In this document: in pieces, positions 1 through 40,644 of the stretch
How positions within the stretch are numbered: the first letter of the stretch is position 1
How the letters are laid out: the number at the start of each line of letters is the position of its first letter
Origin: a virus
Taxonomy: Duplodnaviria; Heunggongvirae; Uroviricota; Caudoviricetes
IMG/VR virus record: IMGVR_UViG_2561511241_000001
Location: 1 to 40,644 of that record
DNA length: 40,644 nt
Reading direction: 5' to 3' (one strand)
The notes under the pieces: generated by a model
Told to the model about the DNA's origin: nothing
Seen by the model: the letters and a program-made list of their open reading frames with translations, nothing else
The model's database searches: none
Made by a program: the position numbers and the translations under genes

Positions 1-1254
1 ATGCTGGAACAAATGGGCATTGCCGCGAAGCAAGCCTCGTATAAATTAGCGCAACTCTCCAGCCGCGAAAAAAATCGCGTGCTGGAAAAAATCGCCGATG
101 AACTGGAAGCACAAAGCGAAATCATCCTCAACGCTAACGCCCAGGATGTTGCTGACGCGCGAGCCAATGGCCTTAGCGAAGCGATGCTTGACCGTCTGGC
201 ACTGACGCCCGCACGGCTGAAAGGCATTGCCGACGATGTACGTCAGGTGTGCAACCTCGCCGATCCGGTGGGGCAGGTAATCGATGGCGGCGTACTGGAC
301 AGCGGCCTGCGTCTTGAGCGTCGTCGCGTACCGCTGGGGGTTATTGGCGTGATTTATGAAGCGCGCCCGAACGTGACGGTTGATGTCGCTTCGCTGTGCC
401 TGAAAACCGGTAATGCGGTGATCCTGCGCGGTGGCAAAGAAACGTGTCGCACTAACGCTGCAACGGTGGCGGTGATTCAGGACGCCCTGAAATCCTGCGG
501 CTTACCGGCGGGTGCCGTGCAGGCGATTGATAATCCTGACCGTGCGCTGGTCAGTGAAATGCTGCGTATGGATAAATACATCGACATGCTGATCCCGCGT
601 GGTGGCGCTGGTTTGCATAAACTGTGCCGCGAACAGTCGACGATCCCGGTGATCACAGGTGGTATAGGCGTATGCCATATTTATGTTGATGAAAGTGTAG
701 AGATTGCTGAAGCATTAAAAGTGATCGTCAACGCGAAAACTCAGCGTCCGAGCACATGTAATACGGTAGAAACGTTGCTGGTGAATAAAAACATCGCCGA
801 TAGCTTCCTGCCCGCATTAAGCAAACAAATGGAGGAAAGCGGCGTGGCATTACACGCAGATGCAGCTGCGCTGGCGCAGTTGCAGACAGGCCCCGCGAAG
901 GTGGTGGCTGTTAAAGCGGAAGAGTATGACGATGAGTTTCTGTCATTAGATTTGAACGTCAAAATCGTCAGTGATCTTGACGATGCCATCGCCCATATTC
1001 GTGAACACGGCACACAACACTCCGATGCGATCCTGACCCGCGATATGCGCAACGCCCAGCGTTTTGTTAACGAAGTGGATTCGTCCGCTGTTTACGTTAA
1101 CGCCTCTACGCGTTTTACCGACGGCGGCCAGTTTGGACTGGGTGCGGAAGTGGCGGTAAGCACACAAAAACTCCACGCGCGTGGCCCAATGGGGCTGGAA
1201 GCACTGACCACTTACAAGTGGATCGGCATTGGTGATTACACCATTCGTGCGTAA
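1..1254 (+). CDS. proA: gamma-glutamyl phosphate reductase (glutamate-5-semialdehyde dehydrogenase)
   Basis: Full 417 aa ORF recognised as E. coli ProA from recall ([11 protein letters not shown]...GDYTIRA); TAA stop at 1252-1254; followed by thrW as in the E. coli chromosome. Confidence 0.95.
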
Positions 1255-1368
1255 ATAAAACCGGGTGATGCAAAAGTAGCCATTTGATTCACAAGGCCAT
1301 TGACGCATCGCCCGGTTAGTTTTAACCTTGTCCACCGTGATTCACGTTCGTGAACATGTCCTTTCAGG

Positions 1369-1444
1369 GCCGATATAGCTCAGTTGGTAGAGCAGCGCAT
1401 TCGTAATGCGAAGGTCGTAGGTTCGACTCCTATTATCGGCACCA
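1369..1444 (+). tRNA. thrW: tRNA-Thr (anticodon CGU)
   Basis: 76 nt GCCGATATAGCTCAGTTGGTAGAGCAGCGCATTCGTAATGCGAAGGTCGTAGGTTCGACTCCTATTATCGGCACCA; anticodon loop TTCGTAA; T-arm GGTTCGACTCC; 3' CCA encoded. Confidence 0.9.
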
Positions 1445-1454
1445 TTTAAATCAA
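1399..1454. repeat. attL core (56 bp direct repeat, overlaps 3' end of thrW)
   Basis: ATTCGTAATGCGAAGGTCGTAGGTTCGACTCCTATTATCGGCACCATTTAAATCAA is identical to 40062-40117. Confidence 0.85.
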
Positions 1455-1458
1455 TAAG

Positions 1459-2622
1459 TTACACATCATTAGTACCTTCCTTATTTTTTGACTGGGACAA
1501 ATTTGGGACCGATGGGTTCAGGATCGAGTCTATTTGCCGTGCGTGTTCGGTAAGGTGATTAGGTGCAAGGTGAGCATATCGACGAACCATTTCGATAGAC
1601 TCCCAGCCTCCCATTTCCTGTAACACTGACAACGGGACTCCGGCTTGAACCAGCCAACTTGCCCAGGTGTGTCTCAAGTCGTGAAATCTGAAATCATCAA
1701 TACCAGCCCGTCTCAGCGCCGCTTTCCAGGCTGTGTTTGCGTCATACCGCATCTTCCTTACTGTTGGCGCTTTCGTTCCGTCTGGTTTGGTACAGCTTTC
1801 CTTGTACACAAATACCCAACGGTGATGATTCCCGATTTGTTTTTTCAATACGCGACATGCAGTATCATTCAGCGCAACGCCAATTGCGCGGTTTGATTTA
1901 CTCTCTTCCGGGTTTATCCATGCCACCCGGCGCTGCATATCTATTTGTTGCCATTCAAGGTTGATGATGTTCGAGCGTCTTAAGCCTGTTGCCAGTGCAA
2001 ATTCAACAACAGACTTTAATGGCTCCGGACATTCATCAATCAGCCTTTGTGCTTCATGGGGCTCCAGCCAGCGGATCCGTTTATTCTTTGGTTGAGGCAC
2101 TTTAATAATTGGTGCCTTATCCAGCATTTTCCATTCACGCTCTGCGGCTCTTAGTAGGGCCTTTATAAATGAAAGATGCGTAGCCTTCGTTGCAACGGAC
2201 GCTGGTTTTGGCGTGTATTCTGGAACAGGTTTCCCTTTTTTTCTGCATGCTTCTGCCCTGAGTTTCCAGTTTTCCTCATGACGCCGGTTCGTCATTTTCT
2301 GCATTGCTGAATAAATTTTTGATTCAGTAATGTCTCTTAGTTGCATTCCTGCGAAATGTTGAAGCCAGAATCCGATCCGGCTTTTGTCATCGTCCAGTGA
2401 TTTTTTATGTGCTTTCTCTTCAAGCCACCTGACACACGCTTCCTCGAACGTTATATCAGGTATTTCACCAAGTTTGCTGACCCGCCATGCTTCAGCCTTT
2501 AGCTTGTCATGGAGTTCTGTCGCCTGCCTTTTGTCCTTTGTTCCAAGAGACTGTTTAAATCTTTTACCGTTCGGCAATGTGAAACTGGCGTACCATATTT
2601 CACCTCTGCGGAAGAGTGACAT
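1459..2622 (-). CDS. int: tyrosine integrase (P22/SfV-type, thrW-specific)
   Basis: 387 aa; [34 protein letters not shown]... matches my recollection of P22 Int; C-terminal catalytic region [15 protein letters not shown]...MVRRYAHL (R-H-R-Y signature); GAGGAAA RBS; adjacent to att. Confidence 0.9.
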
Positions 2623-2849
2623 TTTCTTTCCTCTGTTATGCCATCACCCGCGCTCACCTGGACAGTATGCAGCGGAGACTGAAGAGCCGCAATGCAGGCT
2701 TGTCGTGTTGTGAGGTAAGGAGATTTATTCTTAGTGGGATCTTTGCGTGTTGCCTGAAGACGCCCTGTGCGTATCCAGTTAATGGCAGTCGGTCTGGATA
2801 TCTTGAGAAAATGACAGGCCTCATCGAGTGTGAGGCTGTATGGCTCCAT
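2499..2849 (-). CDS. xis: excisionase (Xis)
   Basis: Internal start [31 protein letters not shown] with GAGGTG RBS 5 nt upstream; 116 aa; HTH-like N-terminus; 3' end overlaps int start as in P22-like phages; ATG overlaps stop of upstream gene (TAATG). Confidence 0.7.
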
Positions 2850-3154
2850 TATTTCACCTCTTGTTGTGACATTGTTGAAAAATGGATACCAGCTCGTTGC
2901 TGCCAGACGATCCAACCGAGAGTCATATCCCATGCCATGTATTCGTTATCGCCGTTTTTTGCTCTCCGACGATCTACTAAGTCACCGAAACGCTTTTCCA
3001 TGAATAATTCATAAGCTTCGCGTTCATCTGGTTCTACTTCCAGAGATAGGAGTGCGATTTCATAAGCACGGCGCTCAATATCGTCTCGCACGTCAAGGCT
3101 GCTGATACGCTCTTTAATTTCTTTAATCAGTTCTTTGTCGGTAAAAGTGGTCAT
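2849..3154 (-). CDS. hypothetical early-left-operon protein
   Basis: 101 aa ORF, translationally coupled at both ends (TAATG overlaps with DUF551 gene and xis); acidic, helical-looking sequence. Confidence 0.5.
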   Translation of the reverse strand: MTTFTDKELIKEIKERISSLDVRDDIERRAYEIALLSLEVEPDEREAYELFMEKRFGDLVDRRRAKNGDNEYMAWDMTLGWIVWQQRAGIHFSTMSQQEVK

Positions 3155-3510
3155 TATGCTCCAGCCTCCGGTGCTTTTGGCATTACTGCCCAGTGAGTGA
3201 TATTGACGTTTTCAAGGTCCCCGACCTGAAATGTCCACTGCCATTCTCCGGTTTCTTTTTGTCCCCAGGTGTACCAGAGAGAACGCCAGCCAATTAGCCA
3301 GCCTTCTCCGTTAGCATCGAATAACAAAACACTTTCATTTGCTGGTGGCAGTTCAGTTGACACTGGTATTACTTTGTTTTCCTGTGCTGCACATTTAGCT
3401 TCAAGCGCATCGAATTTACGCACCAGGTATTCAGCATCTGTTTCATTCACTTTCAGATCTCGCGGTACACATCTCCCACGAAGAAACCCTTCCATTTCGA
3501 AAACATTCAT
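3154..3510 (-). CDS. DUF551-like phage protein
   Basis: Motif KVIPVSTELPPANESVLLFDANGEGWLIGW typical of DUF551 proteins of lambdoid prophages; start ATG overlaps stop of upstream gene (ATGA). Confidence 0.6.
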   Translation of the reverse strand: MNVFEMEGFLRGRCVPRDLKVNETDAEYLVRKFDALEAKCAAQENKVIPVSTELPPANESVLLFDANGEGWLIGWRSLWYTWGQKETGEWQWTFQVGDLENVNITHWAVMPKAPEAGA

Positions 3511-4043
3511 GCGCATTTGCGTAACTCCGATAACTCGTTAAAACGTTCCATAAACATCCCGTAGGCATGGCCCGGTGCCTGTGGAATCACTTTGAACATC
3601 TCTGTTGCCGGGATACCTTCCAGTACAGGCCAGAAAGAGCCATCATCAAGCCCGAGATCGCGGTGTTCGGTTGCCAGCATAATGAGATCGGCATATTTCA
3701 CTGGCGTGCTCATAACAGGAGGTAACCCGTATTTCTCACGGATTACGGCGTCTATTTTTTCTTCCATCCGTTTATAGTCAGGAAGAAGTCGTTTCAGTGG
3801 TGCGGGGATGTCCTGGCAATATGCTTCTGTTGCATCATACATTAAAGCTTCAAAAGCAAATTCCTGTGGCACCAGCTGGCTGCAAAGCACCGCATGTTGG
3901 GCGACACTGTAGAAGTGTGAAAGATGTCCTGCAAAGCGACAGATATTTGAAAGGGAAACCGCGATATCGTTAATAACGATGTCGTCTTTATTTATCCTGT
4001 CATAATAAAAATGCTTCCCGGAAAAAGTTTTAATAAATGACAT
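3507..4043 (-). CDS. HD-domain phosphohydrolase (YfdR-like 5'-deoxynucleotidase family)
   Basis: MSFIKTFSGKHFYYDRINKDD...HAVLCSQLVP...HDATEAYCQDIP closely resembles my recollection of CPS-53 YfdR; start chosen at the second ATG, which has a GGAG RBS 6 nt upstream. Confidence 0.7.
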   Translation of the reverse strand: MSFIKTFSGKHFYYDRINKDDIVINDIAVSLSNICRFAGHLSHFYSVAQHAVLCSQLVPQEFAFEALMYDATEAYCQDIPAPLKRLLPDYKRMEEKIDAVIREKYGLPPVMSTPVKYADLIMLATEHRDLGLDDGSFWPVLEGIPATEMFKVIPQAPGHAYGMFMERFNELSELRKCA

Positions 4044-4684
4044 TTTGTTCTCCACGTATATGCGCTGCACCGCGCTGAATTCGGGTAAAAGGAAGCCCTC
4101 ACCGTCCGGCGATTATTGAGTCAATTACATTTCCATAAATGCCCCCGTAGGGGCGGTTAGTTTCTCCACAAAACAGAGAAGAACACCTGCGGTGGCAGCC
4201 GCCCGGATGGATTGGGTTATGAGCCCGTCGTCCGGTGATGCTCTTCTCTGTTTTGTAAAAAGGACGGTACCAGCCGGAAGCAAGGGTACAAGCTGGTACC
4301 GCCAAGACTACACACAGCATAAAGTTGTGGTGCCGGGCGCCTCCCGGTGCCTGGCGAAGGTTGCACACCAGGCGGGTGGGTATCCACAGAAGGTCGACTG
4401 TCAGCCTCAACCTTTACCCGCGTGCGCTGAGCCGCATTCACCACAACGCTAAGGATTCTCTCTGGTTGAAAATACTTAGCTGTTATGTGCCTGCTTTTAG
4501 CCACATCAGGCGAGGTGGACCTAGTTATTCCCCAACAACAAGGATTTGGTTATTATGTAACCCTCCCCAACAACGATAAGGATTTATATGGAACGATGTG
4601 TAGATAAGTATGAGGAGAGGCATGTGCCGTTAAGACAAAAGCCTCCAGTTCCTCCAAAACCACCCAAGGAAAACTGAGACTAAT

Positions 4685-5179
4685 ATGACCAGAGACGATT
4701 ATAAATTTTATATTCACTACTCTTATGTATTGGAGAAGATGAATTACACGTTGTTAACTCGTATTGATAAATTAATAACGTTGATGTTAATCGTTCTCGG
4801 TTTTTCAGTTTTCGCCCCGTACAGTAATTTATTTATTTTCGGTTTGTTTGTTGCCGTACTTTCGGTTCTTCAGTTGGTCTATCAGTTCGGCCAGGAGGCT
4901 GGGATGTCTAAAGAACAAGCGAGGCATTACAAAAGACTGCTGATTGAGTCTGATACTCTTTCTGAAGATCAGTTGCAAGCTAGGTATTTAAAAATCCAAG
5001 ATACCGATAGTAATCCATGGAAATCACTTGAACGAGCGGCTTTCATTCGGGCCTGCATTTTTGCTGGTGTTCCAACTAAGTACGATCTAACAACCAAAGA
5101 AAAATTTATTGCTTGGTGTGCGGGAGATCTACCTCTAGAGAATGAACTAACGGATATTAATGATGACCAACAAGCATAA
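4685..5179 (+). CDS. two-TM membrane protein, possible superinfection-exclusion (SieB-like) moron
   Basis: 164 aa; hydrophobic segments LITLMLIVLGFSVFAPY and LFIFGLFVAVLSVLQLVY followed by a soluble charged C-terminus; AT-rich; opposite to the leftward early operon; internal in-frame ATGs at codons 19 and 34. Function is inferred from position and topology only. Confidence 0.45.
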   Translation: MTRDDYKFYIHYSYVLEKMNYTLLTRIDKLITLMLIVLGFSVFAPYSNLFIFGLFVAVLSVLQLVYQFGQEAGMSKEQARHYKRLLIESDTLSEDQLQARYLKIQDTDSNPWKSLERAAFIRACIFAGVPTKYDLTTKEKFIAWCAGDLPLENELTDINDDQQA

Positions 5180-5345
5180 TCCAGTTCACGGACATGTACC
5201 TCCGAAGCCGAAACCACCGAAACCGAAGAAATGAGACATAATAGGATTGGATAATGAGTCGACCAATAGAGCCTTTTCATATTCCACCTCGTCCCAGGCC
5301 ACCAGATCCAGGCCCAAAGTGAGGGTTACTGATTTTTAAAGAGCG

Positions 5346-5369
5346 AAGCGTCCGGTAGGGCGCTTTTTT
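5346..5369 (+). terminator. rho-independent terminator ending the rightward sieB-like transcription unit
   Basis: AAGCGTCC-GGTA-GGGCGCTT hairpin (8 bp with one G-U pair) followed by TTTTTTGTTG. Confidence 0.5.
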
Positions 5370-5453
5370 GTTGCTAACGAATCATCCTGGACTTCATATG
5401 CTCCAGGGGGCTACTTCGTGGGCGTCCTGCCTGTTTGTTGTTTCGCTTGGGTA

Positions 5454-5482
5454 CATTATGTATCTCAAAGGTACATTGTCAA
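5454..5482 (-). promoter_or_regulatory. candidate PL (leftward early promoter) with overlapping operator half-sites
   Basis: On the minus strand: TTGACA (5482-5477), 17 bp spacer, ATAATG (5459-5454); GGTACAT operator-like motifs at 5449 and 5470 overlap the -35 and -10 regions. Confidence 0.4.
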
Positions 5483-5484
5483 GT

Positions 5485-5508
5485 ATAAAAAACCTGCCGA
5501 AGCAGGTT
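5485..5508 (-). terminator. rho-independent terminator downstream of cI
   Basis: Minus strand AACCTGC-TTCG-GCAGGTT followed by TTTTTTATACTT, immediately 3' of the cI stop at 5521. Confidence 0.5.
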
Positions 5509-5520
5509 CATAAACATTGA

Positions 5521-6195
5521 TTAGGCTTTGATTTTGTATCTTCTTGGTTTTCCTGAGAAAATCACTGTACCAATTATAGAGCAATTACCGTTGATCTTAA
5601 TGTAAGGCTCAGGCCAGTTTGGGTTTAACGCTTTGAGATAACGCTGTGTCCCATCTTCTATCAACCTTTTGAAGGTGGTTTCACCTGTATCGTGCATCAA
5701 TGCAATAACGTCGTCACCGTGGCAGGCAGGTACTTCAGGATCGACAAAAATCATGTCTCCCGGGCGGTACTCATCAATCATTGAATCACCTATCACCCGC
5801 AAGATATAAGTCATTTCCCCACAGGGGACAGGGCAGGGATACGTTTCTGCTGTGCTCAAATCAACCTCAGAATATCCAACTTCTTTCCATGCTCCGGCCT
5901 GTACCCATGATATGACAGGGACTAATGTGATTTGTTTATTAGTGATTGAAACATCAGGTTTTTTTGTGATGTTCGTTGTCTGGTGTTCTTGATCGAGCCA
6001 TCCCACAGGCAGGTCGAAACATTTTTCGATGTGTCGTGCCATGCTGTCACCGATATTTTTAGTAGCACCATCTCCCATAAACCTGCTGGTCTGGGTTGGC
6101 TCGCGATCAATCATAGTGGCAAAGGAAGAATTCCCGCCAACACCATCTCTCAGTTTTCTGGCGTTAGACCGCCGGATGTCATGGATTGTTTTCAT
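5521..6195 (-). CDS. cI: CI-type prophage repressor (HTH + S24 LexA-like peptidase domain)
   Basis: 224 aa; C-terminal S24 signature (GDSM...K in FKRLIEDG) and N-terminal HTH-like region; divergent from a Cro-like gene with a palindromic operator between them. Confidence 0.85.
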   Translation of the reverse strand: MKTIHDIRRSNARKLRDGVGGNSSFATMIDREPTQTSRFMGDGATKNIGDSMARHIEKCFDLPVGWLDQEHQTTNITKKPDVSITNKQITLVPVISWVQAGAWKEVGYSEVDLSTAETYPCPVPCGEMTYILRVIGDSMIDEYRPGDMIFVDPEVPACHGDDVIALMHDTGETTFKRLIEDGTQRYLKALNPNWPEPYIKINGNCSIIGTVIFSGKPRRYKIKA

Positions 6196-6210
6196 AACAA
6201 AATTAAAACC

Positions 6211-6231
6211 CTTGTACCGTTAAGGTACAAG
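6211..6231. promoter_or_regulatory. OR operator palindrome
   Basis: Perfect inverted repeat CTTGTACC-GTTAA-GGTACAAG between cI and cro; related GGTACA half-sites recur at 6274 and in the PL region. Confidence 0.55.
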
Positions 6232-6235
6232 TATC

Positions 6236-6263
6236 TTGAAGGTTCATTTTAATCATGTAATAT
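6236..6263 (+). promoter_or_regulatory. candidate PR (rightward early promoter)
   Basis: TTGAAG (6236-6241), 16 bp spacer, TAATAT (6258-6263), about 23 bp upstream of the cro-like ATG; directly flanks the operator palindrome. Confidence 0.4.
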
Positions 6264-6285
6264 GTATACCGGAGGTACATATTGT

Positions 6286-6486
6286 ATGAAAGCGTATTGG
6301 GACTCTTTAACCAAAGAACAGCAGGGCGAGTTGGCCGGAAAAGTTGGCTCAACACCTGGCTACTTACGGCTGGTTTTCAATGGCTATAAAAAAGCCAGTT
6401 TTGTGCTGGCTAAAAAACTTGAGCAATGCACGTCAGGTGCAATTACGAAATCTGACTTAAGACCGGATATCTATCCGAAAGATTAG
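6286..6486 (+). CDS. Cro-like small HTH regulator
   Basis: 66 aa from the ATG with GGAGG RBS (MKAYWDSLTKEQQGELAGKVGSTPGYLRLVFNG...); HTH-like; divergent from cI. Confidence 0.6.
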   Translation: MKAYWDSLTKEQQGELAGKVGSTPGYLRLVFNGYKKASFVLAKKLEQCTSGAITKSDLRPDIYPKD

Positions 6487-6517
6487 CAGAACACTTTCAA
6501 TTTTTAACCACAGAACG

Positions 6518-7081
6518 ATGAGGCTAATCGTGGGTAAGCATCACTGGAAAATAGAAAAACAGCCTGAGTGGTACGTGAAAGCTGTCAGAAAAACTATCGC
6601 GGCGTTGCCGGGTGGTTACGCTGAAGCCGCTGACTGGCTGGATGTAACAGAGAACGCTTTATTCAACCGCCTTCGTGCAGATGGCGATCAGATTTTTCCG
6701 CTGAGATGGGCAATGGTTTTACAGCGTGCTGGTGGCACTCACTTCATTGCTGATGCTGTGGCGCAGTCTGCAAATGGCGTATTTGTGTCTCTTCCTGACG
6801 TCGAGGATGTGGATAACGCCGATATTAACCAGCGTCTGCTGGAAGTCATTGAACAGATCGGCAGTTATTCAAAACAGATTCGTTCAGCAATTGAAGACGG
6901 TGTAGTGGAACCGCATGAGAAGACAGCAATTAACGACGAGCTGTACCTCTCAATTTCGAAGCTGCAGGAGCATGCAGCACTGGTCTACAAAATTTTTTGC
7001 ATTTCAGAAAGTAATGACGCCCGCGAGTGTGCAGCTCCGGGCGCCGTGGCGTGTCGTGACTGTGGAGAAACTAACGCATGA
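6518..7081 (+). CDS. hypothetical early regulator in the cII position
   Basis: 187 aa ORF directly after cro; C-terminal Cys cluster ([14 protein letters not shown]); family not confidently recognised. Confidence 0.45.
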
Positions 7082-7416
7082 ACAGTTTAACAACACACTA
7101 CCGTCGCTCGCAACTGATTGCGCTTCCTGTACCGGGTGGAAAAGCGAAGGTGGAGTATTGCTATGCAGTAAATGTACTAGGTGACAGGGAAATTGTAACC
7201 CACAGCTTTGCAGAGTGGGCTGTGGGTGATTTCAACCGGCAGAAGGAGACAGTCCTTTGCGACAAGTTAACCGCTGGTTCAAAGATCACTACGGAGTACC
7301 CGTCAGAGTCATTCGTTGGGAGCCGGAAACACAACGGGTTATCTACCTCCGTGAAGGCTATGAGCATGAGTGCTTCAGCCCGTTCGAACAGTTTCGTCGT
7401 AAATTCAGGGAAATAG
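7078..7416 (+). CDS. hypothetical protein (C-terminal half doubtful)
   Basis: ATGA-coupled to the upstream gene; the N-terminal ~55 aa look protein-like, the S-rich C-terminal half looks like out-of-frame readthrough; an alternative TTG-initiated frame 7257-7436 is described in findings. Confidence 0.3.
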
Positions 7417-7425
7417 AGGTCGGTC

Positions 7426-8367
7426 ATGAGCACTAAATTAACCGGCTATGTATGGGATGGTTGCGCTGCGTCAGGCATGAAATTATCCAGCGTGGCAATT
7501 ATGGCCCGCCTGGCTGATTTCAGTAATGACGAAGGTGTGTGCTGGCCATCAATTGAAACCATTGCCCGCCAGATTGGCGCGGGGATGAGTACCGTCAGAA
7601 CGGCTATCGCACGGCTGGAAGCAGAAGGCTGGTTAACGCGTAAGGCGCGTCGCCAGGGTAACCGCAATGCGTCGAATGTTTATCAGCTTAACGTTGCGAA
7701 GCTTCAGGCTGCGGCATTTTCTCAACTGTCAGATTCTGACCCGTCAAAATCTGACGCATCAAAATCTGACCCGTCAAAATTTGATGCGTCGAAATCTGGC
7801 AAAAAAGCGGGTTTTCACCCGTCAGAATCTGGCGGGGATCCGTCAGTAAAATCAAAACATGATCCGTCAGATAAAAAAACTTCTCGTCCGGACGCTTCGC
7901 AACCGGACACGCAGACGGCTGAACAGGATTTTTTAACTCGCCATCCTGATGCGGTTGTATTCAGCCCTAAAAAGCGCCAGTGGGGAACGCAGGATGATTT
8001 GACCTGTGCACAGTGGCTCTGGAAAAAAATCATTGCCCTGTACGAGCAGGCCGCCGAATGTGACGGCGAGGTGGTTCGTCCCAAAGAACCGAACTGGACA
8101 GCATGGGCAAACGAAATTCGCCTGATGTGTGTGCAGGATGGTCGTACTCATAAACAAATCTGCGAGATGTACAGCCGCGTCAGCCGCGATCCGTTCTGGT
8201 GCCGTAACGTGCTCAGCCCGTCGAAGCTGCGGGAAAAATGGGATGAGCTTTCCCTGCGCTTATCGCCGTCCGTCAGCACGTACACCGAAAAACGCGAAGA
8301 CCCGTACTTCAAATCCAGTTACGACAACGTGGACTACAGCCAGATCCCGGCAGGATTCAGGGGGTGA
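7426..8367 (+). CDS. replication initiator / replisome organiser with internal iterons
   Basis: 313 aa; N-terminal winged-HTH-like region (VCWPSIETIARQIGAGMSTVRTAIARLEAEGWL); central low-complexity SDPSKSDASKSDPSKFDASKS encoded by the iteron array; O-like position after the immunity region. Confidence 0.75.
   Translation: MSTKLTGYVWDGCAASGMKLSSVAIMARLADFSNDEGVCWPSIETIARQIGAGMSTVRTAIARLEAEGWLTRKARRQGNRNASNVYQLNVAKLQAAAFSQLSDSDPSKSDASKSDPSKFDASKSGKKAGFHPSESGGDPSVKSKHDPSDKKTSRPDASQPDTQTAEQDFLTRHPDAVVFSPKKRQWGTQDDLTCAQWLWKKIIALYEQAAECDGEVVRPKEPNWTAWANEIRLMCVQDGRTHKQICEMYSRVSRDPFWCRNVLSPSKLREKWDELSLRLSPSVSTYTEKREDPYFKSSYDNVDYSQIPAGFRG
7728..7875. repeat. iteron array (candidate replication origin) inside the replication gene
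   Basis: About 7 direct repeats of CCGTCA(A/G)AAT(C/T)TGA-like units (ACCCGTCAAAATCTGAC, GCATCAAAATCTGAC, CCGTCAAAATTTGATG, CGTCGAAATCTGG, CCGTCAGAATCTGG, CCGTCAGTAAAATC, CCGTCAGATAAAAA). Confidence 0.6.
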
Positions 8368-8369
8368 TT

Positions 8370-8858
8370 ATGAGTCTTTTGAATGAAGTTCAGAAATTCA
8401 TTGAAGCCCATCCGGGGTGTACTTCCGGAGACATTGCGGATGCTTTTGCAGGTTACTCACGGCAGCGCGTTCTGCAGTCAGCAAGCAAGTTACGTCATAG
8501 TGGGCGTGTGGCTCACCGTTGTGAAGGGGATACACGCAGACATTTCCCGCGCCAGACAAAGATATCGCCGGAGGCGGAACGGCAACCAGTTCGTGAAACC
8601 AGACCTGTGCGCAATTTCTATGTCGGCACTAACGACCCGCGGGTGATTTTGTGCCTGGCCCGCCAGGCGGAAGAACTGGAGTCCAGGGGCTTATTTCGTC
8701 GTGCTGCAACCGTGTGGATGGCGGCATTCCGTGAAAGCCACTCCCAGCTAGAACGAAACAATTTTCTGGCGCGTCGTGAGCGGTGCTTACGGAAAAGCAG
8801 CAAGCGCGCTGCATCGGGTGAAGAGTGGTATCTGTCAGGGAATTACGTGGGGGCTTAA
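8370..8858 (+). CDS. PerC-like transcriptional regulator
   Basis: C-terminal GLFRRAATVWMAAFRESHSQLERNNFLARRERC resembles the PerC family; N-terminal wHTH-like; ATG at 8370 with G-rich RBS. Confidence 0.5.
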   Translation: MSLLNEVQKFIEAHPGCTSGDIADAFAGYSRQRVLQSASKLRHSGRVAHRCEGDTRRHFPRQTKISPEAERQPVRETRPVRNFYVGTNDPRVILCLARQAEELESRGLFRRAATVWMAAFRESHSQLERNNFLARRERCLRKSSKRAASGEEWYLSGNYVGA

Positions 8859-9184
8859 TGACGACGTTAACTCAATGCCAGCAGCAGGTGCTGGATATGC
8901 TGATTTCTTATCAGAAAGAACGTGGCTTCCCGCCAACCAATCAGGAGGTGGCAACCATGCTGGGATACCGTTCGGTGAATGCAGCGGTGGAGCATCTTCG
9001 TGCGCTGGAGAAAAAAGGCGTCATCACGATAAAGCGTGGCGTGGCCCGGGGGATAACGCTTCATACCGCGGTGAAGGACGACGACAGCGAGGCGGTCGGG
9101 ATTATCCGCTCACTGCTTGCCGGTGAGGAAAACGCCAGGCTGCGTGCAGCCCACTGGTTACATGAGAGGGGCCTGAAAGTATGA
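8858..9184 (+). CDS. LexA N-terminal DNA-binding domain protein (no peptidase domain)
   Basis: MTTLTQCQQQVLDMLISYQKERGFPPTNQEVATMLGYRSVNAAVEHLRALEKKGVI matches the LexA winged-HTH (LexA_DNA_bind) pattern; only 108 aa, so it lacks the S24 domain; TAATG coupling to the upstream gene. Confidence 0.55.
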   Translation: MTTLTQCQQQVLDMLISYQKERGFPPTNQEVATMLGYRSVNAAVEHLRALEKKGVITIKRGVARGITLHTAVKDDDSEAVGIIRSLLAGEENARLRAAHWLHERGLKV

Positions 9185-9570
9185 AGCTTATTCTGCCTTT
9201 TCCGCCCAGCGTCAACACGTACTGGCGACACCCCAACAAAGGGGCGTTTGCTGGTAAGAGCCTGATAAGCGCGGCGGGGCGAAAATTCCAGAGCGCGGCG
9301 TGCGCAGCAATAGTTGAGCAGTTACGTCGTCTGCCGAAACCAACGTCGGCACCTGCTGCAGTGGAGATCGTGTTGTTTCCACCGGATAACCGGATCCGCG
9401 ATCTGGACAACTATAACAAGGCGCTGTTTGACGCCCTGACCCACGCGGGTGTGTGGGAAGACGACAGTCAGGTGAAAAGAATGCTGGTGGAGTGGGGACC
9501 GGTTGTCCCGGAAGGGAAGGTCGAGATCACTATCAGTAAGTACGAGAAAACGGCGGGTGCAGCCGCCTGA
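9181..9570 (+). CDS. rusA: Holliday junction resolvase RusA
   Basis: LPFPPSVNTYWRH...RDLDNYNKALFDALTHAGVWEDDSQV matches RusA family motifs; nin-region position. Confidence 0.85.
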   Translation: MKLILPFPPSVNTYWRHPNKGAFAGKSLISAAGRKFQSAACAAIVEQLRRLPKPTSAPAAVEIVLFPPDNRIRDLDNYNKALFDALTHAGVWEDDSQVKRMLVEWGPVVPEGKVEITISKYEKTAGAAA

Positions 9571-9589
9571 TTAAGAGGAGAAACGAAGT

Positions 9590-10387
9590 ATGAATAATCT
9601 GATGGTCATTGATGGTATTGAAGTTCGTCGTGATGCTTATGGGCGTTACAGCCTGAACGATCTGCACAGGGCTGCCGGTTCTCTGGATAAGCATAAGCCT
9701 GCATACTGGCTCCGCAATGAGCAAACTGAACGTTTAATAAGCGAGTTGCAGATTTGCAACTCGGTCAATATAGAGCCAGTTAACGTTATTCGTGGCGGAA
9801 ATAACCAGGGGACGTATGTCTGCAAAGAACTGGTGTATGCCTATGCAATGTGGATCAGCCCGTCATTCCATCTGAAGGTGATCCGTACTTTCGATATGGT
9901 AACCAGCACACCGGAAAAATTATCCGGGCAGGCTGCTGACAAGATGCAGGCTGGCGTGATCCTGCTGGACTTTATGCGCCGGGAATTAAACCTGTCTAAC
10001 TCATCAGTGCTTGGAGCCTGTCAGAAGCTTCAGGAGGCTGTTGGCTTACCGAATCTGGCACCGCGCTATGCCATTGATGCTCCTGCTGACGCGCCTGATG
10101 GCTCAAGTCGCCCGACACTGTCACTGAGTGCACTGCTGAAACAGTATGGTATCCGCCTTACGGCTAATCAGGCATATCACCAGATGGCGAAGCTGGGGAT
10201 CGTCGAACAGCGCGAACGATACAGCCGTACAGCGATTAACAACATCAAAAAATTCTGGTCGCTAACGGCGAAAGGCTGCATGTTCGGTAAGAACATCACC
10301 AGTCCAGCAAATCCGCGCGAGACGCAGCCGCACTTCTTCGAATCCCGATTCCCTGAGCTGTTAAAGCTGCTCGATACCGTTCATTGA
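9590..10387 (+). CDS. KilA-N domain protein
   Basis: N-terminus MVIDGIEVRRDAYGRYSLNDLHRAAGSLDKHKPAYWLRNEQTERLISEL is the KilA-N pattern. Confidence 0.65.
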   Translation: MNNLMVIDGIEVRRDAYGRYSLNDLHRAAGSLDKHKPAYWLRNEQTERLISELQICNSVNIEPVNVIRGGNNQGTYVCKELVYAYAMWISPSFHLKVIRTFDMVTSTPEKLSGQAADKMQAGVILLDFMRRELNLSNSSVLGACQKLQEAVGLPNLAPRYAIDAPADAPDGSSRPTLSLSALLKQYGIRLTANQAYHQMAKLGIVEQRERYSRTAINNIKKFWSLTAKGCMFGKNITSPANPRETQPHFFESRFPELLKLLDTVH

Positions 10388-10388
10388 G

Positions 10389-11384
10389 GTGACCGTGAGA
10401 GCACTACTGACACCTGAAATTGCCCCGCGTATGGGGATCGTATTGTTCAGGCCCGGTTCGGAGCTGATGCCCCTGTTTATGCAGGGACGTGTCCTGCTGG
10501 AGCCTGAGCCGGAGCGTTATTCATCTTTTGCCAGTGGAGCCGTTCCCGCGGCATCACAACCGCTGGCGGATGATCCTGCCGTTCGGGCCGTGTTCCGCAA
10601 TGAGGCAGTGATCCGTCGTGCTGGTGGCGTGGAATGTCTTGAAAGCTGGTTACTTCGTGAAAAGGGCTGTCAGTGGCCTCATTCCGACTGGCACAGCGAG
10701 AACATGACCACAATGCGGCACGCTCCGGGAGCAATTCGTCTGTGCTGGCACTGCGATAACCAGCTGCGCGATCAGTTCACGGAACGGCTGGAATCAATGG
10801 CAACGGATAACTGTGCCCGCTGGGTGTTATCTGTTGTGCGCCGTGATCTCGGTTTTGATGATAGCCACGTTGTGACAATGCCGGAACTGTGCTGGTGGCT
10901 GGTTCGTAATGACCTGGCGGATACCTTACCGGAAAGTGCAGCCCGTAAGGCACTGAGATTACCGAAGCCTGTTGTGCCGTCTGTCACCCGGGAGAGTGAC
11001 CTTGTGCCTTCGGTTCCTGCCACCAGCATCATCCAGGATAAAGCGAAAAAGGTGCTGGAGCTGAAAGTGGATCCGGAGTCGCCGGAGTCTTTTATGTTAC
11101 GCCCAAAACGTCGCCGCTGGGTTAACGAAAAGTACACGCGCTGGGTTAAGACGCAGCCGTGCGCATGTTGTGGAAAGCCTGCTGATGATCCCCACCACCT
11201 GATAGGTCACGGTCAGGGTGGAATGGGTACAAAAGCGCATGACCTCTTTGTGTTGCCTTTGTGCAGAAAGCATCACGACGAGCTGCATGCGGATACCGTG
11301 GCATTTGAAGAGATGTATGGCTCCCAGCTGGAGCTGATATTTCGTTTTATCGATCGTGCGTTGGCAATTGGTGTGCTGGCCTGA
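10389..11384 (+). CDS. DUF968-like phage protein with C-terminal HNH-like zinc-binding motif
   Basis: 331 aa; C-terminal CACCGKPADDPHHLIGHG...LCRKHHDELH; size and position fit the DUF968 family of lambdoid nin regions. Confidence 0.5.
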   Translation: MTVRALLTPEIAPRMGIVLFRPGSELMPLFMQGRVLLEPEPERYSSFASGAVPAASQPLADDPAVRAVFRNEAVIRRAGGVECLESWLLREKGCQWPHSDWHSENMTTMRHAPGAIRLCWHCDNQLRDQFTERLESMATDNCARWVLSVVRRDLGFDDSHVVTMPELCWWLVRNDLADTLPESAARKALRLPKPVVPSVTRESDLVPSVPATSIIQDKAKKVLELKVDPESPESFMLRPKRRRWVNEKYTRWVKTQPCACCGKPADDPHHLIGHGQGGMGTKAHDLFVLPLCRKHHDELHADTVAFEEMYGSQLELIFRFIDRALAIGVLA

Positions 11385-11401
11385 TTTTGTGGAGAAGGTT
11401 G

Positions 11402-11755
11402 ATGCGTGATATGTATGAAGTTTTGGACCGCTGGGGAGCATGGGCGGCAGCAGATAACAGTGGTGTGGACTGGCAACCGATAGCTGCAGGCTTCAAGGGG
11501 CTTTTACCTCATGGCAAAAAGTCTCGCCTCCAGTGCGAGGATGATGAAGGAATTATAATTGATGGATGTGTAGCCAGGTTGCGTAAATATAAGTCAGAAG
11601 ATTACGAGCTGATAATCGCCCACTTTGTTATTGGAATTTCGCTCCGTACAATTGCAAAGAAGCGGAAATGTTCTGATGGTACTTTACGTAAAGAATTGAT
11701 TGGCGCTATAGCTTTCATTGAAGGGGTAATGTCAATGATTAAATTTTCTGATTAG
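11402..11755 (+). CDS. late-gene antiterminator Q-like protein
   Basis: MRDMYEVLDRWGAWAAADNSGVDWQPIAAGFKGLLP...QCEDDEGIIIDGCVARL matches my recollection of the short Q antiterminator family; GGAGAAGG RBS; last gene before the lysis region. Confidence 0.65.
   Translation: MRDMYEVLDRWGAWAAADNSGVDWQPIAAGFKGLLPHGKKSRLQCEDDEGIIIDGCVARLRKYKSEDYELIIAHFVIGISLRTIAKKRKCSDGTLRKELIGAIAFIEGVMSMIKFSD
11718..11745 (+). promoter_or_regulatory. candidate late promoter (pR'-like)
   Basis: TTGAAG (11718-11723), 16 bp spacer, TAAATT (11740-11745) overlapping the 3' end of Q; the -10 is identical to the lambda pR' -10 from recall. Alternative pR' location upstream of 13290 not excluded. Confidence 0.3.
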
Positions 11756-11760
11756 ATAAA

Positions 11761-11782
11761 AAGGGCGGGGGTTCCCGCCCTT
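11761..11782 (-). terminator. rho-independent terminator of the TIR-caspase operon
   Basis: AAGGGCGGG-GGTT-CCCGCCCTT (9 bp GC-rich stem) followed on the minus strand by TTTTTATCT, 4 nt after the caspase stop. Confidence 0.55.
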
Positions 11783-11785
11783 AAT

Positions 11786-12751
11786 TCAGAATCGCCCTTT
11801 TATTGCTAAATTACGATAATAAACACCTAATGCAGTAAGTCGGCATCCAGTTGAATTTATCGCAGCATAGTACATATGTTCAGTATCAACCGGCTCAACC
11901 AGTCCGTGGCGGTTACATTTTTGTAGATTTTGAAAAATTGATACATTTTCATCAATCGGTGATTCGGAAGTTGGTTCAAAGCTAGGATCTAAATGGAATA
12001 CATGTGTAGCTGTTGGGAACCATACGGGCAATTTGCGAAGAGTATCCAAAGACACTCTTGGTCCTACCTCTCTCAGAACAACAAATCGAGAAACATTTGT
12101 TTTAAAGACTGGGCGCTGATCCCACGCCCCCAATGCTTGATCCACAAAGCTATACAGACTACTTGGAGTAATATAACCTAATATATTAGCTCCTGCGCCA
12201 TACAAAGCTTCGACCATTAATGAAGTAAATACTCCACCATCATTAACTTCTTTGGCATACTCATCTCGTCTACATGCAGTAAGGATGGTAGAGCCATCTG
12301 CAAGTACAGTTTCTCCTCCTTTTAGCATTCTTTCCTGGCCAGCGGCCCCAGCCTGACAGCAGTCGAGAATAATAATTTTATTGCGTATGTTAGTTGCTTT
12401 ATTAGCCCAAACCATAACATCACTTATTCTTATGCCATTACTTGATCTTGGCGAAAAGTCATGTGGAATCAACATTCCTTCATCAATGTTATTATCAAAA
12501 TATCCATGTCCAGCAAAGTAAAATAATGCAACATCACACTCTCCAGAAAAAAGATTCTGAATTTCATATTCAAGGAAATCTTTGTTGAGGGGGGTTGCAC
12601 TACAGTGTGTAAGTGTTCTAGCCTCGAAATTAGGCCTCCCATCGGCGTGTCTAGATAATGCTTCTGCCATTTTTGCAGCATCATTTTCACATCCGCTGAG
12701 AGCATCTAATTCAGCATACTCATTGATCCCAATAAATAGTGCTTTTTTCAT
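11786..12751 (-). CDS. caspase-like cysteine protease (peptidase C14/CHAT-like) with ~100 aa C-terminal extension
   Basis: 321 aa from MKKALFIGINEY (AGGAG RBS 7 nt upstream, overlapping the TIR gene stop); caspase-fold signatures ALFIGINEYA, FYFAGHGY (His82) and IIILDCCQAG (Cys131/132); visibly AT-rich. Confidence 0.75.
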   Translation of the reverse strand: MKKALFIGINEYAELDALSGCENDAAKMAEALSRHADGRPNFEARTLTHCSATPLNKDFLEYEIQNLFSGECDVALFYFAGHGYFDNNIDEGMLIPHDFSPRSSNGIRISDVMVWANKATNIRNKIIILDCCQAGAAGQERMLKGGETVLADGSTILTACRRDEYAKEVNDGGVFTSLMVEALYGAGANILGYITPSSLYSFVDQALGAWDQRPVFKTNVSRFVVLREVGPRVSLDTLRKLPVWFPTATHVFHLDPSFEPTSESPIDENVSIFQNLQKCNRHGLVEPVDTEHMYYAAINSTGCRLTALGVYYRNLAIKGRF

Positions 12752-12761
12752 ATGGAAGCTC

Positions 12762-13163
12762 CTAAGCCAGCTCACGAATGGCAGAAACGATGCTTTCTGT
12801 ATTCCACTTGACGATTTTGTGAGCGGCTTGCTTAACTTTCATAGACGTACGCTCGGAGCCCCAAGGCTCAATGGCAATAATTGGCTTTCTATATTCTTGA
12901 GCTATTCGGATCTCTGCATCAATCCATTTGCTGTAGCTGGCATATACACCAGCCAAAATAATTACAACACTTGATGGTGCCATTTGTGATCTTATAGCAG
13001 AGTAAAGTGCAAAATCATCTTGGGCACCAATTATTGGATCAACTCTGGGTACCGAGTAGTTCTTAAAGTTGAAATACCCACGATTCTTGAGAAGAGCCAC
13101 AAGCTGTTCATAAGTGTTTGAATATTTCCAAGAGTGACTAATAAATAGATTAAAAGTTCTCAT
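12762..13163 (-). CDS. TIR-like domain protein (ThsB/DUF1863-like)
   Basis: 133 aa; N-terminal FNLFISHSWKYS (TIR-like beta-A motif), WIDAE (W80-x3-E84, candidate catalytic Glu); GGAGAG RBS; first gene of a two-gene operon with the caspase-like gene. Confidence 0.7.
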   Translation of the reverse strand: MRTFNLFISHSWKYSNTYEQLVALLKNRGYFNFKNYSVPRVDPIIGAQDDFALYSAIRSQMAPSSVVIILAGVYASYSKWIDAEIRIAQEYRKPIIAIEPWGSERTSMKVKQAAHKIVKWNTESIVSAIRELA

Positions 13164-13289
13164 AAACTCTCCATTTTAAGGAAGTGAAGTAAGTACATTC
13201 TTCTCTTAGAAATAAAAATATCAAATCTATTCACGCGTACGCAAAAAGTATTGTATCGTATTAAGAGTGGTTAGTTCGCCACACAGCTT

Positions 13290-13313
13290 AAAACCCGCCG
13301 TCGAGCGGGTTTT
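13290..13313. terminator. symmetric hairpin terminator (candidate tR'-like / insulator)
   Basis: AAAACCCGC-CGTCGA-GCGGGTTTT, a perfect inverted repeat flanked by an A-run and a T-run, between the TIR gene start and the holin. Confidence 0.4.
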
Positions 13314-13464
13314 GTCGTTTCTGGATCCGGCTATTTGTTGAGCTTGGTCTATACCGCAGTTATCCATTGGCTCGGCTTCTTTTACGTTTCCGCTTCTGAT
13401 TTGCGGTTCGTGGTACACCCTCAATTTGCACCTCCTTTATCGGCGAGGTGAGAGATAACTACAA

Positions 13465-13791
13465 ATGCCTCATAACCCAAATACCTGGCTGGAGTTGGTA
13501 CAGAGCTGGTGGCGTGGAGACACACCACTGGGCGCAGTAATTATGTCGATCGTTATGGCTGGTTTACGTATTGCCTATTTTGGTGGCGGTGGCGGCTGGA
13601 AGCGAAAAACGCTCGAGATTTTGCTCTGTGGCGCTCTGACACTGACCTTTGCATCCGCGCTTGAGTATGTCGGATGGCCTAAATCACTTTCTGTTGCTAT
13701 TGGTGGTGGGGTGGGGCTGATCGGGGTCGATGCTATTCGTGGTGCGGCAATGAGAGTAATCGGTAACAAGTTTGGTAGCTCGAAGGAGTAA
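13465..13791 (+). CDS. holin
   Basis: 108 aa with three hydrophobic helices and a charged C-terminus, immediately upstream of the endolysin. Confidence 0.65.
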   Translation: MPHNPNTWLELVQSWWRGDTPLGAVIMSIVMAGLRIAYFGGGGGWKRKTLEILLCGALTLTFASALEYVGWPKSLSVAIGGGVGLIGVDAIRGAAMRVIGNKFGSSKE

Positions 13792-13794
13792 TTT

Positions 13795-14271
13795 ATGCAG
13801 GAACTAAATCCTCAGCGTAAAGCTTTCCTTGATATGGTGGCCTGGTCAGAAGGAACGGATAACGGGCGACAACCGACACGTAACCACGGTTATGATGTTA
13901 TTGTTGGTGGTGAACTGTTCACTGATTACTCCGATCACCCTCGCAAACTTGTCACGCTAAACCCCAAACTCAAATCAACAGCCGCCGGACGTTACCAGCT
14001 TCTTTCACGCTGGTGGGATGCTTACCGTAAACAGCTTGGCCTGAAAGATTTTTCTCCAGAAAGCCAGGACGCTGTAGCTCTGCAGCAGATTAAAGAGCGT
14101 GGCGCTTTACCGATGATTGACCGCGGCAATATTCGTCAGGCAATCGACCGTTGCAGCAATATCTGGGCGTCGTTACCTGGTGCAGGTTACGGTCAGTATG
14201 AACATAAAATCGGTGACCTGATTGCCCGATTTAAAGAGGCTGGTGGGGTGGTAAATGAAGTTGAGCTATAA
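13795..14271 (+). CDS. endolysin, lambda R-type lytic transglycosylase
   Basis: Near-identical by recall to lambda R (QRKAFLDMVAWSEGTDNGRQPTRNHGYDVIVGGELFTDYSDHPRKLVTLNPKLKSTAAGRYQLLSRWWDAYRKQLGLKDFSP...). Confidence 0.9.
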   Translation: MQELNPQRKAFLDMVAWSEGTDNGRQPTRNHGYDVIVGGELFTDYSDHPRKLVTLNPKLKSTAAGRYQLLSRWWDAYRKQLGLKDFSPESQDAVALQQIKERGALPMIDRGNIRQAIDRCSNIWASLPGAGYGQYEHKIGDLIARFKEAGGVVNEVEL

Positions 14272-14635
14272 GCTGGTTATCGCTGCATTCTTCTTTACTG
14301 TCATCGGTTCTTTCATCTGGTCTGCCAACCACTACTACAGCAAATATCAGCACGAAAAGAAACGTGCTGATGAGGCTGTACAAAATGCTGAATCTGCAAC
14401 AGCCATTACCCGTAACGTCCTGCAATCACTGCAAATCGTCAATACAGTTATAGAGGTTAACCAGCATGCAAAACAGCAGATCGCACTGGAGTCACAGAGA
14501 ACCCAGAAAGATATCAAAGTGGCTGTTGCGGATGATGGTTGTGCTGCACGCCTTGTGCCTGCTGCCGCTGCTGAGCGGTTGCGGAAGTACGCGGACAGTT
14601 TACGTGAGCACTCCGGCTACAACATTACCGACTAG
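14255..14635 (+). CDS. i-spanin (Rz-like)
   Basis: 126 aa; N-terminal TM anchor (LVIAAFFFTVIGSFIW) then coiled-coil-like periplasmic domain; overlaps endolysin stop; contains the Rz1 start in another frame. Confidence 0.7.
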   Translation: MKLSYKLVIAAFFFTVIGSFIWSANHYYSKYQHEKKRADEAVQNAESATAITRNVLQSLQIVNTVIEVNQHAKQQIALESQRTQKDIKVAVADDGCAARLVPAAAAERLRKYADSLREHSGYNITD

Positions 14636-14789
14636 TCTGACTTCTGAAACACCTGTACCGTTCATACCAAATCCTCTGACTTATGGTGCCAGCCTGGAGC
14701 TGAATGTGAGTCTGTTGTCTGCACTGGCTAACTGCAATCGGGATAAAGCTGATATTCGTAAAATAGATGCAGAGAGAACTAACCATTAA
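14532..14789 (+). CDS. o-spanin (Rz1-like lipoprotein)
   Basis: MMVVLHALCLLPLLSGCGS with lipobox LSGC, Pro/Thr-rich mature part; starts inside Rz in another frame and extends past its stop. Confidence 0.6.
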   Translation: MMVVLHALCLLPLLSGCGSTRTVYVSTPATTLPTSLTSETPVPFIPNPLTYGASLELNVSLLSALANCNRDKADIRKIDAERTNH

Positions 14790-14810
14790 GCAATAAAATT
14801 GTCAAATTAA

Positions 14811-15437
14811 TCAGTTGTCAAATGAATATACGTTAAAGGTATATGTCGACATAATTTCACCAAGTACCTCAATACATATACTTTTTTTATGAAAGATACT
14901 GGGGAAGGAACTTAGCTCTTCAAGGCATTTCACATAAGTGCTGATATCACTTGCATCACGTTCAAGGAATTTCACTTGGCCAAAAGAAGGAGTATTAATC
15001 CTAGTTCTTTGCTGGATTATATGGATAAAATGTGTAGTTGGTGAAACTATTACTCTTGAAATATCGGAAATGATGTCTTCTTGAACTTGCCGATAAAGTA
15101 AATCCTTTGGGTAATGGTGTTTGATCTCGATGGTTGCAACATTGCCATTATGTTCAGACGTTAATATCGACTGGTTATAAAGTGATATGTCAACAGCGCC
15201 GATACCGAGTTTTGGATGCTCACTTAAAGCAGTTAGTGTGCTGATTTGATTGAGAATAACAACTAACTCATCACGTATTTGAGTTTCATGTTTGCGATTG
15301 TAGAAGTAGCAATTCAGTTCATTTAACTTTTTATGCATCCTATCGTGACTAATTGCTTCGATCAGTAAATCCTGAATCATACTTTTCTCTAGGTAATCCG
15401 AACGGTTGTAAGTGACAGTATTGTGCTGGCATGTCAT
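14811..15437 (-). CDS. hypothetical protein (AT-rich cargo, second gene of two-gene module)
   Basis: 208 aa ORF, visibly AT-rich, opposite strand to flanking phage genes; no family recognised; alternative start at MIQDLL (15380). Confidence 0.5.
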   Translation of the reverse strand: MTCQHNTVTYNRSDYLEKSMIQDLLIEAISHDRMHKKLNELNCYFYNRKHETQIRDELVVILNQISTLTALSEHPKLGIGAVDISLYNQSILTSEHNGNVATIEIKHHYPKDLLYRQVQEDIISDISRVIVSPTTHFIHIIQQRTRINTPSFGQVKFLERDASDISTYVKCLEELSSFPSIFHKKSICIEVLGEIMSTYTFNVYSFDN

Positions 15438-15480
15438 TAGTATGTAAAGGTATTGTGAATGCCAGCAAGATAACGAAGTA

Positions 15481-15816
15481 TCATCGATAGAAAAACTTTA
15501 CGGCCCACTCGTAAACCGCTTTGTAAATCGGTTCATGGTAAATACTATCGATACTATTCAGATGTGCGATCATCGCCTCCACAGTTGTAGTGGTTGTTTC
15601 TAATATTTCGATTATTGCAGGGCGGTCATCATCTTCATCGAAGTATTCGAACAGCAGTACAGGTTTACCATGCCATTCAGCATCTGAGACTCTAAGGTTA
15701 CAACTACCGCTCAACTCAAAGTGAATTTTGTAATTACCTTCTACAGAATGGCCTACGGGGAAAAAGCATAGGGTGTCATCTTTGTTTAAAAGCCATTCCC
15801 ATTCATAACTATTCAT
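15481..15816 (-). CDS. hypothetical protein (AT-rich cargo, first gene of two-gene module)
   Basis: 111 aa from MNSYEWEWL (AGGAG RBS 7 nt upstream); acidic patch FEYFDEDDDRP; no family recognised. Confidence 0.5.
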   Translation of the reverse strand: MNSYEWEWLLNKDDTLCFFPVGHSVEGNYKIHFELSGSCNLRVSDAEWHGKPVLLFEYFDEDDDRPAIIEILETTTTTVEAMIAHLNSIDSIYHEPIYKAVYEWAVKFFYR

Positions 15817-15966
15817 TTGTGAACTCCTGTTCATTGAGTTTCAACAACTATCAACTACATCCAGCGAAGCATAAAAGATCGTTTATGGCAAAACCGGAGT
15901 GGAGTGCGATTCGATTCTGAGAAGGATGCCACGTATCGCACGCGAACCATCCAAGAGGATTATGCA

Positions 15967-16317
15967 ATGCCACCACGAACCCCAAAAGCCTGCCGCGTTC
16001 GCGGCTGCCCCCATACCACCACTGACTCGTCAGGCTATTGCGAAAGCCACAAAAGCGAAGGCTGGAAGCAATACAAGCCAGGCCAGTCCCGTCATCAGCG
16101 CGGCTACGGTTCGAAGTGGGACTGTATCCGCGCGCGTGTCCTGAAGCGTGACAAAGGCCTGTGTCAGTTATGTCTGCGTGCTGGTGTGGTGCGTGAGGCG
16201 AAAACCGTTGACCACATCATCTCTAAAGCGCGTGGCGGCACTGATGCCGACAGTAATCTACAGAGCCTGTGTTGGCCGTGTCATAAGGCGAAGACGGCCC
16301 GTGAATGGCTGAAGTAA
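15967..16317 (+). CDS. HNH endonuclease (terminase-associated)
   Basis: CRVRGCPH...C...H and CQLCLRAG...VDHIISKARGG...NLQSLCWPCH (HNH motif); directly upstream of the terminase small subunit. Confidence 0.8.
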   Translation: MPPRTPKACRVRGCPHTTTDSSGYCESHKSEGWKQYKPGQSRHQRGYGSKWDCIRARVLKRDKGLCQLCLRAGVVREAKTVDHIISKARGGTDADSNLQSLCWPCHKAKTAREWLK

Positions 16318-16442
16318 GAACCAGTTCCCACTGCCAGAGGGGAGGGGCGGGTCAAATCCCTGTGACCTGACGTCTTCCGGACTGCCCGCCCCATCGTTTT
16401 TTTATACCCGCGAAAAATGAAATTTAACCAGGAGTGCCGCAT

Positions 16443-16937
16443 ATGGCTGGAACGGCGGGGCGTTCCGGGCGTCGCCCCAAGCCAACGGCGCGCAAGGCGC
16501 TGGCCGGAAACCCCGGCAAGCGAGCCCTGAATAAAGATGAACCTGTTTTTACGCCCATCAAAGGTGTTGAGCCACCGGAGTGGTTCGCTGAAGAAGATCT
16601 CCCTCTCGCTACGATCATGTGGCAACTGACAACTAAAGAACTCTGCGGTCAGGGTCTGCTGTGCGTGACTGACCTCGCGGTGCTTGAGCGGTGGTGCGTG
16701 GCCTACGAGTTCTGGCGACGTGCCGTGAAAAATATTGCCAGACAGGGCAACACCATCACCGGTGCAATGGGCGGTATGGTCAAAAATCCGGAGCTGACCG
16801 CCAAAAAAGAACAGGAGTCCGAGATGAGCAGTACGGGGGCAATGCTCGGACTCGACCCCAGCAGCCGCCAGCGTCTGATTGGCCTGGCGGGGCAGAAGAA
16901 AGCCACTAACCCGTTTCTGAAAATCATCGAATCATGA
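16443..16937 (+). CDS. terminase small subunit
   Basis: [28 protein letters not shown]-terminus typical of P27-family small terminases; AGGAG RBS; precedes TerL with overlap. Confidence 0.75.
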
Positions 16938-18667
16938 GCCGGAAATCTTACCCCAACGTAAATGCTGCCAATCAGTATGCCCGTGATGTCGTGCGCGGAA
17001 AGATTGTGGCCTGCCAGTTTGTGATTCAGGCCTGCCAGCGCCATCTTGATGACCTGATGGAGGAAAAAAGTAAGTCGTTTCGTTACCGCTTCGACAAGGA
17101 CCTGGCTGAACGGGCCGCGAAATTTATTCAGCTGTTGCCGCACACCAAGGGTGAGTGGGCATTTAAACGGATGCCCATCACGCTGGAGCCGTGGCAGCTA
17201 TTTGTGATCTGCTGTGCGTTTGGCTGGGTCAATAAAGGCACCCGGTTGCGCCGCTTCCGGGAGGTGTATACCGAAATTCCCCGTAAGAACGGCAAATCGG
17301 CAATCTCTGCCGGTGTTGCCCTGTATTGTTTTGCCTGTGATAACGAGTTCGGCGCGGAAGTGTATTCCGGTGCCACGACGGAGAAACAGGCATGGGAAGT
17401 CTTTCGTCCGGCACGACTGATGTGTAAACGCACACCCATGCTGACGGAAGCGTTCGGGATTGAGGTTAACGCCTCAAACATGAACCGTCCGGAGGATGGT
17501 GCGCGGTTTGAACCGCTGATCGGTAACCCCGGTGATGGTTCATCACCCCACTGTGCCGTGGTGGATGAATATCACGAGCACGCCACAGATGCGCTTTACA
17601 CCACGATGCTTACCGGGATGGGGGCGCGACGCCAGCCACTGATGTGGGCCATTACCACCGCCGGGTACAACATTGAGGGGCCGTGCTACGACAAACGGCG
17701 GGAAGTCATCGAGATGCTCAACGGCTCGGTGCCCAACGATGAACTGTTCGGGATCATCTATACCGTTGACGAAGGCGACGACTGGACCGACCCGCAGGTA
17801 CTTGAAAAAGCTAACCCGAATATCGGTGTGTCGGTTTATCGCGAGTTTTTGTTAAGCCAGCAGCAACGTGCGAAAAATAACGCCCGTCTGGCAAACGTCT
17901 TTAAAACAAAACACCTCAATATCTGGGTGTCGGCGCGTTCGGCGTATTTCAACCTGGTGAGCTGGCAGAGCTGCGAGAATAAATCACTGACCCTTGAGCA
18001 GTTTGAGGGGCAGCCGTGCATTCTGGCCTTTGACCTGGCGCGTAAGCTGGATATGAACAGTATGGCGCGACTTTATACCCGCGAGATTGACGGTAAAACG
18101 CATTACTACAGTGTGGCTCCGCGCTTCTGGGTACCGTATGACACGGTGTACAGCGTCGAGAAAAATGAAGATCGCCGGACAGCCGAGCGCTTTCAGAAAT
18201 GGGTGGAAATGGGCGTTCTGACCGTTACCGATGGTGCGGAGGTGGATTATCGCTACATCCTCGAGGAGGCCAAAGCGGCGAACAAAATCAGCCCGGTCAG
18301 TGAGTCACCCATCGACCCCTTCGGGGCGACCGGGCTGTCGCATGACCTTGCGGATGAAGACCTGAACCCCATCACCATCATTCAGAACTACACCAACATG
18401 TCCGACCCGATGAAAGAGCTGGAAGCGGCAATTGAATCGGGGCGTTTTCATCATGACGGCAATCCCATCATGACCTGGTGTATCGGCAACGTGGTCGGCA
18501 AAACCATTCCGGGTAACGATGATGTGGTGAAGCCCGTCAAGGAGCAGGCGGAAAACAAAATTGATGGTGCAGTTGCGCTGATTATGGCGGTTGGCAGAGC
18601 CATGCTGTACGAGAAAGAAGACACGCTGTCTGATCACATTGAGTCCTACGGGATCCGCTCGCTTTAA
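16934..18667 (+). CDS. terminase large subunit
   Basis: 577 aa; Walker A-like IPRKNGKS, ATPase and nuclease regions typical of HK97-like TerL; gene order TerS-TerL-portal. Confidence 0.9.
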
Positions 18668-18678
18668 CTGAGGTAATT

Positions 18679-18861
18679 ATGATCATGCTGATTCTCGCGC
18701 CTCTGGTGGGCGTGCTGGGTGCGCTTTTGCTGGCGTATGGTGCCTGGCTGATTTATCCCCCGGCGGGGTTTGTTGTTGCCGGGGCGCTGTGCCTGTTCTG
18801 GTCGTGGCTGGTGGCGCGATATCTCGACCGTACACAGCCGTCTGTCGGCGGAGGTAAATAG
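18679..18861 (+). CDS. small hydrophobic protein
   Basis: 60 aa, two predicted TM segments; sits between TerL and portal; could be spurious. Confidence 0.3.
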
Positions 18862-20102
18862 TGTTCTTTTCGGGATTATTTCAACGAAAAAGTGACGCAC
18901 CGGTGACCACGCCAGCAGAGCTGGCGGATGCTATCGGGCTGTCATATGACACCTATACCGGAAAGCAGATCAGCAGCCAGCGGGCCATGCGACTGACGGC
19001 GGTTTTTTCCTGCGTCAGGGTGCTGGCGGAGTCGGTCGGGATGTTGCCCTGCAACCTGTATCACCTGAACGGCAGCCTGAAACAGAGAGCCACCGGCGAA
19101 CGTCTGCATAAGCTGATCTCCACGCATCCCAATGGCTATATGACGCCGCAGGAGTTCTGGGAGCTGGTGGTCACCTGTCTGTGCCTGCGGGGAAACTTTT
19201 ACGCCTACAAAGTGAAAGCATTTGGCGAAGTGGCTGAACTGCTGCCCGTCGACCCAGGTTGTGTGGTACCGAAGCTTAACAGTAGCTGGGAACCGGTTTA
19301 CCAGGTCACATTCCCGGACGGCTCCACGGATGTACTGAGCCAGGAAGATATCTGGCATGTGCGCACGCTGACGCTGGACGGTCTGGTGGGACTGAATCCC
19401 ATCGCCTATGCCCGCGAGGCAATATCGCTGGCAGCTGCGACCGAAGAGCACGGGGCCAGACTGTTCAGCAATGGTGCGGTGACGTCCGGTGTGTTGCGTA
19501 CAGAGCAGACGCTGTCGGATCAGGCTTATGAGCGTCTGAAGAAAGATTTTGAGGAGCGTCACACCGGGCTTGGTAATGCTCACCGCCCGATGATCCTTGA
19601 GATGGGGCTGGACTGGAAGTCGATGGCGCTGAACGCCGAGGACAGCCAGTTCCTGGAAACCCGCAAGTTTCAGCTTGAAGAAATCTGTCGTCTGTTCCGT
19701 GTGCCATTGCACATGGTGCAGAACACCGATCGCGCCACCTTCAACAATATCGAAGAACTGGGGCTGGGATTTATCAACTATTCACTGGTGCCGTATCTGA
19801 CCCGCATTGAGCAGCGGATCAACACCGGACTGGTACGAAAAAGTAAGCAGGGCGTTTATTACGCCAAATTTAACGCCGGGGCGTTACTGCGCGGGGATAT
19901 GAAGTCCCGTTTTGAAGCCTACGCCACCGGGATTAACTGGGGAATTTACTCTCCCAATGACTGCCGCGACCTGGAAGATATGAATCCGCGTCCCGGTGGG
20001 GATGTCTATCTCACACCGATGAACATGACCACGAAACCCTCCGATGGCAGTAAAGCCGGTAAGCAGAAGGATAACGCCAATGCAGACGAAACAACGTCTT
20101 GA
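18861..20102 (+). CDS. portal protein (HK97 family)
   Basis: 413 aa; GTG start with GGAGG RBS; position between TerL and prohead protease; sequence character of HK97-type portals. Confidence 0.85.
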   Translation: MFFSGLFQRKSDAPVTTPAELADAIGLSYDTYTGKQISSQRAMRLTAVFSCVRVLAESVGMLPCNLYHLNGSLKQRATGERLHKLISTHPNGYMTPQEFWELVVTCLCLRGNFYAYKVKAFGEVAELLPVDPGCVVPKLNSSWEPVYQVTFPDGSTDVLSQEDIWHVRTLTLDGLVGLNPIAYAREAISLAAATEEHGARLFSNGAVTSGVLRTEQTLSDQAYERLKKDFEERHTGLGNAHRPMILEMGLDWKSMALNAEDSQFLETRKFQLEEICRLFRVPLHMVQNTDRATFNNIEELGLGFINYSLVPYLTRIEQRINTGLVRKSKQGVYYAKFNAGALLRGDMKSRFEAYATGINWGIYSPNDCRDLEDMNPRPGGDVYLTPMNMTTKPSDGSKAGKQKDNANADETTS

Positions 20103-20730
20103 TGTACCGCTGAGTCTGAAATCTGTCAGTGACTCCGGTGAGTTTGAAGGGTATGGCTCCGTCTTTGGTGTAAAGGACAGCCACGATGATGTGGTGATGT
20201 CCGGGGCATTTGCTGCTTCCCTGCGGGCGTGGAGTGACAGAAAAGCGTTACCTGCGCTGCTCTGGCAGCACCGCATGGATGAACCCATCGGTGTTTACAC
20301 CGAAATGAAGGAAGACGATGTCGGGCTTTACGTCAGGGGACGGTTGCTTATTGATGATGATCCCCTCGCAAAACGCGCACATGCACACATGAAGGCCGGT
20401 TCGTTAACCGGCCTTTCTATTGGGTACGTCCTGAAAGACTGGGAATACGACCGGAGCAAAGAAGCCTTTCTGTTGAAAGAAATCGACCTCTGGGAAGTCA
20501 GTCTGGTGACGTTTCCGTCTAACGACGAGGCGCGGATCAGCGACGTCAAGAACGCGCTGGCCCGCGGGGAAATCCCCGAACAGAAAAAAATCGAAAGAGT
20601 CCTGCGTGATGTCGGACTCTCCCGTACCCAGGCCAAAGCATTCATGGCCGGGGGCTATGGCGCACTGTCCCTGCGCGACGCTGAGGATGTGGGCTCTGCA
20701 CTGAATGCACTGAAAAATCTGAACTTCTAA
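20080..20730 (+). CDS. prohead protease (HK97 family)
   Basis: Start at MQTKQRLDV with AAGGA RBS; position between portal and capsid; family call from position and sequence character. Confidence 0.8.
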   Translation: MQTKQRLDVPLSLKSVSDSGEFEGYGSVFGVKDSHDDVVMSGAFAASLRAWSDRKALPALLWQHRMDEPIGVYTEMKEDDVGLYVRGRLLIDDDPLAKRAHAHMKAGSLTGLSIGYVLKDWEYDRSKEAFLLKEIDLWEVSLVTFPSNDEARISDVKNALARGEIPEQKKIERVLRDVGLSRTQAKAFMAGGYGALSLRDAEDVGSALNALKNLNF

Positions 20731-20744
20731 TCAGGAGAAATACG

Positions 20745-21950
20745 ATGGCGGTTGATATTAAAGATGTCGAACAGGTCGCGCAGGAGCTGCAGCAGAAGTT
20801 TGACGACTTCAAAGCAAAGAACGACAAGCGCGTGGATGCGATTGAGCAGGAAAAAGGCAAGCTTGCCGGGCAGGTGGAAACCCTGAACGGGAAACTCAGC
20901 GAGCTGGAAAATCTCAAAAGCGACCTTGAAAAAGAGCTGCTTGAGCTGAAACGTCCGGCAGGTGGAGCGCAAAATAAACTGGCCACCGAGCATAAAGAGG
21001 CGTTTGTGGGCTTTCTACGTAAAGGCCGTGAAGACGGTCTGCGCGATCTGGAGCGTAAGGCATTGCAGGTGGGTACCGATGAAGACGGTGGCTACGCCGT
21101 GCCGGAAGAACTGGATCGCAACATTCTTAACCTGCTGAAAGATGAAGTGGTGATGCGTCAGGAAGCCACGGTGATCACCGTTGGCGGTTCCGACTACAAA
21201 AAACTGGTGAATCTGGGCGGTACGGCTTCCGGATGGGTGGGGGAAACGGATACGCGATCCCAGACTGCCACCTCCAGACTGGAGCTGATTGAACCTCTCA
21301 TGGGGGAAATCTACGGCAACCCGCAGGCTACCCAGAAAATGCTGGACGATGCCTTCTTCAACGTGGAGGCCTGGATCAACAGCGAGCTGGCAACCGAATT
21401 TGCCGAACAGGAAGAAATTGCCTTTACCTCAGGCGATGGCACCAAGAAGCCGAAAGGGTTCCTGGCGTATGAATCCACTGATGAAACCGACAAGGTCCGG
21501 GCGTTCGGCAAACTTCAGCATATTGTATCCGGCGAAGCGACCGCGGTGACCGCAGACGCCATTATCAAACTGATTTACACGCTGCGTAAGGCACACCGCA
21601 CTGGCGCGAAGTTCATGATGAACAACAACAGTCTGTTTGCCATCCGTCTGCTGAAAGACACCGAGGGTAACTATCTGTGGCGTCCGGGGCTGGAACTGGG
21701 GCAGCCGTCCTCTCTGGCGGGTTACGGTATCGCTGAAAACGAACAGATGCCGGATATCGCCGCTGATGCGAAAGCCATTGCATTTGGTAACTTCAAACGG
21801 GGTTACACCATCGTTGACCGTATCGGCACCCGCATTCTGCGTGACCCGTACACCAATAAACCGTTTGTCGGTTTTTATACCACCAAGCGCACCGGCGGGA
21901 TGCTGGTCGATTCGCAGGCCATCAAACTGCTGAAGATTGCAGCGGCGTAA
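20745..21950 (+). CDS. major capsid protein (HK97 fold)
   Basis: 401 aa; N-terminal coiled-coil scaffold-like delta domain followed by capsid domain; position after the protease. Confidence 0.85.
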   Translation: MAVDIKDVEQVAQELQQKFDDFKAKNDKRVDAIEQEKGKLAGQVETLNGKLSELENLKSDLEKELLELKRPAGGAQNKLATEHKEAFVGFLRKGREDGLRDLERKALQVGTDEDGGYAVPEELDRNILNLLKDEVVMRQEATVITVGGSDYKKLVNLGGTASGWVGETDTRSQTATSRLELIEPLMGEIYGNPQATQKMLDDAFFNVEAWINSELATEFAEQEEIAFTSGDGTKKPKGFLAYESTDETDKVRAFGKLQHIVSGEATAVTADAIIKLIYTLRKAHRTGAKFMMNNNSLFAIRLLKDTEGNYLWRPGLELGQPSSLAGYGIAENEQMPDIAADAKAIAFGNFKRGYTIVDRIGTRILRDPYTNKPFVGFYTTKRTGGMLVDSQAIKLLKIAAA

Positions 21951-21999
21951 TCACTCAGGGGCGCGGAACCGCGCCCCCTGTTCTGACGGGTGAAGAATC

Positions 22000-22200
22000 A
22001 TGATCCTGAAACAAGATCTGAAATGGTCACCGGACGGTATGCGTGTTGAGGTCATTCGGGCCGGTGAGTATGACGACGGGGCGCTTCCTGCCCGGGTGCA
22101 GGAGATTGCACTTCAGGCCGGGTTAGCAGAGCGCGGAACCAGTGCAAAAAGCAGTAAAGCGGCAAAAGAGAAAAAAGCCACGACCAGTAAAGAGGGCTGA
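22000..22200 (+). CDS. hypothetical small head-region protein
   Basis: 66 aa ORF between capsid and connector genes, Lys/Ala-rich C-terminus. Confidence 0.4.
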   Translation: MILKQDLKWSPDGMRVEVIRAGEYDDGALPARVQEIALQAGLAERGTSAKSSKAAKEKKATTSKEG

Positions 22201-22202
22201 GT

Positions 22203-22526
22203 ATGCTTCTGACAATGGAAGAGATTAAAGCCCAACTCCGGCTGGATGAGGATTTCGATGCTGATGACCGCCATCTGCAACTGCTGGCCTGTGCGGCGCA
22301 AAAGCGGACGGAAACGTATCTGAACCGGAAGCTCTATGCACCGGATGAAACCATTCCGGAGAGCGATCCGGACGGGCTGCACCTGCCGGATGATATTCGT
22401 CTGGGGATGCTGATGCTTATCAGCCATTTTTACGAAAACCGCTCGTCGGTTACGGAAGTGGAGAAACTCGACATGCCGCAGAGTTTTGGCTGGCTTGTCG
22501 GCCCGTACAGGTACTTTCCGCAATGA
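22203..22526 (+). CDS. head-tail connector (gp6-like)
   Basis: 107 aa; MEEIKAQLRLDED...LISHFYENR pattern of gp6-type connector proteins; position. Confidence 0.65.
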   Translation: MLLTMEEIKAQLRLDEDFDADDRHLQLLACAAQKRTETYLNRKLYAPDETIPESDPDGLHLPDDIRLGMLMLISHFYENRSSVTEVEKLDMPQSFGWLVGPYRYFPQ

Positions 22527-22933
22527 AAATTCGTCAGGCGCAGACCAGCGCAACCTACATTCTGCCGGACCCCGGTGAACTGAATAAACGCGTCCTGATC
22601 CGCCTGCGGGTGGATATGCCCGCGGATAACTTTGGCGTGGAGCCTCAATACCCGGTTACGTTCCGGACATGGGCGAAGGTTATCCAGACCAGTGCCACCA
22701 CCTGGCAGGAAACCGCGCAGACCGGGGACGCCATCACCCATTACATCACCATTCGTTACCGCCGGGGGATCACCGCTGATTATGAGGTGGTCTGCGGTGA
22801 CAGTGTGTACCGGGTGAAACGTCAGCGCGATCTGAACGGGGCGCGGCGCTTTCTGCTGCTGGAGTGTACGGAGCTGGGCGAATGTAGGCAGAGTCACGGA
22901 GGCAGCAATGGCGACTCCCTTTTTTCACGTTGA
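22523..22933 (+). CDS. head closure / head-tail adaptor protein
   Basis: 136 aa, position and overlap with neighbours in the head-completion block. Confidence 0.5.
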   Translation: MKIRQAQTSATYILPDPGELNKRVLIRLRVDMPADNFGVEPQYPVTFRTWAKVIQTSATTWQETAQTGDAITHYITIRYRRGITADYEVVCGDSVYRVKRQRDLNGARRFLLLECTELGECRQSHGGSNGDSLFSR

Positions 22934-23414
22934 TGTTCAGCAGCCCGCCGAGATGCGCTTTAACCGCGCCCGTGTCCGGCGGGCGTTTGTCACGATTGGG
23001 CAGCGTCATATGCGTGATGCCCGTCGGCTGGTGATGCGCCGTGCGCGGTCGGCACCGGGTGAAAACCCCGGTTATCAGACCGGACGCCTGGCTCGTTCGA
23101 TTGGTTATATGGTGCCGAGAGCCAGTAAAAAGCGAGCCGGTTTTATGACACGCATTGCCCCTAACCAGCGCAACGGGAAGGGGAACCGGATGATCTCTGG
23201 TGACTTCTATCCGGCGTTTCTGTTTTTTGGTGTCCGGGGAGGAGCAAAACGTCGTCGTAGTCATCATCGTGGTGCATCCGGTGGCAGCGGCTGGCGACTG
23301 GCTCCACGTAATAACTTCATGGTGGAAGCGCTTGAAAAGAACCGCAGCTGGACACGCTATTTTCTGGCGCGGGAATTGCGTAAATCACTGAAGCCGGAGC
23401 GACGACACAGATGA
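22908..23414 (+). CDS. HK97 gp10-like head-tail joining protein
   Basis: 168 aa basic protein in the conserved head-completion block. Confidence 0.5.
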   Translation: MATPFFHVDVQQPAEMRFNRARVRRAFVTIGQRHMRDARRLVMRRARSAPGENPGYQTGRLARSIGYMVPRASKKRAGFMTRIAPNQRNGKGNRMISGDFYPAFLFFGVRGGAKRRRSHHRGASGGSGWRLAPRNNFMVEALEKNRSWTRYFLARELRKSLKPERRHR

Positions 23415-23971
23415 AACTGACGCCTGTTATTGCTGCGCTGCGTGCCCGCTGCCCGTATTTTGAAAACCGGGTGGCAGGCGCGGCACAGTTCAAAAATCTG
23501 CCGGAGGTCGGAAAGCTGAGACTCCCGGCGGCGTATGTGGTACCGGGTGATGACTCTCCGGGAGAAAACAAAAGCCAGACCGACTACTGGCAGGAGCTGA
23601 AAGAGGGCTTCTCCGTGGTTGTCATACTGAGTAACGGGCGTGATGAGCGCGGTCAGTTTGCCTCGTATGATGTGGTGGACGATGTCCGGCAGATGCTCTT
23701 TAAGGCCCTGCTGGGCTGGAACCCGGAAGCGTGCGGTAACCCGATTACCTATGACGGCGGCACGCTGCTGGATCTGAATCGTCATGAGCTGATTTATCAG
23801 TTCGATTTTTCGGTCATCAGCGAGCTGACTGAAGACGATACCCGCCAGCAGGATGATCTGAACAGTCTGGATGAACTGCAAACGCTGGCGATTGATGTTG
23901 ATTATCTCGAGCCCGGTAACGGGCCTGACGGCGATATCGAACATCACACCGAAATAACCCTTCCTTCCTGA
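23411..23971 (+). CDS. virion morphogenesis / tail completion protein
   Basis: 186 aa, ATGA-coupled, immediately upstream of the Mu-type sheath block. Confidence 0.5.
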   Translation: MKLTPVIAALRARCPYFENRVAGAAQFKNLPEVGKLRLPAAYVVPGDDSPGENKSQTDYWQELKEGFSVVVILSNGRDERGQFASYDVVDDVRQMLFKALLGWNPEACGNPITYDGGTLLDLNRHELIYQFDFSVISELTEDDTRQQDDLNSLDELQTLAIDVDYLEPGNGPDGDIEHHTEITLPS

Positions 23972-23979
23972 GGATCCTC

Positions 23980-24141
23980 ATGTTTGTCAAACCTGTTAAA
24001 GGGCGGTCAGTGCCTGACCCTGCCCGCGGCGACCTTTTGCCCGCCGAAGGGCGAAATGTTGATGAGAACAACTACTGGCTGCGCCGTGAAGCAGCGGGTG
24101 ATATCCGGCGCGTGAATAAAAAGGTGAACACCGATGACGAT
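23980..24141 (+). CDS. small DUF2635-like protein
   Basis: 53 aa ORF (MFVKPVKGRSVPDPARGDLLPAEGRNVDENNYWLRREAAGD...), below the ORF-track cutoff; GAGGA RBS; this small gene typically precedes Mu-type sheath genes. Confidence 0.45.
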
Positions 24142-25630
24142 AAGCTTTAACACCATTCCGTCGAATACGCTGGTTCCGCTGTTTTATGCGGAAATGGATA
24201 ACCAGGCGGCGAATACTGCACAGGACAGCGGGGCATCGTTGCTGATTGGTCACGCCAATAACGGTGCAGAAATTGTTGCCAACAGTCTGGTGCTGATGCC
24301 GTCGGCAGACTATGCACGCCAGATTTGTGGTGCGGGAAGTCAGCTGGCGCGTATGGTCGAGGCTTATCGCCAGACCGACCCGTTTGGCGAGCTGTATGTG
24401 ATTGCCGTTCCGGAAGCCACAGGCGCGGCGGCAACGGTTACGCTGACAGTGACCGGGGCGGCAACCGAAACCGGCACGGTGAATGTTTATGTGGGACGTA
24501 CCCGCGTGCAGGCACCGGTGACCAACGGCGATAACGTCACGACGATTGCCAGCAGTATCAAAGATGCCATTAATGCCGTTCCGGCCCTGCCGTTTACGGC
24601 CTCATCTTCGGCAGGCGTGGTCACGCTGACCGCGCGTCATAAGGGGCTTTGCGGGAATGAAATTCCTGTCAGCCTCAATTACTACGGCTTTGGTGGGGGC
24701 GAAGTGCTGCCAGCGGGCGTACAGATTGCTGTGGCGACGGGGAGCGCCGGAACGGGCGCTCCGGTTCTCACCGGCGCGGTGGCTGCAATGGCGGATGAGC
24801 CGTTTGATTATATTGGCCTGCCGTTCAACGACACGGCCTCCGTTAACACGCTGGTGACAGAGATGAACGATACCAGCGGTCGCTGGAGCTATGCGCGTCA
24901 GCTGTATGGTCATGTGTATACGGCAAAGATCGGCACGCTGTCAGAACTGGTGAACGCAGGTGACCAGTTTAACCAGCAGCACATTACCCTGGCGGGATAC
25001 GAAAAAGAGACCCAGACGCCTGCCGACGAGCTGGCGGCAAGCCGTACCGCCCGCGCAGCGGTGTTTATTCGCAACGATCCGGCACGTCCCACGCAGACCG
25101 GTGAGCTGGTGGGTATGCTGCCTGCGCCGAAGGGGAAACGGTTCACGATGACCGAACAACAGACCCTGCTGTCTCATGGCGTGGCAACGGCGTATGTCGA
25201 AAGCGGGGTGCTGCGCATTCAGCGTGATGTCACCACGTACAGGAAAAACGCTTACGGTGTTGCGGATAACAGCTACCTCGACAGCGAGACGCTGCATACC
25301 AGCGCGTATGTGCTGCGCAAACTGAAATCCGTCATTACCAGTAAGTACGGGCGTCACAAGCTTGCCAGCGACGGTACCCGCTTTGGTCCCGGTCAGGCGA
25401 TTGTCACACCGGCGGTGATCAAAGGGGAACTGCTGGCAACCTACCGTCAGCTTGAGCGTGCGGGGATCGTGGAAAACTACGAACTGTTTAAGCAGTACCT
25501 GGTTGTGGAGCGTGATGCCAGCGATCCGAACCGCCTGAACACGCTGTTCCCGCCTGACTATGTTAACCAGTTGCGTGTTTTTGCCGTGGTTAACCAGTTC
25601 CGTCTTCAGTATTCAGAGGAGTCTGCATAA
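24134..25630 (+). CDS. contractile tail sheath protein (Mu gpL-like)
   Basis: 498 aa; size, composition and position (sheath-tube-chaperone-tape measure) typical of Mu/SfV-type myovirus tails. Confidence 0.85.
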   Translation: MTISFNTIPSNTLVPLFYAEMDNQAANTAQDSGASLLIGHANNGAEIVANSLVLMPSADYARQICGAGSQLARMVEAYRQTDPFGELYVIAVPEATGAAATVTLTVTGAATETGTVNVYVGRTRVQAPVTNGDNVTTIASSIKDAINAVPALPFTASSSAGVVTLTARHKGLCGNEIPVSLNYYGFGGGEVLPAGVQIAVATGSAGTGAPVLTGAVAAMADEPFDYIGLPFNDTASVNTLVTEMNDTSGRWSYARQLYGHVYTAKIGTLSELVNAGDQFNQQHITLAGYEKETQTPADELAASRTARAAVFIRNDPARPTQTGELVGMLPAPKGKRFTMTEQQTLLSHGVATAYVESGVLRIQRDVTTYRKNAYGVADNSYLDSETLHTSAYVLRKLKSVITSKYGRHKLASDGTRFGPGQAIVTPAVIKGELLATYRQLERAGIVENYELFKQYLVVERDASDPNRLNTLFPPDYVNQLRVFAVVNQFRLQYSEESA

Positions 25631-25986
25631 TGGCCCGTATCGGGGGAACCTGTTATTTCAAAATTGACGGTCAGCAGCTATCGCTGACCGGCGGCATTGA
25701 GGTGCCCATGAACAGGACGGTCAATGATGACATCATCGGCCTGGACGGTTCAGTGGACCGCAAGGAAACTCACCGTGCGCCTTATGTCAAAGGGACATTC
25801 AAGGTGCCGAAGAATTTTCCGGTGAGTAAAATCACCTCGTCTGATGAGATGACCATCACTGCCGAGCTGGCGAACGGTCAGGTCTATGTATTGTCGTCCG
25901 CCTGGCTGCACGGCGAAGCGAACCATAATGCCGAAGAAGGCACGGTTGATCTTGAGTTCCACGGTGAAGAAGGGGATTACCAGTAA
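25630..25986 (+). CDS. tail tube protein
   Basis: 118 aa, ATGA-coupled to the sheath gene; Mu gpM-like position. Confidence 0.75.
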   Translation: MARIGGTCYFKIDGQQLSLTGGIEVPMNRTVNDDIIGLDGSVDRKETHRAPYVKGTFKVPKNFPVSKITSSDEMTITAELANGQVYVLSSAWLHGEANHNAEEGTVDLEFHGEEGDYQ

Positions 25987-26255
25987 TGAAAGAGCTTGAG
26001 TTAAAGAAACCGATTATCGCTCATGGTGAGACACTCTCCGTACTGGAGTTTGATGAACCCACCGGGAAGGATGTCCGCGAGCTGGGGTATCCCTACCAGA
26101 TGAATCAGGATGAGTCCGTCAGACTTCTGGCGCATGTGGTGTCGAAATACATTGTGCGGCTGGCGAAAGTGCCGCAAAGCTCTGTCGACCAGATGTCTCC
26201 GGCAGACCTGAATGCAGCGGCGTGGCTTGTGGCTGGTTTTTTCCTCCAGGCCTGA
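25986..26255 (+). CDS. tail assembly chaperone (short form)
   Basis: 89 aa acidic protein immediately upstream of the tape measure; ends just after a slippery heptamer. Confidence 0.65.
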   Translation: MKELELKKPIIAHGETLSVLEFDEPTGKDVRELGYPYQMNQDESVRLLAHVVSKYIVRLAKVPQSSVDQMSPADLNAAAWLVAGFFLQA

Positions 26256-26404
26256 CGGCTGAATACCTCACTGATCGCTTCTTTGACTGCGCCAGCTACT
26301 GGCGCATTAATCCCTTCGAATTGCTGAGTATGCCGATCAGTGAAATTCCCTTGCTGGTCAGTCAGGCAAACAGGATAGAGCAGGAGAAACGCACACATGG
26401 CTGA
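25986..26404 (+). CDS. tail assembly chaperone long form via -1 frameshift (G-T-like fusion)
   Basis: -1 frame ORF 26222-26404 is open from the slippery site to just before the tape measure start (26397). Confidence 0.5.
26237..26243 (+). other. slippery heptamer T_TTT_TTC for -1 programmed frameshift
   Basis: Zero-frame codons GGT TTT TTC, 3 codons before the chaperone stop; the -1 frame continues ...FFPPGLTAEY... Confidence 0.5.
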
Positions 26405-36810: not shown

Positions 36811-39621
36811 TTATTTTTTTAGAGATTGCATTCGTTCATTGAATATGTCCAATGTGTCTTGAAATTCAACAAAGCCTCTATCCTTTATAAGGCTTTTAAT
36901 TAAGTTAGGAAAATCACTTTCTACACCAGCTGTAATGAAATCTAACTCGCCTAATTTATTCGGGATGTTTTCAGAAACAAATTTGTTAATAACCTCAAGA
37001 AATTGATCAGGCATGGCACATCCGCTTGCGACTAAATGCAAACATTCCATAATATCGCTTACTGTTGCCAGTGGTAGGTTTAAAATATTACTGTTAATAA
37101 ACTTGTCTATAATGTCAACGACCTCAGGAGAGCCAATCCTTTTGATGTTCAATAATAAACTCTTAGTGATGGATCTTTTCCACTTATCATCAAATAATTG
37201 TATTTTTGTTAACGCTAATGTTAATAGTTCAGTGTTTTTGTATTCGTAATTATGATTCTCTGATAATATGTAAATGTTTCGTAAGATATTGGAGTTAATT
37301 ACATGCTGGTCATAACCATTTAACTCTCCTGTATTGATTTTTATAAGTATTACATCCAGGATTTTTAACATATCATCATGGGATTTTTGATACAAAAACT
37401 CATTCACAGCTAGAAGATTATGTATGTTTTCATAAATATTTATGTTATTAGTTCTGCCTTCTAACAAAGGAAGCAAACCATTTATTATTTTCTTTAACTG
37501 GTTTGAACTCCACGGAACACATCCTAATATAATCAATAAATTATTGGTCCATCGATCTATTGAAGTGGTATGAATAAAATTTTTATTTTTCAACCTAATC
37601 AGGTTGCATATGTTTTCGAGAGAGTTGAGTAAATATTTCTTAATATGGTGAACTTCTCTTTTGTCAAGTTTGCTGGTGCTGATTATTATTTTGTCTTTTA
37701 TTACCTTACTTAAAAATTTTTTGAGTTTTTCTGTCTCGCAGTATTTTATTAACATAAATAGATCGATTCTATTAACATAGAATATCTCTTCGCATAGATA
37801 GTGTTCGAGGCTACTAAGAATATTAAATTCGAAAAATTGTTTAACCTCTTTATATTCTTCAATTAAAATTTCGTTGCCTAAAATGAAATACACATAAGGG
37901 TACAGTTTCGCTCTTGTTTTAAATTCATCATTGGAAAATGCTATTCCACCACTCTTTCTTATTTGTGAGTACCCTAAATTCTTCTTCGATTCAACGTCAA
38001 ATCGATAGTAAGCTTTGTATATTTCATTAAATTCAAGCATCTTTACTAATTCTTGTAGCTCACTTTGCACCCCCCGTGGAAAATCAATTATTTTACTTTT
38101 AAACTCAAATGGAGTATGGCTTTCCATTATTGATTTACAATCTTCATCAATGTCCTTACCGTTACAGTGTAAATCCGACTTCAACATCCTGTAAGCATAA
38201 TCAAAATTAGACATGTGAATGGTGGCGAGAATATAGTTTCTCTCATTAAGATGAAGCTTTACTTTCGAAATAAGAATATCGAGAAGTTTGCCATATTCCT
38301 TGTTAATAAGAAGTATTTCAGCATTATCCTTTGAATAAGCGAAAGAAATCTTATTGTATAGCTCAGACTCTAATTCTGAAGAACTAATCACCTCATACAG
38401 TTTCGAGTCATAACTAACTGTATTTATAAATGCCTTTTCCAAAATAGATGAGAATGTCTTTTTTAAGTGAGTATTTTTACTCAAAATGTCATTAAGGTAT
38501 ATGCTATTTATTTTCCTGCTATACTCGTCATAATCAGTCGTCAAAATATTATTGTGGGAGGTTAGTTTAACCCCAGACTTATCATAATCAATGGTACTAT
38601 TAGTTAATTTTTTACTGATCTGCTCAGGGAGCAATACTTTGTATTGTGTTAATGCTTTTAGTTTGCTATCAACATATTTATTTATTTTTTTTGTTACAAT
38701 ACATTGAATATCATTCTTCAATTTATTTTTATCAAAATCAGACATTCTCAGGTCATCTTCTATTTTTTTTACCTTTGACTCAGTATAGATCAGGGTCCTC
38801 TTTATAAACTCATCTTGGTTTTTAACAAGCTTGAAATCACTGAAAAATTTTGAATAAAGATCATGATAGCTAATGTCAGTATTCATCGGTGTCAACAAGG
38901 ATATCCCATGATTTCTTAAGTAAAGAGCCTGGGCTGCATCATGATTTTTCTGGAGCAAATATTTTCTTGGTGTTGCTTTTGATATAGTTGTAACCCATGA
39001 AACAATCTGTTTTAAATCATAATCACTATAAGAGTATCCTAAAAACACAACAGTGTTTGTTGAGAATATTCCTTTTATAAAATTTTCGATAAGTGGAAAA
39101 TTTTGGCTGTACTGTAAGTAATCATCCTCTTTAAAAACAAAATTATTCTGTCGAAAATCCCCATGCATCTTTATAATTTTCTTGTCCAAATGACTTTGTG
39201 CCAGGTCCACGTCAGAACTAACTAAATCATAAGCCAATCCTATGTCTTGTGCAGTTTTTTCAAGCAAACTATCCCAGTTGGTTGTAATTATATAGTGGGG
39301 GTTTAATTCAAATAGCATCTTATGAAAAAGACTTGGTTTCAAATCTCTAATTATTGATTTGACTTTTTTAACATAAGAGTTTTGTCCGTATTGAAGAAAG
39401 TAAAGTTGGGCTATTTTTAAATAATCATTTTCTTCAGACAATCCTAAGTCGTCTTTTAGCTCATTTATTAACTCCCTCCAGGTTGGTATTTTTATTAATT
39501 CCGTTTCGCTGAATTTAGAAAAACCAGCACCAATAAAAAGAACTAACTTATTATCTTGACTGGCATTCAATATTTCGTTCAAGTCATATTCAGAAAAAGA
39601 AAGTGGATTTAAATTTATCAT
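36811..39621 (-). CDS. large SIR2-domain protein (DSR-like candidate antiphage NADase)
   Basis: 936 aa; N-terminal SIR2 signatures LVLFIGAGFS (GAGxS), ITTNWD (TTN-aromatic-D) and KMHGDF (catalytic His); ~700 aa C-terminal region of unknown fold; very AT-rich; opposite strand, between pin and attR. Confidence 0.75.
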   Translation of the reverse strand: MINLNPLSFSEYDLNEILNASQDNKLVLFIGAGFSKFSETELIKIPTWRELINELKDDLGLSEENDYLKIAQLYFLQYGQNSYVKKVKSIIRDLKPSLFHKMLFELNPHYIITTNWDSLLEKTAQDIGLAYDLVSSDVDLAQSHLDKKIIKMHGDFRQNNFVFKEDDYLQYSQNFPLIENFIKGIFSTNTVVFLGYSYSDYDLKQIVSWVTTISKATPRKYLLQKNHDAAQALYLRNHGISLLTPMNTDISYHDLYSKFFSDFKLVKNQDEFIKRTLIYTESKVKKIEDDLRMSDFDKNKLKNDIQCIVTKKINKYVDSKLKALTQYKVLLPEQISKKLTNSTIDYDKSGVKLTSHNNILTTDYDEYSRKINSIYLNDILSKNTHLKKTFSSILEKAFINTVSYDSKLYEVISSSELESELYNKISFAYSKDNAEILLINKEYGKLLDILISKVKLHLNERNYILATIHMSNFDYAYRMLKSDLHCNGKDIDEDCKSIMESHTPFEFKSKIIDFPRGVQSELQELVKMLEFNEIYKAYYRFDVESKKNLGYSQIRKSGGIAFSNDEFKTRAKLYPYVYFILGNEILIEEYKEVKQFFEFNILSSLEHYLCEEIFYVNRIDLFMLIKYCETEKLKKFLSKVIKDKIIISTSKLDKREVHHIKKYLLNSLENICNLIRLKNKNFIHTTSIDRWTNNLLIILGCVPWSSNQLKKIINGLLPLLEGRTNNINIYENIHNLLAVNEFLYQKSHDDMLKILDVILIKINTGELNGYDQHVINSNILRNIYILSENHNYEYKNTELLTLALTKIQLFDDKWKRSITKSLLLNIKRIGSPEVVDIIDKFINSNILNLPLATVSDIMECLHLVASGCAMPDQFLEVINKFVSENIPNKLGELDFITAGVESDFPNLIKSLIKDRGFVEFQDTLDIFNERMQSLKK

Positions 39622-40061
39622 TTTATAACTCTATGCATGTCTTAAAATTCATTGCTTCCATCAATATTAGCATAATTAAGTATTTCAAATCATAACGATG
39701 CTTAATTTATCATTATAATCCATTAACTTGTTCCAAGTACACCGTCTGCTAGTAATTTCTCCATTAACTGACTTATAAAGTGGGGGACTTCCGTCTCTCT
39801 CTCATAACAGACATTCACTACAGTTATGGCAGAAAGGTATGCAAGCCGGGTGTGGGAAAGTATGAAAGAAAAGAAGACTGCTGCGCCGTTTGTCGTCACA
39901 TTTATCTTCATTGGCTATGCAAGTCGTAATACAAGGTGGGACAAAACTGAGACACATAAGGCCTCGCAATGGCTTGCAAGGCTTTACATGTTTTGATGTG
40001 GCGGGACGTGTGAGCGCAGTGTTGATGGGGTAATGCTTTGAATTAGAATCGGATTCTTATA

Positions 40062-40117
40062 ATTCGTAATGCGAAGGTCGTAGGTTCGACTCCTATTATC
40101 GGCACCATTTAAATCAA
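40062..40117. repeat. attR core (56 bp direct repeat, partial tRNA-Thr copy)
   Basis: Identical to 1399-1454. Confidence 0.85.
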
Positions 40118-40233
40118 GTAGTTACCCCATATTTAAATACACCACGTTTCCTCCTGTGCCGTATTTGTGCCATTGTAACCCTGGCAATTCATCAAAATAC
40201 TGTTCTGACATCAGGCAATGCAGGTGCAGACAT

Positions 40234-40644
40234 TTAAGCCAATTGCTGCCGCCATTCCTTGACGTGGTCAATCAGGGCGCGGAGCTTTGGTGCAATATTG
40301 CGACGCTGTGGGAAATACAGATAGAAGCCTGGAAATTGTGGAAGAAAGTCATCAAGCAGCGATACAAGCTTACCGCTTTCAATATATGGCCTGAAAGTTT
40401 CCTGAGTGGCAATTGTTATTCCTCCGCCGGCAAGAGCCAGCCTCAACATCAGACGCAGATCATTAGTCGTAATCTGCGGTTCAATCGCAAGGTCGAAAGT
40501 TCTCCCGTTTTCTTCAAATGGCCAGCGATAAGGCGCAACCTCCGGGGACTGACGCCAGCCGATACACTTATGGGTATTTCCCCCGGAGGCGAGAAAGCGC
40601 TCTCCACGCCCGGCCGCAAGGATCAGGACGACGGGGGCAGGCAT
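40234..40644 (-). CDS. LysR-family transcriptional regulator, C-terminal part (5' end outside window)
   Basis: C-terminus PGFYLYFPQRRNIAPKLRALIDHVKEW is the LysR effector-domain tail; the ORF runs to the window edge. Confidence 0.55.
   Translation of the reverse strand: MPAPVVLILAAGRGERFLASGGNTHKCIGWRQSPEVAPYRWPFEENGRTFDLAIEPQITTNDLRLMLRLALAGGGITIATQETFRPYIESGKLVSLLDDFLPQFPGFYLYFPQRRNIAPKLRALIDHVKEWRQQLA

Follow-up and report, generated by a model that had tools for sequence, protein, structure and literature searches.

The segment between positions 4044 and 4684 of the window (the complete stretch of 40,644 nucleotides of viral DNA that was analyzed) is most likely the non-coding head of a prophage early-left operon; it is read from the minus strand and holds a small-RNA unit of the STnc100/PasD family. 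This RNA family, so far tied to the Q/lysis region, is thereby extended to the head of the early-left operon and to the ban operon of phage P1, and its core emerges as a four-way junction with a covarying pseudoknot. The proposal of the initial annotation that the segment encodes a structured non-coding RNA is strongly supported by a full-length match to the Rfam family STnc100, by covariation in its nested helices and in the pseudoknot, and by conservation across genera. A second proposal, that of a decayed mobile element end, is not supported: the unit occupies a single syntenic position, heading the early-left operon, and its hairpins keep pairing via compensatory substitutions.

As had been described from the sequence, the segment is GC-rich, contains many hairpins and is devoid of a credible open reading frame; every feature listed in the initial annotation was recovered, with coordinates off by no more than one to two bases. 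The GC content reaches 0.53–0.585 over positions 4100–4500, compared with 0.35–0.49 in the flanks. The folding stability of the segment exceeds that of shuffled controls on both strands (minus strand, z = −6.1; plus strand, z = −3.6), and a 231-nt unit folded alone yielded a z-score of −4.2. The signal resides on the minus strand, the same one that carries the early-left operon (yfdR to int); the initial annotation had assigned no strand to the segment. A repeat search traced the long hairpin noted before to inverted-repeat arms of 25 nt that are 84% complementary (4168–4192 and 4232–4256) and the direct repeat to positions 4530–4546 and 4568–4584. The second hairpin possesses a perfect 10-bp stem (arms 4265–4274 and 4292–4301, with 17 nt between them), and the 'GC stems' at 4333–4380 correspond to the helices P4 (4333–4347) and P3 (4350–4372) of the RNA core. 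Two elements had been overlooked, namely a third copy of the direct repeat at 4441–4457 and a perfect 9-bp long-range inverted repeat (GTTGTGGTG / CACCACAAC; 4324–4332 and 4439–4447) that constitutes the closing stem of the core. The layout of the segment and of its surroundings is summarized in Table 1.

Table 1. Features of the early-left RNA unit and its surroundings, ordered leftward along the window.
Feature	Position	Strand	Evidence or remark
Candidate pL promoter, TTGACA-16-CATAAT with TGTACC operator-like half-sites	5455–5482	minus	pattern; identity with e14 and SfV
29-aa proline-rich small ORF (MERCVDKYEERHVPLRQKPPVPPKPPKEN)	4588–4677	plus	8 nt before a 164-aa rightward gene
Two direct repeats, AAUCCUU(N)GUUGUUGGGGA...	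4561–4584 and 4524–4546	minus	repeat search
5' extension of the early-left subfamily	4448–4518	minus	conserved in SfV, SfII, e14 and phiES15 up to a block boundary at ~4518
5'-extension hairpin GCCUG...CAGGC	4489–4511 (alternative CCAC...GUGG, 4501–4518)	minus	
5'-extension motif ACAUAACAG	4480–4488	minus	
5'-extension proximal hairpin GCUAAG...CUUAGC	4448–4480	minus	
Pseudoknotted RNA core, STnc100/PasD-type	4324–4447	minus	Rfam match, own model R1, covariation
P0 closing stem	4439–4447 / 4324–4332	minus	
J 'AAU'	4436–4438	minus	
P1 hairpin	within 4420–4435	minus	
P2, GGGU / ACCC	4416–4419 / 4374–4377	minus	
Pseudoknot strands, AAGGUUG / CAACCUU	4408–4414 / 4357–4363	minus	
P3	4366–4372 / 4350–4356	minus	
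P4, CCGGG-AGGCG-CCCGG	4333–4347	minus	
Conserved single-stranded stretch UUUAUGCUGUGUGUAGUCUU, candidate seed/Hfq-proximal region	4304–4323	minus	invariance in homologs
Intrinsic terminator, 12-bp stem GGCGGUACCAGC / GCUGGUACCGUC with 17-nt loop (4263–4303) and U5 tract (4257–4261)	4257–4303	minus	
Y-shaped long hairpin, 20-bp outer stem and two inner hairpins	4168–4256	minus	inverted repeat, covariation
Vestigial P0-like motif GGAGAAAC, running on into UUUUGU of the stem	4160–4167	minus	alignment with PA-1
GC hairpin GCCCCUACGGGGGC	4141–4154	minus	before the yfdR leader

The core is predicted to fold into a four-helix junction that is locked by an H-type pseudoknot. The covariation analysis that the initial annotation had proposed bears this fold out: in 74 distinct homologs, aligned by a fit to our covariance model R1 that favors the structure, 96.7% of the cells are paired, and compensatory changes are present in 20 of the 25 nested pairs. 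None of 500 shuffles reached the observed covariation values, and controls in which the structure was slid along the alignment were only 38–49% paired. An independent MAFFT/RNAalifold run recovered compensatory changes in 12 of the 25 pairs. The complementarity of the pseudoknot is maintained over more than 12 sequence types, with the window's pair AAGGUUG/CAACCUU being exchanged, for instance, for AAGGCUGG/UCAGCCUU or for AGACUGACAAA/UUUGUCAGUCU. Some nucleotides of the core, such as the P4 loop AGGCA and the sequence GGUGAAU, are invariant beyond what pairing needs.

The core is followed by a stretch predicted to be single-stranded and by an intrinsic terminator (Table 1). Within the former, TGCTGTGTG is invariant in all nine early-left homologs, including those of Klebsiella and Cronobacter phages, while the neighboring terminator stem changes completely; UGCUGUGU is also present in the divergent family loci L024, L062, and L073. 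The stem of the terminator itself shows compensatory changes in 9 of its 12 pairs among the homologs, and a terminator-like hairpin is found at a distance of at most 400 nt from the core in 121 of 130 family contexts. The U-tract of the window's terminator is short, which suggests that this terminator is leaky. We also considered the GGTACC repeats of the terminator as half-sites of a repressor operator; this reading was rejected because the identical hairpin recurs in phages with different repressors.

The Rfam scan suggested by the initial annotation detected STnc100 (RF02076) over positions 4254–4477 of the minus strand, and this match covers model positions 1–206 of 206 (42.2 bits; E = 1.2e-7). 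The score lies below the gathering threshold of 47 bits, so that no match is reported in gathering mode; the relatives SfV (39.5 bits), phiES15 (40.6 bits), and ST64B (35.1 bits) likewise remain below it. The window shares with STnc100 the nested helices (closing stem, P1, P3, and P4, all of which covary), the conserved sequences GGUGAAU and CACCGGGAGGCNCCCGGCACCA, an intrinsic terminator after a short 3' spacer, and the residence on a prophage. It differs from STnc100 in the sequence and register of P1 and P2, in the possession of a 5' extension, in its 3' spacer, and in the pseudoknot, which is absent from the Rfam STnc100 model. It differs as well in its genomic location: STnc100 copies are found downstream of stx or in the interval that separates Q from the lysis genes, whereas the window copy heads the early-left operon between the immunity region and yfdR/xis/int, and the late-region location with an own promoter was not found for it. 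RNA-seq and sigma-factor occupancy data exist for STnc100 of strain LT2 (PMC10794520).

The closest functional precedent comes from PasD1 and PasD2 of EPEC strain E2348/69 (EcOnc13 in EHEC), in which core, single-stranded seed, and terminator likewise follow one another in this order. Within the family, discrete accumulation and dependence on Hfq have been demonstrated only for these two RNAs; PasD1 has mapped ends (173 nt), has been validated by Northern blotting, and requires Hfq for its stability, and RIL-seq chimeras of PasD fall into the last ~50 nt, with the seed UGUGAG directly 5' of the terminator (PMC8550237). The PasD1 pseudoknot (AAUGAUC / GAUCAUU) follows the same logic as that of the window. 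PasD differs from the window element by a slimmed core with a P4 helix of 3 bp, by an own promoter whose transcript starts at P0, and by its neighbors Q, LpxR, and holin. The conserved stretch of the window occupies the position equivalent to the mapped PasD seed; where PasD has UGUGAG, the window has UGCUGUGUGUAG, with an invariant UGCUGUGUG, and we therefore regard this stretch, by analogy, as a putative seed. When the complement of this putative seed was sought inside the prophage, only the element itself matched and no target was found.

The model R1 was built in this study from 39 representatives of the family; it finds 76 copies and detects PasD1 at 29.7 bits, while the high score of the window (77.7 bits; E = 6e-18) is expected by construction because the window is one of the 39 training sequences. 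A 25-base subfamily pattern run on genome contigs proved too strict and yielded five loci; a looser pattern based on P4 was productive on viral contigs. The core is conserved over phages of Escherichia, Shigella, Salmonella, Klebsiella, and Cronobacter and in phage P1. In ST64B, phiES15, SfV, Kp4866-6, and e14 the unit invariably lies on the early-left strand, with the repressor on one side and the first early-left gene on the other. The copy of phage P1 lies inside the ban operon, directly before tciA, and carries no terminator. Late-region members of the family present the order Q, promoter, core, terminator, holin.

The 5' extension of the early-left subfamily has weaker covariation support than the core (80–84% paired). 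Its proximal hairpin is swapped in phiES15 for a different self-complementary sequence (ATGAAGCGCAUU / AAUGCGCUUCAU), and GGCACAYAACAG of the extension recurs in the family loci L073 and L093. Further upstream, the direct repeats at 4524–4584 are similar to AAUCCUUAGCGUUGUGGUGAAU, the junction sequence at the core's 5' edge (4435–4457), and many relatives likewise contain the repeat pair GTTGTTGGGGA(A)TAACCAG; these repeats are candidates for protein-binding sites or for remnants of truncated copies.

Transcription through the element probably originates at the candidate pL promoter (Table 1), which is located outside the segment, ~1.1 kb upstream of the element, and is the only strong leftward promoter. 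The e14 prophage of E. coli K-12 carries an identical promoter together with an identical repressor protein (WP_000848748.1), and SfV has the same promoter sequence. The e14 genes ymfH, xisE, and intE are induced by damage (AZT) in a manner that depends on LexA cleavage, as judged from gene-level counts (PMC11228462), and the e14 'ymfH' region belongs to the YmfT iModulon. Searches for sigma-70 and sigma-54 patterns at the 5' extension and at the edge of the core disclosed no conserved promoter adjoining the core; the candidates for an own promoter (GAGAAT before P0, CATAAT at 4557–4552, and TGGC..GGC) were rejected since they are unconserved among the lineages. Without an own promoter by the core, the RNA may therefore be absent in a quiet lysogen. 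A candidate for a divergent plus-strand promoter inside the 5' extension, TTAGCC-16-TATACT, looks good in phiES15, but the window has no −10 sequence there. No N-like ORF was found between the pL candidate and the element; the product of SfV orf33 is acidic and not N-like.

We consider it moderately probable, by analogy with PasD, that the unit specifies an sRNA driven by pL, inducible by damage, and bounded by a leaky terminator, in which a folded core is joined to a 3' module for Hfq binding and base-pairing. Leftward transcription would start at the repressor-controlled pL promoter (5482–5455) and be switched on by DNA damage, which we infer because an identical arrangement in e14 is induced by DNA damage. 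Polymerases departing from pL would cross the element, and some of them would stop at the short-U-tract terminator and thereby release an RNA of ~190–260 nt. The folded core of this RNA would then serve as a stable scaffold, while the single-stranded stretch, the terminator hairpin, and the U-tail would constitute the Hfq-binding/base-pairing module, by which mRNAs would be targeted in trans as in PasD. Other polymerases would read into yfdR, xis, and int, so that the unit would double as a leaky attenuator. Several observations count against the sRNA model. A strong Hfq 3' module would be expected to carry more than the five U residues of this U-tract; ordinary base-pairing sRNAs do not usually contain an invariant pseudoknotted domain of ~125 nt; and the phage P1 copy, lacking a terminator and standing before tciA, resembles a cis element. 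The invariant core domain suggests a further function, e.g., the binding of a protein, of RNA polymerase, or of a ligand.

Precedents for sRNAs arising in this manner from phage operons are available. DicF of the Qin prophage, reportedly described by Faubladier and co-workers in 1990, is an sRNA encoded within an early, repressor-controlled operon of this lambdoid prophage, from which termination and processing set it free. It has a weak local similarity (UUGGCGGUAUCAG) to the window terminator, and the DicF model (RF00039) scored 19.4 bits (E = 0.17) at 4262–4316 of the minus strand, below its threshold of 48 bits; unlike the window element, DicF comprises 53 nt and is without a pseudoknotted domain. 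In phage P1, a dicF-like region and a copy of the core lie together in the ban operon. With lambda 6S RNA and StxS, the leader transcript of a phage operon is set free at the operon's first terminator and can act as an sRNA; late-region members of the family occupy exactly this place. These RNAs have no sequence relationship to the window element, whose copy lies in the early-left and not in the late operon.

The third proposal of the initial annotation was an antitermination-type RNA acting in cis. It is rather unlikely, in our judgment, that the core instead functions in cis as a put- or nut-like antitermination element that permits polymerase to pass terminators and replaces N in SfV-, ST64B-, and e14-type phages. 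Its placement downstream of pL, on the operon strand and before the terminator and xis/int, in phages without an N gene would suit such a role, and Casjens and co-workers have speculated that a put-type RNA is employed by ST64B-like phages, which lack N (PMC12315714). The core nucleotides that are invariant beyond pairing needs, the terminator-less copy inside the ban operon of phage P1, and the expression of e14 xisE and intE after induction despite the terminator point in the same direction. However, put RNAs are ~70 nt in length, consist of two stem-loops, and bind the β' zinc-binding domain (PMC9378689), and the 125-nt four-way junction with its pseudoknot bears no likeness to them. The putL/putR elements of HK022 and putL of HK639 share with the window element the location downstream of pL in lambdoid phages without N; yet no similarity to put was found by eye (HK639 putL), by Rfam (HK022 put regions), or by R1, which detected nothing at the HK022 locus and only a late-region copy in HK639. 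In addition, PasD and STnc100, which possess the same core, accumulate as RNAs whose 3' ends lie at the adjacent terminator; therefore, the core alone does not suppress that terminator. Late-region copies reside in operons that already have Q, and the window contains one copy, with none in the rightward operon.

A related idea, which we also regard as unlikely, is that the core is more than an sRNA scaffold and represents a cis-acting transcription element of a new RNA class, unrelated to put, that would bind RNA polymerase or an elongation factor, promote early-left read-through in N-less lambdoid phages (SfV, SfII, ST64B, e14, and phiES15), and be reused as a module in the ban operon of phage P1 and in late-operon leaders. 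If this reading were true, the terminated sRNA would be a by-product formed when a helper condition is absent. The element makes it testable how N-less lambdoid phages such as SfV, ST64B, and e14 pass the terminator before xis/int, a question for which K-12 e14 is a ready-made genetic system.

The segment also reveals a second conserved and unnamed RNA module, a Y-shaped hairpin (Table 1) that forms the 5' leader module of the first early-left gene. Its outer stem is 97.5% paired, with three compensatory pairs, and one of its inner hairpins carries an anticodon-type arm (GGGCUCAUAACCC; 4209–4229 region) that we take to resemble that of initiator tRNA. The Y hairpin is conserved in 71 phage records, even where BLAST misses the window's core, as is the case for Stx2c-converting phages and mEp460; the latter retains a divergent core. 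In Klebsiella phage GZ7, a homologous Y module is found after genes for tRNA-Asn and tRNA-Arg, downstream of Q, and in Pantoea phage PA-1 it precedes the start of an STnc100-like core (GUUGUGGUGAAU). An alignment of these modules (A3) places UUUUGUGGAGAAAC of the window opposite GUUGUGGUGAAUC of PA-1, the start of the core there. The position of the GC hairpin before the yfdR leader is retained with different sequences in ST64B, Kp4866-6, and phiNP.

The initiator-tRNA-like arm, the two tRNA genes upstream of the GZ7 homolog, and the perfect 15-bp terminal inverted repeats could be taken to mean that the Y hairpin derives from a tRNA gene by decay, or is a miniature mobile element, and has no function of its own. 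We consider this improbable. A direct reading as a tRNA or tmRNA was rejected, since neither ARAGORN nor Rfam recognized the hairpin; the sole tRNA of the window is tRNA-Thr at 1369–1444. The tRNA search was likewise negative at the homologous Y sites in L004, L006, L007, and L137; the only tRNA genes that it detected in GZ7 were the two upstream ones. The fixed syntenic position, the compensation within outer and inner stems across phages of E. coli, Salmonella, and Klebsiella, and the retention in so many phage records speak against decay, and the 'anticodon' loop varies, being CUCAUUA in some phages and UUAAUAA in e14.

A riboswitch-like leader, in which the core would sense a ligand or protein and set termination at 4257–4303 and hence entry into the xis/int operon, is very unlikely. 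The core has the appearance of such a leader, being a compact pseudoknotted junction whose junction and loop nucleotides are conserved, which is closed by P0 and has a terminator directly after it, and in the window the 5' strand of the pseudoknot (AAGGUUG) has an alternative local partner, UCGACCUU, that is used by the MFE fold. However, this alternative partner is not general across the family; no alternative pairing between core and terminator is conserved, with terminator sequences being wholly different among lineages; no Rfam riboswitch matched; and many copies are free-standing, with their own promoter and terminator, and do not precede a regulated gene.

It is most improbable that the segment is a protein gene (ymfH, SfII_35, or phrog_3651) or its frameshifted remnant, even though SfII_35 and K-12 ymfH are annotated as coding sequences, PGAP calls a 'frameshifted hypothetical protein' at the segment, and a plus-strand ORF (4192–4452) matches phrog_3651, a family of unknown function (E = 5e-49). 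The initial annotation had named a frameshifted protein remnant in related phages as the finding that would speak against an RNA; the PGAP call provides one formally, but in substance the reference protein YmfH is a three-frame patchwork of the intact element, its residues 1–34, 37–50, and 61–96 falling into three different frames of the window. The ORFs of the segment (84–103 aa, in four frames) overlap one another, and none matches Pfam. Four overlapping ORFs on both strands are equally 'conserved,' and tblastn matches are split over frames in ST64B, phiES15, and P1; hence, conservation is at the nucleotide level. Near-identical relatives vary in ORF length from 54 to 187 aa, the substitutions preserve base pairs, and the annotators of ST64B, SfV, and phiES15 called no gene here. 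No single reading frame of YmfH/phrog_3651 is conserved among the homologs, and the sequence behaves as an RNA. Of 5426 complete E. coli genomes, 1913 carry the unit, under the label "hypothetical protein" or YmfH; an annotation correction is thus due in about one third of these genomes, which mislabel it as a hypothetical, frameshifted, or YmfH protein, including ymfH of K-12 e14. The proline-rich ORF of 29 aa on the plus strand is separate from the RNA and is part of the neighboring rightward insert; its peptide is conserved in L017 and is present in a diverged form in L053.

The window corresponds to a lambdoid prophage whose integration site is tRNA-Thr (1369-1444). The initial annotation had described the stretch between yfdR and the neighboring rightward gene as poor in ORFs and rich in hairpins, and our repeat search recovered all the features it listed: the long inverted repeat (arms 4168-4192/4232-4256), the second hairpin (4265-4274/4292-4301) and the direct repeat (4530-4546 and 4568-4584); the stretch is also GC-rich, as had been claimed (up to 0.53-0.585). 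The search also revealed two features that had escaped notice: the direct repeat has a third copy (4441-4457), and a long-range stem of 9 bp without mismatches joins 4324-4332 to 4439-4447. Folding exceeded that of shuffled sequences more strongly on the minus strand (z -6.1) than on the plus strand (z -3.6). A permissive Rfam scan, suggested there as a check, yielded a full-length minus-strand match to STnc100 (RF02076; 4254-4477; 42.2 bits, E 1.2e-7), which falls below the curated threshold of 47 bits; SfV, phiES15 and ST64B gave the same sub-threshold match.

Positions of features in the window and, where a locus handle (L) is given, in other phages and viral contigs
Feature	Position	Strand	Remark
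Integrase	1459-2622	-	then xis, yfdT, a phage gene
yfdR	3507-4043	-	
Segment under study	4044-4684		
12-bp hairpin	4263-4303	-	then U5 tract 4257-4261
UUUAUGCUGUGUGUAGUCUU	4304-4323	-	directly after P0
Direct repeats AAUCCUU(N)(C)GUUGU(K)G...	4524-4546, 4561-4584, 4435-4457	-	n=3
164-aa gene of unknown function	4685-5179	+	rightward
Small ORFs flanking the 164-aa gene	4588-4677, 5160-5234, 5254-5322	+	n=3
LexA-type repressor (ymfK)	5521-6195	-	then cro (ymfT)
C4 antisense RNA/IsrK matches	L003 5964-6152; L004 909-1097; L006 824-1012; L007 914-1102		SfV; ST64B; mEp460; Stx2c phage
Tandem core arrays	L070 4378-5461 and 8378-8517; L030 371-990; L022 2324-3352		viral contigs

More than 120 loci were retrieved from viral contigs with the invariant P4 motif as the search pattern. 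RNAalifold folded an alignment of 39 representative cores (A2) into a closing stem (P0), a hairpin (P1), a long-range helix (P2), a hairpin (P3) and the invariant hairpin P4, with compensatory changes in 12 of the 25 pairs. The covariance model built from A2 (R1) detected 76 copies in 59 sources and scored the window with 77.7 bits at 4323-4448 (minus strand). In the R1 alignment, which is fitted to the model and hence biased towards structure (the RNAalifold count of 12/25 being the independent check), 96.7% of the cells are paired and 20 of the 25 pairs changed on both sides; none of 500 shuffles reached these pairing values, and slid controls were 38-49% paired. An H-type pseudoknot, in which the P3 loop pairs with the strand immediately following P1, keeps its complementarity through at least 12 different sequences (AAGGUUG/CAACCUU in the window; AAGGCUGG/UCAGCCUU in phiES15; AGACUGACAAA/UUUGUCAGUCU in locus L024; AUCAGC/GCUGAU, CUGGUG/CACCGG, CCAGUC/GACUGG and GCCAGGUC/GACCUGGC in late-region types). 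The P4 stem, invariant elsewhere, changes from CCGGG/CCCGG to GGUGG/CCACC in the Klebsiella phage Kp4866-6 with its loop AGGCA kept. Compensated P0 (GUUGCGGUG/CACCGCAAC) and pseudoknot (UGGUUAU/AUAACCA) strands also occur in a copy in phage P1 (73.8 bits by R1; P1 69758-69883, locus L135 2001-2126), which lies without a terminator 30 nt before tciA in the C1-controlled ban operon, where three tRNAs and an annotated 'dicF-like region' are also located. We regard the fold and the relationship to the STnc100/PasD family as demonstrated. Since an invariant pseudoknotted domain of 125 nt exceeds the needs of a base-pairing sRNA, an additional role for the core is plausible. In some viral contigs, R1 detects 3-5 core-plus-terminator units in tandem, ~250 nt apart, which suggests amplification of the sRNA unit.

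In an alignment of nine early-left homologs (the window, K-12 e14, SfV, ST64B, 118970_sal3, Kp4866-6, phiES15 and two viral contigs), TGCTGTGTG is invariant whereas 9 of the 12 terminator pairs show compensatory changes, the contrast expected for a seed adjoining a terminator; the terminator itself we take as established. The PasD1 RNA of EPEC is a Northern-validated transcript of 173 nt with Hfq-dependent stability and many RIL-seq partners, whose seed UGUGAG lies directly 5' of its terminator and whose chimeras fall in the last ~50 nt (PMC8550237). R1 detects the PasD1 locus, its architecture is that of the window's element, and its transcript starts at P0; PasD1 is a validated member of the element's family. 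A structural link between PasD and STnc100 was drawn earlier in a 2026 preprint, which also located both in the vicinity of Q and the lysis genes. The element is real and largely explained by this known family; new are its genomic context, the features of its subfamily and the pseudoknot.

Members of the window's subfamily lie away from the Q/lysis region, invariably in the orientation of the early-left operon, and no promoter was found adjoining their cores. The element is located between the repressor sb38 and sb37 in ST64B, between a DicA-like repressor and kil in phiES15 (with a canonical terminator at its end), and in SfV and Kp4866-6 within the order pL, orf33, terminator, element, orf32 onward. 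K-12 e14 shares with the window both the repressor protein and pL, the candidate leftward promoter (TTGACA-16-CATAAT). In e14 this promoter is followed by ymfJ, by ymfI in antisense orientation, by the element (under the name 'ymfH') and then by xisE and intE. Published K-12 data assign ymfH, xisE and intE to the YmfT iModulon and show them to be AZT-induced in a LexA-cleavage-dependent manner; hence, the e14 homolog is transcribed upon derepression, and polymerase passes the terminator to xis/int. Late-region copies, unlike this subfamily, start at P0 from a TTGAC...TAAAT-type promoter (for example in L078, where Q and then a promoter precede the core, and a terminator and then the holin gene follow it). 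The 164-aa gene and the repressor gene are convergent (5345-5366, 5440-5509 region); read on the plus strand, the 5345-5366 hairpin makes a good terminator, and read on the minus strand it has A-C mismatches and a broken U-tract, so that pL transcripts would cross the 164-aa gene antisense before the RNA element.

On balance, we hold with modest confidence that the element is a damage-inducible, pL-driven sRNA of the STnc100/PasD type that would double as a leaky attenuator, with pL as its predicted promoter and with predicted ends, Hfq dependence and targets. A put- or nut-like element for antitermination in cis, already speculated by others for ST64B-like phages, would suit the position and the N-less biology, but we found no put similarity and terminated relatives accumulate, which makes it unlikely. 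That the element is a sensing leader appears quite improbable.

A frameshifted remnant of a protein gene, an outcome raised in the initial annotation, is indeed what PGAP calls in ETEC genomes with an identical stretch ('frameshifted hypothetical protein', window ~4125-4444, minus strand). K-12 YmfH itself, however, matches the intact element in three separate reading frames, and its annotated ORF depends on indels of the e14 copy (L142 2496-2880). This copy looks partly decayed: in P4 (CCGGGGGCACCCGA) a 1-nt deletion affects the loop and a G-to-A change the stem, and the terminator loop and the 'anticodon' loop of the Y hairpin (UUAAUAA) are altered as well. The deletion would account for the first frame switch of YmfH. 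Given this three-frame map and the e14 indel, the PGAP 'frameshift' is most likely measured against an ORF existing only in a decayed copy, a correction that concerns K-12 ymfH and ~1900 complete E. coli genomes. None of four overlapping ORFs on both strands has a Pfam match, one matches phrog_3651 (function unknown), tblastn against relatives gives comparable 'similarity' for all four with matches divided among frames, and in close relatives the ORF can be as short as 54 aa or as long as 187 aa; we consider a protein gene highly improbable.

The Y hairpin (4168-4256), in the leader of the first early-left gene, comprises a 20-bp outer stem (97.5% paired, three compensatory pairs) and two inner hairpins, and is kept in 71 phage records. 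Among them are Stx2c-converting phages and mEp460, in which BLAST finds the terminator and Y hairpin only; directly upstream of them in mEp460, R1 detects a divergent core (26.6 bits; L006 3355-3491) that overlaps the annotated CDSs mEp460_036 and mEp460_037. Downstream of Q in Klebsiella phage GZ7, tRNA-Asn and tRNA-Arg are immediately followed by a homologous module (L136 2501-2590), and Pantoea phage PA-1 has one in its late (lysis) region (L139 ~2490-2600), directly 5' of the core-like start GUUGUGGUGAAU, where a full core was not detected by R1 (7.5 bits). Both modules contain GACGGGCUCAUAAYCCAAUCCAUC. The hairpin arm GGGCUCAUAACCC presumably resembles the anticodon arm of initiator tRNA. 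The module may be a tRNA-derived structured module; ARAGORN and Rfam did not recognize a tRNA in the hairpin. In the window, UUUUGUGGAGAAAC follows the hairpin and aligns with the start of a core, so that this 3' block may go back to the initial portion of another unit that was truncated. Candidate roles are an RNase III site, an mRNA stabilizer or a tRNA-arm mimic; that the hairpin, taken by itself, is what remains of a tRNA or mobile element and lacks a function, a question separate from that of the element, seems improbable.

The RNA core has the third direct repeat as its 5' edge, and the three repeats may bind protein or be left over from truncated element copies. The upstream pair of these repeats, GTTGTTGGGGA(A)TAACCAG, ~38 bp apart, is kept in many relatives. 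Adjacent C4 antisense RNA and IsrK matches exceed the Rfam thresholds in the rightward region of four relatives; the window has none at the gathering threshold. All three small ORFs share a proline-rich C-terminal tail of the pattern H-[VI]-P-[PL]-x-x-[KR]-P-P-x-P (MERCVDKYEERHVPLRQKPPVPPKPPKEN, MMTNKHNPVHGHVPPKPKPPKPKK, MSRPIEPFHIPPRPRPPDPGPK). Diverged versions at three sites of locus L053 keep this motif, so that the ORFs look like real peptides; they could act as leaders that stall at polyproline or as proline-rich effectors.

Follow-up and report, generated by a model that had tools for sequence, protein, structure and literature searches.

Next to the repressor gene of an Escherichia coli prophage lies an unannotated cassette composed of a gene for a two-helix membrane protein and three genes for proline-rich peptides. 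It was found in the window, by which we mean the whole stretch of 40,644 nucleotides of phage DNA analysed here. The cassette is made up, in this order, of a leader, gene A, the gene of an inner-membrane protein with two transmembrane helices (2TM), genes B1 and B2, and an intrinsic terminator, which together form one compact and self-contained moron unit (Table 1). The element that carries it is an SfV/SfII-like lambdoid prophage, and the cassette is located in a variable cargo ("moron", accessory-gene) slot. A preliminary description of the locus had listed a number of features, all of which are present where it placed them, including a 22-codon ORF preceded by AGGA at 7 nt (B2) and the terminator, with its stem and T-run; it had also recognised a rightward mini-operon closed by a terminator in the neighbourhood of P22 sieB, and this holds as well, sieB of P22 and lambda having the same location and orientation.

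Table 1. Features of the cassette and of the adjoining promoter region (positions in the window).
Feature	Position	Strand	Basis
Conserved cargo-slot leader	4487..4587	+	MAFFT alignment
ORF A, 29 aa, proline-rich, MERCVDKYEERHVPLRQKPPVPPKPPKEN	4588..4677	+	AAGGA 5 nt upstream
Gene of the 164-aa inner-membrane protein	4685..5179	+	ORF, AF2, family clusters
ORF B1, 24 aa, basic proline-rich, MMTNKHNPVHGHVPPKPKPPKPKK	5160..5234	+	TRF, same position in other lineages
ORF B2, 22 aa, proline-rich, MSRPIEPFHIPPRPRPPDPGPK	5254..5322	+	AGGA 7 nt upstream
Intrinsic terminator of the rightward unit	5346..5369	+	terminator scan
PL-like promoter	5439..5482, including operators	-	promoter scan, operator family

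The cargo slot is bounded by the conserved leader and the conserved terminator. When 20 upstream regions taken from different genera were aligned with MAFFT, conservation was higher in the leader block than in the coding parts. It contains an inverted repeat, GCCTG (4489-4493) and CAGGC (4507-4511), and two copies of CCCCAACAAC (4530-4539 and 4565-4574), each followed by AAGGA, the second of which is the Shine-Dalgarno (SD) sequence of ORF A. The leader is shared by other plus-strand cargo genes in SfIV and PhiR29_1, and SfV lacks the part from 4519 onward. A GC-rich conserved block at 4151-4518 was considered as a part of the cassette and rejected, being phage backbone with a match to the STnc100 sRNA family on the opposite strand. 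A consensus scan found no convincing plus-strand promoter upstream of ORF A, and inspection of the conserved leader yielded weak candidates only, among them TTCCCC-17-TATTAT with its -10 at 4551-4556; it is thus from the position of the cassette that we infer its expression in the lysogen. The terminator has the stem AAGCGTCC/GGGCGCTT (5346-5353/5358-5365), the loop GGTA and a run of six Ts, and the same hairpin on the minus strand lies within the 5' part of the PL transcript. Among 33 distinct sequences from 85 loci the stem is invariant and followed by a T-run, with a loop variable in sequence and in length (3-7 nt); as the stem never varies, covariation is silent either way. Phages whose slot carries other cargo retain the terminator as well. 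The cassette showed neither an alternative RNA structure nor an attenuator.

On the minus strand, a strong sigma-70-like promoter, TTGACA-16-CATAAT (11/12 matches; -35 at 5482-5477, -10 at 5460-5455), overlaps two 17-nt operators of the form TGTAYC-N5-GGTACA (5439-5457 and 5459-5475). Three more copies of this operator are situated between cI and cro (6213-6279), and since one operator family is common to the PL-like promoter and the cI-cro region, the PL assignment is sound. The PL transcript is antisense to the whole cassette, and the 164-aa gene is convergent with the S24 repressor gene cI (5521-6195, minus strand), both as previously described. In most of the loci checked, which cover several immunity types, the cassette is likewise convergent with an S24 repressor gene. 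The flanks of the slot are 80-98% conserved around differing cargo; the same slot also holds unrelated cargo with no assigned function, and the cargo of SfV is orf33, on the minus strand. The main protein is encoded on more than a thousand contigs of E. coli, Shigella and E. albertii; E. coli EC21Z-014, ETEC1749 and strain 3036 are among the carriers of an identical cassette, and, judged by sequence comparison, the cassette is conserved across many enterobacterial prophages. Almost all loci of the family that were examined are set in prophage early regions, and those distant members whose neighbours could be read are found among phage early or regulatory genes.

The 164-aa protein is composed of an N-terminal amphipathic helix, TM1 (about residues 30-46), a short loop, TM2 (about residues 49-66) and a helical C-terminal domain in which the motifs QDxDSNPW and AGDLP are conserved. 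The two membrane segments, already noted in the preliminary description, are confirmed by the AF2 model, in which both hydrophobic segments are contained in a long helical hairpin (H3-42 and H49-88); the model of the window protein has a pLDDT of 78, that of the Pectobacterium homologue P0014 one of 86. Basic residues on either side of the hairpin would place both termini in the cytoplasm, the compartment of peptides made without a signal, and the C-terminal helical domain, covering about residues 67-164, is accordingly predicted to be cytoplasmic. The protein belongs to a wide, uncharacterised family of proteins of about 155 aa with two TM helices, which forms 72 clusters at 90% identity and 228 at 50%, almost all of them full length. 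It matches PHROG 6315, to which no function is assigned, and searches of Pfam, PADLOC and the PHROGs of known function gave no match. For the family, Pfam and NCBIfam yielded only matches below threshold, of SLATT type or to the TM region. A weak match to TIGR04402 ('mobilome CxxC') in 27 of 36 members, covering residues 49-108 of the window protein, that is, TM2 and the next helix, was not taken as homology.

The core H-[VI]-P-x-[KR]-x-[KR]-P-P-x-P is common to all three micro-ORFs. In the window, ORF A ends 7 nt before the ATG of the main gene and its peptide has an acidic tail; this third proline-rich ORF had been missed in the preliminary description. B1 begins within the main gene, sharing its final 20 nt in a different frame. 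The tandem repeat of the CCGAAACC type reported earlier is real (TRF: 5198-5227, period 15, two copies, 86% matches), although it is not a non-coding element, as it codes for PPKPKPPKPKK, the end of the B1 peptide. In a six-frame scan of the 40.6-kb window eight stop-to-stop frames passed the proline-density filter, and three of them lie on the same strand within the 735-nt unit. The peptides of the family are 21-35 aa long and carry no signal peptide. Each A and B peptide has at least two Pro-Pro doublets, and many contain APP, PPD, PPP or PPG. The small ORFs are not annotated in RefSeq and are almost absent from a collection of 15 billion proteins.

In about 100 related loci, in which the main protein is 54-100% identical, and in 10 of 11 distant loci, with identities of about 25-43%, the end of an A-type ORF precedes the main ATG by 5-20 nt, and one to three B-type ORFs are located 3' of the main gene; comparison of these loci shows that A-type ORF and membrane protein are paired across the family, members of about 25-43% identity included. 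In most lineages the stop codon of ORF A lies inside the SD sequence of the main gene (..TGAGGTnnnnnATG). ORF A is present in 67 of the 69 distinct modules, and all 69 contain at least one B ORF. The pN/pS ratio of ORF A is 0.39 (25 distinct sequences), and its invariant E, H, P, P, P, P and K columns use two to four synonymous codons. For B1, the class found at the same position in other lineages, the ratio is 0.49 (19 distinct sequences), with an invariant H and five invariant P columns, each written with two to four codons. Fifteen distinct DNA versions of B2 code for M-S-x-P-I-E-P-F-H-[IV]-P-P-x-P-x-P-P (pS 0.64, pN 0.16, ratio 0.25), ten invariant residues each using two to four synonymous codons. 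With pN/pS in the range of 0.25-0.49 at a pS of 0.64-0.75, and with synonymous codon turnover at invariant residues, the three micro-ORFs are shown by their coding patterns to be conserved as amino-acid sequences under selection. The suspicion that the small ORF might be spurious is therefore not upheld, as it is conserved across genera and subject to purifying selection.

Fusions connect the peptides with the membrane protein and with each other. In P0014 the membrane protein carries a B-type peptide as an in-frame C-terminal extension. The linker is disordered in the AF2 model (pLDDT below 50), and the final ten residues, RPPAPPKAQN, reach a pLDDT of 83 without alignment depth, a value that by itself suggests docking of the C-terminal peptide on the membrane protein. 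B-B peptide fusions occur as well, and in two loci (L072 and L086) the B ORF follows the main stop codon in the same frame. Versions of 186-189 aa (P0002, L010 and L046) were rejected as peptide fusions, since in them the main stop codon is lost and the B1 region is read in the wrong frame. At the residue four positions beyond the His, A and B did not co-vary significantly (Fisher p=0.10).

SLATT proteins are SMODS and SLOG-associating 2TM effector domains, known from CBASS-like and reverse-transcriptase defence systems. The membrane-protein family has at best a SLATT-like fold, as modelled. UniRef names two of its members SLATT; among the 36 close members, NCBIfam SLATT_5 is matched by two at 5e-4 and SLATT_4 by three at 0.06, all scores being below the curated cut-offs (12.9 bits for the window protein versus 70). 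In Pfam, SLATT_5 is found in one of the 36 at 0.034 and DUF4231 in two at 0.0095, and the SLATT models match none of the 66 distant members. A Foldseek search against the viral library BFVD was headed by SLATT proteins, six of the top 13 matches bearing that name, but none of these was significant (probability about 0.9, E 0.2-0.4, TM-score about 0.5), and fold searches of the PDB returned generic helical hairpins only. No SMODS, SLOG, TIR, nucleotide-cyclase or reverse-transcriptase partner is encoded nearby, the neighbours being cI, early-left phage genes and the micro-ORFs.

Taken together, the cassette probably serves to defend its lysogen from other phages through a mechanism without prior description, and an exclusion or abortive-infection role, expressed from the prophage, is the most plausible one. 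As to the mechanism, we tentatively favour a SLATT-like membrane effector, expressed in the lysogen, gated by cytoplasmic proline-rich partner peptides and turned down by antisense transcription from PL. The cassette would be transcribed from the prophage, and translation of the membrane protein would be coupled to that of A. The membrane protein, assumed to be toxic, would be a SLATT-like effector, forming pores or lesions, by which superinfecting phages are excluded or aborted. The A and B peptides, in a polyproline-II conformation, would be its direct partners, binding its cytoplasmic part and keeping it closed or gating it, and their loss or displacement, e.g., when an infecting phage shuts off host expression, would free the effector. 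Upon prophage induction, PL transcription running antisense through the cassette would lower its output, according to the logic of sas and Esc for P22 sieB. The architecture, with A and B conserved beside the gene in nearly all modules and A in distant loci, the selection on the peptides, the A stop codon within the main SD, the shared compartment of the membrane-protein termini and the signal-less peptides, the SLATT-like hints from UniRef, NCBIfam and Foldseek, the physical link provided by the P0014 and B-B fusions, and the moron slot in a prophage context with PL and its operators all count in favour of such a gated effector, for which SpoIISABC (PMC4926146) and sieB/sas (PMC12197685) offer precedents. 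Against it stand the lack of matches in PADLOC, Pfam and the PHROGs of known function, the sub-threshold SLATT scores, the Foldseek E values and the missing nucleotide-signalling partner gene, as well as the non-significant A-B co-variation. The invariant His and two invariant Pro-Pro doublets, moreover, exceed what a typical PxxP ligand needs, so that ribosome-directed explanations fit these residues at least as well.

The reading in the preliminary description was of a SieB-family superinfection-exclusion protein, beside which the small ORF would be incidental, and the position of the cassette would suit it. SieB aborts the lytic growth of superinfecting phages, with self-escape via Esc and sas (PMC12197685), and the statement in the preliminary description that P22 sieB is controlled by an antisense RNA is correct, sas being this RNA (PMC12197685; PMC7067206). 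Lambda sieB lies on the plus strand between ral and N, opposite to PL, and the window gene, on the plus strand between the early-left genes and PL/cI, has a SieB-type location, codes for a membrane protein of similar size and is arranged antisense to PL. The designation 'SieB-like' nevertheless does not extend to homology: the Pfam SieB model (PF14163) matches none of the 36 close members at E<=10 and none of the 66 distant ones at E<=0.01, while it matches lambda SieB, the positive control, at 1e-29, and hhalign of the family versus lambda SieB gives a probability of 0.14%. The comparison proposed earlier, made here against lambda SieB and PF14163, thus reveals no similarity, homology of the 164-aa protein to SieB is refuted at the sequence level, and with the small ORFs conserved and under selection a SieB-family protein is a very improbable solution. 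A function outside defence, such as envelope or transport modulation, lysogenic conversion or antisense control of the phage's own induction via PL, has a low but appreciable probability. PADLOC matched no described defence family, the slot also accommodates unrelated cargo without assigned function, and the cassette transcript, antisense to the PL leader, could damp PL. A repressor-adjoining position antisense to early lytic genes is, however, typical of exclusion and accessory loci (PMC7067206), the family resides in prophage early regions in almost all cases, and a product acting as antisense RNA would not predict amino-acid selection on four ORFs.

Two further explanations direct the peptides to the ribosome. 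The micro-ORFs may be translation-rate sensors in cis, their Pro-Pro pauses requiring EF-P and the peptides themselves being by-products. As the main gene is coupled to ORF A, the output of membrane protein would then report EF-P or translation status, and transcript survival, via Rho or the terminator, might also be affected. The motifs APP, PPD, PPP and PPG cause strong stalling without EF-P. At least two Pro-Pro doublets in every peptide, the many strong-stall motifs and the A stop codon in or adjoining the main SD are in line with such a sensor, as are EF-P-dependent leader ORFs, which are known to influence transcription-translation coupling (PMC5021804). Yet a stalling device alone needs no invariant non-proline residues, and such residues are invariant with synonymous turnover (His in all classes, E-x-H in A, P-I-E-P-F-H in B2), which counts against it. 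The B ORFs, located downstream of the main gene with only the terminator after them, lack any target for regulation in cis; depending on the lineage, 3 to 9 codons separate the last Pro-Pro and the main SD, which leaves no fixed occlusion geometry, and peptide-protein and peptide-peptide fusions are tolerated. A cis sensor, too, has a low but appreciable probability. Alternatively, the peptides might be phage analogues of proline-rich antimicrobial peptides (PrAMPs) that would bind the ribosomal exit tunnel/PTC or DnaK and inhibit translation, either as an abortive-infection or anti-competitor toxin or as arrest peptides in cis, with the acidic-tailed A or the 2TM protein as modulator, immunity factor or conduit. 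Their core P-[KR]-P-[RK]-P-P-x-P after an aromatic residue or His-[IV]-P can be compared with YLPRPRPP of oncocin and YIPQPRPP of apidaecin (PMC10862732). Scored with a profile of 24 B peptides, oncocin, apidaecin and metalnikowin, with which the peptides have the ordered core PxPRPPxP in common, rank modestly above shuffles, exceeding 96.5-98.6% of composition-matched ones (p=0.035, 0.018 and 0.014). The earlier statement that the proline-rich peptide resembles ribosome-targeting ones in composition only was hence slightly too weak, as the order of residues is similar too, at p of about 0.014-0.035. PrAMPs expressed in E. coli also inhibit growth, and the central Arg of their PRP motif tolerates Lys (PMC10862732). 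The match is, however, limited to 6-8 residues, the three PrAMPs are not independent, Tur1A did not score significantly against the B-peptide profile, and the profile found no match among PDB sequences and thus no relative of solved structure. In PrAMPs the PRP motif is flanked by Tyr (YL or YR) (PMC10862732), whereas in the peptides, in which P-[RK]-P-[RK]-P-P is nearly invariant, the flank is a His preceded by Phe or Asn, and the alignment is shifted by one residue. A constitutive translation inhibitor would also be costly for the lysogen, and the in-frame fusion in P0014 is more easily reconciled with a partner near the membrane than with a ligand of the ribosome. An analogue of PrAMPs is quite unlikely. 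The broader proposal that enterobacterial temperate phages encode a micropeptide family, with the core His-[VI]-Pro-Pro-[KR]-Pro-[RK]-Pro-Pro, which acts on the ribosome, whether PrAMP-like in trans or as nascent chains tying the output of the 2TM effector to EF-P or translation status, is just as doubtful.

Gating of a membrane effector by peptides would, if true, constitute a new logic of prophage exclusion or toxin-antitoxin control, built from polyproline micropeptides. Should the peptides act on the ribosome, animal PrAMPs would have their first bacterial or phage counterpart, or else a natural sensor linked to EF-P would be at hand, and the cassette would be a translation-sensing or translation-targeting immunity module without a described counterpart. 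The family comprises 228 clusters at 50% identity, yet its micropeptide genes are missing from RefSeq annotation. The self-contained cassette of about 880 bp is simple to clone and test, and the defined cargo slot of SfV/SfII/ST64B-like phages is a source of further accessory genes.

In the literature, no described system was found that joins SLATT or other 2TM proteins with proline-rich small proteins in prophages; the individual parts of the cassette do recall known systems. As modelled, the membrane protein resembles SLATT proteins in size and in its helix-TM-TM-helix hairpin, and it differs from them in the additional conserved C-terminal helical domain, in scores under the curated thresholds and in having proline-rich micropeptides in place of a nucleotide-signalling partner gene. 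The likeness to SieB of P22 and lambda lies in a membrane-protein gene of similar size, situated early-left and antisense to its own PL lytic transcript, and, by analogy, in the presumed role of aborting superinfecting phages. Sequence and profile similarity is absent, however, and SieB has no flanking proline-rich micro-ORFs. SieB is accompanied by Esc and sas, whereas the putative antisense RNA of the cassette is the PL transcript. As in mok/hok and in polyproline leader ORFs dependent on EF-P, the stop codon of a short upstream ORF with consecutive prolines overlaps the SD of a gene for a membrane protein, and the unit is covered by an antisense transcript; unlike in those systems, the sequence of the leader peptide is conserved, its paralogues are repeated 3' of the gene, and the antisense partner is the whole PL transcript. 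PrAMPs such as oncocin, metalnikowin and apidaecin resemble the peptides in being basic, about 20 aa long and built around a P-R/K-P-R-P-P core after an aromatic residue or His and an aliphatic one. The cassette peptides, on the other hand, are phage-encoded and would be produced within the bacterial cell, as they have no signal peptide; the tail of the A peptide is acidic, and binding to the ribosome or DnaK is putative. The Bacillus system SpoIISA/SpoIISB/SpoIISC consists of a membrane-anchored toxin and two small cytosolic peptides, by whose binding the toxin is neutralised (PMC4926146, PMC4526809). No homology connects the two systems, the SpoIIS families being absent from the Pfam matches of the 36 close and 66 distant members, and the cassette is set apart by a translationally coupled peptide gene upstream, by peptides rich in proline and 21-35 aa in length, and by its prophage context; its toxin or antitoxin activity is putative. 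It is nonetheless SpoIISABC that provides the closest precedent, since in both systems a membrane protein with a cytoplasmic domain is combined with several paralogous micropeptides, which in the cassette are predicted to bind it.

The main gene, which encodes a 164-aa protein with two transmembrane segments, belongs to a four-gene, translationally linked, self-terminated cassette that also comprises three proline-rich micro-ORFs, A, B1 and B2, and is enclosed by a conserved leader and a terminator (see Table). The main gene, the 22-aa ORF (B2) and the terminator had been recognized in the preliminary description and are present as stated there; the CCGAAACC repeat that it listed is a genuine 15-nt tandem duplication, but a coding one, specifying PPKPKPPKPKK at the C-terminal end of the 24-aa B1. 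A, B1 and B2 share the core H-[VI]-P-x-[KR]-x-[KR]-P-P-x-P and, as the codons of B1 and B2 differ throughout, this likeness is at the protein level. When all six frames of the window (40.6 kb) were filtered for proline density, only eight stop-to-stop frames passed, and three of these lie in the cassette. The RefSeq annotation of the cassette lists only the 164-aa CDS, and four of the five micropeptide sequences looked up in a collection of 15 billion proteins, B1 and B2 of the window included, gave no match there; ORF A has two entries.

Table. Features of the prophage region carrying the cassette (window positions)
Feature	Position	Strand	Description
tRNA gene	1369-1441		71.8 bits; 17 nt from integrase gene end
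Integrase	1459-2622		adjoins tRNA gene
YfdR-like HD phosphohydrolase	3507-4070		among early-left genes
Leader	4487-4587	+	inverted repeat GCCTG...CAGGC overlapping CCAC...GTGG; two CCCCAACAAC-(N)-AAGGA units, 35 nt apart
ORF A	4588-4677		MERCVDKYEERHVPLRQKPPVPPKPPKEN; AAGGA 5 nt upstream; stop 7 nt 5' of main ATG
Main gene	4685-5179	+	164 aa
ORF B1	5160-5234		MMTNKHNPVHGHVPPKPKPPKPKK
Tandem duplication	5198-5227		within B1
ORF B2	5254-5322		AGGA 7 nt upstream
Terminator	5346-5369		stem 5346-5353/5358-5365, followed by T-run
Operators, two copies	5439-5475		17 nt, TGTAYC-N5-GGTACA
PL promoter	5482-5455	-	near-consensus TTGACA-16-CATAAT; overlapped by operators 5439-5475
cI (Peptidase_S24)	5521-6195	-
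Operators, three copies	6213-6279		between cI and cro
cro, YdaS-type	6262-6486
cII, CP76-type	6518-7081

The main protein forms 72 clusters at 90% identity in Enterobacterales. Approximately 100 loci were fetched from genomes, metagenomes and IMG/VR, and 69 distinct full modules, with main proteins 54-100% identical, were compared. An A-type ORF ending 6-20 nt upstream of the main ATG is present in 67 of them, and one to three B-type ORFs, starting at or shortly past the main stop, in all 69, amounting to 28 distinct A and 51 distinct B peptides. The A consensus is ..D-Y-E-E-[KR]-H-[MLV]-P-x-x-[KRQ]-x-P-x-P-P-K-P, after which there is usually an acidic tail; in one sublineage the tail is basic. 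Three classes are distinguished among the B peptides, PIIPNH-V-PPKPRPPAPK, MS-x-PIEPFH-[IV]-PP-x-P-x-PP-x-PGK (including B2 of the window) and ..EGPRPDS-H-[VI]-PP-[RK]-P-x-P-x-PRP-[KR]. Codon-level comparison gave a pN/pS of 0.25 for B2 (pS 0.64, pN 0.16), 0.35 for B3, the third B class (0.70, 0.24), 0.39 for A (0.75, 0.29) and 0.49 for B1 (0.69, 0.34), and each invariant His, Pro, Glu, Phe and Lys column is written with two to four synonymous codons. This pattern marks selection at the level of the amino-acid sequence rather than of DNA or RNA, and the small ORFs are real genes; the conserved B-type ORFs and the low ratio of B2 speak against the earlier suspicion that the 22-aa ORF is spurious. 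An HMM search of 1.84 billion representatives extended the main-protein family to 228 clusters (E ≤ 1e-3), nearly all full-length at 150-180 aa. In 10 of 11 loci of distant members (~25-43% identical) a proline-rich ORF, e.g., MNAPKPDAHKPINERPVPPPKPQRKS, MSDSDKFHVPRQPAPAPEKGQGRDDEEG or MEQYSLENYVPKKPPPPKPNPPKK, stops 5-13 nt short of where the homologous region begins, and therefore A and the membrane protein are paired throughout the family; B-type ORFs also occur at some of these 11 loci.

In most lineages the Shine-Dalgarno (SD) sequence of the main gene includes the stop codon of A (..gacTGAGGTnnnnnATG), an arrangement typical of termination-reinitiation coupling; in the window this SD is degraded to TGAGAC, making dependence on A more likely. 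B1 begins inside the 3'-terminal codons of the main gene, its frame varying by lineage, and B2 and B3 in many cases have an AGGA-type SD of their own; an SD core of at least 4 nt at suitable spacing was found in 27 of 36 A contexts and 35 of 60 distinct B contexts. In some variants from Enterobacter and E. coli (loci L010 2501-3061 and L046 622-1191; homologue P0002) the main stop has been lost, and the main gene continues for 22-25 codons across the B1 region, out of frame with B1 (..ESGSRTCSSEAETTETKE..). B1 itself is intact in its own frame, so that two coding frames overlap. At loci L029/L086 and L072 a B ORF lies in frame with the main gene, one stop codon between them (..GDLPKH*ELIMYSPKPGGHVPPRPRPPKPKV..), and readthrough would yield a fusion like that encoded by the Pectobacterium homologue P0014.

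The main protein is a 2TM protein facing the cytoplasm. In the AlphaFold2 (AF2) prediction, residues 3-42 and 49-88 form a long helical hairpin (pLDDT 78; 86 for P0014), whose middle parts are the two hydrophobic segments, followed by four short helices with conserved QDxDSNPW and AGDLP motifs; the basic residues flanking the hairpin on both sides place both termini, by prediction, in the cytoplasm. The preliminary description called the protein SieB-like, but homology to SieB is rejected, and it is extremely improbable that the protein is homologous to SieB and the small ORF incidental: the Pfam SieB model, which finds lambda SieB at 1e-29, matched none of 36 close (E ≤ 10) or 66 distant members (E ≤ 0.01), and hhalign of the family against lambda SieB gave a probability of 0.14%. 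The nearest named fold is SLATT. Two family members are labelled SLATT by UniRef, NCBIfam SLATT_5 and SLATT_4 match weakly, below the curated threshold, and giant-virus SLATT proteins head the Foldseek list (probability ~0.9, but E 0.2-0.4); as no score reaches the curated threshold and no nucleotide-signalling partner lies nearby, the protein is termed SLATT-like and not a SLATT member.

An E. coli lambdoid prophage of the SfV/SfII/SfIV type makes up the window. SfV-type phages integrate at a tRNA-Thr gene, and the tRNA gene of the window is likely the attachment site. The operator family sets the immunity specificity of this prophage. Since the minus-strand promoter overlaps operators found also between cI and cro, it is PL; its leftward transcript runs antisense through the whole cassette, which bears out the antisense arrangement noted earlier for the main gene. 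The segments 4151-4518 and ~5331-5520 are phage backbone, 80-98% identical in SfV, SfIV, mEp460, ST64B and Stx2c phages, and the middle differs. There SfV carries orf33 on the opposite strand (L001 3070-3366), SfIV the unrelated 144-aa SfIV_36 (+ strand, L101 1289-1723) and PhiR29_1 an unrelated coiled-coil protein with CxxC...CxxC (+ strand, L102 ~1290-1805); the latter two have the same leader and terminator as the cassette, and SfV shares the terminator. The slot is thus an accessory-gene swap site with cargo of unknown function, worth mining. In most loci checked the cassette is convergent with an S24 repressor gene, the repressors being of several immunity types; such a location is typical of morons and is where lambda carries sieB.

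Across genera the leader is better conserved than the coding sequences behind it, and its core, ACAAGGAU, we take to resemble the CsrA-binding consensus; in the window lineage only, a start-stop mini-ORF, ATG-TAA, follows the first leader unit (4555-4560). The terminator stem is invariant and its loop variable (33 distinct sequences), whatever the cargo, and an invariant AGATT(G/T)TTAAAGAGC precedes the hairpin (5331-5345). On the minus strand CGCUCUUUAA comes after the hairpin, which may therefore have a role in the PL transcript as well, in weak termination, processing or antitermination. Downstream of the slot on that transcript, the GC-rich "non-coding" backbone block 4151-4518 has a full-length match to Rfam STnc100 (RF02076) at 4254-4477 on the minus strand (42.2 bits, the gathering score being 47; E 2e-7), with a weak DicF-like match at 4262-4316, which suggests a candidate sRNA that, like DicF, would be processed from the early-left operon.

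The reading tentatively favoured is that the main protein is a membrane effector made in the lysogen, that the proline-rich peptides would partner it directly in the cytoplasm, as gate or antitoxin, and that antisense PL transcription would silence the cassette during the phage's own lytic growth. In P0014 a B peptide is fused in frame to the C-terminus; in the AF2 model the linker is disordered (pLDDT <50) and the final RPPAPPKAQN has a pLDDT of 83 with no alignment depth, as might be expected for a docked tail. B-B fusions occur as well. The membrane toxin SpoIISA, neutralised by two small cytosolic peptides, SpoIISB and SpoIISC (PMC4926146), would be a precedent, and the antisense arrangement would follow the silencing logic known for sieB and sas (PMC12197685).

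That the micro-ORFs are instead cis-acting, EF-P-dependent stalling leaders agrees with the invariance of the Pro-Pro doublets and with A being coupled to the main gene, but leaves unexplained why non-proline residues are invariant too, why there are ORFs past the main gene and why the spacing between stall site and SD varies, and is unlikely; a non-defence accessory function of the cassette has a similarly small chance of being correct. Less probable still are intracellularly made ligands of the ribosome or DnaK resembling proline-rich antimicrobial peptides (PrAMPs). Expression of PrAMPs in E. coli is toxic (PMC10862732), and the alignment of the core PxPRPPxP with oncocin, apidaecin and metalnikowin surpasses that of 96.5-98.6% of composition-matched shuffles, so that the likeness extends modestly beyond the composition to which it was first confined; the match is short, however, with His in place of the flanking Tyr.

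The main-protein family is not described in Pfam, PADLOC (no match) or the literature searched, and PHROGs hold it only as an unnamed family, 6315, of "unknown function". Ribosome-directed peptides, improbable as they are, would be categorically new. Among known systems, those nearest in kind to the cassette are membrane-effector cassettes for prophage exclusion or of the toxin-antitoxin type, and what is new in comparison is the polyproline micropeptide partners, which are unannotated and number two to four in each cassette.

Follow-up and report, generated by a model that had tools for sequence, protein, structure and literature searches.

The two-gene locus found in the 40,644-nucleotide stretch of viral DNA analysed here (hereafter the window) is almost certainly the already published TIR-caspase system of Escherichia coli known as type IV Thoeris, carried on a prophage. 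The system is already known, having been published in 2024-2025, and the locus in the window is a founding member of it and not a discovery. The founding paper (Rousset et al., Science 387:510, 2025; bioRxiv 10.1101/2024.10.24.620036) describes the operon of E. coli 328, whose assembly is GCA_000503435.1 and which encodes EcTIR and EcCaspase, and that of Pseudomonas sp. 1-7, encoding PsTIR and PsCaspase, the latter being IMG gene 2600496627; effectors of the EcCaspase type are named ThsD or ThsE in later papers. A preliminary description of the window had read the gene pair as a TIR-signal-activated protease module for abortive infection, borne on a prophage as a moron, which is supported by the identity of the TIR gene with the published EcTIR gene, and had raised the question of membership in the reported TIR-caspase family: the locus is a member, and the idea that it might be new or distinct did not hold.

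The pair lies between the Q antiterminator gene and the holin gene, on the strand opposite to both, and RefSeq names its products a TIR domain-containing protein and a caspase family protein within a prophage. The elements of the locus are as follows.

11387-11755, plus strand: Q antiterminator gene (Phage_antitermQ, Pfam 1.8e-43)
11761-11782, minus strand: intrinsic terminator of the operon, with a 9-bp stem (7 G-C), a 4-nt loop and the T-rich tail TTTTATCT
11786-12751, minus strand: caspase-like effector gene (EcCaspase), ATG at 12751, 321 aa
12752-12766, minus strand: intercistronic junction, TAGGAGCTTCCATATG
12762-13163, minus strand: TIR gene (EcTIR, thsB-type), ATG start, 133 aa
13197-13224, minus strand: candidate sigma-70 promoter of the operon (TTGATA, 16 nt, AAGAAT; 9/12 consensus positions)
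13465-13791, plus strand: lambda-family holin gene (Pfam 5.7e-25)

The stop codon of the TIR gene and the ATG of the effector gene are 10 nt apart, and the ribosome-binding site of the effector (AGGAG, with a 7-nt spacer to the ATG) overlaps the TIR stop TAG; the TIR gene has a GGAG of its own 5 nt upstream of its ATG. Mechanical calling of open reading frames set the effector start at a GTG upstream of this ATG (12775), and the RefSeq start is the ATG. Between the two genes, a sequence scan detected nothing resembling a promoter or a terminator, consistent with one transcript, and the arrangement of the junction implies a predicted single transcript with coupled translation. The candidate promoter, recognised by consensus match only, lies ~35 nt upstream of the TIR ATG, and the terminator occupies the 30-nt gap opposite the convergent Q gene, directly 3' of the effector gene. 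The GC content of the operon is ~0.39 versus 0.55 in summary figures (0.38-0.43 over positions 11600-13400), the phage genes upstream having 0.53-0.59 and those for lysis ~0.50. The layout given in the preliminary description, namely two minus-strand genes 10 nt apart with AGGAG over the upstream stop, a strong terminator, and AT-rich DNA placed antisense between Q and the lysis cassette, was confirmed in the sequence, its GC content and the Pfam matches of the flanking genes, and the motifs that it had listed (FISHSW at residue 7 and WIDAE in the TIR protein, FYFAGHG and LDCCQAG in the effector) all occur at the positions given there.

Over the whole TIR coding sequence (12765-13163, minus strand), the window matches the EcTIR + EcCaspase construct of Rousset et al., cloned from E. 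coli 328, at 399 of 399 nucleotides, a comparison that covers EcTIR. The effector is nevertheless very likely the same allele as E. coli 328 EcCaspase, as we infer from the identical TIR gene, from the 1601-bp region, which occurs in 14 of 5426 complete E. coli genomes and always at 99.9-100% identity, from the occurrence of the exact effector protein on 774 contigs (the exact TIR protein being on 841), and from the next most similar E. coli-sourced allele among the homologues listed (P0032), which is only 71% identical. The general traits of type IV Thoeris are also present: a short TIR gene is co-oriented with an adjacent caspase-like gene; the TIR protein matches ThsB (PF08937), one of the two profiles, with TIR_2 (PF13676), in the detection rule of Rousset et al.; the effector shows full-length homology, C-terminal domain included, by way of the 57-71% identical family described below; and the TIR glutamate and the protease His/Cys dyad are found by sequence alignment. 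Identity with a validated member thus extends over the TIR gene and, by the reasoning above, probably over the effector. The arrangement of type I Thoeris, a ThsA protein with SIR2 or TM plus SLOG beside ThsB, does not apply to the locus: the neighbour of the TIR gene is a Peptidase_C14 protein, and the effector gene gave no SIR2, SLOG or Macro match in Pfam and no SIR2 or SLOG match in PADLOC.

It might be argued that the locus is a related but functionally distinct TIR-caspase variant, with another TIR product or effector specificity and only the architecture in common, given that EcTIR and PsTIR have diverged beyond BLASTP detection and that, according to later work, TIRs of one sequence cluster can pair with different effectors. 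We consider this very unlikely, because the TIR gene does not differ by a single nucleotide from the published EcTIR gene, the source of the N7-cADPR that activates PsCaspase, and because the effector is ~60% identical, over its full length, to Pseudomonas effectors of the EcCaspase family.

The assignment to type IV Thoeris further draws on the predicted catalytic residues of the two proteins.

12912-12914, minus strand: codon of E84, the predicted catalytic Glu of EcTIR (WIDAE motif; aligned with PsTIR E79)
12506-12508, minus strand: codon of effector H82 (FYFAGHG motif; invariant in 20 homologues)
12359-12361, minus strand: codon of effector C131 (LDCCQAG motif; invariant in 20 homologues)
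12356-12358, minus strand: codon of effector C132 (LDCCQAG motif; invariant in 20 homologues)

Profile searches, which the preliminary description had proposed as a check on both domains, recovered each of them. EcTIR matched Pfam ThsB_TIR (PF08937) at 3.9e-18 (66.1 bits, cut-off 21.2), its residues 7-104 covering positions 1-99 of the 100-position profile, and gave 2e-12 with the best of several matching PADLOC ThsB models, and EcCaspase matched Pfam Peptidase_C14 at 1.2e-17 and the PADLOC caspase model at 1.6e-19. E-values of this order (Pfam 4e-18 and 1e-17; PADLOC 2e-12 and 1.6e-19) argue that the TIR and caspase assignments are not due to chance. The only NCBIfam match of the effector, to caspase_w_EACC1, reached 89.5 bits where the cut-off is 140 and places EcCaspase outside that subfamily. 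In sequence searches of the PDB neither protein had a close relative, the best matches being MTH538 for the TIR protein (1.3e-05) and a T. brucei metacaspase for the effector (~6e-03).

No BLASTP-detectable similarity links EcTIR with PsTIR (E = 15), and their global alignment sets E84 on E79 (z = 4.4 versus a shuffle control). The choice of E84 as the catalytic residue in the preliminary description therefore gains from the finding that PsTIR E79Q, like PsCaspase C129A, abolished defence (Rousset et al.), the equivalence of the two glutamates being based on this global alignment (z = 4.4) together with the Pfam match. According to the same paper, EcTIR and PsTIR share the signal N7-cADPR despite the lack of BLASTP similarity, and the effectors form one well-conserved family. 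Of the two halves, the one that senses infection and makes the signal either evolves much faster than the effector or has been swapped.

The AlphaFold2 model of full-length EcCaspase was of moderate confidence (mean pLDDT 66), and its use in the structure search that had been suggested for the effector returned a caspase fold, Foldseek ranking MALT1 paracaspase first (1.9e-09) and caspases and metacaspases next. The paracaspase and the metacaspases represent the arginine/lysine-specific branch, and the likeness of EcCaspase to them fits the reported cleavage after arginine. The His/Cys dyad proposed earlier also stood, with one refinement. In a profile of the 20 homologues, H82 aligned with the catalytic His of MCA2, a T. 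brucei metacaspase, and C132, not C131, fell on the nucleophile position, at which the crystallised MCA2 chains have Ala or Gly (FDCAHSG, FDCGHSG) and which we take to be the mutated nucleophile C213. On this alignment C132 is the likelier nucleophile, although C131 is equally invariant. The choice between the two cysteines is based on the metacaspase alignment.

A homology search with the effector among 5.8 billion proteins gave 6579 matches at E <= 1e-5, and almost all of the best 120 measure 317-344 aa. Among these 120, the homologues from outside E. coli align with 99-100% of the window protein at 57-71% identity, and the homologues listed include proteins of Pseudomonas sp. URMO17WK12:I11, Pseudomonas sp. 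Root329 and Vibrio parahaemolyticus; Table S1 of Rousset et al. lists the strains URMO17WK12:I11 and Root329 and the species V. parahaemolyticus. PsCaspase itself is absent from the best 120 of the 6579, and an exact-match scan of 100,044 species-representative genomes for the PsTIR/PsCaspase junction gave no match. The option of a distinct, shorter variant, entertained in the preliminary description, was rejected on the length distribution of the family, in which the window protein has the standard length, and is refuted by the end-to-end alignment. In an alignment of 20 sequences, conservation in the C-terminal third of the effector equals or exceeds that of the protease domain, conserved blocks including W..QRPVFKT.V, LQ.C.RH, EP, Y.AA, CRL and G.YY..LA. 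Residues C279, R281, H282, C303, R304, Y311 and Y312 of this part are invariant.

That the signal is sensed by the C-terminal domain, forming a pocket as a dimer, was proposed by Rousset et al. themselves, the preliminary description having likewise raised the C-terminal extension as a possible sensor; the addition made by our analysis is a winged-helix-like model of this part of the effector.

11789-12067, minus strand: effector C-terminal domain (residues 229-321), presumed to sense N7-cADPR and to mediate dimerisation

A separate model of residues 229-321, built with 40 homologues, has a helix/strand pattern with pLDDT above 90, and this domain of ~93 aa models confidently as a winged-helix-like fold, which by hypothesis would bind the signal. 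MarR-type winged-helix domains are dimeric ligand sensors, and the resemblance is therefore compatible with the published idea of a dimer pocket. A specific version, in which the MarR-like residues 229-321 would be the sensor, dimerising around N7-cADPR and thereby switching on the protease, is tentatively put forward here, as a possibility that we would not yet favour. To our knowledge, the winged-helix fold has not been linked to the sensing of cADPR isomers, and we know of no solved structure of the effector domain.

Residues 210-226 (12074-12124, minus strand; W-x-Q-R-P-V-F-K-T-x-V) are the most invariant stretch of the effector family, and had pLDDT below 50 in both AlphaFold runs. Judging by its position, this stretch may complete the caspase-fold sheet as its last strand and form the dimer interface, or alternatively it may be a regulatory segment. 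One of its invariant pairs is Arg-Pro, Arg being the residue after which the protease cuts.

The operons of E. coli 328 and Pseudomonas sp. 1-7 both reduced the infectivity of phage T6 in E. coli K-12, and the slight toxicity of the E. coli 328 operon on induction led to the choice of the Pseudomonas homologue for biochemistry (Rousset et al.). Infection at high multiplicity killed cells with the Pseudomonas system, and no progeny was released (Rousset et al.). In the same paper, PsCaspase was activated by small molecules taken from TIR-expressing cells after infection, EcTIR lysates being the more potent; the activator, purified from infected EcTIR cells, was identified by MS and NMR as N7-cADPR; and activated PsCaspase cut after arginine (P1) in many proteins, including EF-Tu and RplE. 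Follow-up literature reports that T4 Vs.3 (TadIV-1) is a sponge for N7-cADPR and that a mutation in the T6 capsid-vertex protein escapes the system, and in a later study the E. coli system defended when cloned with its native promoter. One E. coli operon consists of type IV Thoeris fused to a Pycsar system, and DefenseFinder already includes a Thoeris_IV model. For a TIR sequence identical to ours, defence of the operon against T6 and signal production by EcTIR have been shown in the literature; biochemistry of the protease, catalytic mutants that lose defence and an abortive-infection phenotype have been reported for the Pseudomonas homologue only, and by analogy the E. coli effector would be expected to behave like PsCaspase, including activation by N7-cADPR.

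Taken with these reports, the locus would act in four steps. In a lysogen, transcription of the operon would start at its own promoter and run antisense to the phage genes. Infection by a foreign phage, T6 for example, would then trigger the small ThsB-type TIR protein, which would convert NAD+ to N7-cADPR, an isomer of cyclic ADP-ribose, with E84 as the catalytic residue. This signal would activate the caspase-like effector, whose His82/Cys132 dyad would cut many proteins after arginine, EF-Tu and RplE among them. The infected cell would finally die or stop growing before completion of the phage cycle, and the lysogen population would be protected. The roles could in principle be reversed, with the caspase-like protein as sensor or activator and the TIR protein as an NAD+-depleting effector, since TIR domains are NADase effectors in several bacterial systems and the 133-aa TIR protein has no obvious separate sensor domain. 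However, small molecules from cells expressing the TIR protein alone activate the protease in lysate (Rousset et al.), and we give this reversal next to no credence relative to a TIR protein that signals to the protease.

The genomic setting of the operon is that of a prophage adjoining tRNA-Thr and proA.

1369-1444, plus strand: tRNA-Thr (CGT), downstream of proA
1459-2622, minus strand: prophage integrase gene, directly after tRNA-Thr

The junction of tRNA-Thr and integrase marks the left attachment site of the prophage. At the other end of the window, a fragment of a LysR-family gene (40234-40644, minus strand) is probably host DNA past the right end. Megablast of the 1.6-kb operon region against 50,697 GenBank phage records found no match, and no form of the element other than a prophage is known, even though both protein families are present in PHROGs (phrog_6988 and phrog_18397). 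The exact effector protein was examined in 10 distinct contexts, and in all 10 the operon is placed between Q and holin, including one carrier prophage in which a lambda-type Nu1/GpA terminase and Bor replace the P27-type terminase. The cargo, retained in this place despite the change of terminase, therefore travels with the Q-lysis module.

The constant position beside the lysis genes, together with the slight toxicity of the induced E. coli 328 operon, could also point to a prophage addiction module of toxin-antitoxin-like type or to a lysis-timing accessory with no anti-phage function. Such a role is exceedingly improbable in view of the published direct defence against T6 and of the phage counter-defence by a signal sponge, and the opposite strand and own terminator of the operon argue that it is not part of the late transcript. 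For the anti-phage system, the position may have consequences of another kind. The gap of ~300 nt between the TIR start and the holin gene (13164-13464) contains a plus-strand terminator-like hairpin at 13289-13314, with a 10-bp stem followed by TCGTTTCT, and a scan of the plus strand of this gap found no consensus promoter. The gap is possibly the region of the phage late promoter and tR', in which case Q and its target would flank the operon. A location between Q and the putative late promoter, with a shared terminator, could couple defence expression to the lysogenic or lytic state, and if so the Q-facing placement would spare the phage's own lytic cycle, a weaker possibility than that of the C-terminal sensor.

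The TIR-caspase operon is not the sole antisense cargo in its neighbourhood, and another cargo gene lies near the right end of the prophage.

14811-15834, minus strand: second antisense gene pair (208 aa and 117 aa; GC 0.35-0.40), between Rz/Rz1 and the HNH/terminase genes
36811-39621, minus strand: gene for a SIR2 protein of 936 aa at the right end of the prophage (N-terminal Pfam SIR2_2, 3.4e-24)

The gene pair had no Pfam or PADLOC match, its only matches being to the unknown-function PHROG families phrog_12494 and phrog_14397, and in other carriers of the operon the same slot holds other small genes, one 334-aa gene or lambda Bor; the pair could be uncharacterised exclusion or defence cargo. 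Residues 14-273 of the SIR2 protein match the SIR2 domain of B. subtilis DSR2 (6e-35), the remainder being unmatched, and the PADLOC ThsA profile matched in the SIR2 part only. This protein is probably a DSR2-like single-gene NADase defence, and as such a second defence cargo of known type. As a ThsA partner of the TIR protein it was rejected, being DSR2-like, devoid of a SLOG match and 24 kb away. A further antisense gene, in the tail module just past the tape-measure gene (28262-28666, minus strand), encodes a 134-aa OB-fold protein (tRNA_anti-like, 2.9e-16). The prophage can accordingly be described as having three cargo slots, occupied by type IV Thoeris, the uncharacterised gene pair and the DSR2-like SIR2 protein.

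Type IV Thoeris introduced a new second messenger, N7-cADPR, and joins, in bacterial immunity, signalling by TIR proteins to proteolysis of the caspase type, in an echo of the innate immunity of animals. The window offers a natural genomic context for questions of C-terminal sensing, of the TIR trigger and of how a carrier prophage avoids or exploits its cargo. In comparison with known systems, EcCaspase shares its fold and His/Cys dyad with MALT1 paracaspase and the metacaspases (clan CD, C14), T. brucei MCA2 being its best sequence match (2.4e-06), but identity to these proteins is only 14-20%, and in place of death, Ig or Ca2+-regulatory domains it has the winged-helix-like C-terminus of ~93 aa and activation by a nucleotide. 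With the Thoeris systems that use 1''-3' gcADPR or His-ADPR, the locus has in common the pathway from a ThsB-type TIR sensor through an NAD-derived messenger to a cell-killing effector, and differs from them in its N7-cADPR signal, its protease effector and its sensor domain. The type IV system of Pseudomonas sp. 1-7 has a like architecture and signal, and EcTIR metabolites activate PsCaspase; the TIR proteins, however, lack BLASTP similarity, and the Pseudomonas genes overlap (TGATG) whereas those of the window are separated by the 10-nt gap. From the type IV Thoeris of E. coli 328 the locus has no detectable difference, the two having an identical TIR, the same order from TIR to caspase and the same host species.

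Follow-up and report, generated by a model that had tools for sequence, protein, structure and literature searches.

The DNA analysed here, a stretch of 40,644 nucleotides referred to as the window, carries an E. coli prophage of the SfI/e14-like type, in which two genes occupy a slot between Rz1/LysC and HNH/terminase. The locus comprises the following features, given with their coordinates in the window.

14755..15966, no strand: variable cargo region in the lysis-terminase slot, bounded by the breaks in homology to E. coli prophages whose slot is empty or filled otherwise
14811..15380, minus strand: gene for a 189-aa protein of PD-(D/E)xK (EcoRV/SwaI-like) nuclease fold (WP_000613840.1, phrog_12494)
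15381..15480, minus strand: intergenic spacer of 100 nt with a promoter candidate and an imperfect inverted repeat
15481..15816, minus strand: gene for a strongly acidic 111-aa protein (WP_001089762.1, phrog_14397), defined by its ORF and a start supported by a Shine-Dalgarno sequence
15817..15884, minus strand: upstream region of the small gene, which contains the AGGAG Shine-Dalgarno sequence at 15828-15824 and stays with the small gene across unrelated prophages
15885..15920, plus strand: scar of a foreign small-terminase 5' end, 36 nt, ATGGCAAAACCGGAGTGGAGTGCGATTCGATTCTGA (MAKPEWSAIRF*)

The immediate flanks of this block, holin, lysozyme, Rz and Rz1 on one side and HNH, terS and terL on the other, are all encoded on the plus strand, and the two minus-strand ORFs point against them as described in the initial annotation. 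The maximal ORFs cover 15834..15481 (117 aa) and 15437..14811 (208 aa), and the true starts of both probably lie inside them. The small gene probably begins with ATG 15816, downstream of the Shine-Dalgarno sequence, which yields the 111 aa that had been assigned to it. The 208 aa given for the second protein are those of the maximal ORF, whereas all homologues, as well as PGAP and PHROG, place its start at M20 (ATG 15380), leaving 189 aa. With GC contents of 0.354 for the small gene and 0.402 for the nuclease gene, compared to 0.50-0.58 in the flanks, the AT-richness noticed earlier is borne out.

Both ORFs are genuine genes, having homologues at 36-76% identity across several Enterobacterales genera. 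Judged from substitution rates, both are under purifying selection: wherever dS can be measured, dN/dS is about 0.1, and elsewhere dS is saturated at dN values of 0.18-0.41. Every source annotates the two genes as "hypothetical". Scans of both proteins against Pfam, NCBIfam, PADLOC and PHROG returned only PHROG families of unknown function, and none of the 5,027 models of PADLOC-DB 2.0.0 matched either of them at E<=1. The two accessions are absent from the DefensePredictor supplements searched and from the searchable literature, and the hotspot descriptions retrieved from it likewise do not mention these genes. Homology to phage structural or lysis proteins, which would have spoken against the pair proposed initially, was looked for in both proteins and not found.

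The lysis-terminase slot is a true variable cargo site. E. coli prophages sharing the same flanks either have an empty slot or carry a trypsin-like peptidase, a 184-aa hypothetical protein, DUF6979 plus KilA-N, Rha or GrlR in it, and homology to these prophages with other or no cargo ends at 14727-14760 and resumes at 15966/15967, where the HNH gene has its ATG. The features commonly associated with morons are found here, namely a polymorphic slot, a deviant GC content, an orientation opposite to the surrounding genes and, for the nuclease gene, a promoter-like element, so the moron slot proposed initially holds up as a variable hotspot for accessory genes. Further cargo slots of the same prophage contain a TIR plus caspase pair and a SIR2 gene.

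The promoter candidate of the nuclease gene is sigma-70-like and consists of TTTACA (15448-15443) and CACAAT (15425-15420), separated by 17 nt. Both hexamers are kept in a variant locus, L044, that contains the nuclease gene only and whose homology to the window sets in about 125 nt ahead of the nuclease start codon. The imperfect inverted repeat in the spacer (15419-15432 / 15459-15472) has a left arm that is not conserved in L044; apart from this one, the repeats at the locus are short and probably chance matches. The promoter scan of the locus gave neither a terminator nor a clear small-gene promoter, with no convincing -35/-10 pair in 15817..15884, and Rfam families are absent from 14500-16200.

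For the 189-aa protein, structure prediction proved informative. The AF2 model (pLDDT 83, pTM 0.84) is a globular alpha/beta structure with helix-strand-strand-strand-helix-strand in canonical order, i.e. the alpha-beta-beta-beta-alpha-beta core of restriction endonuclease-like proteins. Contrary to the earlier impression that the protein holds no recognisable motif, its sequence contains an E...D...ExK motif (VDISLY...IEIKHHY), and K30, E32, D64, E85 and K87 are invariant in 34 members of the nuclease family with 19-66% identity. In the model, D64 is located just ahead of strand 65-68, and E85-I-K87 lie inside strand 80-89. Hhalign sets D64/E85/K87 in register with D74/D90/K92 of EcoRV at P=0.005, with a probability of only 7%, and distant family members give weak matches to HSDR_N (1.4e-4), PDDEXK_9 and DpnII-MboI. 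Predicted fold and motif together place the protein in the PD-(D/E)xK superfamily as an EcoRV-like member with an intact predicted catalytic set. As stated in the initial annotation, there is no TM segment, and the GRAVY value is -0.18. Searches of the model against PDB and BFVD with Foldseek gave nothing significant, the family sequence profile found no relative among PDB sequences, and a scan of genome contigs returned the family from only four species.

No methyltransferase gene accompanies the nuclease. None was found in the slot or in the examined stretches of the matching ETEC1749 record, none adjoins the nuclease homologue in 13 enterobacterial loci, and no recurrent methyltransferase family occurs among 121 neighbour proteins of distant nuclease members. 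A modified-base reader domain was not detected within the 189 aa, and the absence of a methylase would fit a type IV enzyme.

The 111-aa protein has a pI of 4.56 and a net charge of -12, and its acidic patch, recognised early on, reads FEYxDEDDD. The family is confined to Enterobacterales; its DEDDD loop is conserved and P20, G27, D45, H94 and W104 are invariant. The small protein has no match in Pfam, NCBIfam, PADLOC or PDB, and its AF2 model is unreliable (pLDDT 53). CPR-C4 came up in the profile search against PDB at chance level (E=0.17) and was dismissed, and hhalign finds no similarity to the YAcAr/SLOG proteins, which precede distant nuclease relatives, or to the 75-aa ORF located ahead of the nuclease in Enterobacter.

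The initial annotation had regarded the two genes as a candidate toxin-immunity or defence/anti-defence pair. A toxin-antitoxin arrangement, with the nuclease as toxin and the acidic protein as its inhibitor, for instance by mimicking DNA, would agree well with two adjacent genes on the same strand of the same AT-rich block, and the high negative charge and conserved DEDDD loop of the small protein are reminiscent of DNA-mimic nuclease inhibitors. Where E. coli genomes carry these genes, the two are nearly always found together (74 and 78 of 5,426 genomes), and the mildly acidic 75-aa ORF ahead of the Enterobacter nuclease could be seen as a different partner in the same position, although it is unrelated to the small protein. 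In a survey of about 120 loci, however, co-occurrence was seen in one near-clonal E. coli lineage only (about 74 of 5,426 genomes), at >=95% aa identity and with fixed spacing. In every case, diverged homologues of either gene, from at least eight genera, lack the partner: the small gene is found at none of about 50 loci with nuclease homologues of <=72% identity, and the nuclease at none of about 25 loci with small-gene homologues of <=72% identity. Enterobacter, Klebsiella, Yersinia, Pectobacterium, Citrobacter and Proteus have the nuclease solitary or with unrelated neighbours, while the small gene, which is usually alone and sits by itself in the same slot of many prophages, occurs without the nuclease in Escherichia sp., Pectobacterium, Serratia, Pantoea, Citrobacter and metagenomic phages. 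Even among close relatives the two come apart, with L044/L045 carrying an intact, 95% identical nuclease in the absence of the small gene and L075-L077 retaining the small gene after deletion of the nuclease. Obligate linkage across lineages is therefore not observed, and nuclease genes that stay intact without a partner, under purifying selection, do not, on genomic evidence, behave like a toxin in need of one. The 100-nt spacer with its separate promoter-like element also speaks against a joint unit. Because of this gene distribution we reject the toxin-antitoxin reading as highly improbable: by their distribution, the genes are two separate cargo genes and neither a toxin-immunity pair nor a two-gene system, the small gene being an independent single-gene moron. 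What survives of the original proposal is a plausible defence gene, the EcoRV-like PD-(D/E)xK nuclease. As one gene is hardly ever found without the other within E. coli, a secondary functional link may exist in this lineage.

The sequence next to the small gene suggests how the two genes came to be neighbours. The scar matches the first residues, "MAKPDW(G/E)...", of Terminase_2/Sf6-type terS, which flanks both genes elsewhere, whereas the terS proper of the prophage in the window is of the P27 type, with HNH ahead. In an alignment of upstream regions, CCAGTCCGGTTTTGCCAT, the reverse complement of the terS start, is conserved in nine independent small-gene loci and in the window, and the nucleotide homology shared with independent small-gene loci sets in about 80-90 nt ahead of the small-gene ATG. 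In its native position, either gene stands alone, 36-68 nt from a MAKPDW-type terS start. Two cassettes that usually share the same terminase-proximal position in different phages would accordingly have been stacked by recombination, of which the terminase scar appears to be the record.

The relatives of the nuclease are also found close to defence genes. In Proteus, the nuclease gene adjoins a gene with a Cap4 nuclease domain and a 579-aa gene without Pfam match, and distant members adjoin genes for WYL/WCX regulators, GmrSD_N, a type I REase, SspE/HEC-06-like proteins, PDDEXK_4 and SLOG (YAcAr). For distant relatives, an operon with the order WYL | YAcAr - nuclease - 605-aa - DUF7738/DUF6892 - Metallophos can be proposed. 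The relatives that provide the defence context share 20-40% identity, and since many of their loci are near-identical to one another, the counts are not independent.

With restrained confidence, we favour the interpretation that two independent single-gene morons were stacked by recombination in this hotspot and that the nuclease is a candidate solitary defence nuclease. The enzyme is probably a Mg2+-dependent homodimer, as far as can be predicted. Its gene would be read in the direction opposite to the late operon, by means of a promoter of its own, and the protein is therefore probably made in the lysogen. Its likeliest role, we infer, would be that of a solitary, restriction-like defence enzyme which cuts foreign or phage DNA entering the cell. 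Since genomes tolerate the nuclease with neither methyltransferase nor antitoxin linked to it, self-DNA would have to be spared in some other way, possibly by dependence on DNA modification, by host-wide methylation (Dam or Dcm), by a rare or long target or by activation upon infection only.

Different roles can be imagined for each of the two genes. The nuclease might be a free-standing, selfish endonuclease of the homing type. Its target would be a long and rare site close to the terminase gene in related phages without the endonuclease, and it would spread by recombinational repair, excluding related phages as a by-product. Such an element needs neither methyltransferase nor antitoxin. It would also explain why the nuclease turns up sporadically, as a lone cassette, in many lambdoid phages that are unrelated to one another, and repeatedly at 36-41 nt from where a MAKPDW-type terS, a conserved essential gene, starts. 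The terS fragment that moved into the window together with the neighbouring cassette and the conservation of nothing but the ORF between distant loci would fit as well. A sporadic, solitary and terS-adjacent pattern is, however, also expected of any moron, and we consider homing unlikely. We deem it very unlikely that the nuclease serves the lytic cycle of the phage instead of lysogen defence, be it in host DNA breakdown, in recombination or junction resolution or as a help in packaging. Transcription against the late operon from a promoter-like element of its own does not suit such a task, and the prophage already has a RusA and an HNH packaging nuclease of its own; besides, the gene is dispensable, being absent from most relatives of the prophage in a slot that can even be empty, and its GC content is far from that of the phage backbone.

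The small protein, for its part, could be an anti-restriction or anti-defence DNA mimic from which the phage profits upon entry, next to a nuclease that is a separate defence gene, without any mutual action. Apart from its charge and acidic loop, its position would agree with this function: the small gene is always the first beside the terminase/cos end, pointing away from it and with a conserved upstream region. In lambda, the end that is packaged last enters the cell first, and by analogy the small gene could be among the first to enter. Many carriers, however, have a Terminase_2 small terminase, and headful packaging from a pac site produces genomes without a fixed end, so this argument would be lost if these phages package in that way. 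Neither sequence nor fold matches a known anti-restriction protein, the structure model being unreliable, and a moron expressed in the lysogen would explain the orientation and the low GC content just as well. An anti-restriction function of this kind seems quite unlikely to us.

Compared with known enzymes, the candidate defence nuclease is closest to the EcoRV branch of type II REases (R.SwaI, R.BglI, R.EcoRV), with which it shares the predicted alpha/beta core in canonical strand order, the catalytic D...(D/E)xK in register (PDFTLY...IAIDIKTTY in EcoRV, VDISLY...ATIEIKHHY in the nuclease) and a size compatible with a homodimeric enzyme. It differs from them in that no cognate methyltransferase adjoins it in the window or in any relative examined, and its identity to solved REases is only 13-14%; neither Foldseek nor sequence profiles pick them up. 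An RE-like gene without linked methyltransferase also characterises the solitary REs described by Ershova et al. (2012, PMC3488263), and the explanations given for them, a methylase encoded at a distance, methyl-directed activity or a change of function, apply here as well. Those type II solitary REs without candidate methylase that are discussed by Ershova et al. have orthologues belonging to complete R-M systems, whereas no member of the nuclease family was seen beside a methyltransferase, and the nuclease is a mobile prophage moron under purifying selection across genera.

Regarding the genomic setting, bor of phage lambda is a prophage moron in the lysis-terminase slot. With prophage morons such as bor and with the defence hotspots of prophages and satellites (Rousset et al. 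2022, PMC9122126), the locus has in common the opposite orientation, the deviant GC content, the presence/absence polymorphism between conserved flanks, the alternative cargos at one site and further defence-like genes in the slot or prophage; unlike the described examples, neither of its genes matches a known defence or virulence moron. The small acidic protein gene just upstream of a nuclease-like gene on the same strand recalls type II toxin-antitoxin modules and nuclease-inhibitor pairs such as barnase-barstar or colicin-immunity, which differ from the locus in their obligate linkage; here, a promoter-like element separates the genes, the nuclease is tolerated alone and the small protein has no DNA-binding or known immunity domain.

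A bolder version of the defence interpretation, which we regard as possible but doubtful, is that the 189-aa protein founds an undescribed form of single-gene restriction without methylase and antitoxin. EcoRV-like and terminase-adjacent in temperate phages of Enterobacterales, it would destroy superinfecting DNA and spare its own through a host-wide mark (Dam/Dcm) or by cutting modified phage DNA only, with its fold relatives acting as effectors in WYL-regulated SLOG (YAcAr)-nuclease operons of other bacteria. The genera that carry the nuclease have Dam.

Two genes in a prophage hotspot are not an operon just because they adjoin, lie on one strand and are both AT-rich, and genome scans should check co-occurrence across diverged homologues before calling two genes a "pair". 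If the nuclease is indeed active and protects the lysogen, it would extend the repertoire of prophages by a very compact defence consisting of a single gene, one that annotation with Pfam, NCBIfam, PADLOC and PHROG currently misses, and would raise the question of how an EcoRV-like enzyme spares its host without a methylase or inhibitor.

The region between the lysis and terminase genes carries two genes on the minus strand:

15834..15481, minus strand: open reading frame of the small gene; likely start at ATG 15816, 7 nt after AGGAG, giving 111 aa (WP_001089762.1, phrog_14397)
15437..14811, minus strand: open reading frame of the large gene; likely start at 15380, giving 189 aa (WP_000613840.1, phrog_12494); homologues, PGAP and the PHROG model all begin MIQ...

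Both reading frames described in the initial annotation are present, and its 111 aa for the first product agrees with the AGGAG-supported start; the 208 aa given for the second should probably give way to 189 aa. The described AT-richness was borne out, with GC contents of 0.354 and 0.402 in the two genes versus 0.50–0.58 on either side. Both genes are real and under selection; homologues of both are present in several Enterobacterales genera, and dN/dS amounts to ~0.10–0.12 where dS is unsaturated. Every public copy of both proteins is named 'hypothetical protein', and scans against Pfam, NCBIfam and PADLOC returned no match for either, PHROG providing function-unknown families only.

Sequence comparison showed that the chromosome of E. 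coli ETEC1749 is 100 % identical to the 1.4 kb surrounding both genes, and its annotation describes an SfI/e14-like myovirus prophage integrated beside a tRNA-Thr gene, downstream of proA. This prophage runs from the integrase through immunity and replication genes, RusA, Q, holin, lysozyme, Rz and Rz1 (LysC) to two opposite-strand 'hypothetical proteins', followed by an HNH endonuclease, a P27-type small terminase, the large terminase, and head and contractile-tail genes. Among E. coli prophages sharing the lysis and HNH/terminase flanks with the window, the slot is empty in some (a LysC–HNH gap of 27 nt, or of ~420 nt without annotated gene) and holds a trypsin-like peptidase, a 184-aa hypothetical protein or DUF6979 with KilA-N in others; Rha- or GrlR-family genes are known from annotation alone, as features under two partial matches (H39 and H42). 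Homology breaks off on the left at ~14727–14760, within the LysC 3' end, and on the right sets in again precisely with the HNH start codon at 15967. The lysis–terminase slot is a cargo hotspot, and its earlier description as a moron-type slot holds, the contents varying or being absent between conserved flanks and the two genes here having a foreign base composition. The two-gene cargo itself is rare: among 5,426 complete genomes of E. coli, ~74 carry it.

Further cargo was observed elsewhere in the prophage. Between the Q antiterminator and holin genes lies a second AT-rich, opposite-strand two-gene cargo (11786–13163, minus strand):

within 11786–13163, minus strand: TIR protein, 133 aa, ThsB-like (PADLOC E=2e-12)
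within 11786–13163, minus strand, after the TIR gene: caspase-family protein, 329 aa (PADLOC 'caspase' E=1.7e-19)

This arrangement has the architecture of type IV Thoeris, in which TIR signalling activates a caspase-like protease (bioRxiv 10.1101/2024.10.24.620036). Two related E. coli prophages (L117 1–94, L118 1–95) encode a site-specific DNA methyltransferase in the same place, so cargo varies at the Q–holin site as well, the second such position. A 936-aa SIR2-family protein (WP_000609167.1; 36811–39621, minus strand), encoded next to the pinE invertase at the prophage's tail-fibre end, marks a third defence-like site; models of ThsA-type SIR2 match its 230 N-terminal residues (E=4e-29). 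Between the tape-measure and DNA-circularisation genes, a single 134-aa ORF runs on the opposite strand (28262–28666, minus strand); PGAP calls it 'OB-fold protein', PADLOC gives no match, and it is possibly another moron.

The initial annotation had taken the two genes for a candidate toxin-immunity or defence/anti-defence pair. Loci were gathered via exact-protein look-ups and by scanning viral, genome and metagenome collections for patterns; 113 of them were searched by tblastn with both proteins, and loci beyond these were read from called genes. Co-occurrence is limited to a near-identical E. coli lineage with at least 95 % amino-acid identity and fixed spacing. All nuclease homologues of 72 % identity or less, found in Enterobacter hormaechei, Klebsiella electrica, Yersinia, Pectobacterium, Citrobacter, Proteus and many viral contigs, occur without the small gene, and all small-gene homologues in that range (Escherichia sp., Pectobacterium, Serratia, Pantoea, Citrobacter and gut-metagenome phages) occur without the nuclease. 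The Enterobacter nuclease is preceded by a 75-aa ORF unrelated to the small protein, and a distance of 36–41 nt separates the nuclease start from the divergent small-terminase start in Klebsiella, Citrobacter and several viral contigs, which leaves no space for a partner gene. In two loci (L044/L045) the nuclease is intact and 95 % identical, but the small-gene position is taken by another gene pointing the opposite way; L075–L077 retain the small gene with the nuclease lost after codon 38. This distribution matches two independent cassettes, not an obligate toxin-antitoxin or toxin-immunity pair, and contradicts a toxin-antitoxin reading.

The 100-nt spacer between the genes contains a sigma-70-like element (TTTACA, 17 nt, CACAAT; 15448–15420), both hexamers of which are kept in the nuclease-only variant. 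In front of the nuclease gene, a 14-nt imperfect inverted repeat, ATGCCAGCA... (15419–15432 / 15459–15472), brackets the promoter-like -35 and overlaps the -10; a role as operator or RNA hairpin is conceivable, but the nuclease-only locus L044 does not preserve its left arm.

How the genes came together is suggested by their flanks. Over long evolutionary distance, nucleotide conservation is confined to the nuclease ORF itself, and ~85 nt of upstream sequence moves together with the small gene. Alignment of this upstream region from ten loci revealed a conserved CCAGTCCGGTTTTGCCAT, the reverse complement of ATGGCAAAACCGGACTGG, which encodes the 'MAKPDW' start of a divergent Terminase_2/Sf6-type small terminase (terS). 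The window retains a remnant:

15885–15920, plus strand: terS remnant, 36 nt, translating to MAKPEWSAIRF*

The actual packaging genes of the window nevertheless encode an HNH nuclease and a small terminase of the P27 type. In other phages, the first gene diverging from a MAKPDW-type terS can be the nuclease or the small gene; the two are thus alternative occupants of one position that were stacked in this lineage.

The initial annotation reported no recognised motif in the large protein, which has to be revised. Just 42 relatives turned up when 1.84 billion representative proteins were searched exhaustively with HMMER. K30, E32, D64, E85 and K87 are invariant in a 34-sequence alignment (19–66 % identity), and the AlphaFold2 model from a 17-sequence alignment (pLDDT 83, pTM 0.84) places a helix (31–46) before strands 50–53, 65–68 and 80–89, a helix (97–107), a strand (117–126) and a C-terminal beta-hairpin. 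As D64 opens the second strand and E85-x-K87 lies on the third, these residues form a PD-(D/E)xK signature. When the family profile was compared with EcoRV (sequence identical to PDB 1eo3_A), D64, E85 and K87 paired with the catalytic D74, D90 and K92 at P=0.005 and low HH probability. A few distant members weakly match HSDR_N, PDDEXK_9 and DpnII-MboI; Foldseek searches of the model against PDB and BFVD and a sequence profile search against PDB were negative. The 189-aa protein is probably a small PD-(D/E)xK nuclease of the EcoRV branch whose active site is intact, a predicted enzyme whose activity we infer. Its gene would fall into two known kinds, PD-(D/E)xK nucleases and prophage morons.

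The small protein (pI 4.56, net charge -12) belongs to a family confined to Enterobacterales. The acidic patch seen earlier is a conserved DEDDD loop in a 25-sequence alignment reaching down to 36 % identity, with P20, G27, D45, H94 and W104 invariant. Its predicted structure is poor (pLDDT 53), and neither profile scans nor PDB gave a credible match. Usually the gene stands alone on the opposite strand next to the terminase. In a gut-metagenome prophage (L018 4518–4982) it is followed by a same-strand 154-aa ORF resembling aspartyl proteases (Asp_protease_2 match, E=8e-6), replacing the nuclease. In Pantoea (L121/L122, 3501–3839 and neighbours), a 46 %-identical homologue lies outside an intact lysis–terminase slot; phage Rha/ANT genes adjoin it, and a TolA-like fragment and a gene of the colicin/pyocin immunity family are nearby. 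From charge and position, one may guess at a DNA-mimic or anti-restriction factor.

For the nuclease, the most economical reading would be a solitary restriction-like enzyme made in the lysogen that attacks incoming DNA; we hold such a defence role tentatively, at a little less than an even chance. Since the nuclease is tolerated alone, the rule separating self from non-self must lie elsewhere, and self-DNA could be spared if the enzyme depends on a modification, is blocked by a host-wide mark such as Dam or Dcm, has a rare target or is activated upon infection. Among 121 neighbour proteins of distant members, no family of methyltransferases occurs repeatedly. Solitary restriction endonuclease genes form a recognised class that lacks a good explanation (Ershova et al. 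2012, PMC3488263). The sporadic, terS-adjacent and solitary distribution also allows a homing-type selfish endonuclease. Service in the phage's own lytic cycle is less likely, as the gene is oriented against the late operon with its own promoter-like element and the phage can dispense with it; its base composition is foreign.

The neighbourhoods of homologues bear on the proposed defence role. In Proteus-type viral contigs (L067/L068, ~700–3720), the nuclease adjoins a 369-aa Cap4_nuclease-domain (PF14130) protein and a 579-aa gene without Pfam match, which may constitute another defence system; the lysis–terminase slot thus accumulates defence-like genes. Distant members (20–40 % identity) lie near WYL/WCX regulators, GmrSD_N, type I REase, SspE/HEC-06-like, PDDEXK_4 and DUF2779 genes, although many of these loci are near-identical and hence provide few independent observations. 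Seven metagenome contigs (L174, L173, L140, L169, L186, L150, L152) share an uncharacterised operon comprising a divergent WYL/WCX gene, a 123-aa YAcAr (SLOG) protein, the ~200-aa PD-(D/E)xK member, a ~605-aa protein without Pfam match, a ~350-aa DUF7738-DUF6892 protein and a ~232-aa Metallophos phosphoesterase, which looks like a candidate nucleotide-signal conflict system.

As a two-gene pair, the proposed defence or toxin module is not sustained by distribution; one of its genes, an EcoRV-like nuclease without previous annotation, is a reasonable candidate for single-gene prophage defence. Methylase-free restriction, if experiments bear it out, would raise the significance of this nuclease.

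Follow-up and report, generated by a model that had tools for sequence, protein, structure and literature searches.

We examined what is encoded by the very AT-rich gene lying between the Pin invertase and the right attachment site of an e14-like prophage of E. coli, and whether its product, WP_000609167.1, is a DSR-like NAD-depleting defence protein, as was originally predicted from SIR2 motifs near its N-terminus. Our best explanation is that it is most probably a single-protein, DSR2-type antiphage system, carried as temperate-phage cargo and presumably expressed in the lysogen. The reference for comparison throughout was DSR2 (defence-associated sirtuin 2) of Bacillus subtilis 29R (Garb et al. 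2022; cryo-EM structures 8K98, 8WKS, 8WYB and others), here called BsDSR2.

Gene and prophage context

The window (the whole stretch of 40,644 nucleotides that was analysed) is ~293.5-334.1 kb of the chromosome of E. coli UMNK88 (NC_017641), a porcine ETEC strain. The gene, labelled 'SIR2 family protein' by RefSeq, was found in the ORF listing with an ATG start exactly where a single, very AT-rich minus-strand ORF of 936 aa had been claimed; its GC content was 0.303 vs. 0.513 for the rest of the prophage. The features of the locus are as follows.

1369-1444: tRNA-Thr (thrW)
1399-1454: attL, partner of attR; the integrase adjoins attL
36036..36590, plus strand: pinE site-specific invertase (RefSeq), the left neighbour bounding the pin-attR cargo slot
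36811..39621, minus strand: complete gene, most probably for a DSR2-type defence-associated sirtuin (UMNK88_RS01645, WP_000609167.1; drawn from the ORF, RefSeq, full-length homologues of 920-950 aa and a crude dN/dS of ~0.17)
36811-36813, minus strand: stop codon of this gene
39622..40061, no strand: non-coding stretch of 440 bp with a GC of 0.39, separating the gene start from attR; presumed promoter site
40062..40117, plus strand: attR, a direct repeat of 56 bp that covers the 3' end of tRNA-Thr (thrW) and bases downstream of it (exact repeat search)

The carrier is an e14-like, contractile-tailed, myovirus-type prophage of 38.7 kb. Because the attR repeat at 40062-40117 is paired with attL at 1399-1454, the SIR2 gene is the final gene within the prophage, 440 bp from attR; with pinE ending at 36590, its predicted placement between the invertase and attR held. 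The gene runs opposite to the late operon, at the extreme end of the element. The accompanying claim that e14 carries mcrA beside pin was also correct, the order in K-12 being pinE-mcrA-attR; the K-12 strain MG1655 has no copy of the SIR2 gene.

A scan of 36500-40200 for sigma-70 promoters and terminators returned 19 promoter-like sites vs. 18.3 expected from shuffled sequence, and none could be called. The strand of the gene also has a 62-aa ORF further upstream, at 39723-39911; the idea that it encodes a partner was rejected, as this ORF is absent from the RefSeq annotation; in the sole comparison made, it showed no similarity to a 61-aa ORF upstream of the Neisseria homologue. Elsewhere in the prophage there is a ThsB-like TIR gene, ~24 kb from the SIR2 gene and paired with a caspase gene, and, at 25630-25986, a gene for a 118-aa tube protein, to which no PDB tube protein (the SPR tail tube included) was similar beyond E 0.67.

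Domains of the protein and their relation to BsDSR2

The published domain limits of BsDSR2 (SIR2 1-298, MID 299-547, CTD 548-1005; PMC11850899) were transferred by alignment to WP_000609167.1, giving approximate limits of 1-270, 271-530 and 531-936.

38812..39621, minus strand: predicted SIR2 NADase effector domain, aa 1-270; S35, W48, N115, D117 and H153 are predicted NAD-pocket or catalytic residues
38032..38811, minus strand: middle (adaptor) domain MID, aa 271-530, with a long linker helix, two beta-hairpins and a helical bundle (by alignment to BsDSR2 MID 299-547)
36814..38031, minus strand: C-terminal alpha-solenoid (HEAT-like) sensor domain, aa 531-936; 531-754 profile-alignable, 755-936 assigned by fold only

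The SIR2 motifs that prompted the original prediction were all present (GAGFS at aa 31-35, TTNWD at 113-117, KMHGDF at 151-156), and the sole Pfam domain found was SIR2_2 at aa 111-242 (E 3.4e-24; 86 bits vs. a cut-off of 24.5). When the single protein was compared with PDB sequences, the best match was BsDSR2 (phmmer, E 6e-35, restricted to aa 14-273), with ThsA and KomC ranking next. In a joint alignment of both families, S35, W48, N115, D117 and H153 corresponded to BsDSR2 S51, W59, N133, D135 and H171, and all five were kept in 46 of 46 members of the WP_000609167.1 family. Mutation of W59, N133, D135 or H171 is known to impair or abolish BsDSR2 activity or defence, and S51 has been described as a conserved pocket residue; BsDSR2, whose acyl-lysine channel is blocked, acts as an NAD+ hydrolase (PMC10981675). 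Three interface residues of BsDSR2 were likewise kept, namely Y260 (Y234 here, 46/46), Y552 (Y535, 46/46) and N202 (N180, 43/46), at positions that are also well conserved inside the BsDSR2 family. The clade of WP_000609167.1 has not conserved loop1 of BsDSR2 (W143-Y148), through which activation reaches SIR2, nor several residues that form hydrogen bonds at the tetramer interface. Part of the SIR2 domain, aa 160-220, was modelled with lower confidence (pLDDT 53-75).

The remaining ~700 aa had been put down as unassigned, and here the original prediction fell short: the region can be assigned, by homology to the middle and C-terminal sensor domains of DSR2. An alignment of 46 sequences of the WP_000609167.1 family was used as a profile, and positions 13-740 of this profile aligned to BsDSR2 30-780 with an E of 8e-61. 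As a control that the SIR2 domain does not carry the homology, the same profile was aligned by hhalign to BsDSR2 residues 303-779 alone, with SIR2 left out, and the match was retained (85 % probability, E 6.5e-6, 388 columns). Profile-to-profile alignment against 43 BsDSR2-family members gave 100 % probability, E 2e-62 over 687 columns, pairing positions 22-754 with 7-762. Because both the SIR2-free and the profile-profile alignments match, the ~700 C-terminal aa are read as a DSR2 MID followed by an alpha-solenoid sensor. The full-length fold, as a predicted model, matched BsDSR2 with a TM of 0.62, at an overall identity of 17-18 %. Secondary structure of the model placed the MID beta-hairpins at aa 342-355 and 399-410; in BsDSR2, both the tube protein and DSAD1 contribute strands that pair with those of the MID. 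The last ~180 aa (755-936) had no detectable similarity to the BsDSR2 family even profile-to-profile, and the CTD is ~50 aa shorter (406 aa vs. 458 aa in BsDSR2).

Library models for defence genes gave a different picture. The NCBIfam Dsr2 model NF041819 (1215 positions) scored 67.7 bits against a cut-off of 1400, and over aa 14-211 only; no PADLOC model named Dsr2 matched, the PADLOC matches being to ThsA SIR2 models, PDC-S25, PDC-S65 and others. When authentic BsDSR2 was run as a positive control, it too matched neither a PADLOC nor an NCBIfam Dsr2 model at E <= 1. These models therefore cannot decide membership of the BsDSR2 lineage, and they were rejected as an uninformative test. They describe a different lineage within a loosely defined 'DSR2' label. 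The name and length of NF041819 suggest that its source was probably the DSR2 described by Gao et al. 2020, and it is to the DSR2 family of Gao et al. 2020 that Garb et al. assigned BsDSR2. The label is evidently an architectural one, rather than the name of a tight sequence family.

The Dsr1 models (NCBIfam NF041818, PADLOC PDLC04167) did not match WP_000609167.1 at E <= 1. The PADLOC ThsA profile matched through positions 11-229 of 478 only, its SIR2 part; Pfam detected no SLOG or other ligand-binding domain, and neither a Walker A motif (motif search) nor an NTPase domain (Pfam) was found. No HerA or TIR gene was adjacent here or at six homologue neighbourhoods. The features of a BsDSR2-type protein were found together: a SIR2 domain with its pocket residues, a MID, an alpha-solenoid CTD, and a stand-alone gene on mobile elements or in defence islands.

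Relatives, neighbourhoods and selection

A database search returned 1047 relatives of WP_000609167.1, among them a coherent full-length subset of 920-950 aa whose identity ranged from 84 % down to ~28 %, and whose hosts were Enterobacterales, Aeromonas, Acinetobacter, Neisseria, Pasteurellaceae and Gilliamella. Full-length relatives with a source name were annotated 'SIR2 family protein' or 'hypothetical protein'. The surroundings of six homologues were sampled.

Enterobacter homologue: lambdoid prophage, between P and DinI/RusA
Citrobacter homologue: within the conjugation genes of an ICE
Erwinia homologue: ICE, adjoining a TraI_2 relaxase and an integrase
Avibacterium homologue: beside an IS and GmrSD
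Acinetobacter homologue: three-integrase island with AbiJ/AAA_15 and SMC/PHP genes
Neisseria homologue: plain chromosomal site

The six neighbourhoods had no gene in common. The system consists of one gene and is moved about as cargo.

The sensor half was also searched by itself. Residues 271-936, run against 1.84 billion representatives, retrieved 84 proteins at E <= 1e-3, the full-length matches being 890-985 aa with the onset of the match near residue 270-290. Ten of these proteins, shorter and offset ones included, were scanned for domains; five had a complete or N-terminally truncated SIR2 and five were without a Pfam domain, so that no other effector fused to this MID-CTD sensor was seen among the 84 representatives, ten of them domain-scanned; the 84 were either SIR2 fusions or truncated fragments. 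Mean pairwise identity was 0.58 for SIR2 vs. 0.29-0.33 for MID and CTD, with the same contrast in the BsDSR2 family; this is the signature expected of a conserved effector joined to a fast-evolving sensor. One protein (P0308) was tried as a sequence bridge to the BsDSR2 family and rejected, being a fringe member of the clade of WP_000609167.1 that matches BsDSR2 only in SIR2.

Within E. coli the gene is rare, with an intact ORF in 14 of 5426 complete genomes. Two E. coli alleles differed by 11 synonymous and 8 nonsynonymous codons, for a crude dN/dS of ~0.17, and the gene is, as judged from sequence comparison, under purifying selection. In strain EH09-18-41 a related prophage carried it, again at its right end, but beside an IS3 and a GIY-YIG gene; in strain EJN001 it was missing, next to an IS1. 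A hit (H15) considered as an alternative cargo in the pin-attR slot was rejected as an IS1-associated deletion. Among sequenced phages, tblastn gave two weak, SIR2-only matches and no isolated phage with a full-length copy. A literature search on the accession, on DSR2, and on Gram-negative or prophage DSR2 homologues found no functional test of WP_000609167.1 or its clade.

Proposed action, alternatives and known systems

The DSR-like reading given in the original prediction was thus strengthened, by homology to DSR2 that runs from the SIR2 domain through the MID to halfway along the CTD, by the full-length fold match, and by an intact predicted catalytic pocket. From analogy with BsDSR2 we infer that WP_000609167.1 would be an NADase, would form a tetramer, would sense a protein directly and would confer defence. 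The lysogen would make an auto-inhibited homotetramer with its SIR2 domains at the core; a newly made protein of an infecting phage would bind a pocket formed by the sensor and MID; binding would cause a conformational change that switches on the SIR2 domains; and NAD+ would then be hydrolysed until the infected cell no longer supports phage growth (abortive infection).

The trigger of BsDSR2 is the monomeric tail tube protein. Divergence over the final ~180 aa and a large part of the sensor makes it probable that the epitope recognised here is not the one recognised by BsDSR2. The unalignable ~180 aa, the shorter CTD, the changed relay loop and a myovirus-type carrier whose tube is unmatched in the PDB together suggest a specificity unlike that for the SPR tube D1 domain; tentatively, the clade may represent a DSR2 lineage with a sensor re-modelled for another phage protein, or for another class of tail tube than that of siphovirus SPR. 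On this tentative reading, a gene carried by a contractile-tailed prophage would also have to discriminate against the structural proteins of its carrier. Counting against the main explanation are the low overall identity to BsDSR2, the unalignable ~180 aa, the changed loop1 and interface residues and the lower model confidence at aa 160-220, and also the tail tube that the carrier prophage makes for itself, since self-activation on induction must somehow be avoided.

Other explanations were weighed against these data. The nearest one accepts the DSR2 architecture and the NADase output and differs on the trigger, which could be a component other than a tail tube (capsid, portal, replication or other protein) or else a tube from another type of tail. 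The poor conservation of the sensor half (mean identity ~0.29-0.33), the unalignable residues 755-936, the CTD of 406 rather than 458 aa, the altered loop1 relay residues, and a contractile tail whose 118-aa tube has no PDB tube similarity beyond E 0.67 all fit such a trigger; the only characterised relative, however, senses a tail tube protein, and the predicted MID beta-hairpins match those that pair with tube strands in BsDSR2. We regard this alternative as a real possibility that falls somewhat short of an even chance. A role other than defence, whether as an addiction or host-killing toxin or as a module that turns off the host's metabolism when the prophage itself enters lytic growth, would suit carriage on prophages and ICEs, and loss of NAD+ is toxic in itself (E. 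coli is killed when BsDSR2 and tube protein are co-expressed). The gene nevertheless lies at the far end of the element and is transcribed against the late operon, has no antitoxin-like neighbour or other conserved partner, has homologues that adjoin other defence genes away from any mobile element, and has a defence protein as its nearest characterised relative, which makes this role unlikely.

Two further proposals were given a smaller chance still. An effector like ThsA of Thoeris, responding to a small-molecule signal, could conceivably be served by the ThsB-like TIR protein that the prophage encodes at another site, but the TIR gene in question is ~24 kb away and caspase-paired, homologues elsewhere are without a TIR neighbour, the match to the ThsA profile is confined to its SIR2 part, and the C-terminus is that of DSR2 MID-CTD; with no SLOG or other ligand-binding domain, this reading was rejected as highly improbable. 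It is equally hard to credit that the product acts in regulation as a conventional sirtuin (protein deacylase or ADP-ribosyltransferase), or that the gene is a decaying, inactive remnant. The domain is of the SIR2_2 / ThsA / DSR2 type, and in BsDSR2 the blocked acyl-lysine channel goes with NAD+ hydrolysis (PMC10981675); as for decay, the ORF is intact in the 14 complete E. coli genomes, and the family stays full-length down to ~28 % identity, with the crude dN/dS at ~0.17. An intact and conserved ORF, together with the identity of its closest relative, thus makes a non-defence role, a deacylase role and a dead gene each improbable. Readings as Avs5 or as SIR2-HerA were rejected for want of a Walker A motif and of a HerA partner, respectively.

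A DSR2-type system on a prophage would not surprise a specialist, and the clade is an uncharacterised gammaproteobacterial branch of DSR2 that introduces no new defence principle. What is understood of the DSR2 mechanism derives from a single Bacillus protein and a single family of phages. The present DSR2 lineage, structurally complete, is spread by prophages and ICEs among Enterobacterales, Aeromonas, Acinetobacter, Neisseria and Pasteurellaceae, under a label that says only 'SIR2 family protein', and two HMM libraries give no qualifying DSR2 match for it or for BsDSR2. It may serve as a native E. coli model for the coliphage trigger of a DSR2, for the tolerance of a prophage toward its own defence cargo, and for sensor diversification; if the sensor has indeed been re-modelled, the standard collections of coliphages would allow trigger specificity, self-tolerance and anti-DSR proteins to be mapped. 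At their pin-attR end, e14-type prophages have a slot in which defence genes are exchanged, with mcrA in K-12 and a DSR2-like gene here.

Among known systems BsDSR2 is the closest. Both are the product of one gene with the domain order SIR2-MID-alpha-solenoid CTD (936 vs. 1005 aa); their SIR2 domains are ~28 % identical, with identical catalytic/NAD-pocket residues (S, W, N, D, H); homology extends, at the profile level, over the MID and the N-terminal half of the CTD; three dimer/tetramer-interface residues (Y260, Y552 and N202 of BsDSR2) are kept; and in both families a conserved effector is coupled to a variable sensor. WP_000609167.1 differs in belonging to a separate gammaproteobacterial clade, at 17-18 % overall identity, in the unalignable last ~180 aa and a CTD ~50 aa shorter, in the loop1 relay and several interface hydrogen-bond residues, and in being carried by a contractile-tailed E. 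coli prophage. The NCBIfam Dsr2 family NF041819 has an N-terminal SIR2 in common with it and nothing that matches beyond. Unlike Thoeris ThsA, a SIR2-SLOG NADase, it has no SLOG and no adjacent ThsB, and ends in a DSR2 MID-CTD; unlike Avs5 (AVAST type 5, SIR2-STAND) and SIR2-HerA (Nezha), it has no Walker A/NTPase domain and no HerA gene. With mcrA of the K-12 cryptic prophage e14 it shares the slot, bounded by pinE and attR, with which an e14-type prophage ends on its right, and presumably the status of defence cargo, whereas McrA is a type IV methyl-directed restriction enzyme, unrelated as a protein and in mechanism.

Base composition and library detection of the SIR2 gene

The GC content of the SIR2 gene was 0.24-0.31 in all seven copies sampled from the window and loci L003-L012 (two E. 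coli alleles, one of them that of the window, and five homologues), irrespective of the GC content of the flanking DNA, which ranged from 0.33 to 0.58. Low GC is a property of this gene family, and not merely the mark of a recent import into E. coli. The experimentally characterised B. subtilis DSR2 protein (BsDSR2) gave no match at E <= 1 to the Dsr2-named models of NCBIfam (NF041819) and PADLOC-DB 2.0.0; tools relying on these models will therefore probably overlook DSR2-lineage proteins like that of the window, or label them no more precisely than "SIR2 family protein".

Right-end cargo and the attR flank

The cargo at the right end varies among related e14-like prophages. In E. coli EH09-18-41 (L012 3092-9922) an acyltransferase gene and IS3 are followed by the gene for a LEM-3-like GIY-YIG protein, beyond which comes the same SIR2 gene. 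The SIR2 gene is absent from E. coli EJN001, where the remaining 131 bp is adjoined by IS1 (L014 6001-6884). Directly outside attR of the window lies a gene that adjoins paoD:

40234-40644 and beyond: LysR-family gene, annotated without its N-terminus

The presence of this truncated annotation beside paoD indicates remodelling of the chromosome on the right-hand side of thrW; in K-12 this is the region of CP4-6 integration.

Other genes on the opposite strand

Other features of the prophage are transcribed against their neighbours:

11786-13163, minus: gene pair, ThsB-like TIR and caspase-family proteins (Pfam)
14811-15380, minus: hypothetical gene, 189 aa
15481-15816, minus: hypothetical gene, 111 aa
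28262-28708, minus: OB-fold protein gene, 148 aa (Pfam tRNA_anti-like, E 8.5e-19)

The first of these, inserted between antiterminator Q and the holin and opposite in orientation to the surrounding genes, coincides with a GC dip to 0.41; the TIR gene (133 aa; ThsB_TIR, E 3.9e-18) is directly upstream of the caspase gene (321 aa; Peptidase_C14, E 1.2e-17). The pair looks like a second defence cargo of the prophage that carries the SIR2 gene, and its arrangement is similar to the TIR plus caspase-like "type IV Thoeris". The two hypothetical genes, with the lysis cassette on one side and HNH/terminase genes on the other, occupy a stretch of GC 0.40, and neither protein was matched by Pfam or PADLOC. 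The gene for the 148-aa protein, inserted between the tape-measure and DNA-circularisation genes, lies at a local GC dip (0.43); its protein had no PADLOC match, and the gene may be a moron.

The tail-fibre segment

The invertase gene pinE is included in the following feature:

34566-36590: invertible tail-fibre segment

Within it, two tail-fibre-assembly genes are found in opposing orientations and a frameshifted gp53-like fibre fragment adjoins pinE, a layout like that of the host-range switches of e14, Mu and P1.
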